A DNA stretch of 64,000 bases. It comes from an uncultured delta proteobacterium. Its GTDB lineage: Bacteria > Myxococcota_A > Polyangia > Palsa-1104. Where the stretch lies: NCBI GenBank assembly GCA_963785725.1, contig CAWAWS010000006.1, positions 192,001-256,000 of the forward strand. The letters run 5' to 3'. The notes below the pieces were generated by a model, which was given only the letters and a program-made list of their open reading frames with translations, did not search any database and was not told the origin of the DNA. Made by a program: the position numbers and the translations under genes. Positions 1 through 64,000 of the stretch are shown here, one piece after another; position 1 is the stretch's first letter; each line of letters begins with the position of its first letter.

Positions 1-1267
1 TCGATGAACCGCAACGGCGAGCTCATCCATCATCGACGACGCCGGCCGCGAACGTGAGCGTTACGGCATCATCTACGGCGCCAAGATCCTCGTCGAAGGA
101 GGGCCGAAAGGTGCCCGACAAGGGAAGCTCATGGCGGAGTGGGATCCGTTCTCGATGCCGATCGTCACCGAAGTCGGCGGCGTCGTGAAGTTCGAAGACA
201 TCGAAGAAGGCGTGACGATGCAGGAGCAGTTCGACGAGGTCACCGGCCTCTCGCGCAAGGTCATCATCGAGTCCAAGGACGCCGACACTCGTCCGCGTAT
301 CTCGATCAAGGACGACAACGGCAAGACCAAGCGGCTCACCCCGTCGCAGGAAGCGCGTTACTTCCTGCCCGTGGGCGCGAACATCTACGTCAACGACGGC
401 GACACCATCGAAGCCGGTGACGTCATCGCCAAGATCCCGCGCGAGACGACGAAGACGAAGGACATCACGGGCGGTCTGCCGCGCGTCGCCGAGCTCTTCG
501 AGGCCCGCAAGCCGAAGGAGCACGCGGTCATCTCCGAGATCGACGGCACCGTCTCCTTCGGTAAGGACACCAAGGGCAAGCGCAAGGTCGTCATCACGCC
601 TGAAGTCGGCGAGCCCAAGGAGTACCTGATCTCGAAGGGCAAGCACTTGGCGGTCCGCGAAGGCGATTGCGTCCGCGCCGGCGAGCCCTTGATGGACGGC
701 GCCGCCAACCCGCACGACATCTTGAAGGTGTTGGGCGAGAAGGCGCTGGCCAAGTACCTGGTCGACGAAGTGCAGGAGGTCTATCGACTCCAGGGCGTCA
801 AGATCAACGACAAGCACATCGAGACGATCGTGCGGCAGATGTTGCGCCGTATCCGCGTCGTCGATGTCGGCGATACGAACTTCCTCGTCGACGAGCAGGT
901 CGAGCGTCACATCTTCGAGGAAGAGAACGAGCGCATCATGGCCAAGGGCGGTACGCCGGCCAAGGGCGAGCCGCTGCTCCTCGGCATCACGAAGGCGTCG
1001 CTCTCGACCGAGTCGTTCATCTCGGCGTCGTCGTTCCAGGAGACGACGAAGGTGCTCACCGAAGCCGCAATCCAGGGCAAGGTCGACTACCTGCGTGGTC
1101 TGAAGGAGAACGTCATCATGGGCCGCTTGATCCCGGCAGGTACGGGTTTGGGCGCCTACAAGAAGATGACGGTGCACGTCGACACGCCGACCGAAGCCGA
1201 CCTGCCGATCGTGCAGCCGCCGGTTCCGCCGCCGGCCGTCGAAGCCATCGCGCTGCAGGACGAATAA
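1..1267 (+). CDS. rpoC: RNA polymerase beta' subunit, C-terminal part (5'-truncated by window)
   Basis: Motifs [66 protein letters not shown]. The first ~130 nt still encode RpoC-like sequence ([26 protein letters not shown]) but with several small indels. Confidence 0.98.
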
Positions 1268-1274
1268 ACGAATG

Positions 1275-1312
1275 GTCGCCGTGGCTGATTTCGGTCAGCC
1301 ACGGCGGCTTTT
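1275..1312 (+). terminator. Intrinsic terminator after rpoC
   Basis: Hairpin GTCGCCGTGGCTGA-tttcgg-TCAGCCACGGCGGC followed by TTTT. Confidence 0.8.
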
Positions 1313-1337
1313 GATTTCGGTGTCGACCGAATTCAAG

Positions 1338-1365
1338 TTGACACACAGTCGAAGACAAGTAGAAT
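1338..1365 (+). promoter_or_regulatory. Sigma70-type promoter of the str operon
   Basis: TTGACA (1338-1343), 16-nt spacer, TAGAAT (1360-1365) upstream of rpsL. Confidence 0.8.
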
Positions 1366-1427
1366 GCCAGCCTCTCGCGTCGGGGCGATTTGCGCTCACG
1401 CTGAGACAATTGGGACCCAGATAAAAG

Positions 1428-1799
1428 ATGCCGACGATTAATCAGCTCGTGAAGTCCGGCCGCGATAAGCAGAAGCGCAAAACTGCGGCTCCTGCGCTCA
1501 AGGCTTGCCCGCAAAAGCGCGGCGTGTGCATTCGCGTGTACACCTCGACGCCGAAGAAGCCGAACTCGGCACTGCGTAAAGTCGCTCGCGTGCGCCTCAC
1601 CAACGGGATGGAAGTCACCAGCTACATCCCGGGCGAAGGCCACAACCTGCAGGAGCACTCGGTTTGCCTGATTCGTGGCGGCCGCGTGAAGGACTTGCCG
1701 GGCGTTCGTTATCACATCGTTCGCGGTACGCTGGACACGGCGGGCGTGACCAACCGTCGTCAGAGCCGCTCGAAGTACGGCGCGAAGCGCCCGAAGTAA
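1428..1799 (+). CDS. rpsL: 30S ribosomal protein S12
   Basis: MPTINQLV...[17 protein letters not shown]...[13 protein letters not shown]. Confidence 0.99.
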
Positions 1800-1809
1800 G
1801 GACTAGCAG

Positions 1810-2298
1810 ATGCCGCGTAAGGGTGAAGTTCCGAAGCGTGACTCGCTTCCCGATCCGAAGTACACGGACGCTCCGATGGACGTGCGCAAGCGCGTCACGA
1901 AGTTCATGAACACGGTCATGAGCGACGGCAAGAAGTCGACGGCCGAAGCGATCGTGTACGGCGCGTTCAATCTCATCGAGAACCGCGCCAAGCAAGAGCC
2001 GCTCAAGGTCTTCGACACGGCGCTCAACAACGTCAAGCCGAAGCTGGAAGTCAAGTCGCGCCGCGTCGGTGGCTCGACTTACCAGGTTCCGGTCGACGTT
2101 CGCCCGGAGCGCAGCCAGGCGCTCGGCATGCGCTGGCTCGTGACCTACTCGCGCGATCGTGGCGAGAAGACGATGGTCGAGAAGCTCGCTGCCGAGATCC
2201 TCGATGCGTCGAACAACCGTGGCAACGCGGTGAAGAAGAAGGAAGATACGCACAAGATGGCGGAAGCGAACAAGGCGTTCGCCCACTATCGCTGGTAA
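1810..2298 (+). CDS. rpsG: 30S ribosomal protein S7
   Basis: [30 protein letters not shown]. Confidence 0.99.
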
Positions 2299-2306
2299 AG
2301 TAATCC

Positions 2307-2342
2307 GCGGCGCCGGGCGAGTGCTCGGCGCCGCTTGTTTTT
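2307..2342 (+). terminator. Intrinsic terminator-like hairpin between rpsG and fusA
   Basis: GCGGCGCCGGGC-gagt-GCTCGGCGCCGC followed by TTGTTTTT. Confidence 0.7.
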
Positions 2343-2497
2343 CGACATAGGGACTGAAGCAGCGAAGTCGTAGGGGTCCCGCTGGTTGATCGATGCGGTC
2401 TTTCGTCTAACGACGGCGGATCGCACCTACCAAGCAGCATCGCTCCTACCGCCTCAGCCCCGCCAAGACGTAAGGATTTCAGCGCGGCTGACGGCTC

Positions 2498-4603
<2,106 letters not shown>

Positions 4604-4627
4604 AGGGCGAAACAGGAGCCGCGAGAA

Positions 4628-5824
<1,197 letters not shown>

Positions 5825-5834
5825 GGGGTAACTG

Positions 5835-6143
<309 letters not shown>

Positions 6144-6151
6144 GGGACGTC

Positions 6152-6799
6152 ATGGCGAAGATCGAAGTCAAGAACCTGGAAGGCAAGAGCGTCGGATCGA
6201 TCGATCTCGACGACACCGTCTTCGGCGTCGACGTCAACGAGCATCTCCTTTGGGAGGTGGTCAAGGCTCAGCGCGCCAAGCGCCGCGTCGGCACGCACAG
6301 CACCAAGCGTCGTGACGAAGTCCGCGGCGGCGGCAAGAAGCCGTTCAAGCAGAAGGGCACCGGCAACGCCCGTCAGGGCTCGTCGCGCGCTCCGCATTGG
6401 GTCGGCGGCGGTAAGGTGTTCACGCCGAAGCCGCGCGACTACGAGTATCACGTGCCGAAGAAGGTGATGGCCGGCGCGTTGCGCTCCGCGCTGTCGCTGC
6501 GCGCCAAGGAGTCGAAGCTCGTCGTCATCGACAGCTTCACGCTCGACGCGCCCAAGACGAAGTCGGTCGTCAAGGTCATCGGCGCGCTCGGTGGCGGCTC
6601 GGCGCTCATCGTCGACGCGAAGAACGAGACGTTGAAGAAGTCGACGCTCAACCTGCCGAACGCCAAGTACCTGGCGACGGAAGGCCTGAACGTCTACGAC
6701 GTCCTCGATCACGAGACCCTGATCGTGACGCGCTCGACGCTGGACACGATCACCGCGCGCCTCAAGACGGTGCCGCGGTCTGAGGAAGGTGCAGCATGA
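6152..6799 (+). CDS. rplD: 50S ribosomal protein L4
   Basis: [35 protein letters not shown]; follows rpsJ directly with no rplC between. Confidence 0.98.
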
Positions 6800-7128
6800 A
6801 CCGCCCCGCGCATCAGATCGTCAAGCGCCCGCTGCTGACGGAAAAGGGAACGCGCCTGAAGGACAACGGCGGCGCGCCCCCCGGCACGTTCAGCGAGGAA
6901 GCGCTCAAGCCGCAAGTGCTCTTCGAGGTCGCGTTGACGGCCAACAAGATCGAAATCAAGCAGGCGATCGAGTCGCTGTTCAGCGTCAAGGTCGTCGACG
7001 TCCACACGCAGATCATGCGTGGCAAGGACAAGCGCGTCGGTCGCTTCATGGGACGCCGTCCGAACTGGAAGAAAGCGATCGTGACGCTCGCCGCGGGCAA
7101 CAAGATCGAATTCTTCGAGGGAGTCTAG
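6796..7128 (+). CDS. rplW: 50S ribosomal protein L23
   Basis: PLLTEK...[21 protein letters not shown]...WKKAIVTL. Confidence 0.97.
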
Positions 7129-7131
7129 GCT

Positions 7132-7959
7132 ATGAAAATCTACAAGCCAACGTCGCCCGGTCGTCGTGGCATGACCGGTTTCGACTTCGACGAGCTGACG
7201 CCGAACAAGGCGCCGGAGAAGTCGCTGCTCGAGCCCGCGCCGCGCACCGGCGGTCGTAACAACTACGGCCGCATCACGTCCCGTTTCATGGGCGGCGGTC
7301 ACAAGCAGCGCTACCGCATCATCGACTTCAAGCGCAACAAGACCGGCGTGCCGGCCAAGGTCGCCTCGATCGAGTACGACCCGAACCGCACCTGCCGCAT
7401 CGCGCTCTTGCATTACGCGGACGGCGAGAAGACGTACATCCTCGCGCCGGACAAGCTGGAAGTGGGCGACACGGTCATCAGCGCGTCGTCGGCCGACATC
7501 AAGCCGGGCAACTCGCTGCCGCTGCGTCACATTCCGCTGGGCACGACGATCCACAACGTCGAGCTGCAGATCGGCGCCGGCGGCCAGCTGGCGCGCTCGG
7601 CCGGCACCTCGGCGCAGATGATGGCCAAAGAAGGCGAGTGGGGCACCATCCGCTTGCCGTCGGGCGAAATGCGCCTCGTGCACCTCAACTGCCGCGCCAC
7701 CATCGGCGCGATCGGCAACTCCGACCACGCCAACGTGCAGTGGGGCAAGGCCGGTCGTATGCGCTGGATGGGCCAGCGTCCGCACAACCGCGGCGTCACG
7801 ATGAACCCGGTCGATCACCCGATGGGCGGCGGCGAAGGTCGCAGCTCCGGTGGTCGTCATCCGTGCTCGCCTTGGGGCATGCCGACCAAGGGCTACAAGA
7901 CGCGCACGAACAAGACCACGGACAAGTTCATCGTCCGTCGTCGTGGCCAGAAGGGTTAA
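7132..7959 (+). CDS. rplB: 50S ribosomal protein L2
   Basis: [29 protein letters not shown]. Confidence 0.99.
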
Positions 7960-7968
7960 GGGTAAGCC

Positions 7969-8292
7969 ATGGCTCGCAGTGTAAAAAAAGGTCCGTTCAT
8001 CGATAAGAGCCTCCTGAACAAGGTGCTCGAAGCGCAGCGGACGAAGTCGAAGAAGGTCATCAAGACCTGGTCGCGCCGCTCGACGGTGTTGCCGGAGATG
8101 GTCGGCCTCACGTTCGCGGTGCATCAGGGCAAGAAGTTCGTGCCCGTGTTCGTCACCGAGAACATGGTCGGTCACAAGATGGGCGAGTTCGCCCCGACCC
8201 GTACGTTCCACGGCCACTCCGGCGACCGCAAAGCGGCCAAGCCGGCGGGTGGTGGCGCGCCGGGCGGTGCCAAACCCGCGGCAGCTAAGTAA
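7969..8292 (+). CDS. rpsS: 30S ribosomal protein S19
   Basis: [29 protein letters not shown]. Confidence 0.99.
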
Positions 8293-8309
8293 CCAAGTAG
8301 CGAATTGGC

Positions 8310-8336
8310 TTGCCCCGACAGGGGTGTTGTGATAAT
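8310..8336 (+). promoter_or_regulatory. Possible internal promoter between rpsS and rplV
   Basis: Extended -10-like TGtGATAAT (8328-8336) with TTGCCC upstream, inside an AT-richer ~110-nt gap. Confidence 0.4.
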
Positions 8337-8404
8337 AGCAACGCCCTTGTTCCCGTATCCCCATTGGATGCGGCAAGCGTTTGACTGGAAAAGGATTTTT
8401 CACG

Positions 8405-8737
8405 ATGGAAGCGAGAGCTGTCGTTCGCCACGTTCGCATGTCGCCGCGCAAGATGCGTGTCGTCGCCAACTTGGTCCGCGGCAAGCGCGTGGATGAGGCG
8501 ATGTCGATGTTGAAGCTGATGCCGAAGAAGGGCGCTACGGTCATCCGTAAGCTTCTCATCTCGGCCGTGGCCAATGCCGAGCACGCCGGCATCAACGACG
8601 TCGATCAGCTCACCATTAGCGACTGCAACGTGGACAACGGGCCGATTCTGAAGCGGTGGATGCCGCGTTCGATGGGCCGCGCCAACCGCGTCAACCACCG
8701 CACCAGCCACGTCACCGTGCGCGTGGTCGAGGCCTAA
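8405..8737 (+). CDS. rplV: 50S ribosomal protein L22
   Basis: [27 protein letters not shown]...SAVANAEH...PRSMGRA...TSHVTV; ATG at 8405 after AGGA. Confidence 0.98.
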
Positions 8738-8746
8738 GGAAATCGT

Positions 8747-9409
<663 letters not shown>

Positions 9410-9424
9410 AGGGTACGTGCTGCC

Positions 9425-9841
9425 ATGATGTCCCCTAAGCGAACTAAGTTCCGCAAAGCGCACAAGAGCCGTATGCGCGGCGCTGCCAAGGGCGGCGACA
9501 CCATCGCGTTCGGCGACTTCGGTCTGCAGGCGATGGAATGCGGTTGGATCACGTCGCGGCAGATCGAAGCCGCGCGTATCGCGATGACCCGCCACATCAA
9601 GCGCGGTGGCAAGGTCTACATCCGCATCTTCCCGGATAAGCCGATCACGAAGAAGCCGGCCGAGACCCGAATGGGTAAAGGTAAGGGCGGTAACGAGGGC
9701 TGGGTGGCCGTCGTTCGTCCGGGCCGCGTGATGTACGAGATCGAAGGCGTCGACGAGAAGCTGGCGCGCGAGGCGTTCCATCTCGCGCACCACAAGCTGC
9801 CGATCCCGACCCGCATGGTCTCCCGCGAAGGTGTGTTGTAA
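9425..9841 (+). CDS. rplP: 50S ribosomal protein L16
   Basis: [39 protein letters not shown]. Confidence 0.99.
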
Positions 9842-10089
9842 TGAAGACCGCGGCATTGATTTCGGGCATTCGCGAGTCGAGCGACACCGAGCTCAAAGAG
9901 CGTATCAAGCGTCTCGAGGAGGAGCTGTTTCAGCACCGCCTCAAGCGCTTCACGAATCAGCTCGAGAACACGAACTTGATCCGCAGCGCGCGTCGCGAGA
10001 TTGCCCGCTGCCGCACCGTGCTGTCCGCGCGCGCCCTCGGAAACGACTCGGCGCAGGCCAAGACCGCGACGGCAGAGGTGGAGAAGTAG
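9841..10089 (+). CDS. rpmC: 50S ribosomal protein L29
   Basis: EELFQHRLK...[21 protein letters not shown]; position after rplP. Confidence 0.95.
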
Positions 10090-10091
10090 CC

Positions 10092-10388
10092 ATGGCCGAT
10101 ACTACCAATCAGCCTGCCGAGTCGAAGCGTAACTCGGCGCGCCGCGAGCTTGTCGGGACGGTCACGTCGGACAAGATGCAGAAGACGGTCGTTGTCATCG
10201 TCACGCATCGCGTTCGCTCGACGCAGTACAAGAAGTACATGACTAAGCGCGTGAAGTACAAAGCGCACGACGAGAAGAACGAGTATCACGTGGGCGACCG
10301 CGTGCTGATCGCCGAGTCGCGCCCGCTGTCGAAGGACAAGCGGTGGCGCGTCGAGAAGTTGGTCGAGCGCGCGCGCGAAGCGCAGTAA
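10092..10388 (+). CDS. rpsQ: 30S ribosomal protein S17
   Basis: [37 protein letters not shown] at 10092. Confidence 0.97.
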
Positions 10389-10405
10389 GCGACGGAGACG
10401 AGACT

Positions 10406-10774
10406 ATGGTTCAGATGCAAACGGTCTTGGACGTCGCCGACAACTCGGGCGCCAAGAAGGTCATGTGCATCAAGGTCCTCGGTGGCTCGAAGCGTAAGTA
10501 CGCTTCGATTGGCGACGTCATTGTCGTCTCCATCCGTGAGGCGATTCCGCAGGCCAAGGTCAAGAAGGGCGACGTGGCCAAAGCGGTGATCGTTCGGACC
10601 AAGAAGGAAATCGCCCGCGCCGACGGCAGCTACATCCGCTTCGACGGCAACTCGGCGGTTCTCATCAACAAGGACAACGAGCCGATCGGGACGCGTATCT
10701 TCGGACCCGTTGCTCGTGAATTGCGCGCGAAGAAGTTCATGAAGATCATCTCGCTCGCTCCTGAGGTGCTCTAA
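10406..10774 (+). CDS. rplN: 50S ribosomal protein L14
   Basis: [33 protein letters not shown] at 10406. Confidence 0.99.
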
Positions 10775-11091
10775 TGGATCGCATTCGCAAGGGCGACACG
10801 GTCGTCGTCACGGCCGGCAAAGAGAAGGGCAAGCGGGGCAAGGTCCTGCAGATCCTTCAGAAGTCGAACCGCGTCGTGATCGAGCGTCTGATGATGGTCA
10901 AGCGGCACACGAAGCCGTCGCAGACGAATCCGCAGGGCGGCATCATCGAGAAGGAAGGTTCGATCCACATCTCGAACGTGATGCCGGTCGACCCGGGCTC
11001 GGACAAGCCGACGCGCGTCAAAGTGAAGATCGAGAACGGAGTCCGCAGCCGCGTTGGCAAGTCGGGCACCGTGATCGAGGCGGCGAAGTAA
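10774..11091 (+). CDS. rplX: 50S ribosomal protein L24
   Basis: KGDTVVVTAGKEKGKRGKV (KOW motif), GGIIEKEGSIHISNV. Confidence 0.98.
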   Translation: MDRIRKGDTVVVTAGKEKGKRGKVLQILQKSNRVVIERLMMVKRHTKPSQTNPQGGIIEKEGSIHISNVMPVDPGSDKPTRVKVKIENGVRSRVGKSGTVIEAAK

Positions 11092-11157
11092 GCGTTTCAT
11101 TAACCGGTCCGAGACCTGCTGCGGGTTGGCTGCGGCGGAAACGGACGGAGTGAGAGA

Positions 11158-11886
11158 ATGGCGGACGATAAGAAGAAGAAAGGCGGCGGCGGCGACGACG
11201 GGGCCAAGCAGGCGCCGAAGGCCAAGCCGCAGCTGGACGAGGCGGAGATCGCCAAGAAGCGCGCCGAGCGCGCGGCGAAGAAGTCGGGCAAAGGCGGCGC
11301 CGCCGGCGCCGAGGCTGCCGAAGTCCAGCAGGGCGAGAAGCCGGGTCCGGCCCGTCTGCGCCTCCAGTTCGAGAAGGAGATCCTGCCTGCGCTGCAGAAG
11401 GAGCTCGGTCTCAAGAACGTGATGGAAGTGCCGCGGCTCAAGAAGATCACCATCAACATGGGCTTGGGCGAGGCGATCTCGAACCCCAAGATCATGGACA
11501 GCGCCGTCGAGGAGCTCCGCGCGATCTCCGGCCAGTCGCCGGTGGTGACGAAGGCGAAGAAGTCGATCGCCACCTTCAAGCTGCGTGAAGGCCAGAAGAT
11601 CGGCGCCATGGTCACCCTGCGCCGCGAGCGTATGTGGGAGTTCATGGATCGCCTGGTCACGCTGGCTCTGCCGCGCGTCCGCGACTTCAAGGGCGTCTCG
11701 CCGAAGGCGTTCGACGGCCGTGGAAATTACTCGCTCGGTGTTCGCGAGCAGATCATTTTTCCCGAGATCAACTTCGACCAGGTCGACAAGATCAAGGGTA
11801 TGAACATTTCGATCGTGACCTCCGCGCGCACCGACGATCAGGGTCGGGCGTTGTTGAAGGCACTCGGAATGCCGTTTAGGAGCTAG
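11158..11886 (+). CDS. rplE: 50S ribosomal protein L5 with N-terminal extension
   Basis: [37 protein letters not shown]; ~60-aa Lys/Gly/Ala-rich N-terminal extension. Confidence 0.98.
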
Positions 11887-11888
11887 TC

Positions 11889-12068
11889 ATGGCGCGTCTG
11901 TCTCAGATGATCGAGCGTAAGCGGAAGTTCAAAGTCCGCGAGCGCAATCGTTGCCCGCAGTGTGGCCGGCCCCGTGCGTTCATTCGCAAGTTTCGGCTGT
12001 GCCGTCTGTGCTTCCGTCAACTCGCGCTGCGTGGTGATATCCCCGGCGTCGTGAAGTCGAGCTGGTAG
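11889..12068 (+). CDS. rpsN: 30S ribosomal protein S14, short zinc-binding type
   Basis: Translated by hand (absent from ORF track): [59 protein letters not shown], two CxxC motifs. Confidence 0.97.
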
Positions 12069-12071
12069 ACC

Positions 12072-12463
12072 ATGACTGATCCGATCGCAGATATGCTCAC
12101 GCGCATCCGCAACGCCATCACGGCGCGGAAGGCGAAAGTTCTGATGCCGTCTTCGAAGATGAAGCAGCGCATCGCCGAGGTCCTCCACGCGGAGGGCTTC
12201 GTCGGCGCGATTGCGCACGAAGAAGACGACAAGCAGGGCGTGCTCTCCATCGAGCTGCGCTATGACTCCAACAACGACAACGCCATCCAGGGCCTGCGTC
12301 GCGTTTCGAAGCCGGGACAGCGCAGCTACGTGCGGCACACGAACCTGCCGCGCGTTCGCTCGGGGCTCGGCATCGCCATCGTCACGACGTCCAAGGGCGT
12401 CATGACGGGCGCCGAAGCGACGAAGCAGGGGCTCGGCGGCGAGCTCCTCGCAGAGGTCTGGTA

Positions 12464-12464
<1 letters not shown>
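12072..12464 (+). CDS. rpsH: 30S ribosomal protein S8
   Basis: [36 protein letters not shown]. Confidence 0.99.
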
Positions 12465-13000
<536 letters not shown>

Positions 13001-13009
13001 GGACTAGTC

Positions 13010-13372
13010 ATGCCGAAAACGCAAATCGAGAAGCGCGAGCGGCGCAAGCACAGCATCCGCAAGAAGGTCTCGGGAACGGCCGAGCGTCCGCGGTTGACGG
13101 TGTTCCGCTCGTCGAAGCATATGTACGCGCAGGTCGTGAACGACGACTTGCATCAGACGATCGCGACGGCCTCCACCCTCGACGAGCAGCTCAAGGGCTC
13201 GCTGACGGGGCTCAAGAAGTCGGAGAAGGCGAAGAAGATCGGCGCGGCGATTGCCGAGCGGCTCAAGGCCAAGGGCATCGACAAGGTGGTCTTCGATCGC
13301 AACGGGTACATCTACCACGGGCGCATTCTCGCCCTCGCCGATGCCGCTCGCGAAGCGGGCCTGAAGTTCTAA
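13010..13372 (+). CDS. rplR: 50S ribosomal protein L18
   Basis: [29 protein letters not shown]. Confidence 0.99.
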
Positions 13373-13385
13373 GGGAGCCGACTGA

Positions 13386-13886
13386 ATGGCAATCAACATG
13401 AATGACGTCGGCGAGCTCGTCGACCGCGTGGTCTACATCAACCGCGTCGCCAAGGTCGTCAAGGGCGGCCGTCGCTTCTCGTTCTCGGCGCTCGTCGTCG
13501 TGGGCGATCAGAACGGCTACGTCGGCGCGGGCCTCGGCAAGGCGAACGAAGTGCCGGAAGCGATCCGCAAGGGCACGGAGCAGGCCAAGAAGAACCTGTT
13601 CAAGATTCCGCTGTCGAAGGGCACGATTCCGCACGAAGTGCTCGGCAAGTTCGGCGCCGGCAAGGTTCTGCTGAAGCCGGCCACCGAAGGTACCGGCGTC
13701 ATCGCCGGCGGCGCGGTGCGTAACGTGCTCGAAGTGGCGGGCGTTCAGAACATCCTGTCGAAGTGCATCGGCACGTCGAACCCGCACAACGTCATTCACG
13801 CGACCGTGCAAGCGCTGGAGCAGCTGCGCTCGCCGGAAGAGGCCTTGCGCGCGCGCGGCAAGACTCTCGAGTCGCTGCAAGCGTAA
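13386..13886 (+). CDS. rpsE: 30S ribosomal protein S5
   Basis: [32 protein letters not shown]. Confidence 0.99.
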
Positions 13887-13898
13887 CGGAGAACTACG

Positions 13899-14084
13899 AT
13901 GGCGCTCAAGCTCAAGCTCACGCTGGTCCGTTCGGGAATCAATCGTCCCGAGCGCCAGAAGTTGACGATCAAGGGCCTCGGCCTGACGCGGATGAACAAG
14001 ACGGTCGTGCTCAATGACACGCCGGCGATCCGCGGAATGATTCGTAAAGTCTCGCACCTGGTGAAGGTCGAGGCCGCGGAGTAA
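13899..14084 (+). CDS. rpmD: 50S ribosomal protein L30
   Basis: LVRSGI...GLGL...[16 protein letters not shown]. Confidence 0.97.
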
Positions 14085-14086
14085 TC

Positions 14087-14575
14087 ATGGGAACGACACT
14101 GCATACGCTGAAGCCCAACGAGGGCGCAGTTCGCAACAAGAAGCGTCTTGGCCGCGGTCACGGCTCGGGTCTGCACAAGACCTCGGGTAAGGGCCAAAAA
14201 GGTCAGAAGGCGCGCACCGGCCACCACGGCATCCCGAAGCCGGGGTTCGAGGGTGGTCAGACGGCGATGTCGCGTCGTCTGCCGAAGCGCGGCTTCACCA
14301 ACGCGCGCTTCAAGAAGGACATCACGTCGGTGAACATCGGCGACATCGGCGCTCGTTTCGAGAGCGGCGAAGTCACCATCGAGGCGCTCAAAGAGAAGGG
14401 GCTGGTTCGCCGGTCCGCGACGCTCGTCAAGGTCTTGGGAGATGGGGACTTTTCCGCCAAGCTGACGATTGTTGCGCACTATTTCTCTTCCAGTGCTAAA
14501 GAAAAGCTCGAGAAGGCGGGCGGTACTGCGCGCATCCTCGAGCAGGTCAAGGAAGCCGCACCCGCCGCACGGTAA
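14087..14575 (+). CDS. rplO: 50S ribosomal protein L15
   Basis: RLGRGHGSG, GKGQKGQKAR, FEGGQ, RRLPKRGF. Confidence 0.99.
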   Translation: MGTTLHTLKPNEGAVRNKKRLGRGHGSGLHKTSGKGQKGQKARTGHHGIPKPGFEGGQTAMSRRLPKRGFTNARFKKDITSVNIGDIGARFESGEVTIEALKEKGLVRRSATLVKVLGDGDFSAKLTIVAHYFSSSAKEKLEKAGGTARILEQVKEAAPAAR

Positions 14576-14589
14576 CGTAAGGAGTCGCG

Positions 14590-15930
14590 GTGGCCTCGAG
14601 CATCAGCAATATCATCAAGATCCCGGAGCTGCGTAAACGCATTGCGTTCACGCTCGGCCTGCTGGCGGTCTATCGTGTAGGCATCTTCGTCTCCACGCCG
14701 GGCGCAAACCGCTCGGTGATGAAGCAGGTCATGCGTGCCTCTTCGGGCACGTTCCTCGGCCTCTTCAACATGTTCTCGGGCGGCGCGCTCGAGCAGCTGT
14801 CGATCTTCGCCCTCGGCATCATGCCGTACATCTCGGCGTCGATCATTTTGCAGCTGCTCACCGTCGTCGTGCCGGCGCTCGAGCGGCTGCAGAAAGAAGG
14901 GCAGCAAGGGCAGAAGAAGATCAACCAGTACACGCGTTACGGCACGATCGTGCTGTCGCTGGTGCAGGCGTACTTCATCGCCCGGCTCTTCGAATCCTAC
15001 AATCGCACGTACGGTCAGTTCGGCACCGTCGTCGCGCATCCGGGGCTCAGCTTCGAGCTCTTGACGATGATTTCGCTCACCACCGGCACGGCCTTCATCA
15101 TGTGGCTGGGCGAGCAGATCACCGAGCGCGGCATCGGCAACGGCATCTCGCTCATCATCTTCGCCGGCATCGTCGCGGGCTTCCCGGACGCCGTCGTGCG
15201 CTTGATGCAGAAGTCGACGCAGACGGGCGATCTGAACGCGTTCGATCTCTTCTTGATCCTCGCCATCGTCGTCGGCGTGATCATGGTGATCATCTTCTTC
15301 GAGCGCGGGCAGCGGAAGATTCCGGTGCAGTACGCCAAGCGCGTCGTCGGCCGCAAGATGTACGGCGGTCAGTCGACGCACTTGCCGCTCAAGGTGAACG
15401 TCGCCGGCGTCATTCCGCCGATCTTCGCCTCGTCGATCTTGATGTTCCCGGCGCAGCTCGCGAGCTACGTGCAGACGCCGTGGATGCAGAAGATCACCGA
15501 CGTGCTGCAGCCGGGCGACTGGCGCTACAACCTCATGTACGTCGGCTTGACCGTGTTCTTCTGCTACTTCTACACGGCCGTCACGTTCAATCCCGTCGAC
15601 GTCGCCGACAACATGAAGAAGTACGGCGGCTTCATCCCCGGTATTCGCCCGGGTCGCGCGACGGCGGAGTACATCGACAAGGTGCTGACGCGCTTGACGT
15701 TCGGCGGCGCGCTCTATATCTCGGCCGTGTGCGTGTTGCCGTCGTTCATGCAGCAGAAGTTCCACGTGCCGTTCTCGTTCGGTGGCACGGGTCTGCTCAT
15801 CGTCGTCGGCGTGGCGCTCGATACCGTGCAGCAGATCGAGTCGCACCTCATCACGCGTAACTACGAAGGCTTCACCGGGCCGAAGGGACCGCGCATTCGC
15901 GGCCGCGCTACGGCAAGGCAGCGGGCGTGA
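14590..15930 (+). CDS. secY: Preprotein translocase subunit SecY
   Basis: [58 protein letters not shown]. Confidence 0.99.
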
Positions 15931-16592
15931 GCGCGAACGTCGGGGAGCGCAACCTGATCCTGCTCGGCGCCGCGGGCGCGGGCAAAGGAACTCAGGCGCA
16001 AAAGCTGGCTGCGCGCTTCGGCATTCCGCAGATCTCGACCGGCGACATGTTGCGGGCGGCGCGTCGCGAAGGCACGCCGCTCGGCCGTAAAGCCGAAGAA
16101 TACATGAACGCGGGCAAGCTCGTTCCCGACGAGGTCGTCATTGGCCTCGTCGAGGAGCGTTTGCAGCAGCCGGACGCGCAAGGCGGCTTCATCCTCGACG
16201 GCTTTCCGCGCACGATTCCGCAGGCCGAAGCGCTCGACGCCGTGCTGCAGAAGCTCGGTCGGGCGCAGCTGCGCGTCATCGACGTGCAGGTCCCCGAAGC
16301 GACGCTCAAGGAGCGGCTCGGCGGTCGGCTGTCGTGCCCGAAAGACGGCGCGTCCTACCACCTCAAGTTCTCGCCGCCGAAGCAGCCGGGCGTGTGCGAC
16401 ATCGACGGGACGGCCCTCATCGTGCGCGCCGATGACCAGCCGGAAGCGATCGCCAAGCGGCTCGCCGAGTATCACGAGAAGACGGCGCCGCTCGCGGGCT
16501 ACTACCAGAAGGCGGGCGAGCTGCGCGTCGTCGATGGCGTCGGTGAAGTCGAGGTCGTGCTCGACCGCATCGTCCGCGCGCTTGGCGAATAA
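15927..16592 (+). CDS. adk: Adenylate kinase
   Basis: [29 protein letters not shown]. Confidence 0.98.
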
Positions 16593-16595
16593 TCG

Positions 16596-17348
16596 ATGAA
16601 GATCTTCCACAAGACGCCGGACGAGATCGAGAAGCTGCGCGCGGTCAATTTGATCGTGGCGGCGGTGCTCGATGCGTGCGAAGCCGCGTGCAAGCCGGGC
16701 GCGACGACGTGGGATCTGAATCAGATCGCCGACGCGAAGATGAAAGAGCTCGGCGGAACGTCGGCATTCTTGGGCTATCACGGCTATCCGGCGGTGTTGT
16801 GCACGTCGGTCAATGAAGTCGTCGTGCACGGTATTCCGCGCAAGGACCTCGTCCTCAAGGACGGCGACGTCATCGGCGTCGACTTCGGCTGCTTCCGCGA
16901 AGGCTTTTGCGGCGACTCCGCGCGCACGATCCCGATCGGCAAAGCGACGGACGAGGCGCTCAAGCTGCTGGCGGCGACCAAGCAGTCGCTCGAGCTGGCC
17001 ATCGAGCAGTGTAAGCCGGGCAATCGGCTGCAGGACATCGGCTGGGCGGTGCAGTCGCACGTCGAGCCGCTCGGCTACTCGGTGGTGCGCACGTTCGTCG
17101 GTCACGGCATCGGGCGCGCGATGCACGAAGATCCGCCGGTCCCGAACTACGGCTCGCCGGGCAAGGGGCTGCGGCTGAAGCCGGGTTGGGTGTTGGCGAT
17201 CGAGCCGATGGTGAACGCCGGCAGCCACGAAGTAGAAGTGCTCGCGGACGGGTGGACAGCGGTCACGAAAGATCGCAAGTTATCTGCGCATTTCGAGCAT
17301 TCGGTGGCGATCATGGAAGACGGCCCGCTGGTGTTGAGCCGGCCGTAG
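16596..17348 (+). CDS. map: Methionine aminopeptidase type I
   Basis: [37 protein letters not shown]. Confidence 0.98.
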
Positions 17349-17360
17349 GTTCGGAATTGG

Positions 17361-17389
17361 CTGGCATAGCTGATTCCACTTGCTATTCT
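17361..17389 (+). promoter_or_regulatory. Possible promoter for rpmJ and the alpha operon
   Basis: CTGGCA, 17 nt, then TATTCT with an extended TG, in the AT-richer map-rpmJ gap. Confidence 0.4.
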
Positions 17390-17456
17390 GTTCGGCTCGC
17401 TGTATTGGTGGCGGCCCTGTGAAAACAGGTTTAGGCCGGTTTTTCGGAGTGAACTC

Positions 17457-17570
17457 ATGAAGGTCCGGGCTTCGGTGAAGAAGATTTGTACGAAGTGCAA
17501 AGTGGTGCGCCGCAAGGGCGTCGTGCGCGTCATTTGCGAGAACACGAAGCACAAGCAGAGGCAGGGGTAA
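17457..17570 (+). CDS. rpmJ: 50S ribosomal protein L36 (zinc type)
   Basis: Translated by hand: [37 protein letters not shown]. Confidence 0.98.
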
Positions 17571-17960
17571 ATGGCTCGTATCGCCGGCATCGACCTTCCG
17601 CGCAACAAGCGGATGGAGATCGCACTGACTTACATCTACGGGATTGGCAAGACGACTGCTGCCAAGATTCTCGAGACCAGCAAGGTCTCTCCCGATAAGC
17701 GTACTGACGATCTCGATGAGAACGACGCGCGCGTCATCCGCGACGCCATCGAGGCGCTCGGCGTCAAGGTCGAGGGCGATCTTCGTCGTGATACGTCGAT
17801 GAACATCAAGCGCTTGATGGACCTCGGCTGCTACCGCGGCCTGCGCCATCGTAAGGGCCTGCCTGTTCGCGGACAGCGTACGCATACGAACTCGCGCACG
17901 CGCAAAGGTCCGCGCAAGGGTCAGCTCCGTCGCGTCGCGGCTCCCGCGGCGAAGCCGTAA
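17571..17960 (+). CDS. rpsM: 30S ribosomal protein S13
   Basis: [36 protein letters not shown]. Confidence 0.99.
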
Positions 17961-17969
17961 AGGATCATC

Positions 17970-18350
17970 ATGGCCAAGGCAGCGAAGAAGAAGGTCAAGA
18001 AGAACGTCCAGAGCGGCATCTGCCACATCCAGTCGACGTTCAACAACACCATCGTCACCATCACCGACGTCAGTGGCAACACGGTGTCGTGGTCGTCGGC
18101 GGGCGTTCGTGGTTTCAAGGGTTCGCGTAAGTCGACGCCGTTTGCGGCGCAGCTCGCGGCCGAAGACGCCGCCAAGAAGGCGATGGACCACGGCATGCGC
18201 ACCATCTCGGTGTTCGTGAACGGTCCGGGCTCGGGTCGTGAGTCGGCGCTGCGCGCGCTGCAGGCCGCCGGGTTCAAGATCTCGCTGATTCGCGACGTCA
18301 CGCCGATTCCGCACAACGGCTGCCGTCCGCCCAAGCGCCGCCGCGTCTGA
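17970..18350 (+). CDS. rpsK: 30S ribosomal protein S11
   Basis: [44 protein letters not shown]. Confidence 0.99.
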
Positions 18351-18386
18351 TCCATTGCTGCTTCTGATCAACTGAGGATTATTTGA

Positions 18387-19016
<630 letters not shown>

Positions 19017-19119
19017 TCAGCACGAAAGTTAGGGACATCGACGGTCCGGCTAGTCCGGCAAGCCGTCCAGGAGCTGCGCACACAGCTTCGCCTTTTCCGT
19101 CAGGAGCAAAGGAGCCCAC

Positions 19120-20139
19120 ATGGCCTCGACGAGCCCCGCAGTGTTCGCCAAGAATTGGCGCGATCTCATCAAGCCGAAGACGCTGGAGATCGAAAAAGAG
19201 ACGCTCACCTCGATGTACGGCAAGTTCAGCTGCGAGCCGCTCGAGCGTGGCTTCGGTACGACGCTGGGCAACAGCCTGCGTCGCGTGCTGCTGTCGTCGC
19301 TGCAGGGCGCCGCGGTCACCGCCGTCAAGATCGACGGCGCGCTCCACGAGTTCCAGACGCTGCCGGACGTCGTCGAAGACGTCACCGACATCGTCCTGAA
19401 CTTGAAGGAAGTCCTCATCAAGATGGATGACCCGAAGCCCAAGGTCATTCGCATCGATAAGGAAGGCGAAGGCAAGGTCACGGCCGGCGACATCTCGGTC
19501 GTCGACGGCGTGCGCATCCTGAATCCCGAGCATCCGATCGCGACGCTGGCGCGCGGCGGCAAGCTGCACATGGAGCTGCTCGTGCAGATGGGTCGCGGCT
19601 ACGTTCCCGCCGAGCGCAACAAGACGGCGACGATGAGCGTCGGCACGATCCCGATCGACGCGCTGTTCGCGCCGGTCAAGAAGGTCAACTACACCGTCAC
19701 GCACGCTCGCGTTGGTCAGCAGACCGACTTCGACAAGCTGACGATCGAAGTGTGGACCGACGGCTCGGTCTCGCCGGAAGACGCGGTCGCGTTCTCGGCG
19801 AAGATCATGAAGGACCAGCTCTCCATCTTCATCAACTTCGAAGAGACGGAAGAGCCGATCGAAGAGACGGTCTCGGAAGAGGCCGCCAAGATGAACGAGA
19901 ACCTCGACAAGTCGGTCGATGAGCTCGAGCTGAGCGTCCGCTCCGCCAACTGCTTGCAGAACGCCAACATCCGTTACATCGGCGAGCTCGTGCAGAAGAC
20001 GGAAGCGGAGATGCTGAAGACCAAGAACTTCGGTCGTAAGTCGCTCAAGGAAATCAAAGAAATCCTGGCCGAGATGGGCCTTAGCCTCGGCATGAAGCTC
20101 GACGGCTGGGTTCCGCCGACGATGCGCGGCAAGGCGTAA
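19120..20139 (+). CDS. rpoA: RNA polymerase alpha subunit
   Basis: [43 protein letters not shown]. Confidence 0.99.
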
Positions 20140-20175
20140 TCGTAACTCGGTTGCACCAGTAAAGAGGACACGGCA

Positions 20176-20760
20176 ATGCGCCATCAGAAATCGGGTCGTA
20201 AATTTTCGCGCAAGTCGGGACCGCGTCATGCGCTCCTGTCGGGTTTGGTGACGTCGCTGATCGAGTACGAGTCGATCAAGACGACCGATGCCAAGGCCAA
20301 AGAGCTGCGCAAGGTCGCCGAGCGGACGATCAGCTGGGCCACGTCGGTCGGCACCATCGTCGGCAAGGAAAAGGCTGACGCGGCGGACAAGGCCAAGATC
20401 GTTCACGCCATGCGCATGGCGCAGCGGATCGTCAAGCACAAGCCGACGCTGCACAAGCTGTTCGAGGAGATCGGTCCGCGTTTGGTCGGTCGTCCGGGCG
20501 GCTTCTTGCGCATCATGAAGCTCGGCTATCGCAACGGCGACGCGGCTCCGGTGTCGATCATCCAGTTCGTCGACCGCGCAGCGCCGGAAGCGGCGCACGA
20601 TGCGACGGCGGACGAGGCGCCGGCGGCCAAGGGCAAGAAGGCGGCGGCGCCCAAGGCTGAAGCGAAGGCGGCGGCGCCGAAGGCGGCCAAGAAGCCGAAG
20701 GCGGAAGCCGCGGGCGAGGCCAAGCCGAAGGCGAAAGCCAAGGCTAAGAAAGACGAGTAG
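20176..20760 (+). CDS. rplQ: 50S ribosomal protein L17 with Lys/Ala-rich C-terminal tail
   Basis: [40 protein letters not shown]. Confidence 0.98.
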
Positions 20761-20805
20761 TCCGCCGCTCGGCGAACGCGCCGAGCCGCCATGACGAGCA
20801 CTTCG

Positions 20806-20839
20806 AGCCCCATCGCGAAAGCGGTGGGGCTTTTTTTTT
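20806..20839 (+). terminator. Intrinsic terminator ending the ribosomal superoperon
   Basis: AGCCCCATCGC-gaaa-GCGGTGGGGCT followed by a T run. Confidence 0.9.
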
Positions 20840-20884
20840 GCCCGAAAGTTTGCGTAGCGCCCGTCGCGGGGTTGGAATCAGGCC

Positions 20885-21235
20885 GTGGGGCTGCTCATCG
20901 GGTTGACGCTGGCGTCGGCGGCGCTGTTGGTCGTGTTGCGCCTGGCGGCGCGTTCACCGTCGCTGACGGCGGGCATGCGCGTCGTCGGGCGGCTGACGCT
21001 GGAGCCGCGGCGGTCGATCTATCTGGTCGAGGTCGGTGGTCGCTGCCTGGTGGTGGGCGTGGGCGAGGGGCCGATGGCGCTGCTGAGCGAGCTGCCCGAG
21101 CTTCCGGCGGCGGGGACGACGAACGTCGCGCCGTCCGAGGCGCTGGCGCGGCCGGAGCGGTGCTGGCCGGCCGTCGACGATTGTCGCCGCGCGTGGCGGC
21201 GAGTCATCCACGGCGGCAGCGGAGACGGCGCGTGA
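20885..21235 (+). CDS. FliO-like export-gate assembly protein (divergent)
   Basis: N-terminal TM helix, then MRVVGRLTLEPRRSIYLVEVGGRCLVVGVGEGPMALLSEL, the FliO pattern; lies upstream of the fliP-like gene. Confidence 0.7.
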   Translation: MGLLIGLTLASAALLVVLRLAARSPSLTAGMRVVGRLTLEPRRSIYLVEVGGRCLVVGVGEGPMALLSELPELPAAGTTNVAPSEALARPERCWPAVDDCRRAWRRVIHGGSGDGA

Positions 21236-21861
21236 AGGACCTGGGCGCCTGGGTGACGCTGCTCGTGGCCGTGCCGTTCGCGATCGTGGTCGCCGGCGCG
21301 TTCCTGAAGTTCGCGGTGGTGCTGGCGATCTTGCGGCGCGCGCTCGGCGGCTCGGCGCTGCCGCCGGCGTCGGTGGCGGCGGGCTTGGCGCTGTTGTTCG
21401 CGCTCTTCGTGACGGCGCCCGTCGCGCAGCGCGTGTGGGACGCAGCGCAGGCGGGCGCGCGCAAGGGAGATGCGACGGCCGCGGCCACGGCAGCCGCCGG
21501 CACGCTCGAGCCCGTGCGCGAGTTCTTGGCGCGCCACGCGCCGGCGCGCGAGCGGCAGAGCTTCCTCGAGCTGCAGCGGCAGCTGCGCCCGGCGGCCGAG
21601 CGCGCGGCGGTGAGCGACACCGATCTCGTCGTGCTGGCGCCGGCGTTCGCGACGGCGGAGCTGAAGTCGGCCTTCGAGATCGGCTTCTTGCTGTTCCTGC
21701 CGTTCCTCGTGATCGAGCTGTTGACGGCGATGGTGCTGACCTCGCTCGGCATGAACACGGTGGCGCCGGAGATGGTGTCGCTGCCGTTCAAGCTGCTGCT
21801 GTTCGTGCTCGCCGACGGTTGGCACCTGCTCTTTCGCGGGCTCATTTTGGGCTACACGTGA
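21232..21861 (+). CDS. FliP/SctR-like type III export gate protein (divergent)
   Basis: GTG overlapping the upstream stop; AFLKFAVVLAILRRALG..PP, LAPAFATAELKSAFEIGFLLFLPFLVIELL, SLPFKLLLFVLADGW. Confidence 0.9.
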   Translation: MKDLGAWVTLLVAVPFAIVVAGAFLKFAVVLAILRRALGGSALPPASVAAGLALLFALFVTAPVAQRVWDAAQAGARKGDATAAATAAAGTLEPVREFLARHAPARERQSFLELQRQLRPAAERAAVSDTDLVVLAPAFATAELKSAFEIGFLLFLPFLVIELLTAMVLTSLGMNTVAPEMVSLPFKLLLFVLADGWHLLFRGLILGYT

Positions 21862-22124
21862 CGGCGCTGGCGTCGGCGCTGCGCGAGGCGCTGCTGCTGC
21901 TCGTGACGCTGGCGCTGCCGCCGCTCGGCGCCGTGCTGCTCGTGGGCGTGGCGTCGGCGCTGTTGCAGACGGTGACGCAGGTGCGCGAACGGACGCTGTC
22001 GACGGTGCCGCGCATCGCGGCCGCGCTCGTGGCGCTGGCGCTGGCGGGGCCGTGGATCGGCGCGCGGCTGACGGCGTTCATGCGCGCGGTGCTGGAGGCC
22101 GTGCCGTCGCTCGGGCATTCGTGA
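21858..22124 (+). CDS. FliQ/SctS-like export gate protein (divergent)
   Basis: GTGA overlap; 88 aa; LREALLL...LLQTVTQVRERTLSTVPRI...AGPWI. Confidence 0.85.
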   Translation: MTALASALREALLLLVTLALPPLGAVLLVGVASALLQTVTQVRERTLSTVPRIAAALVALALAGPWIGARLTAFMRAVLEAVPSLGHS

Positions 22125-22819
22125 CAGCAGGCACGGTGACGACGGGGACGGCGGCGGCGTTCGCGGCCGCGCGCATGGTGCCGCTGGCGCTGGTGGCGAC
22201 GCCGCTGACGGGCCGCGCGTGGCCGGCGCGCCTCGTGGTCGCGGCGCTGCTCGTCGCCGGCACGACGCCGATCGTGCTGCAGCAGTCGCCGATGACGGGC
22301 TGGACCACGGAGCCGCTCGTCGGGCTGGCGCTCGGGCTCGTCGCGGCGCTGCCGTTCGCGGCGGCCGAGGCGGCGGGCGCGCTCATCGACGCCGGGATCC
22401 AGCCGTGGCGAGCGCGCGCGTCGACGCGCCCGGGGCCGCTGGCGGACGCCTACGCGCTCTTGGCGTTGGCGCTGTTCGCCGCGCTCGACGGTCCGGCGGC
22501 GACGTTGCGCGCGGCGCTCGGCAGCTACGTCGCCTGGCCGTCGGGCGCGCGGCCGACCGATGCGGAGCTGCTGGCGATCGGCGCCCGGCTCGTCGCCACG
22601 GCCGCGGAGCTGGCGGCCCCGGCGTTGGCGGCGCTGCTGCTCGCGGACCTGGCGCTGGCGCTCGTGGCGCGCGCGCAGCCGGCGTTGGCGCGCGCGGTCG
22701 ACGCCGCGCCGTTGCGCACGTTGGCGGCGCTGCTGGTGCTGGCGGGCGGCGTCTACGCGACTGCGCGCGCGCTCGGCCCGTCGCTCGAGGCGGCGGCGAC
22801 GCTGCCTCGGCTGCGCTGA
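22121..22819 (+). CDS. FliR/SctT-like export gate protein (highly divergent)
   Basis: GTGA overlap; hydrophobic; LVGLALGLVAALPFAAAEAAGALID and ELAAPALAALLLADLALALVARAQP match FliR/SctT segments. Confidence 0.75.
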   Translation: MTAGTVTTGTAAAFAAARMVPLALVATPLTGRAWPARLVVAALLVAGTTPIVLQQSPMTGWTTEPLVGLALGLVAALPFAAAEAAGALIDAGIQPWRARASTRPGPLADAYALLALALFAALDGPAATLRAALGSYVAWPSGARPTDAELLAIGARLVATAAELAAPALAALLLADLALALVARAQPALARAVDAAPLRTLAALLVLAGGVYATARALGPSLEAAATLPRLR

Positions 22820-22904
22820 ACGCGATGCGTCGTGAACGTTTTGCGCGCTGTCGCGAGGCGTGGCTGCGATCGCGCTATTGCCCATCGTGCTACGCTGACG
22901 ACGG

Positions 22905-23570
22905 ATGCGTCTCGTCGCTGCGATCGGGTTGCTGCTGGTGACCGCGCGCACGACGATGGCCGATCCGCAGCCGCCGCAAACGCCGACCGTCGCGCCCGCG
23001 CCCTGGATCTGGCCCGACGAGGATGACCCGAAGCTGGCGCGCGGCGCCGCGCAACGGCCGCGCGACTGGCTGCACGTCACCCATGACGTCCCGCGCTTTG
23101 CCCTCAGCTATCGACTGCTGTGGACGGCCAGCCTCACCGGCGGCAAGCTGCCCTTCGACGTCGGCGAGCTCGAGTATTTCCCGGTGTCCAACCTGATCCG
23201 CTTCGGCGTCGAGGGCGAGCTCGGCTGGGCCGGCGGCACCTACGGCCAGTGGTACACGCTCTTCGGCGCCACGCTCGGCCTGCAATACCCGGCGCGCGTC
23301 ACGCCGTTCCTCGAGGGCCGCTTCGTCGCCGGCCTCTCTGGCGGCAGCTACCTCGGCCAGAGCGTCTTCAGCTGGATGTACCAAGGCGGCCTCGAAGGCG
23401 GCGCCGAGATCTACTACGCGCGGCGCTTCTACGTGTCGCTCGCCATCGGCTGGGTGCATCCGGTGTATGCGGCCGTCGACGTCGCGGCGCTGATGGAAAA
23501 GCCGGCCAAGATCATCCATAAGAGCCTCAGCGACGACACCTTCACGTTCAAGATCGGGCTCGGCCTATGA
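22905..23570 (+). CDS. Exported protein, probable small outer-membrane beta-barrel
   Basis: Signal-peptide-like N-terminus, Pro-rich linker, alternating aromatic/Gly beta-strands, C-terminal strand TFTFKIGLGL. Confidence 0.6.
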   Translation: MRLVAAIGLLLVTARTTMADPQPPQTPTVAPAPWIWPDEDDPKLARGAAQRPRDWLHVTHDVPRFALSYRLLWTASLTGGKLPFDVGELEYFPVSNLIRFGVEGELGWAGGTYGQWYTLFGATLGLQYPARVTPFLEGRFVAGLSGGSYLGQSVFSWMYQGGLEGGAEIYYARRFYVSLAIGWVHPVYAAVDVAALMEKPAKIIHKSLSDDTFTFKIGLGL

Positions 23571-24523
23571 GCGGGCCGCTCTCGCCCTCGCCGCGACGGC
23601 TGCGCGAGGCGCGGGCGCGCGGCGACGTGGCGCATGCGCCGCTCTTGTCGACGACGGCGGCGCTGGCGGCGGCGGCGCTGGCGATCGTCTGGACGGCGCC
23701 GTCGGCGGCGGCGCGGCTGGTGGCGTTGGCGCGCGCGGCCTTTGGCGGCGCCGAGTCAGCGACCGCGTTGTCGGCGACGGCGCTGGCGACGCTCGCGCTG
23801 CTGTTCGCGCCTGTCGCCGCGGCGGCTTTCTTGGCGGCGGTCGTCGCCGGCCTCGCGCAAACGCGCTTTGCGCTCGCGTGGGGCGCGCTCGGTCGGCGGA
23901 CGCGCGGTGACGACGAGCCGCTGCCGCTCATTGGCTGGGTGGCGGCCGCGGCGACGGCGTTGGCGGCGTTGACGTGCGCGCGCGCGGCGCTGGCGGCGTT
24001 GGCGCGCAGCGACGGCACGAGCGCGGCGTTGACGGCGGCAGCGACGGCGTTGGCGGCCTTCGTCCCGCGCGCGCTGACGTTGTTGGCGCTCGGCGGCGTC
24101 GGCGAGCTGGTGCTGCGGCAGGCGCGGCTGACGGCGTCGCTGGCGATGACGCGCGCCGAGCGCGAGCGCGAGCGACGCGAGGACGAGGGCGATCCGCGGC
24201 TGCGTGCCGAGCAGCGCCGGCGCCAGCGCGCGCTCGGCCGCGACGGGCTCGCCGACGAGCTGGCGCGCGCGCAGGTCGTCGTCACCGCCGAGGGCGTGGC
24301 GGTGGCGCTGCGCTTCGTCGACGGCGCGGCGCGCGTGGCGGTCGCCTCGGGCGACGATCGCCTGCGCGCCCAGCGGCTGACGGCGATCGCGCGTCGCCTC
24401 GGTCTGCCCGTGCGCGCCGACGACGAGCTGGCGCTGGCCCTGTCGGCGCTGCCGCCCAATAGTCTCCTGACACCACGGTGGCAGCAACGTGCACAGGCGG
24501 CGTTGCGATCGCGTCGACGCTGA
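23567..24523 (+). CDS. FlhB/SctU-like export switch protein (divergent, no NPTH)
   Basis: N-terminal SPRRLREARARGDVA, TM region, LAMTRAERERERREDEGDPRLRAEQRRR, then AQVVVTAEGVAVALRF and IARRLGLPV. Confidence 0.8.
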   Translation: MSGPLSPSPRRLREARARGDVAHAPLLSTTAALAAAALAIVWTAPSAAARLVALARAAFGGAESATALSATALATLALLFAPVAAAAFLAAVVAGLAQTRFALAWGALGRRTRGDDEPLPLIGWVAAAATALAALTCARAALAALARSDGTSAALTAAATALAAFVPRALTLLALGGVGELVLRQARLTASLAMTRAERERERREDEGDPRLRAEQRRRQRALGRDGLADELARAQVVVTAEGVAVALRFVDGAARVAVASGDDRLRAQRLTAIARRLGLPVRADDELALALSALPPNSLLTPRWQQRAQAALRSRRR

Positions 24524-24538
24524 CGTATCACTCTCGAC

Positions 24539-25429
24539 ATGCAAACGCGCGTTCGCAAAGCGGTCATCCCGGCCGCCGGGCTCGGTACGCGGTTTCTCCC
24601 GGCCACGAAGTCGGTGCCGAAGGAGATGCTGCCCATCGTCGATGTTCCGACCTTGCAGCTCATCGTCGAGGAGGCGGTGGCGGCGGGGATCGAGCAGATC
24701 GTCGTCGTCACCGGTCGCGGCAAGAGCTCGATCGAAGACCACTTCGACATGAGCTACGAGCTCGAGCGCACGCTGCGCGACCGCGGCAAGACCGAGCTGC
24801 TGGCGGGCGTCGAGCGTATCTCGCAGCTGGTGCGGCTGGTGTCGGTGCGACAAAAAGAGCCGCTCGGCCTCGGTCACGCGGTGCTGGTGGCGCGGCAGAT
24901 CATCGGCGACGAGCCGGTCGCGGTGCTGCTCGGCGACGATCTGTTCGACTGCGACGGCCGCCGTCCGGCGATCGGGCAGCTGATGGACGAGTCGGAGCGG
25001 CTCGGCGGCAAAGGCGTCGTGTCGCTGATGGAAGTGCCCGTCGGACAAGAGCAGCTGTACGGCATCGTGTCGGGCAAGCCGGAGGGCGCGCGCGGCTTCA
25101 AGATCGACGACATGGTCGAGAAGCCGGCACCGGGGACGGCGCCGTCGCGGCTGGCGATCGTCGGGCGCTATGTCTTGCCGGCGGAGATCTGGGAGATCTT
25201 GGCGCACACCAAGCCGGGCAAAGGCGGCGAGATTCAGCTGACCGACGCGCTCAAGGAGCTGGCGCAGCGCGGCTCGGGCTGTTACGGGCTGACCGTCGAC
25301 GGCACGCGCCATGATGCCGGCGACAAGCTCGGCTATTTGGGCGCGAACTTGGCGTGGGCCCTCAAGCGCGACGACTTGCGGCCGGGGCTGTTGGCGCTGA
25401 TGCGACGGCTGATCGCAGAGCAGAATTGA
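24539..25429 (+). CDS. galU: UTP--glucose-1-phosphate uridylyltransferase
   Basis: KAVIPAAGLGTRFLPATKSVPKEMLPIVD, QKEPLGLGHAV, VEKP, GEIQLTDA. Confidence 0.97.
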   Translation: MQTRVRKAVIPAAGLGTRFLPATKSVPKEMLPIVDVPTLQLIVEEAVAAGIEQIVVVTGRGKSSIEDHFDMSYELERTLRDRGKTELLAGVERISQLVRLVSVRQKEPLGLGHAVLVARQIIGDEPVAVLLGDDLFDCDGRRPAIGQLMDESERLGGKGVVSLMEVPVGQEQLYGIVSGKPEGARGFKIDDMVEKPAPGTAPSRLAIVGRYVLPAEIWEILAHTKPGKGGEIQLTDALKELAQRGSGCYGLTVDGTRHDAGDKLGYLGANLAWALKRDDLRPGLLALMRRLIAEQN

Positions 25430-27831
25430 TCGCACGCGTCGCCGTCTTCGCGCCGGTACCGCGGGCGTTCGACTACCGCGTACCGCCGGCGCTGGCGACG
25501 GGAATGACGGTGGGCGCGCGCGTGTGGGCGCCGTTCGGCGGACGCGCGCTCGAAGGTGTCGTGGTGGCGATCGATCCGGCGGACGCGCATGGCGAGGCGC
25601 GCCCGTTGTCGCGGCGAGTGGAGGCGCCGCCGGTGTCGCCCGAGCTGATGCAGTTGGGCGCTTGGATCTCCGACTACTATTGCGCGCCGCCGGGTGAGGT
25701 CATGCGCTTGATGTTGCCGGCGGGCGGCAAGGCGCGGGCGCGACGACGTGTGACGTTGACGGCGGCGGGGCACGACGCAGCGGCCGGGCTGACGGCGGCG
25801 CTCGAGCCGATGTCGCTGCAGGGGCTCGATGGCGAAGCGCGCGGGCTCTTGCAGCAGCTCTTTGACAATCCTAAAGGTGGCGATGAAAAGGCGCGCGGGC
25901 TGCCGGCGCTGATCGAGCGTGGGCTCGTCGACGTGGCTGAGTCGGTGTCGACGCGCGGGGCGCAGATGGAGACGATCTTGCGTCCCGCCGGCGCGCTCAC
26001 GCCCGAGGCGCAGGTGACGCTGTTCGGGCGCGCCAAACGACGCGGCGAGGTCTACGCGCGCATCGCGGCGGCGGGCGAGATCTCGTTGTCGGCGTTGAAG
26101 GCGGAGGATGCGCGCGCTGGCGAGCATGCGCGCGCGCTCGTCGAGGCGGGGCTGGCGACCGCGGAGCTGCGCGAGCAGGCGGTGGCCGATCCGTTCGAGG
26201 ACGCCGCGCCCGACGCGCCGCCCGCGGCGTTGACGGCGGCGCAGCTGGCGGCGCTCGACGCCATCGAGCCGGCGTTGACGGCCGGTCGGTATGCGCCGTT
26301 CCTGCTGCACGGCGTGACCGGTTCGGGCAAGACCGAGGTCTACTTGCGCGCGATCGCGTCGGCCATCGCGCTCGGCAAGCGGGCGCTCGTGCTCGTGCCC
26401 GAGATCTCGCTGACGCCGCAGCTGGCGGCGCGCTTTCGCGGACGGTTCGGCGATCGCGTGGCCGTCTTGCACAGCGGGCTCAGCGATGCGGCGCGCGCGG
26501 ACGCGTGGCGGCGCATTCAGCGCGGGCAGGTCGACATCGCGCTCGGCGCGCGCTCGGCGGTGTTCGCGCCGCTCGAGCGGCTCGGCATCGTGGTCGTGGA
26601 CGAGGAGCACGATCCGTCGTTCAAGCAGGAGGAGGGCGTGCGCTACCACGGGCGCGACGTGGCGATGGTGCGCGCGCGTAACGCCGGCGCAGTCGTGCTG
26701 CTCGGCTCGGCGACGCCGGCGCTGGAGACGTTCGTGGCCGCCCGCGACGGGCGACTGACCCGGCTGGCGCTGCCGGAGCGCGCGACGCCGCGACCGCTGC
26801 CGACGGTGGAGATCGTCGACCTGAAGCAGCACAAAGGCGTGCTGACACACGTGCTGTTGCGCGCGATCGAGGACACGCTGAAGGCGGGCGAGCAGGCGAT
26901 CCTGTTCCTCAATCGCCGCGGCTTTGCGACGTTTTCGCTGTGTAAAGGCTGCGGCGAGGCGGTGCGTTGCCGGCACTGCTCGGTGTCGCTGACGTTCCAT
27001 CGCGGCGACGGGCGTCTCGTCTGTCACTACTGCGGCTTCTCGATGGCGCCGTCGAAGACTTGCAGCGCCTGCGGCAAGCCGGCGGTCGAGCAGCTCGGCT
27101 ACGGCACGGAGCAGCTCGAGGACATGCTGCGGCAGCAGTTTCCGGCGGCGCGCGTGGCTCGGCTCGACCGCGACACGGCGGCTGGTGATGGCCTGCGCCA
27201 GATGCTCGACGACTTCCGCGCGCGCAAGATCGACCTGCTCGTCGGTACGCAGATGGTGACGAAGGGGCACGATTTTCCGGGTGTGACGCTCGTCGGTGTC
27301 GTGCTCGCCGATCAGGGGCTGAACTTGCCCGACTTTCGCGCGATGGAGCGGACGTTTCAGCTGCTCGAGCAGGTCGCCGGACGCGCTGGACGTGGCGAGC
27401 GGCCGGGTCGCGTGATCTTGCAGACGTTCCGGCCGACGGCGGAGGCGATCACCTGCGCGCGCGATCATGACTACGAGCGCTTCGCCGACATCGAGCTGCG
27501 TTCGCGGCTGGAGCCAATCTATCCGCCGCATACGCGGATGGCGTGCGTGCGCGTCGACGGGGCCGATCCGCTGATGGTGCGCGACGCGGCGACGCGGGCG
27601 GCGGCGGCGGCCGCGAAGCTGGCCGAGCGGGCGCCGCCGGAAGCCAAGGCGACGGTGTTGGGACCGGCGGAGGCGCCGTTGTCGCGGTTGAAGGGGCGCA
27701 CGCGCTGGCAGCTGTTCACGCAGGCGACGCAGCCGAGCGTCGTGCGGGCGTTGGCGCGGGCGGCGACCGAGGTGGGTGCGCCGTCCGGGGTGCGCTTCAG
27801 CGTCGACGTCGATCCCATCTCCATGTTGTGA
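25426..27831 (+). CDS. priA: Primosomal protein N' (helicase)
   Basis: GVTGSGKTEVY, LVPEISLTPQ, VDEEHD, GSATP, four CxxC, GTQMVTKGHDFP, QVAGRAGR; TTG start overlapping the galU stop is inferred. Confidence 0.96.
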   Translation: MIARVAVFAPVPRAFDYRVPPALATGMTVGARVWAPFGGRALEGVVVAIDPADAHGEARPLSRRVEAPPVSPELMQLGAWISDYYCAPPGEVMRLMLPAGGKARARRRVTLTAAGHDAAAGLTAALEPMSLQGLDGEARGLLQQLFDNPKGGDEKARGLPALIERGLVDVAESVSTRGAQMETILRPAGALTPEAQVTLFGRAKRRGEVYARIAAAGEISLSALKAEDARAGEHARALVEAGLATAELREQAVADPFEDAAPDAPPAALTAAQLAALDAIEPALTAGRYAPFLLHGVTGSGKTEVYLRAIASAIALGKRALVLVPEISLTPQLAARFRGRFGDRVAVLHSGLSDAARADAWRRIQRGQVDIALGARSAVFAPLERLGIVVVDEEHDPSFKQEEGVRYHGRDVAMVRARNAGAVVLLGSATPALETFVAARDGRLTRLALPERATPRPLPTVEIVDLKQHKGVLTHVLLRAIEDTLKAGEQAILFLNRRGFATFSLCKGCGEAVRCRHCSVSLTFHRGDGRLVCHYCGFSMAPSKTCSACGKPAVEQLGYGTEQLEDMLRQQFPAARVARLDRDTAAGDGLRQMLDDFRARKIDLLVGTQMVTKGHDFPGVTLVGVVLADQGLNLPDFRAMERTFQLLEQVAGRAGRGERPGRVILQTFRPTAEAITCARDHDYERFADIELRSRLEPIYPPHTRMACVRVDGADPLMVRDAATRAAAAAAKLAERAPPEAKATVLGPAEAPLSRLKGRTRWQLFTQATQPSVVRALARAATEVGAPSGVRFSVDVDPISML

Positions 27832-30518
27832 AAAAGGCGCTACCATTGCGGGTCGTGCAGCCGCCGTCCGTCGTCATCGCCGCCAACCCGTACGAGGCCG
27901 AGCTGTGCCGGCGAGCGCTCGTCGACACCGGCCTGCAAGTGCTCGTGGCCGACGGTGGCGAAGGCGCGCTCGAGATGGTCCTTAAGACGCGTCCACTGGT
28001 GCTGGTGGTGGCGCTTGGCCTCCTCGACGTCGATTCGCTCGATCTCGTGCGCGATGTGCGTATCGGCGACTCCAAGCTGCCCATTTTCCTGCTCGGCGAT
28101 CGCGAAGGCGAAGTGCGCGACGAGGATGCTGCGGCGCGGCTGGGTGCGACGCGGCTGTTCTTGCGGCCGATCGAGATCGACGCGCTGGCCGACGCCATCG
28201 AGAAGCGCGCGGTCGAGGCCGAAATTCACGACGAGGTGTCGGAGGCGATCGAGGAATTCAGCGTGCGGCCGCCGACGATCGATGCGGCGCCGCTGGTCGA
28301 GGAGTCGATCGTCGAGCTGGAGGCTGATTACGGCGACGACGAGTCGGACGACGAGCCGCTGAACGCGCCGCCGCAGCGCGTGCCGCGCGAGCCGACGCAG
28401 GTGCTCGGGCGCGACAGCGAGCCGGTCGCGCCGAGCTACGCGCGCGACGCGGTGCGGTCGGACGACGGGCTGCGCGGCGAGGCGCGCGCTTCGTTCGATG
28501 GACTGCGCGCCGCCGGTGCGCGCGATGCCCACGATGGCGGTCGCGATGCGCGCGATGGCGGTCGCGAAGCGCGCGATGGCGGTCGCGAAGCGCGTGACGC
28601 CGGCGGCGAGCGCGACGCGAACGGCACGGCGCGCACGGAGTTGGCGAGCGGCCGGCCGTCCAATGCGGGCAACAGCGACGGGCGCGCGTCGCTGCCGACC
28701 GAGACGGTGCCGCTGCGCGTGGAGCTGAAGGCGCCGTCGTCGGTGACGCTGACGGAGCCGCTGTTGCGCGCCGATGACGCGCTCGATGGCGTCGGCTTGC
28801 AGTCGCTGGTCGGCTCGCCCGATTTCGTACGCCGCGGCGAGCGTCCGGTCGACGCCGCCGACGCAGGCGCGCGTACGGCCGACGGCGAGCGCGCGGTCAA
28901 TCGCGGCGCCAGCAATCGCGCGGCCGTGACGAATCTCGCGGCGGGCGAGCGCCTCGCCACGAAGGACTATGCGGCGAGCGATCGCGCGGGCAGGGCCCCT
29001 CGCGCGACGGGCGAGCGCGCCGACGACGCGCACGGCGACGGCGAGCGTGGGCGAACGGAGTTCGACGAGCGCGGCAGCTTCGCGCGTCGCCTCGAGAACG
29101 AGCTGTCGGCGGCCGAGCGGCGCCTTTTTCCCAACACGCCGTCGACGGCGAGCGGTCGCGCCGAGCGGTACGAAGACGCGCTCGGCGACATCGATCTCGA
29201 CGCGCTCGGCATCGACACGATTCCCGGCATCGGCGCCGACGCGTTCGAAGGCATCGAGCCGCGCAACGGCAAGCCGCGCGCGACGTCGCAAGCGACGCCG
29301 GAGCCGCCGATCGTCAACAGCGGTGCGCGCGCCGACGCCATCGATCGACGCGCCGACGCCGTCGAGCCGCGCGGCCACATCGACGATCGCGCCGCGCGTC
29401 CGCCGCTGCCCGACGACGAAGGCGATCTCGCCGAAGCCGACCTGGCCACGCTCGTCGCCGCGCTGCATTCGGGCGGCTTCTCGGGCGCGCTGACGCTCGG
29501 ACGCGGCGACGGCGAGAAGACGCTCTTCTTCGACGATGGCCTGCTCGTCGGTGCGCGCTCGATGTTCGTGCACGATCGCCTGGCCGACCTGCTCGTGCGC
29601 GAGGGCACCATCGGCCGCGAGGCGCAGACGCGCGTGCGCGACATCGCGGACGGGGGCCGTCGCGCGGCGCTGCAGCTGGTCGAGCGCGGGCTCATCAAGT
29701 CGAGCGAGCTGTTCGCTGTTTTGCGCCGCCACGTCGAGGAGATCTTCTTCTCCTGCTTTGCCTGGGAGCGCGGTCATTATCGGTTGGGGCGCGAGCAGTC
29801 GGCGCCGGAAGATCGCGTGCGCATGGGGAGCCATCCGTGGGCGCTGGTCGTCGAGGGTGTGCGGCGGAAATACAGCCTCGAGCGGCTGGTCGAGCGTGTC
29901 GGCCCGCCCGAGACGGTGTTGACGCCGACGACGGCGCTGACGCGTGCGCTCGAGGACTGCGCGCTGACGCCGCCCGAGCGCGATCGCGCCGAGTTGCTCG
30001 ACGGCGAGCGTTCGTTGGCCGAGCTGCAGCTGGGCGCCGTCGGTGCGCCGCTGGCCGAGGCGGGCTTGTATGCGCTGGCGTGGGGCCTCATCGCCGTCGG
30101 CGCCGCGCGTTTCGACGGCGACGAGCCGGTGGCGGGCGTCGGCGTGCGCGCCGTGCCGACGCTGGTGACGACGTCGTACGATCGCCGCCGCCGGCCGCGT
30201 CCGCTCGAGCGCGCGCGCGATCGCGATGCCGACCGTGCCGTCGACAAAGAGCGCGTCCTCGCCAAGCGCGCGCAAGTGCAAGACGGTGACTATTTTGCCG
30301 TGCTCGGGTTGGCGCGGGATGCATCGCCGCACGAGGTGGCGCGGGCGTTCGAGCGGCTGAAGCGCGAATATGCGCCCGAGCGCTTCGCCGAGCCGTTGCG
30401 CGCGGAGCTGGCGTCGGCGTTGGCGGAGATCAGCGCCGTCCTCGACGAGGCCCACCGCGTGCTTGCCGACGACCGCGTGCGCAAGAGCTATCGCGACCAC
30501 CTGCCGCCGCCGGCCTGA
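27828..30518 (+). CDS. Degenerate receiver domain + long disordered linker + DUF4388-like + C-terminal DnaJ-like domain protein
   Basis: CheY-like N-terminus; GDLAEADLATLVAALHSGGFSGALTL..GEKTLFFDDG (DUF4388-like); DYFAVLGL..EVARAFERL..YAPERF..AHRVLADD..RKSY (J-like). Confidence 0.75.
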   Translation: MKKALPLRVVQPPSVVIAANPYEAELCRRALVDTGLQVLVADGGEGALEMVLKTRPLVLVVALGLLDVDSLDLVRDVRIGDSKLPIFLLGDREGEVRDEDAAARLGATRLFLRPIEIDALADAIEKRAVEAEIHDEVSEAIEEFSVRPPTIDAAPLVEESIVELEADYGDDESDDEPLNAPPQRVPREPTQVLGRDSEPVAPSYARDAVRSDDGLRGEARASFDGLRAAGARDAHDGGRDARDGGREARDGGREARDAGGERDANGTARTELASGRPSNAGNSDGRASLPTETVPLRVELKAPSSVTLTEPLLRADDALDGVGLQSLVGSPDFVRRGERPVDAADAGARTADGERAVNRGASNRAAVTNLAAGERLATKDYAASDRAGRAPRATGERADDAHGDGERGRTEFDERGSFARRLENELSAAERRLFPNTPSTASGRAERYEDALGDIDLDALGIDTIPGIGADAFEGIEPRNGKPRATSQATPEPPIVNSGARADAIDRRADAVEPRGHIDDRAARPPLPDDEGDLAEADLATLVAALHSGGFSGALTLGRGDGEKTLFFDDGLLVGARSMFVHDRLADLLVREGTIGREAQTRVRDIADGGRRAALQLVERGLIKSSELFAVLRRHVEEIFFSCFAWERGHYRLGREQSAPEDRVRMGSHPWALVVEGVRRKYSLERLVERVGPPETVLTPTTALTRALEDCALTPPERDRAELLDGERSLAELQLGAVGAPLAEAGLYALAWGLIAVGAARFDGDEPVAGVGVRAVPTLVTTSYDRRRRPRPLERARDRDADRAVDKERVLAKRAQVQDGDYFAVLGLARDASPHEVARAFERLKREYAPERFAEPLRAELASALAEISAVLDEAHRVLADDRVRKSYRDHLPPPA
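28532..28594 (+). repeat. In-frame 21-nt tandem repeat x3 (DGGR[DE]AR)
   Basis: CGATGGCGGTCGCGAWGCGCG three times within the linker. Confidence 0.85.
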
Positions 30519-30523
30519 CGTCG

Positions 30524-30623
30524 CCGAGCGCGGCAAGCCCGGGAGCCGGCGAGCGCGGCAAGCCCGGGAGCCGGCGAGCGCGGCAAGCCCGCGTGCCGGC
30601 GAGCGTGGCAAGCCCGCGTGCCG
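30524..30623. repeat. Intergenic 25-bp tandem repeat x4
   Basis: Unit GCGAGCGCGGCAAGCCCG(GGA/CGT)GCCG at 30524, 30549, 30574, 30599. Confidence 0.9.
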
Positions 30624-30876
30624 TCGACTGCGGCGTTCGGTGTTGCCGCGCGGCACGCCGTGCGTGTCCTGCAGCGTGGAATGCCCGTGCGTCGCCGAGC
30701 AGAAATGCCCGCAAGAGGCATCGTGGCGAAAGGAGGCCGCGGCCGCGCGTGTGGCCGGGCCGTCTTCGGCCGCGCGACGGCCCGACGGCACCGGCGGCGC
30801 GGCACGGCGCGAAAAGATCGGGCCAGCGCAAGAGCTTGCGCGACCGGTCGGCGCGGTCCTGCTAGATTCCCCGGCC

Positions 30877-31857
30877 ATGAGCAAGCTGCGTGTCGTCTTC
30901 ATGGGCTCGCCCGAGTTCGCCGTGCCCTGTCTGGAGGCGCTGTTGGCGACCGAGGAGGTCATCGCCGTCGTCACGCAGCCGGACAAGCCGGCCGGGCGCG
31001 GCCTCGGCATGCAGGCGCCGGCCGTCAAAGTGCGCGCGCTCGCGGCCGGGCTGCCCGTCTTGCAGCCGCAGTCGGTGCGCAAGCCGCCGTTCGTCGACGT
31101 GCTGGCGCCGCTGCAGCCGGACCTGTGCGTCGTCGTCGCCTACGGCAAGATCCTGCCGCCGGAGCTGTTGGCGCTGCCGCGGCTCGGCTGTCTCAACGTG
31201 CACGCGTCGCTGTTGCCGAAATATCGCGGCGCGGCGCCGATTCAGTGGGCCATCATTCGCGGCGAGCACGAGACCGGCGTGACGCTGATGCGCATGGACG
31301 TCGGCATGGACACGGGCGACATGCTCTTGACCGGCCGGCTGCCCATCGACGAGGAGGTGACGTCGGGCCAGCTGCACGAGCAGCTGTCGCGGCTGGGCGC
31401 GAGCGTGCTCACCGACGGTCTCGCGCGGCTGAAGGCGAACGCCCTGCCGGCCACGCCGCAAGATCCGGCGCTGGCGACGATGGCGCCGATGCTGACGAAG
31501 GAGACGGGGCGCGTCGACTTCGCGGCGGGCGCGCGGGCGGTGTGCGATCTCGTGCGCGGCTGCGATCCGTGGCCGCACGCGTATACGACCGTCGACGGAC
31601 AGCCGCTCAAGCTCTTTCGCGCCAAAGTGGTGAGCGGTCGCGGCGAGCCGGGCGTGGTGCTCGGCGCCGATCGCGACGGCCTGCTCGTCGGCTGCGGTGA
31701 CGACGCGGTGGCGTTCGCCGAGCTGCAGCTGCCGGGCAAGAAGCGCCTGCCGGCGCAGGCGCTGCTCGCGGGGCGCGCGATTCCGACGGGCACGCGCCTC
31801 GGCGTCGCAGCCGTCGACAGCGCCGGCGGCTCCGGCGGCGAAGTGGGTGAGCGGTGA
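30877..31857 (+). CDS. fmt: Methionyl-tRNA formyltransferase
   Basis: MSKLRVVFMGSPEFA, VTQPDKPAGRG, NVHASLLPKYRGAAPIQWAI, MDTGD. Confidence 0.97.
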   Translation: MSKLRVVFMGSPEFAVPCLEALLATEEVIAVVTQPDKPAGRGLGMQAPAVKVRALAAGLPVLQPQSVRKPPFVDVLAPLQPDLCVVVAYGKILPPELLALPRLGCLNVHASLLPKYRGAAPIQWAIIRGEHETGVTLMRMDVGMDTGDMLLTGRLPIDEEVTSGQLHEQLSRLGASVLTDGLARLKANALPATPQDPALATMAPMLTKETGRVDFAAGARAVCDLVRGCDPWPHAYTTVDGQPLKLFRAKVVSGRGEPGVVLGADRDGLLVGCGDDAVAFAELQLPGKKRLPAQALLAGRAIPTGTRLGVAAVDSAGGSGGEVGER

Positions 31858-33134
31858 ACGCGCGCGACGTCGCTCGCCGCGTCCTCCAGCGCGTCGATGA
31901 AGGCGCCTACGCCACGCTCGCGCTGTCGGGCGAGCTCGGGCGCGGCCTCGCGCCGGCCGATCGCGGCCTCGCCACCGAGCTGGTCTACGGCGTGCTCAAA
32001 CGCCGTCGCCGCCTCGACTTCGCACTGGCGGCGATGGCCCCGCGTGGGCTCGACAGCCTCGACGAGCGCGTGCGCGACGCTTTGCGCATCGGCGCCTATC
32101 AGATCCTCTTCTTGCGCGTGCCGGCTCACGCTGCCGTCGATGATGCCGTCGGCGCCATCAAGCGCGTGCGCGGACAGAAGCTGGCCAACTTCGCCAACGC
32201 GCTCTTGCGCCGCCTCGATCGCGACGGTGAGCCGCCGCCGCCGCGGGATCCGCTCGTCGCGCTCGCGATCGTCGAGTCGGCGCCCGATTGGCTCGTCGCC
32301 GACGCCGTCGCGCGCTTCGGGCTCGACGAGGCGCGCGCGTATTTGGCGTCGCTGAACGTGCCGGCGCCGATGTGGCTGCGCGTCAACACGCTGAAGTCCA
32401 CCCGCGAGCAGGCGATGGAGGCGCTCGCCGTCGAGCGGCCGGGCGCGACGTTGACGGCGTCGCCGGCGCTCGCCGAAGCCTTTCGCATCGACGGCGGCGG
32501 CGATCCCTCGGCGTCACGCGCGTTCTTGGACGGGCTCGTCTCGCCGCAAGATCTGGCGGCGCAACGCGTGGCACATCTCGTCGATCCGCAGCCGGGCGAG
32601 CGCATCCTCGACGCCTGCGCCGGCGTGGGCGGCAAGTCGGCGCATCTGGCGGCGCTCGCCGGCGATCGCGCGCGCATCGACAGCGCCGACGTCTCCGAAC
32701 GCAAGCTCGACCTCGGCCGCGAGCTCAGCCGTCGCCTCGGCGTCACGTCGACGACCGCCATCGCCTGCGACCTCACCGACGCCGCGGCGCCGCTGGCTCA
32801 CGCTTACGATCGGCTGCTCCTCGACGCGCCGTGCAGCGGGCTCGGCGTGTTGCGGCGCCATCCCGAGGCCAAGTGGCGCCGTCAGCCCGAAGATCGCGCC
32901 GAGCTGGCCGCTCTGCAGGCGCGGCTCGTCGACGCGCTGGCGCCGCGCGTGAAGCCGGGCGGCGTCCTGGTCTACTCCGTGTGCACGTACAGTGACGAGG
33001 AGGGCCCGTTGCAGCTGCGCCGGCTGCTGGCGAAACATCCGCAGTTTACCGTCGAGGGCGAGCCGCTCGTCACCTGGCCGCATCGCGACGACGCGGACGC
33101 GTTCTACGCCGTGCGTTTACGCCGCACGCACTGA
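31854..33134 (+). CDS. rsmB: 16S rRNA m5C967 methyltransferase (Sun/Fmu)
   Basis: NusB-like N-terminus (ELVYGV, LRIGAYQILF), LDACAGVGGKS, LLDAPCSGLG, VYSVCT. Confidence 0.94.
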   Translation: MNARDVARRVLQRVDEGAYATLALSGELGRGLAPADRGLATELVYGVLKRRRRLDFALAAMAPRGLDSLDERVRDALRIGAYQILFLRVPAHAAVDDAVGAIKRVRGQKLANFANALLRRLDRDGEPPPPRDPLVALAIVESAPDWLVADAVARFGLDEARAYLASLNVPAPMWLRVNTLKSTREQAMEALAVERPGATLTASPALAEAFRIDGGGDPSASRAFLDGLVSPQDLAAQRVAHLVDPQPGERILDACAGVGGKSAHLAALAGDRARIDSADVSERKLDLGRELSRRLGVTSTTAIACDLTDAAAPLAHAYDRLLLDAPCSGLGVLRRHPEAKWRRQPEDRAELAALQARLVDALAPRVKPGGVLVYSVCTYSDEEGPLQLRRLLAKHPQFTVEGEPLVTWPHRDDADAFYAVRLRRTH

Positions 33135-33273
33135 GCTGGCCGAGCGCGGCTTGCGCCAAGCGTCGCGGTCGCGCGCGCCGAGCGCTTACTCTGCCGTGCG
33201 TTTACGCCGCGCGAGGTGACGACGGGACGCCTTTTACCCTGTGCGCGCGCGCTCGGCGCACTAGAATGTCGGC

Positions 33274-33948
33274 ATGCATCGCCCCATCAAGATCGCGCCG
33301 TCGATCCTGAGCGCGGACTTCGGTCGCCTCGCCGACGAAGTGCGCGCCATCGGCAGCGCCGACTACGTTCACGTCGACGTCATGGACGGCCACTTCGTTC
33401 CCAACTTGACCATCGGGCCCATGGTCGTCGCCGCCATTCGCAAGGCGACGTCGCTGCCGCTCGATGTGCACCTCATGATCGAGGAGCCGACGCGCTACAT
33501 CGACGACTTCGCCAAGGCCGGCGCCGATCTGATCGGCGTGCACGAAGAGGCCTGCATCCACTTGCATCGCGCCGTGCAGCAGATCAAGCACGCCGGGAAG
33601 CGCGCGTCGGTGACGCTCAATCCGCACACGCCGTGGGAGCACATCCGCTACGTGCTGCAAGACGTCGATCAAGTGCTCATCATGTCGGTCAATCCGGGCT
33701 TCGGCGGGCAGTCGTTCATCCCCAATGTGCTGCCCAAGATTCGCGAGCTGCGCGCCGAAATCCTCGCCCGCGGCCTCGACGTCGACATCGAGGTCGACGG
33801 CGGCATCAAAGTCGACAACATCGCGACCGTCGCCGAGGCCGGCGCCAACGTCTTCGTCGCCGGCAGCGCCGTCTTCGAACGCCCCGACTACAACGGCACC
33901 ATCGCCGCCCTCCGCCGCAACGCCGAAGCCGCGCTCGCCCGCAGCTAA
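33274..33948 (+). CDS. rpe: Ribulose-phosphate 3-epimerase
   Basis: [49 protein letters not shown]. Confidence 0.98.
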
Positions 33949-34166
33949 TTTTCGATCGGCTACTGCACCTGGGGTACGCGCCGGCGCTTCGCGCGTGCGC
34001 CCGCGATAAGTCTCCGGACGATCTGCCCGACTCGAAGATGGCCGACTCCGACGGAGCGACGCCACGCGCGCGCACCGCGCGCCCGCGTGGCCTCGCCGGC
34101 GGGCAAACGGCCGCTCGCGCGGATATTCGCCGTCATCCGGCGCGAGCTGCGCGGCGCCGCTAAGCC

Positions 34167-35653
34167 CAATGCCGTTCGGATAAGGTGGAGCGTCGGCGAG
34201 GTCATGGTGCCGGTTTGGGGCGCTTGCGGTTGTAGCTGGACATCTTGATCTTCACTTCCCGAGGCAGAACGCGGCCTGTGCGACGCTCGGGGAGCACCAA
34301 AAGCCTGAGCCGACGGGCCAACTCGTCGAGCTGTTTGGGGATGGCGCCCGGCGGCGAGTTCGAGCACCAGATCCACTCATCTCGAATGAGATCGAGCGCG
34401 TTGATGAAGCTGATGCGCGTGGGCGCCACTCCAACCTCGTCGGCCACGCGCTCGATCTCCAAGCGGATCAGGTTGTACGCCAGCGCGATCCCCCAGAGCT
34501 CTTGTCTGATTCCCGCTGGCGTTCGACTCCGAATGCACTCTTCTCGCGCCAGCAAGTGCGTCTTGACCTCGTCGTAGGCGAGCTCGATTTCCCAGCGCTC
34601 ATGGTAGAGCTCGATGACCTCGTCCGCTGGATATTGCTCGGCGTCTACCAGCGACGTCAGCAGCGTCGATGGACGGAAGCCGCGGCGTTGATAGCGGACC
34701 GCACGCAGGCTGACTGTCGCGGGCAGCTCGGGCGTCTCCTTTCGCGCTTCTCGCGATAGTGGGATTTCGACTAGATGATCGCCTTTGCCGAGCATCTTTA
34801 CGATCTTCACCGGAGTCCGCGACTTGAGGCGCGTCAGGAAGTGCTTCTCTTTGCCGCTAGCGCGAAGTTGAACCAGCGACGGCAACGGTGCACCTCGGTC
34901 GACCAGCGTCAACGAATGTTCGGGCACTTCGCGCCACAGCTCATTGGCGAGCGTCACTTCGCCGGTCGCGTAGCTCGCGAAACGAAAGGCCGAGAGGATA
35001 TGCGAACGCGCGGCCATCAGCCCGACGATACGAACCATCGGATAACCGCTCATCCCGTGTTGAGCACCCGCGGATTGTCCGCCGAATTCTGCGCGGTTAT
35101 CGACGGAGTCAGGCACACGTAAAGTCGTGCCGTCGTATACGTAAACGCTCAGCTCGCGCCATCGATGGCGCTCGGCGCTGCGCGCCGACCATTCGGCAGC
35201 GGTGGAATGGAACAAATAGGCGAGAGGCTCCTCACCGAGTCGCTGGCGAGCCTCGGCGATCGCGCTCTTAGCCACCAGCCTTCCCGTCGCGCTGGGCAGA
35301 CACAGGTCCAGGCTCGCGACGACGCGTTCGATGGCGCGATTGCGAAACAGCGCCATGCCCAGGACAATCCACAGCACCTGCACGGCCGGCAGCCGTCGCT
35401 TGCGCAGCGTTGCGACGCCGGTTGCGGCCAGTGCCTCTTCAAGCTGCACCGGGTTGAGGTGGCGGGTGAAATTCTCGAACGAATCCGGCGTCGCTCGGAC
35501 TGCCGTGTACTGTAGGGCGCCTTCGAGTAGCATGCGATTGCACCAGGGATGATCGCTGAATCCTGATCTCCTCAGCGCCGCGCGCTACTTTCTGCGGAGC
35601 GCTATTCAAAAACCCCGCAGCGACGATCACTTGCAGCTATCCGATCGGCATTG
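34167..35653 (-). mobile_element. Complete IS4-family insertion sequence (1487 bp)
   Basis: Terminal inverted repeats CAATGCCGTTCGGATAAG (34167-34184) and revcomp CAATGCCGATCGGATAGC (35636-35653); flanked by 10-bp direct repeat CCGCTAAGCC (34157-34166 and 35654-35663). Confidence 0.95.
34202..35533 (-). CDS. IS4-family DDE transposase
   Basis: IS4-type N-terminal domain (LRKRRLP), YDGTTLRVPD, VDRG, LYHERWEIELAYDEVK (YREK signature). Confidence 0.95.
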   Translation of the reverse strand: MLLEGALQYTAVRATPDSFENFTRHLNPVQLEEALAATGVATLRKRRLPAVQVLWIVLGMALFRNRAIERVVASLDLCLPSATGRLVAKSAIAEARQRLGEEPLAYLFHSTAAEWSARSAERHRWRELSVYVYDGTTLRVPDSVDNRAEFGGQSAGAQHGMSGYPMVRIVGLMAARSHILSAFRFASYATGEVTLANELWREVPEHSLTLVDRGAPLPSLVQLRASGKEKHFLTRLKSRTPVKIVKMLGKGDHLVEIPLSREARKETPELPATVSLRAVRYQRRGFRPSTLLTSLVDAEQYPADEVIELYHERWEIELAYDEVKTHLLAREECIRSRTPAGIRQELWGIALAYNLIRLEIERVADEVGVAPTRISFINALDLIRDEWIWCSNSPPGAIPKQLDELARRLRLLVLPERRTGRVLPREVKIKMSSYNRKRPKPAP

Positions 35654-35663
35654 CCGCTAAGCC

Positions 35664-35892
35664 GCGACCGCCGACCGCCCGCCGCGACGGCCGACCGTGC
35701 GCCGCGACCGCGCGCCGCGACCACCGACCGCCCGCCGCGACCGCCGACCGCCCGTCGCGACCGCCGACCGCGCGCCGCGACAACCGACCGCCCGCCGCGA
35801 CAACCGACCGCGCGCCGCGACAACCGACCGCCCGCCGCGACGGCCGACCGCCCGCCGCGACCGCCCGGCGCGACCGCCGACCGCCCGCCGCG
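35664..35892. repeat. Degenerate ~20-bp tandem repeat array (about 11 units)
   Basis: Unit GCGACNNCCGACCGC(C/G)CGCC repeated right after the IS target duplication. Confidence 0.85.
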
Positions 35893-36219
35893 GCAGCCGC
35901 GCGGCCGTCCACGCCGCCGCAAGCTCGCCGCCGATTCGCACGCCGCGCCCGCCGGCGGTCGGCGGGCGCCATCAGTCGGCGACGTCGCGGCGGCGCGCCC
36001 GCCTCCGTCGCGCCGAAGCAGTCGCCCGCTCGGCGGAAGCGCGCGGGCGACCGGTGGTCGCGCGCGCTTCCGCCCCGTCGTGCCGGCCATCGGCGGATCG
36101 CGCAACAGCACGCAAGGCTTATCGCGGGCTCGGTCTCGCAGCGCCGACGTTCGCCCCCAAGCTCAGCCGACCCAGCCGGTGCCGTGTCCGCGTCGCCCGC
36201 CGTTCACCCGCAGCGGCCG

Positions 36220-36711
36220 TTACGGCACGTCATTCGACCGGACGATTTCCCGCTTCGCCCCGTCATGTCCATCGAAGAGCCGGCGATGGAACGCGTACGA
36301 CCGCCGATCCTCGACCCCGCGCGTGTAGTACCCCGCGACCCAGTCCAGCAGCGGCGCCAGCATGCGTTCCTGCAGCTCCGCCGAGCCATACTTGTGCGGC
36401 TCCCAAGGCCGCCGCCGATTATTGGCGACACACGCCTCGCACCCCGGGTTCAGGAACAGCAGCTCCGTCGCTCGCGGCAGCGCCGCCGCCGCCAGATCGC
36501 CGTCGCAGCCTTCGATCACCCAGCGCGCGTGCGCACCGACGAATGCGGCCAAGTCGGCGTGCGCCGCTTCCGTCGGACGCGGCACCGCGATCTGCCGCGG
36601 CTCCCAGACGATGCCGTCGAGCTCCAGCCGCGCCAGCCCGTGCGCGCGCTCGAGCTCCGTCGCCAGCGTCGACTTGCCCGATCCCGAATTGCCGATGATG
36701 ACGATTCGCAT
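36220..36711 (-). CDS. P-loop kinase-like protein (adenylate/shikimate kinase-like, topology-modulation family)
   Basis: MRIVIIGNSGSGKSTLA, LDGIVW, WVIEG. Confidence 0.8.
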   Translation of the reverse strand: MRIVIIGNSGSGKSTLATELERAHGLARLELDGIVWEPRQIAVPRPTEAAHADLAAFVGAHARWVIEGCDGDLAAAALPRATELLFLNPGCEACVANNRRRPWEPHKYGSAELQERMLAPLLDWVAGYYTRGVEDRRSYAFHRRLFDGHDGAKREIVRSNDVP

Positions 36712-36739
36712 CGCCTGCGAAATGCCGTGAAAACGCGAG

Positions 36740-37339
36740 CTAGAAGTCGCCGAACAGCTGCGTAATACGGACGTCGAGCGCGCTCGCCACCTTGAACAGC
36801 GACGACACCGACGCCGACGATTCGGCGCGTTCGATCTGCGACAGCAACGAGACCGACAGCTTGGTCCGCCGCGACATCTGCTTCAGCGTCAACCCGCGCG
36901 TCTTGCGCAGCTCGCGAATATTGCGCCCGATGGTCTGGTGCAGCTCGTCCTCCTTGCGGAGAACGAGGCCCTTCTTCTTCGCGATGCGCTCGATGACCGC
37001 GCGGAACTCGTCGACGGAGAACGGCTTCTTGATGTACGCCGAGACGTCATGCTCGATCGACGCCGTCGCCGTCTCCAGCGACGGGTACCCGGTCAGGATG
37101 ATGACGGCGACGTCGTCATCCTGCTTACGGATCATCCCGAGCAAATCAATCCCCGACAGCTTCGGCATCATCAGGTCGACGATGCAGACGTGGTAGTCGC
37201 CGCCCTTGAGCGTCTCGACTACCTGCGTCGGGTCATTGATTGTCGTGACGTTGTACCCGTCGTGGGTGAGGAAATCCTCGAGGTACTCGCAGACATCTTT
37301 GTCGTCATCGACGACGAGGAGATTCAATTGCGAAGACAA
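36740..37339 (-). CDS. Response regulator with receiver and XRE-family HTH
   Basis: LLVVDDD, DLMMPKLSG, ILTGY, YIKKPF; C-terminal IRELRKTRGLTLKQMS..SLLSQIER; start uncertain (TTG at 37339 or 37378). Confidence 0.9.
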   Translation of the reverse strand: MSSQLNLLVVDDDKDVCEYLEDFLTHDGYNVTTINDPTQVVETLKGGDYHVCIVDLMMPKLSGIDLLGMIRKQDDDVAVIILTGYPSLETATASIEHDVSAYIKKPFSVDEFRAVIERIAKKKGLVLRKEDELHQTIGRNIRELRKTRGLTLKQMSRRTKLSVSLLSQIERAESSASVSSLFKVASALDVRITQLFGDF

Positions 37340-37386
37340 CGGCCCCCCGGCCACGCCGCCAGGCGCTGGTTGTTCCAATGCAAGTA

Positions 37387-37461
<75 letters not shown>

Positions 37462-37475
37462 AATGAAGCCCCCAG

Positions 37476-37504
37476 TACCTAGCCCGACACTGTGTGCTTG
37501 TCAA
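37476..37504 (-). promoter_or_regulatory. Probable sigma70 promoter for tRNA-Pro
   Basis: Minus-strand TTGACA, 17 nt, TAGGTA just upstream of the tRNA. Confidence 0.5.
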
Positions 37505-37854
37505 CGGGATTAGAGATTTTTCCGCAACTAGCAGCGCTGCGTTCGACCTCGATTCGGATATTCGCACATTTACGCGAGCGCGTCACACTCCGTCGCCGCG
37601 ACCAGGTTGCACACAAACACGCCGACATGCGTCAAAGACCGACGTCAGCGACGGGAAGCATAGCCATGCGCATCGCGAAACGAAGGGGAATCATCTATGT
37701 GGTCCCGGCTCCCGATCTGGGGGGCTAGGCCCCAGTCGTCTCTTTAATTTGTCAATGATTCCGATAGCTGAGACGGGCGCGTCCATTGCAGAGCTGGTCC
37801 GGCACCATGGTCCCCAACCGTCGACTCCGCGAGAACCTCGCCAATGCCGAACGA

Positions 37855-40641
37855 ATGGCAAAGCGGCGCAGTTCATTTGAGGATCAAGCAACCGTCGTAC
37901 CTATGGAAGATGTAGTGCCCGAGGAGACGCGGCCAGGCCGGCTGCGCGACTTTGCGGCCGATCTAGATGTATCCGAATCCGGCATCGAGCTGGGAACGGC
38001 CGATATCGACATCAGCGATCTGACCGGTCAGGCGGATCTGTTGAAGACCACGGCGCATCGGACGCAAAAGCGGCCGCAGCCGAAGAAGCGGTCCAAGGCG
38101 CTGTTCGACTTCGGCGATGACGACCAGACGCGCATCGACCCGTCGCAGGATCCCGATGTCGAAGTCTTGGCCGTCGAAGAGCGCCGCGAGCCGGCCCCGC
38201 GCGTCGTCCAGGCGCGCAAGCTGCCGCTCGAAGAGCTCGCGCCGCCGCGCAAGCCGCCGCTGCCGCACTTCGCGGCGCCGACGCCGGCGCGCAAGCCGCC
38301 GCAGCGCGAGGTCGAGGAAGTCGAAGAGTTCCGCTCCGAGAAGTCGGTCGTGTCGCGCATCGTCATGTCGGTGGTGGCGGCGCTGCCGTCGGCCATTCGC
38401 AAGGCGGTCGACAAGACGGGCGCGCATCAGCTGCCGAAGAAGCAGGCGCCGGCGGCGGACGACGGCCACGCGGAAGACAAGCGCGCGACGCAGACCAGCC
38501 CCGACGCCAGCGCCTGGCGCGAGATGCGCACGTCGCCGATCTTCGACGGTTTGCCCAACGAGGCGCTGCGTGACGCGCTGATGTCCAATGACGCCCAGGT
38601 GTTGCGCGTGGTGCGTGACTCGCTGGTGTCGATCGACGGCGCCGTCGGTTTGGTGCGCTCGGGCCAGGTGGCGCTCGGTCGCTTCACCGAGGAGTCGCTC
38701 GCCGACGAGCGCAAGGCGGCGGCGGTGTTCGCGGCGGCGGCGGCCAAGAAATACGGCAACAGCCACGAGAAGAAGGAGCGCAAGCGGCGCAACGAGGTCG
38801 GTCCGCTCATTCGCTTGGCCGAGCAGAACCTGGCCACGTTCGAAGAGGGCGACATCGTCGAGACCGCGGTCGGCTCGGCCAACCACTCGACGCTCGCCGT
38901 CTACAGCGTCACGCCGGCGGTCGTCATCGTCATCGCCCGCGCGCGCGTCGACTTGTGGCGGCGCATCTATCCGTTCATGGCCGACCGCTTCCGGCGTGCC
39001 GGCGCGGCTGCGCGCGCGAAAGTGGAGGCCACCGACGGCGCGAAGTCGGCCGTGGCCGACTTCTTCATCCGCCATGGCCTGTCGGTGTCGCTGACGTTGC
39101 GCGTGCGCAAGCTCGACGCCTGCATCGAGTGCAAGGCCTGCGAGATCGCCTGCGAAGATCGCTACGGCGTCAAGCGTCTATCGATCAATGGACGCATCCT
39201 CGGCAACCTCGACTTCGTCGACGCCTGCCACACCTGCACCGACGCGCGCTGCATCGATCCCTGCAACTTCGACGCGATCTCGTTCGACGTGCAGCGCAAA
39301 GAGATCCTCATCAAGGAAGACGCGTGCACCGGCTGCACGTTGTGCGCGACGGCGTGCCCTTACAACGCCATCGAGATGCACGAGATGGACGAAGCGCCGC
39401 TCTTGAAGCTGCGCCTGACGAAAGAGAAGAAGCTCGACTTCGGCGAGGGCACGGCGCGCAAAGCCAAGCTGCGTCGTATCGCGTCGAAGTGCGATCACTG
39501 CGCGTTCTACGAGGATCAGGCGTGCGTGACGGCCTGCCCGACCGGCGCGCTGCTCGAGATCATGCCGTCGGACGCGGTGACGCAGCTGCCGGAGCAGGCG
39601 CGCGCGTCGGCCAAGGCCGGCTTCGATCGCACCGTCGCCATCGACGTCAACTCGGTCAACCAGTCGCAGGCGTTCCACAAGGGCGGCATGCGCGATCTGC
39701 CCGACCTCGGGCGCGCGCGGGCCAAGCGCGGCAAGCTGTCGCTGCCGGTGTGGTGGACGCTGGGCGTGGGCGCGTTCCTGCTGTCGTGCGTCGAGATCGC
39801 GCTGCGCCTCTGGCTACCGCGGTACTCGATGGCGTATCTGATGAACACGCTGGTCGAAGGCATCGAGCCCGATCTGGCGCTGGCGCGCGTCAACTACGCG
39901 CCGGGCTGCGAGCTCGCCGTCGACTTCGGCTACGCGGGCACGGCCATGATGATGAGCGGCCTCGCCTACGTCTGGCGCCGGCGCTTCAGCTTCATGCGCA
40001 ACGTCGGCTCCTTGCGCAGCTGGTTCGAGTGGCACGTCTTGACCGGCGTCATCGGACCGGCGTTCATCCTCTTGCACTCGGTGGCCAAGCTCGACAACTG
40101 GGTCTCGCTCGGCTTCTGGAGCATGATCATCACGGTCGCCTCGGGCTTGCTCGGCCGCTACTTCATGACGCAGCTGGAAGAGCGCGCGTCGACGGCAGGC
40201 GTGGAGACGCTCGACATCGATCGCAAGCTGGCCGTGCTGCGTGGCGCGCATCCGGGCGTGCGCGCGGCCGACGTCTGGTACGAAGCCTATCAGCGACGGC
40301 TCGCGAACTTCGAGAAGCGGCTCGGCGGCACGGCGCAAGCGCCGACGTTCTTGGGCTCGCTGGCGACGCTTTGGTACGTCATCAAAGACGACGCCATGCG
40401 CGGACGGCGGCTGCGTCAGCTCAAGAGCCAGCTGCGCAAGACCGTGCACGGCCGCAACACCCGTAGCGTTCGCAAGCAAGCGGCAGTGCTGGCGCACCGG
40501 CTGGCGCTGATGGAGCGGAGGCGCGTCGTGTTGCCGCGTCTCGAGCCGCTGTTCAATCAATGGAAGGCGGTGCACATCCCGATGTCGGTCGTGATGACGG
40601 TGATTACTACCATCCACGTCGTCATCGAATTGCGCCGCTGA
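37855..40641 (+). CDS. Membrane redox protein: disordered N-terminus, degenerate cNMP-binding-like domain, 4x[4Fe-4S] ferredoxin, ferric-reductase-like di-heme-b TM domain
   Basis: CIECKACEIAC, CHTCTDARCIDPC, CTGCTLCATACP, KCDHC..ACVTACP; TM helices with two H-x13-H pairs (WHVLTGVIGPAFILLH; VHIPMSVVMTVITTIH); start codon uncertain. Confidence 0.85.
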   Translation: MAKRRSSFEDQATVVPMEDVVPEETRPGRLRDFAADLDVSESGIELGTADIDISDLTGQADLLKTTAHRTQKRPQPKKRSKALFDFGDDDQTRIDPSQDPDVEVLAVEERREPAPRVVQARKLPLEELAPPRKPPLPHFAAPTPARKPPQREVEEVEEFRSEKSVVSRIVMSVVAALPSAIRKAVDKTGAHQLPKKQAPAADDGHAEDKRATQTSPDASAWREMRTSPIFDGLPNEALRDALMSNDAQVLRVVRDSLVSIDGAVGLVRSGQVALGRFTEESLADERKAAAVFAAAAAKKYGNSHEKKERKRRNEVGPLIRLAEQNLATFEEGDIVETAVGSANHSTLAVYSVTPAVVIVIARARVDLWRRIYPFMADRFRRAGAAARAKVEATDGAKSAVADFFIRHGLSVSLTLRVRKLDACIECKACEIACEDRYGVKRLSINGRILGNLDFVDACHTCTDARCIDPCNFDAISFDVQRKEILIKEDACTGCTLCATACPYNAIEMHEMDEAPLLKLRLTKEKKLDFGEGTARKAKLRRIASKCDHCAFYEDQACVTACPTGALLEIMPSDAVTQLPEQARASAKAGFDRTVAIDVNSVNQSQAFHKGGMRDLPDLGRARAKRGKLSLPVWWTLGVGAFLLSCVEIALRLWLPRYSMAYLMNTLVEGIEPDLALARVNYAPGCELAVDFGYAGTAMMMSGLAYVWRRRFSFMRNVGSLRSWFEWHVLTGVIGPAFILLHSVAKLDNWVSLGFWSMIITVASGLLGRYFMTQLEERASTAGVETLDIDRKLAVLRGAHPGVRAADVWYEAYQRRLANFEKRLGGTAQAPTFLGSLATLWYVIKDDAMRGRRLRQLKSQLRKTVHGRNTRSVRKQAAVLAHRLALMERRRVVLPRLEPLFNQWKAVHIPMSVVMTVITTIHVVIELRR

Positions 40642-40681
40642 CGCTCTTGTCTCGGTCCGCTTTCTAAGCGACGATACGGCC

Positions 40682-43117
40682 GTGCCTCGCCTTCGGCTGG
40701 TAGTCGTGACTGCGCTCTTGCTGGTCCCGGCGCTCGCCAGGGCCGATTTCTTCTCCACCTCGCCCGGGCCGCTGGCTCAGGTCCACGCCAACATCGACAG
40801 CAAGGACCACTGCACCGACTGCCACACGAGCGGACGCGAGCTCGCCGCCGAGAAGTGCATCAAGTGCCACGAGCCGATCGGCGAGCGGCAGCGCGAGCGC
40901 AAAGGCGTGCACGCGTCGCCCAAAGCGCTCGGCAAGCCGTGCGAGCTGTGCCACACCGACCACAAAGGGCGGAACAAGAACATCCTCGGCTTCGAGTTCT
41001 TCGGCGGGCGCGAGAAGTTCGATCACAACCTGCTGACGCCGTTCCAGCTCGAAGGCAAGCATCAGACGACCAAGTGCAACGACTGCCATAAAGACAAGAC
41101 GGCGTCGGGGACGTTCACGTATCTGAAGGCGCCGACGGCGTGCGCCAGCTGCCACAACAATCCGCACGGCGACTTGCACGAGAAGCTGCGCAACTGCGAG
41201 CGCTGCCACGATGCGCGCTCGTGGAAGATGAAGGACGACGCGCAGTTCGATCACGACCGCGACACGCGCTATCCGCTCGAGAAGAAGCACGAGCCGGTCA
41301 AGTGCGCGGCCTGCCACGCGACGACGAAGTCGGGGCAGCCGCCGAATGCGAAAGCGCCGATTCCGGCGCTGACTCCGGCCGGCTATCAGAAGATGACGTT
41401 CCGCTGGCCGACGTGGGGCTTCGATTGCCAGCCGTGCCACGACAACGTGCACGGGACGTCGCTGTTCGGGACGAAGTCGTGCAAGAGCTGCCACTCGGCC
41501 AAGGTCGAGTTCACCAAGATCTTCTTCGACCACAACAAGCGCACGCGCTTCCCGCTCGACGGTGAGCACGCCGATACCAAGAAGGCGACGTGCTACTCCT
41601 GCCATCCGAAAGAGCTCAAGGGCAAGCCGTCGATGCGCTGCGACGGCTGCCATCAGGACGTGCACAAAGGGCGGTTCGCGAAGGCGTCCAACGGCAACGA
41701 CTGCGGCAGCTGCCACACGGCGGTCAATTGGCCGACGGATTTGAAGTTCGATCACAACACGCGCACCAAGTTCCCGCTCACGGGCGCGCACGCCAACGCC
41801 GATTGCCGCGCCTGCCATCGCGGCAAAGGGCCGGCCGAGTGGGAGAACGTCTCGTCGCTGGTGACGCGCTCGGGGCGCGAGCAAAAGGTCGCCTGCATGG
41901 GCTGCCACCAGCACGAGAACGTGCACAAGAAGCAGTATCCGAACGAGCGCTGCCTCGAGTGCCACAAGATGGCCGGCATCGTCGACACCAAGCCGCGCGC
42001 CATCAACGAGTTCCACGGGCCCAACTCGCGCTTCCCGCTGACCGAAGGGCACAAAGGCGTCGCCTGCGAGAAGTGCCATCCCGGCAACGTCTTCAAGAAG
42101 GACATGACGCTGCAGTGCGGTCCGACGTGCCATCCCGACGAGCTGCACAAAGGGACGCTCGGCAAAGACTGCTTGAGCTGCCACTCGGGCGGCCGGTGGG
42201 AAGCGCGCCTCTTCGATCACGACACGAAGACGAAGTGGCCGCTCGTCGGCAACCACAAGGACGTCACCTGCGAGGCCTGCCATCCGCGGCGCGACTTCGC
42301 CAACAACCGCGGCAAGAGCACCACTTGCTACAACTGCCACTCCAAGGACGACGCGCACAACGGGCAGCTCGGCCATCGCTGCGAGACATGCCATTCGCCC
42401 GACGGCAAAGTGGCGTTCGACCACAACGATCCCGAGTTCAGCGACTGGCCGCTCCTCGGCAAGCACAAGAAGGTCAAGTGCAACGAGTGCCATAAGTCGA
42501 TCGAGTTCAAGCCGACGCCGCGCGAGTGCGGCGGCTGCCACGGCGAGCCCGCCGTGCATCGCGGCCAGCTCGGCACGTTGTGCGCGTCCTGCCACGTCAA
42601 CGACGACTGGAAGATCATCCACACCGGCCACGACGTGCCGACGCCGCGCTTCGGCGGCGCGCACGACCGCGTGCCGTGTGTGTCGTGCCATCCGGGCGGC
42701 CGCTTGCTCGGCGGCACGGGGCAGCTGTGCATCACCTGCCATCGCAACGACGACATCCACCACAACGGGCTCGGGCCGCGCTGCGGCGAGTGCCACACGC
42801 AGCAGTCGTGGGCGGCGGCGCACTTCGAGCACACGCGCGTCGGCTGCGAGCTGACCGGCAGCCATCGCCTGTTGCCGTGCGTGGGCTGCCACATCGGCGG
42901 CAACTTCGTCGCGCTGGCGACGGACTGCGTCGCCTGCCACCGTAAAGACGCCGTGCGCGGCGGTGCCGCATACGCCGCGTCTCTCAAACAGGCCGGCAAT
43001 GCGGCCATCATCGCGACTCACGCCATGTTCCCTCAGTGCGGCAGCTGCCACAACACGATCTTCTGGGGAACGACGTCTTCGCGTCTCGCCGGCGGTCGCG
43101 AGTCGGTGTGCCGATGA
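40682..43117 (+). CDS. Periplasmic 30-heme c-type cytochrome built of ten triheme repeats
   Basis: Sec signal peptide (ALARA|DFF); manual count 29 CxxCH + 1 CxxxCH (CGPTCH); repeating FDH..[FYW]PLxGxH..CxxCH..CxxCH..H..CxxCH unit. Confidence 0.95.
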   Translation: MPRLRLVVVTALLLVPALARADFFSTSPGPLAQVHANIDSKDHCTDCHTSGRELAAEKCIKCHEPIGERQRERKGVHASPKALGKPCELCHTDHKGRNKNILGFEFFGGREKFDHNLLTPFQLEGKHQTTKCNDCHKDKTASGTFTYLKAPTACASCHNNPHGDLHEKLRNCERCHDARSWKMKDDAQFDHDRDTRYPLEKKHEPVKCAACHATTKSGQPPNAKAPIPALTPAGYQKMTFRWPTWGFDCQPCHDNVHGTSLFGTKSCKSCHSAKVEFTKIFFDHNKRTRFPLDGEHADTKKATCYSCHPKELKGKPSMRCDGCHQDVHKGRFAKASNGNDCGSCHTAVNWPTDLKFDHNTRTKFPLTGAHANADCRACHRGKGPAEWENVSSLVTRSGREQKVACMGCHQHENVHKKQYPNERCLECHKMAGIVDTKPRAINEFHGPNSRFPLTEGHKGVACEKCHPGNVFKKDMTLQCGPTCHPDELHKGTLGKDCLSCHSGGRWEARLFDHDTKTKWPLVGNHKDVTCEACHPRRDFANNRGKSTTCYNCHSKDDAHNGQLGHRCETCHSPDGKVAFDHNDPEFSDWPLLGKHKKVKCNECHKSIEFKPTPRECGGCHGEPAVHRGQLGTLCASCHVNDDWKIIHTGHDVPTPRFGGAHDRVPCVSCHPGGRLLGGTGQLCITCHRNDDIHHNGLGPRCGECHTQQSWAAAHFEHTRVGCELTGSHRLLPCVGCHIGGNFVALATDCVACHRKDAVRGGAAYAASLKQAGNAAIIATHAMFPQCGSCHNTIFWGTTSSRLAGGRESVCR

Positions 43118-44770
43118 TCCGTCGGCTCCTGCGCTTCGTGCCGCTGCTGTTGGTCTTGTTGCCGACGGCGGCGCGCGCGCAGGATCTGAAAGATCGCTTC
43201 AACATCAAGCTGTCGTTGACCGGCATGTACGAGACGGAGCAAGAGGGCGAGCTGCCGGCGGCCTATGCGCGCACGCAGCCGACGACCGGCGGCAACGGCG
43301 TGGGCCAGGTGTCGTCGCCGTTCCAGCTCGGCTACGGCGAGCTGCGCGCGGTCATCGACGGGCGGCGGCTGCCCGGCAACTTCGATCTGCACATCGACGC
43401 GCGCGTACGGCTGACCGGCCCCTACTCGATCGACGACGCCACCGTCGGCAATCAGCCCATCACCGCCCGCGGCTACTTGGGCGGCAGCGAATACGACCTG
43501 CGTTCGGCCTGGGTGCGACGACGCGGCGAGAGCTGGGACTTCGGCCTCGGCCGCATGATCGTGTCCGAGGCCGACGCCCTGCGCATCGACGGCGCGCGAT
43601 TATGGTGGCGCATGGCGAAACACTGGGACGCCAGCTTGTACGCCGGCGGCTACGGCGATCCCTATTCGCGCTCGCTCAACGACGACTATTCGGGCGGCTT
43701 CGCCGCGGCCGGCGGCGGCGACGCGACGTACACGTACGATAAGATCTGGGGCTCGTTCAGCGTCAACGGCGCCTACTTCAGCGGCAACGACGACGGCGGC
43801 CCGATCGTCATCAACGCCGACGGCTCCATCGCCCCCGGCAAGCCGACGCGCGAGAAGCCGCGCACCTGGCTCACGTGGACCGACTTCATCCGCATCGCGT
43901 CGTGGCTCGACCTGTTCACTGATGTCGTCGTCGACGCGTCGGGCGAGGCGGGCGCGCAGCTCACGCGGCTCGACGCGCTGGCCACGATTCGCGCCGGCTC
44001 GCACCTGACGTTCCGCCTCGGCTACGATCACCTGTCGGCGTTCGCGATCGAAATGTGGCTGACCAAGCTGCTCACCGATCGCTCGCAGGTCGTCGCCAAC
44101 ACCATCGAGAACAACTTGACGGTCGAGCGCACCTCGCGCGACGAAGGCCGCGGCCAGGTCGATTCTCGCGTTCGGCAAATTCTCGGTCAACGGCGAAGGC
44201 CGCGTGCGCAAACGCGCGCTCGTCTCGCTCACCGACGACACGCAGTTCACCAACCAGGGCAAACAGGTCGCGCCCGGCTTCGCCTGGGACGCGACGCTCG
44301 GCGTGCACGATCGCGGCTCGCTCGCCGGCTTTCGCGAGGGCTTGTGGGCGATGTACTTGAGCGACTATCGCGCCAACAGCTTCCTCGTCGGCTTCGACCT
44401 CGGCCGCAGCTTCTGGGACGAGAAGCTCACCATCGACTTCGCGTTCTTGTACGCCAAGACCAAAGACGACGACTCGGGCAAAGGCACGCCCGTCGCCAAC
44501 ATGCCGACCTTGCCCATCGCCTGCAACACGGCGACGTATCTGACGATCAACTCGACCTGCTACGGCACGCGCAACGGCGCCGAGTACGAGACCGGCATCA
44601 CCATCGGCGGCTCGCCGTTCAACCACTGGTATGCGTTCGTCGACTATCGGCTCGTCGTCGACAAGACCGACGGCAACATCGCCAACGCCGCGGGCACGAC
44701 GACGCCGGCGCTGCCCGAGCCGACGATCCTGACGCACGTGCTGCTCCTGCGGCTCGAAGCGCGTTACTGA
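43114..44770 (+). CDS. Outer-membrane beta-barrel protein (~551 aa) interrupted by a +1 frameshift at 44163/44164
   Basis: ATGA overlap with the cytochrome; signal peptide (AARA|QDL); amphipathic Trp/Tyr/Gly strands. Removing one T in GATTCTC joins the two ORFs (..GQVDLAFGKFSVNGEGRVRKRAL..) and ends in LLLRLEARY with a terminal aromatic residue. Confidence 0.8.
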
Positions 44771-47094
44771 AGCGGGAGCTCGACGATGAAGGAGGCGCCT
44801 TCGCCTTCGACGTCGCAGGCGCTGACGGTGCCGCCGTGCGCTTCGACGATGCGGCGCACGATGTAGAGGCCGAGCCCGAGCCCGCCGTAGTGGCGCGCGG
44901 AGACGGCGCGCTCGAAGCGTTCGAAGATGCGCCCGCGCTCGGCCGGCTCGACGCCGATGCCGTGGTCGCGCACTTGTAATTGCGCGCGCTGCCCGTCGGA
45001 GTCGACGCGCACGACGACCGGCTTGCCGGCGCCGTATTTGAGCGCGTTCGACAACAGGTTGGTCGCCACTTGCTCGAGCCGCGCGCGATCCCAGTGGCCG
45101 CCCAAGGCCGGCGCCGGCGCTTCGACGGCGATGGTGCAGCCGGCGCGGCGGGCGTCGTCGCCGAGCGCGCGCACGGCGTCCTGCGCGACGGCCACGAGGT
45201 CGGTCGGCTCGCGCTGCAGCTCGAGCCGACCGGAGTGCACGCGCGAGACGTCGAGCAGCGAGTCGACGAGCCGGCTCAGCCGCCGCGTCTGCCGCTCGGC
45301 CGTCTCCAGCGCCTGCCGCAAGAACGCCGTCGGCGCCTCCTCGCCGATCGCCAGCACGCTCTGCACCGCCAGCTGCAGCGACGTCACCGGCGTGCGCAGC
45401 TCGTGCGACGCCACCGACAGGAACTCGTCGCGCGAGGCCACCGCCGCCACCGACTGCTGATAGAGCCGCTGGTTGTCGATGGCCAACGCCGCGCGCTGCG
45501 CCAGATCGATCGCAATCGCCAAGTCCTCGTCGTCGTAGTGGCGGCGGTGATCTTGCGCGGCGAAGCACATCGCGCCCAGCGTCTGGCCGCGCACGCGCAA
45601 CGGCGCCAGCATGTAGGCGCCGCAGCCGATCTCGCGCAGCGTCGTGCCGTTGGACGGGAAGCTGATGGCGAGCACCGGCCGGCCGCCGCGCCCGGTCAAT
45701 TCGTCGTCGGTGATCTCGTTGTAGATGAGCGGCTCGCCGCGGGCGATGACGCGCGCGACGCCGCGGTCGCTGCCGGGCGCGACCTGCAAGCGGCGCATCT
45801 TGGCGACGTGCGTCGGATCGCGATGGTGGGCGGCGGCGCTGACAATGGTGCCGTTGTCGTCGACGAGGAAGATGATGCACCAGTCGCCCAAGAACGGCAC
45901 CGACAGGCGCGCCAAGCCGTCGAGAGGCGTGTCGTCTTCGACGGGACCGCCGAGCAGCTTGGACGCGGCCGCCAAGAAGCCGGCGCGGCGGCTCGAGCGG
46001 CGCTCGGCGGTGACGTCGCGAAAGCTCCACACGCGACCGACGGCGCGCCCGTCGACGCGCTGCGGCCGCGAGTCGCGCTCGAGGATGCGGCCGTCGCGCA
46101 GCTCGAGCACGTCGTGGCTCGAGGCTTCCGGCTCGGCGTAGAGCGCGTGCACCTTCTCGACGAACTTCGCCGGATCGCGGAGCTGCTGCGCGGCATGGAC
46201 GAGCGCGCGCGAGTCGTCGATGTCGGCGATGAGCTCCTGCGGGATGTTCCACAGCTGCAAGAAGCGCTGGTTGTAGCCGACGATGTGCGCCTCGGAGTCG
46301 ACCACCAACACGGCGTCGTTGATCGACTCCAGCGTCGCCCGCAACAGCGAGACCGACGTGGTGACTTCGTCTTCGGCGCGCACGCTGTCGGTGATGTCGA
46401 GCGCGACGCCGGTGGCGCCGATGGGCCGGCCGCCGTCGTCGAGAATCGGCGACCAGCTCGTCTGCCACGAGGAGCCGAAGCGGCGCGTGTGGTCGACCAT
46501 CGAGAAGCGCTCGCCCGCGAGCGCGCGGCGGACGTGCGACAAAAGCTCGGGCTCGTCGCGCCAGAGCGAGAACACGCTGTGGCCGACGGCGTCGCCGGGC
46601 GCCTGCCCGATCGCTTGCAAGCCGCGGCCTTGCGACAGCGTGAAGCGGCCGGTCGCGTCGACCGCGAACAGGATGATCGGCGCATGATCGATCACTTGCA
46701 GGAGGCGCGACTCGGCGGCGCGCAAGGCTTCGGTGGTGACCTGGGCGTCGGTGACGTCGATCATGAAGCCGCCGACGCGCGGCTCGCCTTCGCGCTCGAG
46801 CGCGTGCAGCTCGGTGCGAAACCAGCGCACGCCGTCATCGGCGCCGACCAGGCGATGCTCGATGCGGCGCGGCTCGTGGTCGCGGCCGACGGCGAGGAGC
46901 GCGCTGATGAAGCGGTCGCTGTCCTCGGCGTGCAGCGCGGTCGACAACAGCTCGCGCCCGGTCGTGACGAGACCGAGGCCGAGCCGCGCCACCGCGCCGC
47001 CCGACAGCGCCGTGACCCGCAGCGGCGCCAGCGCCGCCTCGAAGACGACGGCGTCGGCGAGCGCCAGGATCTGCAGCGCCGGATCCGAGTTCAC
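44764..47094 (-). CDS. Cytoplasmic multi-PAS/GAF sensor histidine kinase
   Basis: Three PAS-like segments, GAF (LAVPL-like MLAPLRVRGQTLGAM), H-box FLSVASHELRTP, NLLSNALKY, DHGIG, GLGLGLYI; GTG start overlapping the receiver gene stop. Confidence 0.93.
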   Translation of the reverse strand: MNSDPALQILALADAVVFEAALAPLRVTALSGGAVARLGLGLVTTGRELLSTALHAEDSDRFISALLAVGRDHEPRRIEHRLVGADDGVRWFRTELHALEREGEPRVGGFMIDVTDAQVTTEALRAAESRLLQVIDHAPIILFAVDATGRFTLSQGRGLQAIGQAPGDAVGHSVFSLWRDEPELLSHVRRALAGERFSMVDHTRRFGSSWQTSWSPILDDGGRPIGATGVALDITDSVRAEDEVTTSVSLLRATLESINDAVLVVDSEAHIVGYNQRFLQLWNIPQELIADIDDSRALVHAAQQLRDPAKFVEKVHALYAEPEASSHDVLELRDGRILERDSRPQRVDGRAVGRVWSFRDVTAERRSSRRAGFLAAASKLLGGPVEDDTPLDGLARLSVPFLGDWCIIFLVDDNGTIVSAAAHHRDPTHVAKMRRLQVAPGSDRGVARVIARGEPLIYNEITDDELTGRGGRPVLAISFPSNGTTLREIGCGAYMLAPLRVRGQTLGAMCFAAQDHRRHYDDEDLAIAIDLAQRAALAIDNQRLYQQSVAAVASRDEFLSVASHELRTPVTSLQLAVQSVLAIGEEAPTAFLRQALETAERQTRRLSRLVDSLLDVSRVHSGRLELQREPTDLVAVAQDAVRALGDDARRAGCTIAVEAPAPALGGHWDRARLEQVATNLLSNALKYGAGKPVVVRVDSDGQRAQLQVRDHGIGVEPAERGRIFERFERAVSARHYGGLGLGLYIVRRIVEAHGGTVSACDVEGEGASFIVELPLQ

Positions 47095-47474
47095 CGTGGC
47101 GCCGAAGCGAGCCCGGAGCGGCAGAAGCGGGCCACGACGTCGATGAGGTGATTGAGCTCGAAGGGCTTGGCCAGGATGGCGGCCGGTGACAGCGCCTTGG
47201 TCGACTGCTCGAGCCGGCCCGCGCCCGACACGACGACGATGGGCACTTTTTGCAGCCGCGCTTCCGCGGCCATGATCGCGCCCAATTCCCAGCCGTTCAT
47301 TTCCGGCATCATGAGGTCGAGCAGGAGCACGCACGGCAGGGTGTCACGCATGTGCGCCAGCGCTTCCATGCCGTTGGCCGCTTCGACGACCGCGAACCCT
47401 TTGATGCGCAAGATGGCCGCCAGGTCGGCACGAATGTCCTCGTCATCTTCTGCGATCAAGACGCCACCCGCCAT
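47091..47474 (-). CDS. Single-domain response regulator (CheY-like)
   Basis: VLIAEDD, LLDLMMPEMNG, VVSG, LAKPF. Confidence 0.93.
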   Translation of the reverse strand: MAGGVLIAEDDEDIRADLAAILRIKGFAVVEAANGMEALAHMRDTLPCVLLLDLMMPEMNGWELGAIMAAEARLQKVPIVVVSGAGRLEQSTKALSPAAILAKPFELNHLIDVVARFCRSGLASAPR

Positions 47475-47550
47475 TGCCGACCCCCAGCTAAGAAGTATAC
47501 ACGGCTGCGCCGGAGACGCCGGTCACCGGCAGATCTCGCAGTGTCAGCAG

Positions 47551-50232
47551 TCAGACGAAGCGGATGCGTCGCGCGGCCACGTCGAGCAGCAAAAAGAGCA
47601 GCGCCGCCCACAGCGCCCACGGCCACAGCTCGCGATGGTAGATGACGCGCTGGCGTCCTGGGTCGAAGCGCTGCGCCGGCGTCGGCGCCGTGCGTCCGCC
47701 GGTGACTTGTGCCACTCGCTCGAGCAGCGCCGTGTCGGGCGGCAGGGCCGCGAATTCGCGCGGATAGGGCAGCGACAGCGCGCCCGCCGACTCGGCGACG
47801 ACGGCGCCGTTCTGCTTGTGCAGCGCGCGTAGCCAGAAGGCGCCGTAGCGATCGGGCGCGAACGTGGCCTCGTAGTGGCCGGGCGCGGTCTCGGCCATCG
47901 TCAGCTCGCGCTTGTCCGCCGGCCGCGCCGGGTCGATGACTTGCAGCGTCGTGTCCAGACCCGAGACGAACTTGTCGTCGGCGCCGATGGCGTCGACGGC
48001 GACGTGGGCGAGCGGCGGATCGACCTCGCTCGACAATTCGAAGCTGCGGCCGCTCGTCGAGGAAGTGGCCGAGTGGCGCATCGTCGAGCGCACCAAGTGC
48101 GCCCAGAATTTGCCGTAGCCGGGCCACTTCAGCCAATTGACGGCCCAGCGGTTCTTGACGTCGCTCGTGAACGCCGCCGCCTGGCCGAGCCCGACGCGCC
48201 AGCGCGCCAAGATAGGCTCGCCCAAGTCGCTGACGAGGATGACGTCGCTGAGCGGCTTCGGCTTCGTCGACACGTAGCCGCGCAAGGGCGGCGCCTCGCC
48301 GATGTCGACGCCTTCGAGCAGCTCGGCGCGCTTCTGCACGTGCACGCCGACCTGCTCCTCGACGAGCGCGTTGCGCGCGACCTCGGTCGTCTCCTTCGTG
48401 AAGATGCGCGGGATGCTCTCGGCCGACTGCGTGAAGTAAAAGCGCCCGCCGCCGCGCTCGGCGATCATCGTGAGCAGCGTCTTGTCGGCCTCGGCGCCGA
48501 CGCCGACGGCGCTGATCGTGATCTTGTGCTCGGCCATCTCGTCGACCAGCTCGCGGATGCCTTCGTAACTCGCCTGCCCGTCGGTCAAGAGAATGACGTG
48601 CTTGAGCTTGGCGTGCGCCGGATCGAGCTCGTCGTAGGCCTCTTTCAGCGCCGGCAAGATGTTGGTGCCGCCGCCCGCTTGCAGCCGCGCGATGTCGCCG
48701 GCGATGCGCACGCGATTGGCCGCGCGCTGCAGCCTGACGATCGCCGTCGGCTGCGAGTCGAAGGCGATGACGCCGATGAGATCGTCGGCGCCGAGCAGCT
48801 CCGCCGTCGCCTTCGAGGCGTCCTTGGCCAGCTCCAGCTTCTCGCCCGTCATCGAGCCCGAGCGATCGATCACCAACGCCAGCGCCAGACCCGGCTGATC
48901 GCGCTTCTTCTCGGTCTCGAAGCGCACCGGCAAGATCTTCTCCAGCTTCGAGCCGGTGTAGCCGCCGGCGCCGAAGCTGTTCTCGCCGCCGGCCATGATG
49001 AACCCACCGCCGAGGTCGCGCACGTAGCTCTCGATCGCCGTCATCTGGGCCGGTCCGACGAACGTCTGCGCCACGTCCGACAAGATCACGAGATCGTAGG
49101 CCGCCAAGTCGCGCGGCGACGTCGGCAAGCCGTAGCTCGAGCGCACGTCGACGTCGATGTTCTCGCGCTTCAACGCGTTGGCCAGATACGACGCCGCCTG
49201 CGGCTCGCCTTCGACGTAGAGCACGCGCGGCTTGCCTTGCACCGCCAGCGACGCCACCGCCGCGTTGTTGCCCGCGAAGTGATCGGCGAGCGGCTTGCCC
49301 GGCGCCGCCGCCAGCTGCACCTTGAACGTCGTGAAGCCCGCCTGCGCGACCTCCGCCTTCCACTTCACGACATTCGGTCCCGCTTGCAGTTGGACGACCT
49401 TGCGGCCTTCGAGCGGGTTGACGTATTCGTCGCGATAGAGCGTCAGCGCCACGGTTTGCGGCGTCGTCGAGTCGATCTCGGCCGCGACCTCGAAGGGCGC
49501 GCCCATCTTCACGTCGTTCGGCAGCGTCAACGCGCGCACGAGCACTTCGGGCTCGCTGTCGGCGCGCGCGGCGATGACGTCGACGCGCACGCCGCGCTTG
49601 GCCGCCTCCGCTGCCTCGGCCGCGAGGTCACCCTCGGTCTCGTTGCCGTCGGAGACGATGAGCGCGCGCTTGATCGTGCCCGGCGGAAAGAGGCCGTAGG
49701 CCAGCGACAGCGCCGACGCGAGGTCACTGCCGTCGCCGTCATGGCGCGCGAGCGCGTCGGCCGGCAGCGGCACGCCGTCGGGCGGCAGCGGAATCAGCCG
49801 TGGATGCAGGCCGAAGGTCACCAGCATCAGCCGATCGTCGCCGTGGCGAGCGGCGCGCGTCTCCTCGATCGCGGCGCGCGCCGAGGCCAGCTGGGCGTCG
49901 CGAATGGAGGCCGAGACGTCGACGAGCAGCACCGTCGCCACCGTGCGCCGCTCGCCGACCGTCGACGGCCGCGCCAGCGCCAGCGCCAGGCAGGACACGA
50001 GCAGCATGCGCAAGACCGCCGACAGCCGCTGCTGCGCCGCCCGCAAGTCGACGAGCGACAGCCACAGCGTCGCGCCGACGAGCGGCAGGAGCGCGAGGAT
50101 GAAGAGCGCGCGCGGCCGCAAGAGCTCGACCGGCCCGATGCTGACGAGCTCGCGCCCACGCGTCGACCAGGCGATCGCCACCGCGATCGCGCCCATCAGC
50201 GCCAGCGTGATCGTCGCCCGCAGCCACTTCAT
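47551..50232 (-). CDS. Membrane protein with two VWA domains and a GATase1-like domain
   Basis: Start MKWLRATITL overlapping the upstream stop; MIDAS motifs DVSAS and DRSGS, LLTDG; YDLVILSDV..GGGFIMAGG; C-terminal TM helix. Confidence 0.85.
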   Translation of the reverse strand: MKWLRATITLALMGAIAVAIAWSTRGRELVSIGPVELLRPRALFILALLPLVGATLWLSLVDLRAAQQRLSAVLRMLLVSCLALALARPSTVGERRTVATVLLVDVSASIRDAQLASARAAIEETRAARHGDDRLMLVTFGLHPRLIPLPPDGVPLPADALARHDGDGSDLASALSLAYGLFPPGTIKRALIVSDGNETEGDLAAEAAEAAKRGVRVDVIAARADSEPEVLVRALTLPNDVKMGAPFEVAAEIDSTTPQTVALTLYRDEYVNPLEGRKVVQLQAGPNVVKWKAEVAQAGFTTFKVQLAAAPGKPLADHFAGNNAAVASLAVQGKPRVLYVEGEPQAASYLANALKRENIDVDVRSSYGLPTSPRDLAAYDLVILSDVAQTFVGPAQMTAIESYVRDLGGGFIMAGGENSFGAGGYTGSKLEKILPVRFETEKKRDQPGLALALVIDRSGSMTGEKLELAKDASKATAELLGADDLIGVIAFDSQPTAIVRLQRAANRVRIAGDIARLQAGGGTNILPALKEAYDELDPAHAKLKHVILLTDGQASYEGIRELVDEMAEHKITISAVGVGAEADKTLLTMIAERGGGRFYFTQSAESIPRIFTKETTEVARNALVEEQVGVHVQKRAELLEGVDIGEAPPLRGYVSTKPKPLSDVILVSDLGEPILARWRVGLGQAAAFTSDVKNRWAVNWLKWPGYGKFWAHLVRSTMRHSATSSTSGRSFELSSEVDPPLAHVAVDAIGADDKFVSGLDTTLQVIDPARPADKRELTMAETAPGHYEATFAPDRYGAFWLRALHKQNGAVVAESAGALSLPYPREFAALPPDTALLERVAQVTGGRTAPTPAQRFDPGRQRVIYHRELWPWALWAALLFLLLDVAARRIRFV

Positions 50233-52109
50233 ACGGTCACGCGCCGGTTGTAGGTCCACCACTCGATGAGCGCGAGCAACAGCGCCGCCAGCACGAGGTA
50301 GCCCCAGATTTCGCGGCGCACGCCGAGGCGGCCGGGCTCGGGCGCGGCCAGCGCTTTGCCGTCGACGCTGAGCGTGTGATTGGGCGCGATGGCCGATTCG
50401 TGCGCGTCGGCCAAGTTCGCCGCCAGCTGGCGCGGCGTCTGGCCGGGCGCGCCGACGCTGTAAAAGCCGACGTGGCGGCCGAGGTAGCTGGCGCGCCCGT
50501 CGTGCACCGGCGCCTCCGCGTGCTCGCCGTCGGGCGCTTGCACGGCCAGTGACGTCGCGCCCGGCGGCGCCGGCAGTCGCCACGTGTGCCCGGTCGCGTA
50601 CGACGCCAAGAGGCCGCCTTCGCTGCCCGCGAACCAGTCGAGCGCGTTGATGAGCAAGATGGGAAAGGCCACGCGCAACGGCAAGTCCGAACGCTGCAGC
50701 TCGAAGCCGAACGCCACCGTCTTGCGCCCGTCTTTCTCTCGCGCGATGATAATTGGCTGCTTGAAGCTCGACGCCACCGCCACATCGCCCGGCGACAGCG
50801 CGAAGGTCGAGGCCTTGGCGATATTCAGATCCTTGAGCGCCACCCAGCGCATGAGCGGATGGCTCGCGGTCGTCTCGGTCACGACCGGCCCGTCGACGCT
50901 GCCGCGCACGGTGAACGGCGCGCCTTCGCCGTGCGGATCGAGCCACAGCGCGTGCGTGCGCGGCTTTTGGTCGGCCGGCGGCGTGAAGCCGTCGAGGATG
51001 ACCGCGTCGTATTTCGCCGTCGCTGCCGCATCCCACGCGGCGGGCGCGATCTTGTCGACGTCGAGGTTCTGGTCGAGCAGGAGCGCGCCCTCCAAGAACA
51101 GATCGCCGCTCGAGACCAAGAGCACCTTCTGCTTGCGCCGCTCGGGCAAGAGCGCGTAGGCCGTGTCGTCGAGCGGCAAGGCGTCGTGCGCGTCGGTCAG
51201 CGTCGCCACCAGCCGCGCGCCATCGCCGGCCAGGTCGGGATAGATGCGCTGCACGCGCGCGCCCGCCGCCAACGTCAGCTTCTGCGACTCGACGACCTCG
51301 CCATCCTCTTGCAGCTGTAAGGTTACCGTCGACGGCTGCGCGCGGAAGCTCTGCACCTCGATCAAGACTTCGTAGGCCGTCTGGTTCGCCTGATAGCGCC
51401 GCACGGCGAAGGCGGTGATGCCGACGTTGTCGCCGCTCGTGCCGACGGGGACGTAGCGCAAGTCGACGCCGGCGAGCGCGCGCACGCCGCGGGCGAGCTC
51501 GGTCGCGTCCCAGGCGCCGTCGCCGAGGAGGACCAGCGTCGGTCGCGCGCGGCCGCGCAAGGCGTCGCCGGCGAGCTCGAGCGCGCGCGCGACGTCGGCC
51601 GCGGTGTCGTCGGCGCGCAAGCTGTCGATGGCGTGGCCGAGCTCGCGGTCGTCGCGCGTCATGCCGCCGACCGGCGCCGGCCGCGCGTCCATGGCCACGA
51701 CCATCGCTTCGTCGTCGCCGGCGAGCGCGCGCACCAGCTGCTGCGCTTGTTTTTGCGCGGCTTGCAGGCGGGTCAGACCGCCGCCGCCGTCGGTCGCCTG
51801 CATCGACGCCGAGGTGTCGACGACGAACACGATCGATCGGCCGTGCTGCGACGCCGCCAGCCGCGGATCGGCCAGCGCCGACAGCAAGAGCAGCAGCAAG
51901 ATCAGCTGAATCGCCAGCGAGATGAGGCGACGCAGCTTCTTCCACAGCGCCGTCGACTGCGACTCCGACAGGACGCGGCGCCACAAGTCGGCGAACGGCA
52001 CCTCGAGCCGCCGCCGGCGCAGCTTGAGCAGATAGAGCGCGACCAGCGCGCTGGCGCCCGCGGCCAGCGCCGGCCCGAGCACCGACAGCGGTGCGCCGCC
52101 GATGATCAC
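50229..52109 (-). CDS. BatA-like N-terminal double-TM + VWA domain protein
   Basis: LYLLKLRRRRLEVPF..LW, ALADP, VDTSASM; C-terminal LALIEWW; start approximate. Confidence 0.85.
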   Translation of the reverse strand: MIIGGAPLSVLGPALAAGASALVALYLLKLRRRRLEVPFADLWRRVLSESQSTALWKKLRRLISLAIQLILLLLLLSALADPRLAASQHGRSIVFVVDTSASMQATDGGGGLTRLQAAQKQAQQLVRALAGDDEAMVVAMDARPAPVGGMTRDDRELGHAIDSLRADDTAADVARALELAGDALRGRARPTLVLLGDGAWDATELARGVRALAGVDLRYVPVGTSGDNVGITAFAVRRYQANQTAYEVLIEVQSFRAQPSTVTLQLQEDGEVVESQKLTLAAGARVQRIYPDLAGDGARLVATLTDAHDALPLDDTAYALLPERRKQKVLLVSSGDLFLEGALLLDQNLDVDKIAPAAWDAAATAKYDAVILDGFTPPADQKPRTHALWLDPHGEGAPFTVRGSVDGPVVTETTASHPLMRWVALKDLNIAKASTFALSPGDVAVASSFKQPIIIAREKDGRKTVAFGFELQRSDLPLRVAFPILLINALDWFAGSEGGLLASYATGHTWRLPAPPGATSLAVQAPDGEHAEAPVHDGRASYLGRHVGFYSVGAPGQTPRQLAANLADAHESAIAPNHTLSVDGKALAAPEPGRLGVRREIWGYLVLAALLLALIEWWTYNRRVTV

Positions 52110-52140
52110 GACGCGCTCACGCCCGACATCAGGCCGGGAA

Positions 52141-53010
52141 TCACGAGAGGAATCCGCCTTCGCGAAACATCCGCAGGACCAGGTCTTCGAACGGAATGGC
52201 GACGTCGGCGCGGTAATACGGAATCGCGCGCGCGCCGCAAAAGGCCTCCAGCTGCGCGCAATATTCGGCGTGCGCGCGGGCAAACGCCGCCAATTGCCGC
52301 TCGGACACCGTCACCTCCCGCGACTCGCCCGACTCGACGTCGACGAGCTCGAGGTCGCCGCGCAAGGTCGGCTTGGCCTCGGCCTCCGACCACACCTGCA
52401 GCACGGTCGGCTCGAAGCGGTGATAGCGCAGGAGATTGAGCCCCTCTTCGTAGCCGGCCGGATCGTAAAAATCGCTGATGACGATGGCCAGGCCGCGCCG
52501 CTTCGTCTGGTGCACGAACGACTCGAGCGCGCGCGACAGCTCGGTTTTGCCTCGCGGCTCGAGCGCCGTCAGAAATTGGAAGACCTTGAAGATCTGCGCC
52601 TTGCCGCGCGTCGCCGGCAGCCGCTCATTCTCGGCGCCGCCGCCGAACGGCACGATGCTGACGCGATCGAGCTTGGCCAGGCCGATATACGCTAATGCCG
52701 CGCAAAGCCGTTCGGCATAATCGAGTTTTCCATTGCTGCGCATCGACGCCGAGGCATCGAGGAGAATATAGATATGCAGATCTTCTTCTTCCTCGAACAA
52801 GCGCAGCAAGAGCTTGTCGAGGCGACCGTAGACCGACCAGTCGAGATAGCGTAGATCGTCGCCGGCGGCGTAGTTGCGATGGTCGGCGAACTCCACGCCC
52901 GAGCCGGTCTTGCGCGAGCGGCGCTCGGCGCGAATACGGCCTACGAATACCTTTTTTGCGACGACATAAAGGTATTCCAGTTTCTTCAGAAACGATTCGT
53001 CGAATTCCAT
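52141..53010 (-). CDS. DUF58 family protein (MoxR-associated)
   Basis: GSGVEFADHRNYAAGDDLRYLDW, LDASASM, VISDF. Confidence 0.93.
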   Translation of the reverse strand: MEFDESFLKKLEYLYVVAKKVFVGRIRAERRSRKTGSGVEFADHRNYAAGDDLRYLDWSVYGRLDKLLLRLFEEEEDLHIYILLDASASMRSNGKLDYAERLCAALAYIGLAKLDRVSIVPFGGGAENERLPATRGKAQIFKVFQFLTALEPRGKTELSRALESFVHQTKRRGLAIVISDFYDPAGYEEGLNLLRYHRFEPTVLQVWSEAEAKPTLRGDLELVDVESGESREVTVSERQLAAFARAHAEYCAQLEAFCGARAIPYYRADVAIPFEDLVLRMFREGGFLS

Positions 53011-54006
<996 letters not shown>

Positions 54007-54373
54007 GGGTGGATACTTTAGCAAGAAGCTGGGGATGGGCACGTCGATAGAAGAGAGCAGAGGATCGGTGCGGCAGGGATCACGCCCGTTGCTCCAACAT
54101 CATGGTCGCTGGCTCAGACAGTCCTCGCCGCAGTTTCACGTCGCTGACGCGACGAGAAACAGCGGCTGTGGAACTCGCCAGCGACCATGATGTTTCCGCT
54201 GTCGCCCCTGTGCGACTGCTGTCGAGCCCGAAGGAGCCTCGCCATCCACGGGGGGAATAGGGCTGCGGTCACGCGCTCGGTCTGACCCGGGCTCGTACGC
54301 GCCGCCGGCAGCGAGCAGCCCAATGCTCAGCCGCTGGGGCCAAAGACGCTGGTCGTCTGACCCAAGGATCCAC

Positions 54374-54592
54374 GCCAAGCCACGATGGGGCCGGCACACT
54401 CGGTGCGGGTGGCGCCGCGTCCTTCTTGTCCGCGCGCAGGCGGAGCGCGGCACGAACAGGCACGACCCGCATCACACCACAGGCTCAGAAGCGAGAGCGC
54501 CGACGTCAGCGCACTGGGCGCGCAGACGAGCACGGACAAGAAGGATGCGGTGACAGGACCCGCCTCCACCGCGCCCCCCATCGTGACTTGGC
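54374..54592. repeat. Nested long inverted repeat (MITE/REP-like element or structured RNA)
   Basis: Outer arms GCCAAGCCACGATGGGG (54374-54390) / CCCCATCGTGACTTGGC (54576-54592); inner arms CCGCGTCCTTCTTGTCCGCGC (54415-54435) / GCACGGACAAGAAGGATGCGG (54530-54550). Confidence 0.75.
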
Positions 54593-54609
54593 CTCCGCGC
54601 GAGCAGCGC

Positions 54610-55692
54610 CTACGCGATAGCGAAATCCAACGCCCCCGCCGCCTTCAGCGCATCCAGCAGCGCCTTCGCGCCGAACGCTTGCGACGGCGTCAGCGCGCCC
54701 GTCGCTGCAAAGCCGTCGGCGGCCGCTCGCACCGCGCACTCGACCGCCGCCGCCGCCGTGAAATCATAGCCGTCGCCGCACGTCACCCACGTTCTCGCGA
54801 CCTTTCCAGCCCGCGCCGCCTCGGCCACGACCGCGCACTTCGCCCGCGCTCGCTCGGCGTCGCTCGGCCCTTCCGGCAGCGACTGAATCCAGCGTTCGGC
54901 CAGCTTCTTCGCCGGGCCCCAAGCCAGCGCCTTCGACGCCACGCCGACCACCGGCAACATCGCCGCCGCCGCCGCCGGCAGCGCCACGTAGGTGCGCAGA
55001 TTGCGCGTGCCGGTCGAGCGCGGCGCCGTCGCCAAGTCGCCCCAGGGGATCGACACCGTCGCGCGCGCGCCGAGCGGCGCCGGAAACGGCGCCTGCCAGC
55101 GCGCCGCGCCCACCCGCTCGTGCCGGTATTGCCCGTCGACGAACGCCAACCCGCCCGAGTCGGCGTGCTCGATCGCCGAGCGCGTCGTGCCCTGCGTCGC
55201 GCGCCCGCCGAACTTGATGGCGATCTTGACGTCGTCGGGCGCGCCGCCGACGGCCTCGGCCGCCAGCGCCGCCGCGCAATCGGTCGGCACGACGTCGAAA
55301 CCGACCGCGTTGACGAGCGCCACGCCGCGCTTCTTGGCCTCGGCATCGCGCTCGTGCGTCTGCATCATGTAGTTGGCCTCGCCGGTGATATCGAGGTAAT
55401 GCCGACCCGCCGCCAACGCCGCCTCGCGCACCGGCGCACCCAAGCGCGCGAACGGGCCGGCGCACGCGAGCACGACTTTGCCGCGCGCCACGACCGCTTG
55501 CAGCTGCGCCGCGTCGTCGAGCGCGGCCGTGAGCACCTGCGGCTGCTGCGTCAGCGACGCCGCCAGCCGCGTCAGCCGCGGGCGATCGCGCCCGGCGATG
55601 GCGAAGCTGACCTTGCGGCGCACCAGCTCCGCGCAGACGAGACGGCCGGTGAATCCAGTGGCGCCATAGACGACGACGGCAAAATCGGACAT
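54610..55692 (-). CDS. Saccharopine dehydrogenase-like NAD(P)-binding oxidoreductase
   Basis: VVYGATGFTG, IAGR, CAGPF, HYLDITGE, GFDVVPTD. Confidence 0.9.
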   Translation of the reverse strand: MSDFAVVVYGATGFTGRLVCAELVRRKVSFAIAGRDRPRLTRLAASLTQQPQVLTAALDDAAQLQAVVARGKVVLACAGPFARLGAPVREAALAAGRHYLDITGEANYMMQTHERDAEAKKRGVALVNAVGFDVVPTDCAAALAAEAVGGAPDDVKIAIKFGGRATQGTTRSAIEHADSGGLAFVDGQYRHERVGAARWQAPFPAPLGARATVSIPWGDLATAPRSTGTRNLRTYVALPAAAAAMLPVVGVASKALAWGPAKKLAERWIQSLPEGPSDAERARAKCAVVAEAARAGKVARTWVTCGDGYDFTAAAAVECAVRAAADGFAATGALTPSQAFGAKALLDALKAAGALDFAIA

Positions 55693-55706
55693 GGGCGCAG
55701 CCTACT

Positions 55707-57642
55707 TCATTCGCGCGGCTTGATGAGCTGGAAGTAGCGCTTGATGAAGTAGCGATAACCGGGCGGCACGCGCTCCTTCGACATGACCTCTTCGACCACC
55801 GCCGTGTAGTCGCCGTAAACGCGCTTGTAGCCCGTCGAGGCGAAGCCTTTTTCGGCCGACCCCAGAGATCGTCTGGCTGCGCGACGGTCCGGCGCCTTGC
55901 GCGCCCTCGACGCGCGTGTCGTGCCGCTTGCCGCCGAGCGTGGTCGCGTCGCCCATGAGGTTCGCGTCGTGCTCTTTGCCGATGCCGTCGCCGCCGGGCA
56001 GCTCTTGGCCCGGCCCTTTGCCGCTCGGCCCCGGCTTTTCCTGCCCCGGCCCTGGTCCCATCGGCAGCGGCAACAGCAGCATCGTGTCCGACTTCCCGCC
56101 GTTTTCGCCGAGGATGAGCGTGTCCGACTTGCCGCCGGCGTGCTGATTGAACTCGCGTAGCCGCTCGTCGCCTTTGTCGCCCTTGCCTTTGCCGCCTTTG
56201 CCGTTCGCCTGCTGCTGCGACTGCTCTTGGCCTTGCCCGTCTTTGCCTTGACCGCTTTGGCCGTTACGCCCCTGCGACGACTTGCCCGCGCGCCGCAGCA
56301 CCTCCTTGATCTCGGCGATCTGCATCTGCGCGCGGCCTTGATTGCCGAGCTTCGTCATCTCGCTCTGCATCTGCCGCATCTGCTCGGCCAGCTGCTGCAG
56401 CGCCTGCGGCGACAGCTTCTGTCGCAGCTGCTCGGCGGCGCGCTCCATCTCGCGCTGCAGCCGCTGCAGCTGCCGCTGCTGCTCGGCGCGCTGCTGCTTT
56501 TCGCGCTCGAGCCGCTGCAGCTCCCGCTGATTGCGCTGCAATTTACGCTGCAGCTCCTCGTCCTTCGGCCGCTCGGCCAACTCCTTCTTGAGCCGCCGCT
56601 CCTCGTCCCGCAGCTTCTGCTCTTCTGCTTGCTGCTTCTTCTCTTCCGCCGATTTTTCCTGCTGCTTCGCCGCCTCTTCGAGCGCGCGCGCCATCTCCTC
56701 GCGCTGCTGCTGCTCGAACTTCGAATCCGGCTTGGGCTCGTTGGCGCGCGCTTCGGCCTCGGCGGCCAGCTTCTGCAGCTCCTTTTGCGCCTTGGCCGGG
56801 TCGTCCTCTTGCAGCGCGCGTCCTGTCTCCGCCAGCTTCTTCGACTTCGCCAGCTCCGTGCCCGCTTTGCGCAGCTTCTGCTTCAGCTCGTCGAGCTGCC
56901 CGTCGCTGGCGCGCAAATATTGGTTCTCGAGCTGCGCCAGCTTGTCGAAGGCCTGTTTGCGCGTCAGCTCCTCGGCGTCGATCTGCTGCAGCAGCTGATT
57001 GAGCTCGTTCGCCAGCTGCTTCGTGTCCTCGTCGCCGCTCTGCGCTGCCTGCGCCGCCAGCGCCGCCGCCGCTTGCCGCTCGGGCTCGAGCAGCGCGCGG
57101 TCGACCGTCAGCCGCGGCGGCAACGGCGGCAGCGCGGCGAGCTTGGCGTGCGTCGGAAACTGCAGCAGCGCCACCAACGCCGCCACCGTGCCGACGACGG
57201 CCGCCGCGCCCAGCGCTTCCGGCCGCTGCCACGGCGCGGCGCGGCGCGGCTCGACCGTGCGCGCGGCCGCTTCGGCGTCGGCGATGGCGGCGAGCATGAA
57301 CGGCGTCGGCGCGGCCTCGGCGGCGAAGGCCAGCGCCGAGCGCAGTCGATCGTGGAGGCCGTGCGTGCGATCGATCGCCAACGCCGCGCGATCGAGCGGA
57401 ATCCGCCGCAACGCCCGCTCGAGCGCGCCGGCGACGACGACGAGCAGCGCCACCAGGCCCGCCATGAGGAGGCCGCGCTGGCCGAAGACGCGCAGGCGCC
57501 ACAGATAGACCGCGCCCAGCATCAGCGTCGCCGCGACGACCGCCGCGCGCGCGCCACCGTCGAGCGCCGCTTGCAGTCGCAAACGCCGGCGCACCGAGCG
57601 GAGCGGGCTCGCGAACGTCATGCGCTTCAGTATGTCCGTCAT
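55707..57642 (-). CDS. Membrane-anchored Gln/Glu/Lys-rich coiled-coil protein (DUF4175-like), +1 frameshift near 55866
   Basis: Start MTDILKR overlapping the tldE stop; TM helices, IDRTHGLHDRLRSAL, long coiled coil. Deleting one base restores the C-terminus ..TILGSAEKGFASTGYKRVYGDY..VPPGYRYFIKRYFQLIKPRE*. Confidence 0.75.
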
Positions 57643-58998
57643 CCGCTGAAGTTCCAGCCGCGCACGAGCAGCGTCGGGCAGACGTACCAGGCGTCGCCGA
57701 GGCCGCCGGCGACGAGCGTGCGCGCGCGGCTGGCGCCGCCGAGGCGGCGGCCGGCGTCGAGCAGCGACTCGGTCCAGCGCTGGTTGGCGGCGGCGCCGGT
57801 GAGGCGGCCGTTTTCGATGTGCCAGACGCCGTCGCGGGTCATGCCGGTCATGAGCGCGCGGCGCGTGTCGAGCAGGCCGTTGACGTAGTGAAAGCGCGAG
57901 ATGTAGAGGCCGCGTTCGACGCGCGACACCAGCTCGTCGACGGTGGCGTCGCCGCCGGCGAGCATCAAATGTTGCGGCGCCGGTCCGCCGTCGGCGAAGT
58001 CGTCGGCGATGGAGGCGGCGTGGCCCGTCGACGCGGCGCCGGCGTGCGCGGCGGTGGCGCGATCGTAGACCACGGCGCGCGCGATGCCACCGTCGAGAAA
58101 CGTGACGCGCCGGCGCGGCGTGCCTTCGGCGTCGAAGGGCGCGCTCGGGCAGCCGTCCTCGCCGCTCGTGGCGTCGTCGTAGAGTGTGAGCGCGCCGGTG
58201 ATCGCCTCGCCGATGCGGCCGGCCAGCGCCGACGAGCCGTCCTCCAAGCTGCGCGCGCCGAGCGACGTCAGCGCCAGCCACTCGAGCAGCTCGGCGACCG
58301 CGTGCGGCTCGAGCACGACGTCGTATTCGCCGGGCGCCAGCGGCGACGGCGCGCGGGAACGAGCCGCGCGCGCGATGGTGTCGTCGACGAGCGCCTCGTG
58401 ATCGCCCGTGACGTCGGCGAAGCTGCGGCCGTCGCGCGAGCGGCGTCCGCTTCCGCGATCGTCGCTGGCGATGAGGTCGAAGCGCGCCCGCGTCGTCGCG
58501 TGCACGCGGCGCGCGCCCGCCGACGTGGCGACGGCGAGGGTCGTCGTGCCGGTCGCGCACGAGCCGGCCGCGGTCATGCCTGCTTTGGCGCAGGCGGTGA
58601 AGGCGTGACCGACGGCGGCCGCGCGCGCCTCGGCGGTGACGTTGGCGGTGGCGGCGTCGAACGCAGCCGCATGCGGCGCGACGGCTTCGGCGCCGTCGGC
58701 AAAGCCGGCCACCTCCGCTTCCGGCAGCGCCGCCGCCAGCCCGCGCGCGCGACCGAGCGCCGCCGCCAACGCCGCGTCGTCGACGGCGTTGACGCGCGCC
58801 GCGCCCACGCGCCGGCCGAGGGCGACGCGCGCCTGCACCGTCTGGTCGACGACGTCGCTGGTTTGCGTCACGCGCGAGCCGGCGAAGCGCGTCGTGCCCG
58901 CGCGACCGCCGTGATACGACAGCTCGGCCGCGCCGCCGAAGCGGGCGATCGCGCGTGCCAGCCGCTCCAAGAATCTCGTCGCCGCCGTGGTCGCTCAC
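57639..58998 (-). CDS. tldE: TldE/PmbA-family protein (probable +1 error near 58972)
   Basis: TTRFAGSRVTQ, PGEYDVVLEP, PFDAEGTP, GLYISRFHY, TGMTRDG. A GTG overlapping the tldD stop becomes in-frame if one base at 58972/58973 is removed; otherwise TTG at 58970. Confidence 0.85.
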
Positions 58999-60485
58999 GT
59001 GCCGCTCCCGACGGTGACGCCGGCGAAGCGCGCGGGCGGGCAGCCGTGACCGACGGCCATGAGCTGCATCGGGTCGCCTTTGCCGCAGCTCGTGAGGCCC
59101 CACATGCGAAAGCTGGCGGGATTGCCGACGGCGTCGCAGCTCTGCCAAAAACGCGGCGTGCTGCCGCCGTAAACGGGGTTCTTCAGGATGCGCGTGCGCT
59201 TGCCGCCTTTGATCTCCCAGGCGATCTCGCAGCCGAACTGGAAATTGAGCCGTAAATCGTCGATCGACCAGCTCTTGTTGTTGCCCATCACGACGCCGTC
59301 GCGGGTGTCGGCGATGAGCTCGTCGAGCGACGGGCCGCGCGGATCGGGCTCGAGTGAGACGTTGATCATGCGCACGATGGGGAAGCGGTGCCAGGCTTCG
59401 GCGCGCAGGCAGCCGCCCGAGCGCGGCAGGCCGAGTCGCGCGGCGGTCTCGCGCGACGTCAGGTAGCCGACGAACTGCCCGCGGGCGACGAGCGGCGTGC
59501 GCGTCGCGGGCACGCCTTCGTCGTCCCAGCCGAAGCTGCCGAGTGCGCCCGCCGTCGTCGCGTCGGCGCTCAAGTTGACCCGCTGCGAGCCGTAGCGGAA
59601 GCGGCCCAGGCGATCGGGCGTCAGGAACGACGCGCCGGCGAGCGAGACCTCGTCGCCGAACGCGCGATCGCTCTCGGTCGGATGGCCGCACGACTCGTGG
59701 ATCTGCAGGGCCAGCTGCGTCGTGTCGAGGATGACGTGGGTGGCGCCGGCCGGGCAGGGCGGTGCCGTCAAGAGCGCGCAGGCTTCGTCGGCAAGCGGCG
59801 CCGCGTGGCCGACCAAGTCGAAGCCGGTGACGACCTCGAAGCCGCCGGCCGCGACGCCGCCGTCGAGCTCCATCGGATACGAGCGGTGCGCCACTTCGTC
59901 ACCTTCGCCGACGGTGACCTTCATGCCGCAGCCGGCGTAGCTGATGAGCTGCGTGACGTAGCTGCCGTCGGAGGTGGCGAGCGCTTTGTCTTGGCGGCGG
60001 GCGCTGACGTGAGCGCTGGCGCTGCGGATGCGCGCGCCGGCGGCGGCGCGCAGGGCGTCGGTGGCGGCCGAGAGCAGCGCCAATTTGTCGGCGAGCGGCA
60101 CGGCGAAGGCGTCGACGGCGACGGGCGTGGCCCAATGGCCGCGCTGCGGCTCCTCTTCGGCCAAGCCGACGGGCGCGCGGTTGACGGCGGCGGCGGCGCG
60201 GGCGACGGCGAGCGCGGCGTCGGCGGCCTCGTGCAGCGCCGCGGCATCATTGCGATCGCCGGCACGAGCCGCAAATCCCCAGGCGCCGCCGTTGGGCCCG
60301 ACGACGAGGACGCGCACGCCGAAGCCGGACGAGCTGGCGCGAAAGTGGCGTTCGACGCGGCCGTCGCGCACGGCCAGCTGCTCGCGTTCGTCGACGACGT
60401 GGCGGGCATCGGCAAAGGTGGCACCGCGGCGACGCATGTGCGCCACGGCATCGACAAGGAGGCTCACGCCGCGCGAGGTTAGCAT
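58995..60485 (-). CDS. tldD: TldD-family metalloprotease
   Basis: GFGVRV..GAWGFA, zinc motif IHESCGHPTE, WDDEGV, RMINV, CGKGDP; start 60485 or 60467. Confidence 0.92.
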   Translation of the reverse strand: MLTSRGVSLLVDAVAHMRRRGATFADARHVVDEREQLAVRDGRVERHFRASSSGFGVRVLVVGPNGGAWGFAARAGDRNDAAALHEAADAALAVARAAAAVNRAPVGLAEEEPQRGHWATPVAVDAFAVPLADKLALLSAATDALRAAAGARIRSASAHVSARRQDKALATSDGSYVTQLISYAGCGMKVTVGEGDEVAHRSYPMELDGGVAAGGFEVVTGFDLVGHAAPLADEACALLTAPPCPAGATHVILDTTQLALQIHESCGHPTESDRAFGDEVSLAGASFLTPDRLGRFRYGSQRVNLSADATTAGALGSFGWDDEGVPATRTPLVARGQFVGYLTSRETAARLGLPRSGGCLRAEAWHRFPIVRMINVSLEPDPRGPSLDELIADTRDGVVMGNNKSWSIDDLRLNFQFGCEIAWEIKGGKRTRILKNPVYGGSTPRFWQSCDAVGNPASFRMWGLTSCGKGDPMQLMAVGHGCPPARFAGVTVGSGT

Positions 60486-60513
60486 GATAAGATGGGACGG
60501 CCTCGGAGGCTCG

Positions 60514-62106
60514 ATGATTCGCTTAGGACTACGGCGCGCAGCGCTCGCGACGCTGCTGATTCTCGCCGGTTGTGACAGCCCGCCGCCCGTCGGCAGCGCG
60601 CACGCGGCCCTGGTCGCCGGCTGCAACGTCGACGCCGACTGCATCGCCGCCTACGGCTCCACGCTCGGCGCGTCGGCGACGGTGACCTGCAACCAGACGA
60701 CGCACGTCTGCGACGTGGTGACCACGACGGCCTGCGCCGGCGACGGCGACTGCGACGACAATAATCCGTGCACGATCGACACCTGCACCGGCACCGTGTG
60801 CGCGAACACGCCGACGATCGGCCTCGGCTGCTGCCTGACGGCCGCGACCTGCCTCGGCGCCAACGGCTGCCAGACCGCGGTCTGCTCCGACTCCGAGTGC
60901 GGCTTCGTGGCCAAGAGCGGCGGCACCGGCTGCTGCAACGTCGGCAGCGACTGCGCCGGCACCGCGACGTGCACCGCCAACACCTGCAGCTGCCCCGCCG
61001 GTAAAACCTACTGTCCAACGGTCGGCTGCGTCAGCGGCAGCGCCTGCTGCGTCAACGCCGATTGCAGCGGCGGCAACGTCTGCAGCGACGGCAGCTGCGT
61101 ATGCCCCGCCGGCGACAAATCGTGCGGCGCCACCTGCGTGCCGACGAGCGGCTGCTGCAGCGCCGCCGAATGCACCGTCGGCAACGGCTGCCAGTCCGCG
61201 ACCTGCTCGTCGGCCGGCGTCTGCGGCGTCACCAGCAGCGGCGGCGCCGGCTGCTGCAACGGCAACACCGACTGCGGCGGCGGCTCCACCTGCGACACGG
61301 CGAGCAACCGCTGCGTCTGCGGCGGCGGCCAGAAATTGTGTGCCGGCGCGACGCCCGGCGCCGACGTGTGCACGAGCGGCTGCTGCACGGCCAGCGATTG
61401 CGCCGCGATTCCCAACGGCACCGTCACCTGCGACACGTCGACGCACACCTGTGTCGCCGGCTCGTGTGACGCCACGTTCCACATTTGTAGCGGCGCCTGC
61501 GTCAGCAACGGCAGCGTCAACAGCTGCGGCGCGACGTCGTGCACCGCCTGCCCGGCCGGCGACTCGTGCCAGACGCCGGCGTGCAACGCGTCGACGAGCT
61601 GCGGCTTCGTCGCGTCGGGCCCGTCGCCGTGCTGCAACACGCTCACCGATTGCGTCGCCGCCAACAGCTGCCAAGTGCCGAGCGCCTGCAACGCCACCAC
61701 CAATCGCTGCAAATTCACCGGCAAGACCGGCGTCAGCGGCTGCTGCACGACCGCCACCGACTGCGCGCTGCCGAGCGACGCCTGCCTCGAGCGCACCTGC
61801 GTCGCCAACCAGTGCGGCACGGCGCCCATCAGCGGCTGCACCGACGACGGCGGCATCGCGCCCGACATGCTGAGCCCGCGCGACATGGCCGCGCACGACG
61901 CCTCGGTCGATCTCAGCGTGCCCGATCTGGCGCTGCCCGGCGCCGATCTCGGCAAGTCGACGACGCCCGATCTGGCCGGGCTGTCGCTGAGCGGCGGCGG
62001 TGGTTGCGCCGTCGCCGGCCATGACGCGGCGCCGCCCTGGGCGGCGTTGGCGTTGGCCCTCGCACTCGCACTGTCAGCGTTCGCCCGCCGCCGCCGAACC
62101 CAATGA
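60514..62106 (+). CDS. Cys-rich surface protein with lipobox and MYXO-CTERM (TraA-like)
   Basis: LLILAG|C lipobox; eight CC-x4/5-C Cys-rich repeats; Asp/Pro-rich stalk; C-terminal GGGGCAVA..TM..RRRR sorting signal. Confidence 0.8.
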   Translation: MIRLGLRRAALATLLILAGCDSPPPVGSAHAALVAGCNVDADCIAAYGSTLGASATVTCNQTTHVCDVVTTTACAGDGDCDDNNPCTIDTCTGTVCANTPTIGLGCCLTAATCLGANGCQTAVCSDSECGFVAKSGGTGCCNVGSDCAGTATCTANTCSCPAGKTYCPTVGCVSGSACCVNADCSGGNVCSDGSCVCPAGDKSCGATCVPTSGCCSAAECTVGNGCQSATCSSAGVCGVTSSGGAGCCNGNTDCGGGSTCDTASNRCVCGGGQKLCAGATPGADVCTSGCCTASDCAAIPNGTVTCDTSTHTCVAGSCDATFHICSGACVSNGSVNSCGATSCTACPAGDSCQTPACNASTSCGFVASGPSPCCNTLTDCVAANSCQVPSACNATTNRCKFTGKTGVSGCCTTATDCALPSDACLERTCVANQCGTAPISGCTDDGGIAPDMLSPRDMAAHDASVDLSVPDLALPGADLGKSTTPDLAGLSLSGGGGCAVAGHDAAPPWAALALALALALSAFARRRRTQ

Positions 62107-63863
62107 GCCGATCTCTCGTCGCTAAATTCACCGTCGCCGCCGCCGTCCTCTTTGCGTCCGCCGCCGCGTACGCGCAGAGCGCCGCCTTCGACGCCCAGCA
62201 GTTCCATCCGTCGGCCACGTCGAATGGCTATCTCGGCGTCGACGGCGCCTTCGTGGCGCCGCACCTCGGCTACTCGGTCGGCATCTACGACAGCTACGCG
62301 CACGACGCGCTCGTCCTGCGCGCGCCGGTCGCCGAGCCGCTGGTGACGACGCAGCTGGCCGGCGATCTCGTGGCCAGCTTCGCCGTCCTCAATCGGCTCG
62401 AGCTCGGCATCGATCTGCCGTTCGGCTATCAACGTTATTACGTGACGCCGTCGTTCTTGCCGTCGCTGAAGTCGGTCGGCCTCGGCGATCTGCGGCTCGA
62501 GCTGAAGGCGCTGTTGTGGGCGCCCGACGTCGCCGGCCAGCGCTTCGGCTTGAGCGTCGTCGCCGGCGCCAGCGCGCCCAGCGGCAACACGACCATGTTC
62601 CTCGGCCAAGACGGCTGGACCGGCCGCTTCCGCCTCGTCGGCGAATGGCGTAGCAGCCTGTTGTCGGTCGCCATCAACTTCGGCGCCGTCGTGCGCAGCG
62701 ATCGCGACTTCGGCGACTTGCACGTCGGCACGCAGCTCGTCTGGGGCGTCGGCGCCGCGGTGCCGTTGCCGCTCGGCTTCGCCCTCCTCGGCGAGGCGCG
62801 CGGCCTCATCGGCGTCGGCCTGCCGAACGGCGCCTCGTTGACGCGCGCCGAGGCGCCCGCCGAATTGACCGTGGGCGCCCGCTGGCGCGCCAAGCTCGGC
62901 CTCGAGCTCATCGTCGCCGGTGGCACCGGCTTGTCGCGCGGCTACGGCACGCCCGACGGTCGCCTCATCGGCGGCATTCGCTACACGTCGCCCGAGCGCG
63001 CGCCCAAAGCGCCCGAGCGCGACCGCGACAACGACGGCGTCTTCGATCGCGACGACAAGTGCCCGAGCGAGCCCGGCCCGGCCAGCAACGGCGGCTGCCC
63101 GCTGCCTGCCGACAGCGATGGCGACGGCGTCCCCGATCGCGACGACAAGTGCCCGAACGAGCCGGGCGCGCGCGACAACGGCGGCTGCCCCGACCTCGAC
63201 AGCGACGGCGACAACGTCGTCGATCGGCTCGACAAGTGCCCCAACGAAGTCGGCCCGGCCGCCAATCACGGCTGCCCGCTCGCCGATCGCGACCGCGACG
63301 GCGTGCCCGACGGCAGCGATCGCTGCCCCGACAAAGCCGGCCCCATCGAGAACCAAGGCTGCCCCGACTTCGACAGCGACGGCGACGGCCTCGTCGATCG
63401 CCTCGACAAGTGCCCGTTCGATCCCGAGACGTACAACGGCGTCGCCGACGAGGACGGCTGCCCCGATCAGCCGGCGGCGCTGGCGGCGTGGACCGCCGAT
63501 CGCATCGCCATCTTCGAGCCCATCTTGTTCGTGAACGACGGCAGCATCGTCGACAAACGCAGCATGAAGCTGCTCGGAATCATCGCCCGCCTCATGAACC
63601 TGCACGCCGAGGTCTTGAAGTTCCGCGTCGAAGGTCACATGGACAACAAAGGCGCGGGCCTGACGCTGCTCGAGCTGTCGCGCGCGCGCGCCGCCAGTGT
63701 CCGTCGCTGGCTCATCGATGTCGGCCACGTCGACGGCCGCCGCTTGACGGCGCAAGGCTTCGGCGCCGACAAGCCCGTCGCCGACAATCGCGACTTCATC
63801 GGCCGCGCCAAGAACCGCCGCATCGACTTCGTCATCATCCAGAAGCTCGACAGCGGCCCGTAA
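62103..63863 (+). CDS. TraB-like outer-membrane protein: beta-barrel + thrombospondin type 3-like repeats + OmpA-C domain
   Basis: ATGA overlap; signal peptide; barrel with GLGDLRL; five D-x-D-x-D...D[KR]CP repeats; VEGHMD..LSRARA..GFG..P...NRRIDF. Confidence 0.88.
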   Translation: MSRSLVAKFTVAAAVLFASAAAYAQSAAFDAQQFHPSATSNGYLGVDGAFVAPHLGYSVGIYDSYAHDALVLRAPVAEPLVTTQLAGDLVASFAVLNRLELGIDLPFGYQRYYVTPSFLPSLKSVGLGDLRLELKALLWAPDVAGQRFGLSVVAGASAPSGNTTMFLGQDGWTGRFRLVGEWRSSLLSVAINFGAVVRSDRDFGDLHVGTQLVWGVGAAVPLPLGFALLGEARGLIGVGLPNGASLTRAEAPAELTVGARWRAKLGLELIVAGGTGLSRGYGTPDGRLIGGIRYTSPERAPKAPERDRDNDGVFDRDDKCPSEPGPASNGGCPLPADSDGDGVPDRDDKCPNEPGARDNGGCPDLDSDGDNVVDRLDKCPNEVGPAANHGCPLADRDRDGVPDGSDRCPDKAGPIENQGCPDFDSDGDGLVDRLDKCPFDPETYNGVADEDGCPDQPAALAAWTADRIAIFEPILFVNDGSIVDKRSMKLLGIIARLMNLHAEVLKFRVEGHMDNKGAGLTLLELSRARAASVRRWLIDVGHVDGRRLTAQGFGADKPVADNRDFIGRAKNRRIDFVIIQKLDSGP

Positions 63864-64000
63864 AAACCCGAGCGAAACGCGTGCGCGGTCACGAACGGCG
63901 GGCGCCGCTTTTTATTCACGGTTTCCGTCGCGGCACCGACTTTTTTGCGCGGTATCGTTCGCGACAATCTGTTTGCGCGCTTTTCGCTGGCGCGTTCGTA

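Follow-up and report, generated by a model that had tools for sequence, protein, structure and literature searches.

A diverged export-gate operon of the Polyangia and the scattered type III secretion system, devoid of a needle, to which it very probably belongs

What is the role of a type III export gate encoded between ribosomal-protein and housekeeping genes, and with which proteins does it work? Such an operon is present in the window studied here, a stretch of 64,000 nucleotides from an uncultured member of the class Polyangia (Myxococcota), the genome of which (G000) is 88% complete. A sequence-only reading had regarded the operon as an orphan and had proposed a minimal, repurposed gate or an intermediate linking flagellar with non-flagellar systems. 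Our analysis points to another answer: The operon very probably encodes the gate of a Myxococcota type III secretion system (T3SS) whose genes are scattered.

The gate operon and its surroundings

All six frames of the operon are open, and the five gate proteins match their Pfam families (Table 1), as had been anticipated. The frames overlap by 4 nt at four junctions: fliO/sctR, sctR/sctS, sctS/sctT and barrel gene/sctU. The rplQ terminator divides the operon from the ribosomal-protein operon, its hairpin is alike in relatives, and galU and priA are the next genes downstream; this placement, the overlaps and the richness in alanine and leucine (38-48% in SctR, SctS, SctT and SctU vs 21-28% in GalU and PriA) agree with the sequence-only reading. 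The suspicion that the P subunit is SctR-like was likewise confirmed: PRK12797 (211.7 bits, cut-off 179) and the SctR model TIGR01102 (189.7) outscore the FliP model TIGR01103 (165.2). For sctS and sctU, the scores on the Fli and Sct models are nearly equal.

A standard promoter scan of the window found none. A putative promoter (TTG hexamer, 17 nt, TnnnAT) was first read by eye from five of the 14 regions that were later scored, and it occurs in 10 of these 14 (10/11 inside the order and 0/3 outside) and in 0.66% of random 200-nt windows. Genome-wide, there is a TAnnnT peak 6 nt before the ATG (126 of 1827 ORFs). The position of the putative promoter, 6 nt before the fliO start, suggests that the transcript of the gate operon is leaderless.

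Table 1. Features of the gate operon and of the type III genes at other loci (window positions, or contig and position)
Feature	Location	Strand	Evidence
Intrinsic terminator after rplQ	20805..20832	+	12-pair stem and T run
Putative sigma70-type promoter, 6 nt 5' of fliO start	20850..20878	+	TTG hexamer, 17 nt, TnnnAT
FliO-family gate-assembly protein	20885..21235	+	PF04347, E 6.8e-12
SctR (FliP family) gate subunit, the P subunit of the sequence-only reading	21232..21861	+	PF00813, E 1.1e-55
SctS (FliQ family) gate subunit	21858..22124	+	PF01313, E 9.6e-21
SctT (FliR family), a much diverged gate subunit with 48% Ala+Leu	22121..22819	+	PF01311, 6.7e-22
Accessory 8-stranded outer-membrane beta-barrel (NspA/OmpA-like fold, predicted)	22905..23570	+	Pfam: none
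SctU (FlhB family) without NPTH autocleavage motif	23567..24523	+	PF01312, 1e-33; alignment
SctV, non-flagellar copy	C7:204881-206857		Sct model score above Fli
SctL-SctN, non-flagellar copies	C7:481827-479758		Sct model scores above Fli
SctQ, non-flagellar copy	C6:325589-326701		Sct model score above Fli
SctJ, non-flagellar copy	C15:308370-309155		Sct model score above Fli
Small candidate partner of the sigma factor, 119 aa	C17:181034-181393

AlphaFold2 predicts the barrel with a pLDDT of 91 from a 102-row alignment; folding of the single sequence reached a pLDDT of 33. With the predicted model, Foldseek returned NspA as the best match (E 9e-6) as well as OmpA, and the ESM Atlas yielded for this ORF nothing beyond clusters from Myxococcota and a partial lead to OMP_b-brl. 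The protein family is present in 20 of the 61 class genomes; in G049, which belongs to another taxonomic family, its gene likewise sits between sctT and sctU. A role as a substitute for a secretin was dropped because the predicted fold is narrow and because the gene is absent from 41 of the 61 genomes, most of them with a T3SS.

Partner genes at distant loci and the Myxococcus-type systems

It had been observed correctly that no flhA/sctV, ATPase or ring gene is present in the window, but such genes are found elsewhere in the genome. A second type III set is distributed over five loci on three contigs: fliO-sctRST-barrel-sctU, sctV, sctL-sctN, sctQ, and a sigma factor gene with sctJ. The five non-flagellar genes sctV, sctL, sctN, sctQ and sctJ at four other loci rule out an orphan or stand-alone gate; the complete gene set elsewhere that would have spoken against the earlier reading is thereby found in part. 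The dispersal is also seen in the near-closed genomes G002, G044, G050 and G190, and the scattered pieces retain fragments of the clustered gene order.

The genome also contains a complete flagellar cluster (contig C29) with a full gate of its own, and the FliA and FlgM of the flagellum are separate genes. This gate, together with the SctR and SctN trees, rules out a flagellar duplicate. The broader idea that a spare gate, or a stand-alone CORE complex derived from the flagellum, works for the flagellum or for membrane tubes could draw on the presence of FliO and on the similar scores of sctS and sctU on both sets of models; it is largely refuted and highly improbable, as the trees exclude the window gate from the flagellar clade and the non-flagellar system is found in most genomes without flagellar FliP. 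Moreover, FliO is no mark of flagella here: it is present in both T3SS of Myxococcus xanthus (PMC12248157), and in clusters of the Myxococcus type fliO is placed after sctQ and before sctR. A profile of this cluster fliO picks out the fliO ORF of the window (1.2e-6) but gives no match to the flagellar FliO of the genome; judged by this profile, the window gene is orthologous to the fliO of the clusters.

In the SctR tree, the window protein lies outside the flagellar (100/100) and injectisome (99/96) clades, and the Myxococcota T3SS grouping has a support of 79/93, with 79 marking a weak branch. The SctN tree gives a Myxococcota clade with 100/98, the topology of which tracks genus, family and order; compared with an earlier quick tree, which had SPI-1-like injectisome references only, this final one omits three outgroup F-ATPases as well as 13 rows that were near-duplicates, and contains four further references. 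The Myxococcus-type references are metagenome clusters picked by the SctN motif of Myxococcus and Stigmatella, and ten such 20-kb clusters share the order sigma-sctI-sctJ-...-sctL-sctN-sctO-...-sctQ-(fliO)-sctRSTU. According to both trees, the set groups with the clustered needle-less Myxococcus-type T3SS, the long and the short M. xanthus locus not being distinguished. The presumed kinship with the needle-less Myxococcus system thus stands, whereas an intermediate of its own is contradicted by a gate that nests in the Myxococcota T3SS clade.

Several components were searched for in the 88% complete genome and not found. A profile of 17 cluster SctI proteins had a best E of 0.92; SctK, SctO, SctP and a stand-alone SctU-C gave nothing in profile searches; PF09392 had no match for the needle protein SctF; and the SctD model hit only FHA-domain proteins below the cut-off. 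The TPR profile used for LcrH-type chaperones matched many unrelated proteins. There is no dedicated T3SS secretin among the four secretins of the genome, whose surroundings are T2SS-like or those of type IV pili and Tad systems. The absent parts may be unassembled or too diverged. Visual inspection of G050 showed an ORF resembling SctK ahead of sctL; divergence may therefore have hidden SctK from the searches.

The comparison with known systems places the set closest to the Myxococcota NF-T3SS (Abby and Rocha 2012, PMC3459982) and T3SS* of M. xanthus (MXAN_2434-2464): the SctN and SctR clades are the same, SctRSTUV, SctN, SctL, SctQ and SctJ are shared, needle and dedicated secretin are absent from both, FliO is in the gate operon (PMC12248157), and gene-order fragments are kept. 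In contrast to these single clusters, the Polyangia set occupies five or six loci, lacks SctI, SctO, SctP, SctD and a stand-alone SctU-C in our searches, has lost the SctU switch, and has the barrel gene inserted before sctU. Its range across the Polyangia also differs, since the published systems are mainly from Myxococcales and in Abby and Rocha (2012, PMC3459982) only from Cystobacterineae. The T3SS of Bradymonabacteria (PMC7460792, PMC11509652) is similar in being needle-less with scattered locus tags, and the genomes of family f27 (Bradymonadia by a class-level guess) have four loci (fliO-RSTU, V, I-J-K-L-N-O, and Q); these systems keep SctI, SctO and NPTH, whereas the Polyangia order studied does not. 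The Chlamydia T3SS is also encoded at several loci, and its scattering has been tied to constitutive expression (PMC3459982), which fits the housekeeping-type promoter pattern described above; it differs in having a secretin, a needle and a translocon, and in injecting into host cells. Unlike in a canonical injectisome, SctC, SctD and SctF were not found in G000. Finally, flagellar and injectisome gates have the NPTH switch in FlhB/SctU that the window SctU lacks, and the window gate is unlinked to flagellar genes.

Retention and reduction in the class

The non-flagellar SctR is present in 52 of the 61 class genomes searched and the flagellar copy in 14; SctJ and SctV were found in 55 and about 54, respectively. 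Three genomes (G015, G018 and G045) lack SctR, SctV, SctJ and SctN together. One might take the system for a relic that is slowly decaying in this order: The ancestral T3SS would have broken up, with gate genes drifting towards alanine and leucine (GC-driven) and remaining open by inertia. In line with this view would be the high dN/dS of sctT, sctU and fliO and the drift in their composition, the stepwise loss of SctU motif, domain and gene, and the loss of SctI, SctO and SctP. It is nevertheless improbable: retention across more than 15 families, the all-or-none absence in the three genomes, the conserved putative promoter, and the strong constraint on SctR, SctV and SctN all speak against it, and the SctR, SctV, SctJ and SctN-domain matches of the 61 genomes contain no internal stops. 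Within the genus, dN/dS is 0.19-0.42 for SctN, SctV, SctR, SctL and SctJ, similar to galU and priA (0.17-0.38). SctR reaches 0.28-0.36 and SctT 0.54-0.85; for fliO, sctS, sctT, sctU and the barrel gene, values are 0.5-0.6 in the genus and 0.6-0.9 across genera, dS being underestimated at this GC. The suggestion of retained selection is supported by values below 1, which are however high for fliO, sctS, sctT and sctU. The scattered T3SS is likely a working exporter.

Judged from the genome sequences, this T3SS is further reduced in the order of the window, as SctI, SctO, SctP, SctD and the needle were not found in the 88% complete genome. SctU follows this trend, its NPTH switch being lost, its sequence truncated, or the protein undetected in our alignments and searches: the motif is replaced in the genus of the window, the cytoplasmic domain is absent in G010, G012 and G019, and among the 23 members of family f3, 21 gave no SctU match while the other two gave only flagellar ones.

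A candidate substrate and the proposed function of the exporter

FliO aids the assembly of SctR5S4T1, SctU wraps this gate, SctV and SctJ ring it, and export is energised by SctQ-SctL-SctN. In the Polyangia, the machine would likely assemble in the inner membrane, export would stop at the periplasm, and there may be a single fixed export mode. Both the fixed mode and the periplasmic end point are suggested by the missing SctU switch and by our searches, in which neither rod nor ruler, needle, SctD or a secretin dedicated to the system turned up. Every fragment may be expressed from a housekeeping-type promoter of its own, which would leave the genes free to scatter.

What might be exported is indicated by a sixth scattered gene encoding a 119-aa protein. 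It lies directly before the gene of a FliA-like sigma factor in all 14 clusters showing both, and the same pair heads the Myxococcus-type clusters. The sigma gene is at most about 3.5 kb from sctJ in 20 of the 51 genomes with both; the small gene, first detected at just E 0.0013, has homologs in 35 of the 61 class genomes, adjoins no T3SS gene in the Polyangia, and gave no match in the f27 loci examined. The predicted complex with the sigma factor scores 0.85 (best control 0.02); of 157 solved pairs, 116 attain this mark, as do 2 of 215 mismatches. At least 77% of the contacts are common to the runs, the partner has a pLDDT of 67-68, and its N-terminal 50 residues are outside the predicted interface. 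A prediction for this sigma28 family may presumably pass through resemblance to the solved FliA-FlgM pair. The small protein is thus a candidate exported anti-sigma factor, predicted to bind the FliA-like sigma factor.

In the FliA-FlgM export checkpoint of the flagellum, a sigma28-family factor is paired with a small partner. The resemblance lies in the low-complexity N-terminus and helical C-terminus of the protein, the encoding of such a pair beside T3SS genes and the predicted binding; in contrast to FlgM, there is no Pfam match to PF04316, the hhalign probability against the FlgM of the genome is 0.7%, and export and inhibition are only inferred. G015 (98% complete) retains the sigma factor and the small protein but lacks SctR, SctV, SctJ and SctN; thus, the pair does not strictly depend on the exporter. 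That the candidate anti-sigma factor is a substrate of the gate and acts like FlgM is a tentative proposal. A working gate would then drain its cytoplasmic pool and turn on the sigma factor encoded beside sctJ, the least certain step. It is tempting to speculate that the needle-less Myxococcota T3SS is at heart an export-coupled switch, in which a non-FlgM anti-sigma factor sent to the periplasm controls a FliA-like sigma factor, and that the Polyangia form, pared down to a set without rod, ruler, needle and substrate switch and dispersed amid housekeeping genes, has been retained for this purpose, even though this seems rather doubtful.

Alternatively, the machine may do the job of T3SS*: prey-lytic effectors would be released into the periplasm, from where a Tad/Kil pilus would deliver them at prey contacts, and the sigma pair would be a mere neighbour. 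The orthology to Myxococcus-type clusters and the Tad cluster of G000 (C15:212-224 kb, with the Tad secretin on C4) are in line with this, as are the requirement of T3SS* with Kil for prey lysis, according to two studies (PMC12075869, PMC10433427), and the induction during predation of T3SS genes that in Bradymonas carry locus tags lying far apart (PMC7460792). We consider it rather unlikely, as SctI, SctO, SctP, SctD and linked LcrH-type chaperones were not found in our searches of G000, the co-occurrence of Kil and T3SS* is reported to be limited to Cystobacterineae (PMC12428579), and the second T3SS of M. xanthus has no killing role (PMC10196010). We lean towards the combined reading of a needle-less Myxococcota-type T3SS gate with partners at four distant loci, an export that likely reaches only the periplasm, and a cargo that may include the candidate anti-sigma factor. 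Its gene content, scattering, phylogeny and the loss of the SctU motif are direct observations; a scattered, reduced form of the known Myxococcota T3SS is new, and its function is what we infer.

The Myxococcota T3SS is the earliest-branching non-flagellar T3SS. Our work changes its range: it is Polyangia-wide and commoner there than the flagellum, and its scattering and divergence let it elude detection methods that look for clusters. The series from loss of NPTH, loss of the SctU domain and undetected SctU to missing rod and ruler outlines the minimum of a type III exporter. Moreover, the sigma-binding candidate is the first concrete substrate candidate and bears on the question whether T3SS* acts through effectors or gene regulation: Since the sigma/partner pair is shared, part of the prey-lysis defect of T3SS* could stem from a missing sigma regulon and not from a failure to deliver effectors.

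The gate operon of the window and its dispersed partners

The export-gate operon was found again in the window sequence with its six open reading frames and 4-nt overlaps, between the terminator of rplQ and the genes galU and priA, and Pfam and NCBIfam identify five of the frames as FliO, SctR/FliP, SctS/FliQ, SctT/FliR and SctU/FlhB. In agreement with the sequence-only reading, the P subunit is SctR-like: it passes the cut-off of the SctR subfamily and scores lower with the FliP model. The closest named relatives are MAGs of Polyangia and Myxococcales. The fifth frame had no family match; its model, based on a 102-homolog alignment, is an 8-stranded barrel with NspA and OmpA as the best likenesses, and the family is present in 20/61 genomes. 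We class the protein as a putative accessory of the system. Another member of the barrel family is encoded in the source genome at C20:107864-108529, remote from T3SS genes.

A TTG-17-TnnnAT element, initially spotted by eye in five regions and then counted, is located 4-6 nt 5' of the fliO start in 10/11 genomes of the order, as compared to 0.66% expected by chance. This suggests that the element, which follows the rplQ terminator, may be the operon's own leaderless housekeeping promoter. Throughout the source genome, TAnnnT peaks 6-9 nt upstream of ATG; at 6 nt it is found in 126/1827 ORFs against a background of about 12. This peak suggests that leaderless mRNAs may be numerous. Two further loci of the window were recorded: a protein with response-regulator, DUF4388 and DnaJ domains 3' of priA (27843-30518), with synteny kept in the family, and a large secreted protein whose recurring CxxCH motifs make it look, by eye, like a multiheme cytochrome, plus its neighbours (40682-44770).

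The operon had been regarded as an orphan, and this view has to be abandoned: sctV, sctL-sctN, sctQ and sctJ are encoded elsewhere in the genome (assembly of 8.9 Mb, 88% complete), dispersed among housekeeping genes. The genome carries two copies each of FHIPEP and FliP, and one such pair belongs to a complete flagellar cluster with its own fliO-P-Q-R-flhB-flhA. For every scattered partner gene, the Sct models outscore the flagellar models. A gene for a FliA/WhiG-like sigma factor is located immediately upstream of sctJ. Searches of this 88% complete genome found no needle, SctD, SctI, SctO or SctP, and the four secretins are encoded next to T2SS-like, type IV pilus or Tad genes. The regions upstream of flgM and fliC share the element GGTCGAAC, likely a lineage-specific sigma28 -10 box; by eye, none was seen upstream of the scattered T3SS genes.

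Flagellar cluster and scattered T3SS genes of the source genome (contig coordinates)
Feature	Location	Content or score
flagellar cluster	C29:29885-67626	motAB, fliL, fliC, flgKL, flgM, fliA, flhF, gate, fliI, fliF
sctV	C7:204881-206857	SctV 642.6 vs FlhA 606 bits
sctL-sctN	C7:481827-479758	SctN 560.8 vs FliI 523.6 bits
sctQ	C6:325589-326701	SctQ 115.4 bits, above own cut-off
sctJ	C15:308370-309155	SctJ 134.8 vs FliF 26.6 bits
small gene homolog, sixth scattered gene	C17:181034-181393	first match E 0.0013, then alignment

Relation to the Myxococcus-type clusters and distribution in the class

As references for the needle-less Myxococcus-type T3SS we used metagenome contigs with an SctN motif (47 loci); in the Abby and Rocha alignment (PMC3459982), this motif is exclusive to the three Myxococcus and Stigmatella Syst-1 sequences, and Syst-1 would correspond to the long T3SS* locus tied to prey lysis in M. 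xanthus. Ten 20-kb contigs among the 47 loci show a single cluster in the order sigma, sctI, sctJ, a FliG_C-bearing gene, sctL, sctN, sctO, sctP, sctQ, fliO, sctR, S, T, U and a free SctU C-domain; fliO was detected in eight of the ten, and the one cluster annotated in full also has a TPR chaperone gene. Profiles derived from the clusters prefer the scattered genes of the source genome to their flagellar counterparts: fliO (1.2e-6 vs no match), sctQ (1e-33 vs 2e-15) and sigma (3e-64 vs 1e-22). The SctN tree, of 37 rows, unites Polyangia, family f27 of another class and the clusters in one clade (100/98), separate from flagella and injectisomes, with a branching that agrees with taxonomy. In the SctR tree, of 72 rows, neither the flagellar clade (100/100) nor the injectisome clade (99/96) includes the window protein; the Myxococcota group has 79/93 support. 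Because of these profiles and both trees, the Polyangia loci are best read as pieces of a Myxococcus-type cluster.

Our survey of the class covered the source genome and 60 relatives, with copies sorted by hand using score and contig context. Non-flagellar SctR is present in 52/61 genomes, short SctJ in 55, non-flagellar SctV in about 54 and the T3SS ATPase domain, flagellar or not, in 54; SctR, SctV, SctJ and the ATPase are jointly absent from three genomes (98, 97 and 89% complete). Flagellar FliP occurs in 14/61, with FlhA on the same contig in 13 of these. The T3SS pieces lie on separate contigs or hundreds of kb to Mb apart, including in the near-closed genomes G002, G044, G050, G033 and G190. 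At 12 of the 20 fetched gate loci rplQ is upstream of fliO, and in family f9 and some others fliO-sctR is the sole pair still adjoining. Single-contig genomes of f27 have four T3SS loci and retain sctI and sctO. G051 retains a very diverged fliO-sctR-sctT plus sctV (L026, L159), possibly an even smaller gate-only form; searches there for a second SctJ, SctN, SctQ and sigma found none. In flagellated families from other classes of the phylum (L082 and L083 of f47, L088 of f25) there is likewise a diverged fliO-sctR(-S) in addition to the first, and it falls within the Myxococcota T3SS group.

In published accounts, Myxo systems are given only for Cystobacterineae (PMC3459982; two supplementary files name no Haliangium or Sorangium system, its further figures and tables, including the list of excluded systems, may), T3SS in myxobacteria are mainly in Myxococcales (PMC10196010), and joint occurrence of Kil and T3SS* is limited to Cystobacterineae (PMC12428579). 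The function of T3SS* is described in PMC12075869 and PMC10433427; PMC11821767 and PMC9380563 add little. Three sources count against novelty: a single sentence on Polyangia genomes with sctV and sctR (PMC11509652), a list of Bradymonas T3SS genes that have locus tags far apart and are induced during predation (PMC7460792), and a report of FliO for each of the two T3SS of M. xanthus and for many Myxococcota, with a supplement that may list Polyangia loci (PMC12248157). In a search mostly outside subscription papers, no publication was found that describes the scattered Polyangia T3SS, the stepwise loss of SctU or a Myxo T3SS with a sigma/anti-sigma pair. By phylogeny, the system belongs to the clade of the Myxo needle-less T3SS; by the definition of such loci, with a single cluster and SctI, it falls outside. 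We regard it as a new scattered, reduced form of this T3SS.

Reduction and selection

The NPTH motif of SctU, or a near variant, is retained in the clusters, f27 and G044, whereas the window's genus and G050 have other residues in its place; the cytoplasmic domain is absent from G010, G012 and G019. In family f3 no non-flagellar SctU was detected (matches in 2/23 genomes, both flagellar), and SctU is absent downstream of sctT from all four loci inspected. Nei-Gojobori dN/dS against four comparison genomes, with dS underestimated at this GC, gave same-genus values of 0.28 for sctR, 0.19 for sctN, 0.25 for sctV, 0.31 for sctL and 0.42 for sctJ, near those of the neighbouring galU (0.17-0.19) and priA (0.36-0.38). 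For fliO, sctS, sctT, sctU and the barrel they are 0.5-0.6 in the genus and 0.6-0.9 across genera (dS again underestimated). The two tiers of values indicate that the core sct genes are conserved and the periphery of the gate is relaxed.

A sigma factor, its predicted small partner and the possible cargo

In established T3SS biology, a gate together with SctV, SctJ, SctQ, SctL and SctN is able to carry unfolded proteins over the inner membrane. This minimal set is complete in the source genome, and no extracellular parts were found. The system would be a single-mode exporter with the periplasm as destination, and its substrates would likely include a small putative partner of the sigma factor. 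The small gene is directly upstream of sigma in all 14 clusters showing both, and homologs with E up to 0.001 occur in 35/61 genomes (profile including the source genome's copy). Sigma is present in 54/61 genomes, near sctJ in 20 of the 51 having both. The small protein has a low-complexity N-terminus with a start resembling that of the genome's FlgM and a helical C-terminus; it does not match the FlgM profile. The modelled complex with sigma scored 0.85 vs 0.02 for the best control, with at least 77% of contacts shared and a partner pLDDT of 67-68; the score mark, reached by 116/157 solved pairs and 2/215 mismatched pairs, is only roughly applicable to this pair. The model supports binding of the small protein to sigma and suggests that both may form a candidate FlgM-like export checkpoint. 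Against this idea, G015 retains sigma and the small gene without the exporter, and the small gene was undetected in the f27 stretches examined.

The main rival holds that effectors are passed on to a Tad pilus during predation, and a Tad cluster is indeed present in the source genome. Its genes, at two loci (C15:212772-221892 and C4:103100-105615), comprise RcpC, an FHA-ATPase-like gene, TadB/C-like genes, a secretin and a prepilin peptidase, and appear Kil-like by layout. The export checkpoint and the effector hand-off are compatible with each other. It is tempting, though rather doubtful, to speculate that the T3SS serves as a regulatory switch, which by exporting the partner would control the FliA-like sigma factor.

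Follow-up and report, generated by a model that had tools for sequence, protein, structure and literature searches.

What can three adjacent genes, encoding an Fe-S membrane protein, a cytochrome with 30 heme motifs and a predicted outer-membrane barrel, do together in a soil bacterium? The genes were found in a window of 64,000 nucleotides (the whole stretch of DNA that was analysed) from an uncultured delta proteobacterium, and an earlier note had proposed that they alone could link the cytoplasm to the cell surface. We give an even chance to the reading that they form one whole-envelope electron wire, probably fed by NAD(P)H through a flavoprotein encoded elsewhere and running outward. The evidence for this reading, and for three others, is given below.

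Gene organization and host

The genes and the domains recognized in them are as follows.

37855..40641, plus strand: gene A, inner-membrane redox protein (928 residues from the start used)
38491..39054, plus strand: cNMP (Crp/CNBHD) fold of gene A (residues ~213-400, structure alignment)
39121..39537, plus strand: HycB/HydN/AOR-B-type ferredoxin domain of gene A (16 Cys; Pfam Fer4 families and Foldseek)
39742..40638, plus strand: membrane domain of gene A (five predicted helices, PCC3/PCC4 signature, two b hemes predicted)
40682..43117, plus strand: gene B, c-type cytochrome with a signal-peptide-like N-terminus (811 residues, 30 heme motifs)
43114..44770, plus strand: gene C, predicted outer-membrane beta-barrel (frame shifted by an extra base near 44163)

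The three open reading frames have the same orientation and are tightly packed, as described earlier, with 40 nt between genes A and B and an ATGA overlap between genes B and C. Relative to the orthologues from the same genus, all three differ mostly at third codon positions, and the pattern of reading frames is therefore not due to chance. The true start of gene A is probably the ATG at 37807, since the same-genus orthologue begins MVPNRR; residue numbers are counted here from 37855. The observation of an Fe-S membrane protein, a 30-heme cytochrome and a predicted outer-membrane barrel side by side was confirmed.

Close orthologues of the operon were found in myxobacterial records, and the host, previously called myxobacterium-like, is a soil myxobacterium (Myxococcota). 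A check for cytochrome c maturation genes, suggested in the earlier note, detected genes of the Ccm type in the host genome. Unrelated multiheme genes sit on other contigs of this genome. A second cytochrome near the cluster was found neither in the window nor in most relative loci, and a nucleotide search of plasmids gave no match.

The 30-heme cytochrome

Gene B has 29 CxxCH motifs and one CxxxCH motif, with about 27 residues per heme, and 30 motifs were also counted in 101 of 103 aligned relatives. In the same alignment (103 sequences) 30 His residues outside the motifs are invariant and one Met is mostly conserved. The protein is a chain of c7-like repeats, with the last six hemes in a Lys-poor stretch. 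Its N-terminus, judged by eye, resembles a signal peptide without a lipobox, and the description of an exported 30-heme cytochrome was upheld to that extent. It was also correctly described as not MtrA-like: besides its 30 hemes, it scored 27.5 bits with the DmsE/MtrA-family model TIGR03508 (cut-off 192.2).

The best solved relative in a profile search was GSU1996 of Geobacter (PDB 3OV0; E 9.6e-9), which is likewise a chain of c7-type triheme repeats. It differs in its heme number of 12 and in that each domain contains one heme with His-Met ligation, whereas the invariant His residues of gene B suffice for all hemes to be bis-His. GSU1996 is reported to be 12 nm long, and MtrA measures 80 Å with 10 hemes and has its C-terminus facing outward (PMC7198977). 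Scaled from these two proteins, the extended gene B product is predicted to be 24-30 nm long. An N-terminal PG-L-x-H motif is shared by gene B and a 7-heme cytochrome that adjoins a membrane protein; at that locus, no barrel is annotated in the stretch examined.

The inner-membrane protein

Gene A is composed of a weakly conserved N-terminus (~210 residues), the cNMP fold, a ferredoxin domain of the 4x[4Fe-4S] type and a five-helix membrane domain, in that order. The AF2 model of residues 213-928 has a mean pLDDT of 89.4, and the five helices were assigned from its secondary structure and from hydropathy. Residues 423-561 contain 16 Cys in four groups, two of them canonical (CxxCxxCxxxC) and two variant. 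The best Foldseek matches of this domain were 7z0s_B, 7qv7 and 9mqx, and PF13247 was matched above its cut-off (28.6 against 26.2 bits) in this part, which precedes the membrane domain in the same protein. The latter contains the pairs H727-x13-H741 and H907-x13-H921. In an alignment of 73 homologues, 15 of the 16 Cys and all four His are invariant and C494 is kept in 96%, so that the four [4Fe-4S] motifs and two transmembrane H-x13-H pairs first noticed in the window stand as near-invariant features. Equally invariant in the 73 homologues are the extended motifs W723-x3-H727-x13-H741 and W903-x3-H907-x13-H921, which lie on long helices 3 and 5 of the modelled membrane domain, and SGLLG at residues 763-767. 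We infer from these motifs that gene A binds heme b and [4Fe-4S] clusters.

The membrane domain had been called ferric-reductase-type. This held at the level of the motifs: the profile PF01794 stayed below its cut-off of 28 bits with gene A (E 0.11, 13 bits), and reached E<=1 in 5 of 12 aligned family members (best 0.022). A profile of the membrane domain gave only chance matches to solved structures and no solved FRD protein, and the fold-search matches of gene A fall on its cNMP and Fe-S domains.

The cNMP fold was aligned to 3dn7 with a VIA-align Z of 11.4 and an rmsd of 3.5 Å (138 aligned). Pfam cNMP_binding matched distant homologues only (L101, E 4.6e-7) and not gene A of the window. The fold is present in every fused homologue inspected, which favours a redox sensor, whose wire would report the outside potential while the Fe-S state, the cNMP fold and the N-terminal tail signalled to a regulator. 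The divergent neighbour of the operon, conserved inside the family, encodes an HTH-type response regulator, which would suit such a role; outside the family, however, it does not lie beside gene A. Neither Pfam nor fold comparison revealed an output domain (kinase, cyclase or DNA-binding) in gene A, and a paralogous cluster type keeps the membrane protein, the barrel and the 30-heme cytochrome without a cNMP domain. We therefore consider a sensor very unlikely.

The outer-membrane barrel

The reading frame of gene C shifts near 44163 and ends in Tyr. In each of the 20 relative loci the two halves share one frame, and contigs from two of four soil runs (of the same study, and possibly the source of the assembly) have one base fewer at 44163. 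The extra base is likely an assembly error rather than the mark of a dead gene, and with the frame intact in these loci and runs a programmed or inactivating frameshift is unlikely.

The model of an intact orthologue from the same genus is a plugless 22-strand barrel (mean pLDDT 88.3), which, with the terminal Tyr, agrees with the large barrel ending in an aromatic residue that had been proposed. The MtrB barrel has 26 strands; this difference, and the lack of a sequence link to MtrB or to any solved protein, count against the conduit reading. MtrB has been described as LptD-sized (PMC7198977). At E<=1, none of 15 intact barrels matched a Pfam or NCBIfam family of the MtrB/PioB type; neither collection assigns the barrel to a named family, and a barrel profile gave only chance matches to the sequences of solved structures. 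An MtrB/PioB model found no match in the host genome, where the control was equally silent. The match of the barrel model to 6r2q_B (Z 14.3, rmsd 7.4 Å) is a generic structural one. Alignments to TonB-dependent receptors cover the barrel part only, past the plug regions; a TonB-dependent transporter was rejected, there being no N-terminal plug and strand 1 starting at mature residue 6. Matches to Binary_toxB_2 (E 0.057), DUF6384 and an antiporter were weak, confined to single members and taken as chance. By language-model features, the nearest named look-alikes are PEP-CTERM-system and EpsX export barrels.

Co-occurrence in other genomes

Genes B and C are neighbours in 20 of 20 relative loci. 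Gene A adjoins them in only 8 of the 20, which speaks against the conduit reading, and in one family it lies outside the operon altogether. Among 31 related genomes, the barrel and gene A are both present in 22, both absent in 7 and discordant in 2 (51% and 80% complete). Among 401 genomes of the phylum, strong matches to the barrel and to gene A occur in the same 10. In a distant clade (11 genomes), exactly 30 CxxCH motifs stand beside a barrel in 10 of 10 loci examined, with gene A adjacent in 6. The three genes thus travel together across genomes, as would be expected from the earlier note, although kin share genes and the counts overstate the association.

These data bear on the alternative of a chain that stops in the periplasm, in which the 30-heme protein would serve as a store or bus and the barrel would only anchor it, export it or pass a soluble substrate or shuttle. 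The operon has no extracellular cytochrome, which agrees with this alternative and also counts against a conduit to the surface; the barrel is smaller than MtrB, with export barrels among its look-alikes. Porin-less clusters of membrane protein and cytochrome are on record (He et al. 2017, Table S6, PMC5566968), and GSU1996, the best solved relative, is described as a periplasmic capacitor. However, the cytochrome and the barrel are translationally coupled besides being adjacent in all 20 loci, the near-constant number of 30 hemes suggests a set distance spanned rather than storage, and no plug is predicted in the barrel. A periplasmic store is accordingly quite unlikely in our view, if less so than a sensor.

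A candidate electron donor

The operon encodes no catalytic electron donor, and the claim that it could work alone became doubtful when an unlinked Fe-S flavoprotein was seen to track gene A. This protein (G000:C4:16089-17555) is of the membrane-anchored 2x[4Fe-4S] FAD/NAD(P)H type; its CxxC motifs are confined to the N-terminal anchor and the Fe-S part, and the reductase part is free of them. Of 23 relatives with gene A, 21 have a strong orthologue (E<=1e-140), against none of 8 without it, although such a score partly mirrors kinship. Strong orthologues are also present in 9 of the 10 carriers from the phylum sample. In three genomes the flavoprotein lies 4-5 kb from gene A, and in a paralogous operon (L079) a homologue ends 3 nt upstream of the gene A homologue. 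Further homologues belong to an Emticicia cluster or adjoin clusters in which the membrane protein stands alone. The family is broad (135 of 401 phylum genomes at E<=1e-40). One genome (G423) has the three genes and only a weaker paralogue of the flavoprotein, and no strong orthologue was found in the distant clade with 30 CxxCH motifs. The operon is probably not self-sufficient; since the flavoprotein tracks with an operon that has no catalytic donor, it is likely the cytoplasmic end of the wire.

Relation to known systems

The architecture has a close precedent, missed earlier, in the PCC3 and PCC4 clusters predicted from genomes (He et al. 2017, PMC5566968; for PCC3 also Hoover et al., PMC9900912), which share the membrane-protein signature. 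Their function was only predicted there; a 2025 paper still terms that of PCC3 untested, and a 2026 review of iron-oxidation proteins makes no mention of either cluster. By signature and architecture, the operon may be regarded as a variant of these clusters. PCC3 has a five-helix inner-membrane protein with two W-x3-H-x13-H motifs (helices 3 and 5) and SGxxG (helix 4), and a repeat-built periplasmic cytochrome with more than 20 hemes (21, 24 or 27, in steps of three) at 22-39 residues per heme, against 30 hemes and 27 residues here. It also includes a barrel, for which 22 membrane segments are predicted in Leptothrix cholodnii, and an envelope-spanning role has been proposed for it. It differs in having an extracellular multiheme cytochrome and a stand-alone membrane protein of ~300 residues, whereas gene A is fused to the cNMP fold and the 4x[4Fe-4S] domain. 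PCC3 homologues have been reported from Alpha-, Beta- and Gammaproteobacteria, whereas the host here belongs to the Myxococcota. In the literature searched, mostly outside subscription journals, no description of this myxobacterial cluster was found, and carriers already on record may have escaped notice.

PCC4 subgroup II shares the signature, and immediately before the membrane protein it has a PF13247 Fe-S gene (He et al. 2017, PMC5566968), the two being annotated as one gene in Oceanospirillum beijerinckii. It includes further redox genes and likewise lacks an extracellular cytochrome; in place of the single gene B, PCC4 encodes three small cytochromes of the periplasm, with 4, 5 and 10 hemes. 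In MtrAB(C) (PDB 6R2Q; PMC7198977) and PioAB/MtoAB, too, a multiheme cytochrome with bis-His ligation is paired with a barrel that has no plug, and an analogous geometry is predicted here. The profile results and the strand number of the gene C orthologue set the operon apart from these systems, as does its own inner-membrane module, Mtr using CymA and soluble shuttles. Ferric reductases and NADPH oxidases (FRD, PF01794) share the two H-x13-H pairs of a transmembrane diheme chain and the proposed order NAD(P)H, FAD, two b hemes, outside. Apart from the sub-threshold profile, the difference is that the flavin domain here belongs to another protein, which is TrxB/YpdA-like and carries Fe-S relays.

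The shared signature raises the alternative of a conduit that crosses the envelope but exchanges electrons with the quinone pool. The diheme domain would then oxidise quinol or reduce quinone, with the Fe-S domain as a side branch, and the system would serve respiration on outside acceptors or take up electrons from donors such as Fe(II). For the PCC3/PCC4 membrane protein, a quinone-active cytochrome b has been suggested (He et al. 2017, PMC5566968). Iron oxidisers express PCC3 genes, with one membrane component up with iron-oxidising activity, and there are weak Pfam matches to cytochrome b561 and ferric reductase. Yet four invariant [4Fe-4S] clusters on the cytoplasmic side and the recurrent linkage to an NAD(P)H flavoprotein point to a cytoplasmic end, and uptake as far as NAD(P)+ would have to work against the membrane potential, which would call for a donor of very low potential. 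Quinone coupling appears unlikely, though the least so of the three alternatives.

A proposed electron conduit

The preferred reading, a whole-envelope wire, draws on the motifs and their conservation, the co-occurrence of the genes and the predicted folds. Electrons would pass from NAD(P)H to FAD and the two [4Fe-4S] clusters of the membrane-anchored flavoprotein, then to the four clusters of gene A and through two stacked b hemes across the inner membrane. From there they would move into the 30-heme cytochrome at its N-terminal end; its C-terminal hemes, inside the 22-strand barrel, would pass them to an outside acceptor, e.g. Fe(III), a second cell or the quinones of humic matter. This polarity is proposed because PG-L-x-H also occurs in the 7-heme cytochrome beside a membrane protein and because the C-terminus of MtrA faces outward. 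The cNMP fold may gate the flow. Electron flow from cytoplasm to periplasm uses up membrane potential, and the route would therefore conserve no energy; the wire would dump reductant or reduce something outside. Two heme-copper oxidases are encoded in the host genome, so that an outside acceptor is not obviously required.

A more specific version, speculative and rather improbable though slightly less so than quinone coupling, is that in oxidase-bearing myxobacteria a 30-heme wire of fixed length, made of a single protein and gated by the cNMP fold, joins cytoplasmic NAD(P)H directly to the surface, bypassing quinones and soluble shuttles, for the reduction of metals, humics, oxygen or contacted prey. 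With the same reserve, such a wire could be regarded as the whole-envelope counterpart of NADPH oxidase or ferric reductase.

The operon is the simplest form seen here, with three genes, a near-fixed heme count and a candidate cytoplasmic donor enzyme. It makes testable whether one cytochrome can bridge both membranes and whether NAD(P)H rather than quinol is the source. If the proposal is true, the compact wire would be of interest to bioelectrochemistry, and extracellular electron transfer in myxobacteria of soil and sludge would take a route distinct from Mtr and from the Pcc of Geobacter.

Three-gene cluster and its distribution

Genes A, B and C quite probably encode a trans-envelope conduit of some kind. 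They are co-oriented and tightly packed, as described in the earlier note, with a 40-nt gap between A and B and an ATGA overlap between B and C.

Features of the window
37855-40641, + strand: gene A ORF (inner-membrane redox protein)
40682-43117, + strand: gene B ORF (30-heme c-type cytochrome)
43114-44770, + strand: gene C ORF (outer-membrane beta-barrel)
36740-37461, - strand: tRNA-Pro(CGG) and response regulator with HTH_3 domain, divergent from the cluster
34202-35533, - strand: 443-aa ORF between rpe and the regulator, which we take to be IS4-type transposase-like
1-20760: rpoC end and str, S10, spc and alpha ribosomal operons (read from translations)

The cluster lies in the core chromosome, about 17 kb 3' of the ribosomal-protein operons (read from translations), which account for the lower GC of the window's first 20 kb. 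Genes A-C differed from the same-genus orthologue mostly at third codon positions. Close orthologues of the cluster were all in MAGs, mostly labelled Polyangia or Myxococcales bacterium. The HTH_3 regulator and rpe were kept as neighbours within the family. In two relatives (L016:5401-6051 and L013:13125-13868), gene A is directly preceded by a small ORF containing one or two CxxCH motifs, which the window lacks.

Co-occurrence of the three genes in other genomes, on which the earlier note's reading depended, was borne out. Among 31 related genomes the barrel was found in 23, a strong gene A match in 23, both in 22 and neither in 7; the two discordant genomes were 51% and 80% complete. Strong barrel matches were found in 10 of 401 phylum genomes, and full-length gene A matches in the same 10. 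Since related genomes are not independent, these counts and those that follow are tallies, not tests. The cytochrome adjoined the barrel in 20/20 fetched relative loci and gene A adjoined in 8/20; in one family gene A was usually on a separate contig from the other two. Nine loci were fetched from the phylum-sample carriers, six of them with genes A, B and C in order. Weak barrel matches were obtained in eleven further genomes (two families of another class), where a 30-CxxCH cytochrome adjoined the barrel at 10/10 fetched loci, with a cNMP/Fe-S/membrane gene upstream in six. Exceptions included a cytochrome split into two genes (L079 and L076) or in two pieces (L031), and one with 29 motifs (L086). 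At L013:7644-12975 (G002), genes A and B were interrupted by several frameshifts and one stop, which looks like indel error in a 9-contig assembly.

Inner-membrane protein

Near-full-length gene A sequences (73, picked from 112 matches) were aligned, and residues 213-928 were modelled with AF2 (mean pLDDT 89.4). The N-terminal 210 residues are poorly conserved and are followed by three folded parts. They begin with a cyclic-nucleotide-binding fold (Z 11.4, rmsd 3.5 Å over 138 residues), detected by Pfam in distant homologues only. Next comes a ferredoxin of the HycB/HydN type, carrying 16 Cys, and the last part consists of five long helices: helices 3 and 5 each bear W-x3-H-x13-H, and helix 4 bears SGxxG. 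All 73 aligned sequences share the four His, the two Trp, SGxxG and 15/16 Cys without exception. Gene A has no signal peptide, so its N-terminus is probably cytoplasmic; H727/H907 would then lie on the cytoplasmic and H741/H921 on the periplasmic side, forming two stacked predicted heme sites. A redox sensor, for which the cyclic-nucleotide-binding fold might speak, is improbable and the least favoured reading.

Multiheme cytochrome

Gene B carries 29 CxxCH motifs and one CxxxCH. Its alignment comprised 103 sequences, made up of 101 from the 120 matches listed plus the window protein and a protein from one locus. Motifs numbered 30 in 101/103 and 29 in 2/103, a count biased toward uniformity because the 19 matches left out were partial, longer or judged redundant. 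Of the non-motif His, 30 were conserved at at least 99% and one more at 89%, enough, on sequence, for bis-His ligation of every heme; one Met was 85% conserved. The last six hemes are in a Lys-poor region (1.5-2% Lys vs 6-11%). The best solved relative was GSU1996, in which triheme domains are strung into a chain. In proportion to GSU1996 (12 nm for 12 hemes) and MtrA (8 nm for 10 hemes), the gene B protein is predicted to measure 24-30 nm if extended, roughly the combined width of the periplasm and the outer membrane.

Outer-membrane barrel

Gene C changes frame near 44163, and both halves were in a single frame in 20/20 relative loci. In two of four soil runs, both from one study that is possibly the source, contigs were one base shorter at this position. 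The large barrel expected earlier was recovered in the intact same-genus orthologue, modelled with 22 strands and no plug (pLDDT 88.3, 90 sequences). Its structure matches were generic barrels, no naming family was found by sequence in Pfam, NCBIfam or PDB, and the gene C profile matched 209 clusters at 50% identity. An electron chain ending in the periplasm is judged improbable.

Candidate electron donor

Ferredoxins of gene A's type normally receive electrons from a catalytic partner, and such a partner is absent from the operon. The only host homologue found of a membrane-anchored 2x[4Fe-4S], Pyr_redox_3 FAD/NAD(P)H flavoprotein (G000:C4:16089-17555; L102:6090-7556, - strand) is unlinked to gene A. 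Strong orthologues were found in 21/23 relatives with gene A vs 0/8 without; in the phylum sample (401), matches at E<=1e-140 occurred in 9/10 carriers and no other genome (next best 1e-105). In three genomes the flavoprotein gene and gene A are 4-5 kb apart, and in operon L079 a homologue ends 3 nt 5' of the gene A homologue. Against a donor role, the wider family is common (135/401 genomes at E<=1e-40), the score partly reflects kinship, and G423 and a distant clade have no strong orthologue. The flavoprotein is put forward as a candidate cytoplasmic donor, co-distributed with gene A.

Related multiheme clusters

Clusters at other loci
L079:2070-14361: paralogous operon; flavoprotein, cNMP/Fe-S/membrane protein, two cytochromes (20 and 15 motifs), same-family barrel, unknown gene, SH3-containing tetraheme protein
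L081:6198-18782: PCC3-like cluster on plasmid NC_018749.1 of the cultured Bacteroidota Emticicia oligotrophica; ccsA, stand-alone membrane protein, flavoprotein, 23- and 40-CxxCH cytochromes, putative barrel
L042-L046 (G006, G021, G010, G003, G012): second myxobacterial type; stand-alone ~290-aa membrane protein with the same His motifs, usually a ~480-aa barrel-like gene, 30-CxxCH cytochrome (4 loci)
L049:4526-10525 (G000:C5:40.5-46.5 kb): second host cluster; 10-heme MtrC-like protein with collagen repeat, 10-heme protein, 421-aa protein of no Pfam family, 13-heme ORF
L050:6357-11091 (G000:C16): 13-CxxCH ORF 3' of a Kelch-repeat protein

In the second myxobacterial type the flavoprotein was divergent in 4/5 loci; L046 stops at a contig edge, and the cytochrome was seen in the other four. 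Both types occurred together in some genomes. The L049 cluster is possibly another outer-membrane conduit. Ccm-type cytochrome c maturation genes, which the earlier note had proposed checking, are present in the host genome, as are two heme-copper oxidases.

Comparison with predicted systems

PCC3 and PCC4 were defined by He et al. 2017 (PMC5566968), in the accessible part of which their inner-membrane proteins are proposed to be quinone-active diheme proteins; the membrane signature given there is exactly that of gene A, and in PCC4 subgroup II the membrane protein is preceded by a PF13247 gene. In the available text of PMC9900912, PCC3 cytochromes of the periplasm have 21, 24 or 27 hemes, and it is suggested that they reach across that compartment. 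PCC3 function is called unverified in a passage of 10.1101/2025.02.27.639646; in the part of PMC11429942 available, proteomics picked up some of the PCC3 proteins but not the extracellular cytochrome listed. By analogy, the cluster would work as PCC3 and PCC4 are predicted to, and it is a member of neither, because it lacks an extracellular cytochrome and the 4/5/10-heme set. In an excerpt of the MHCscan supplement (PMC11475568), Haliangium ochraceum has a protein of 794 aa with a 29-heme tag and, after it, one of 555 aa without hemes; the pair resembles genes B and C by size only. Many novel multiheme clusters are mentioned for Myxococcota in a portion of 10.1101/2022.03.26.485925. No description of the cluster was found by literature search, and supplementary tables may still name myxobacterial carriers. 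The cluster type is already predicted in print, and this form is new in three respects: a single wire whose count of 30 hemes is nearly fixed and matched by the number of His, the cNMP/4x[4Fe-4S] fusion in gene A, and the co-distributed, unlinked flavoprotein.

Proposed electron path

Electrons would pass from NAD(P)H to FAD, through 2 + 4 [4Fe-4S], two heme b and 30 heme c to the surface. Electrons that leave the cytoplasm approach the membrane's positive face; outward flow would therefore be downhill and draw on the membrane potential. On textbook values, reducing NAD(P)+ by flow in the other direction would take a donor near -470 mV. These energetics favour export. Quinone-coupled respiration or uptake through the conduit, which the signature shared with the proposed quinone-active proteins would suit, is rather unlikely. 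Outward electron export through a putative barrel-cytochrome contact, which would serve redox balance or extracellular reduction, is given about an even chance.
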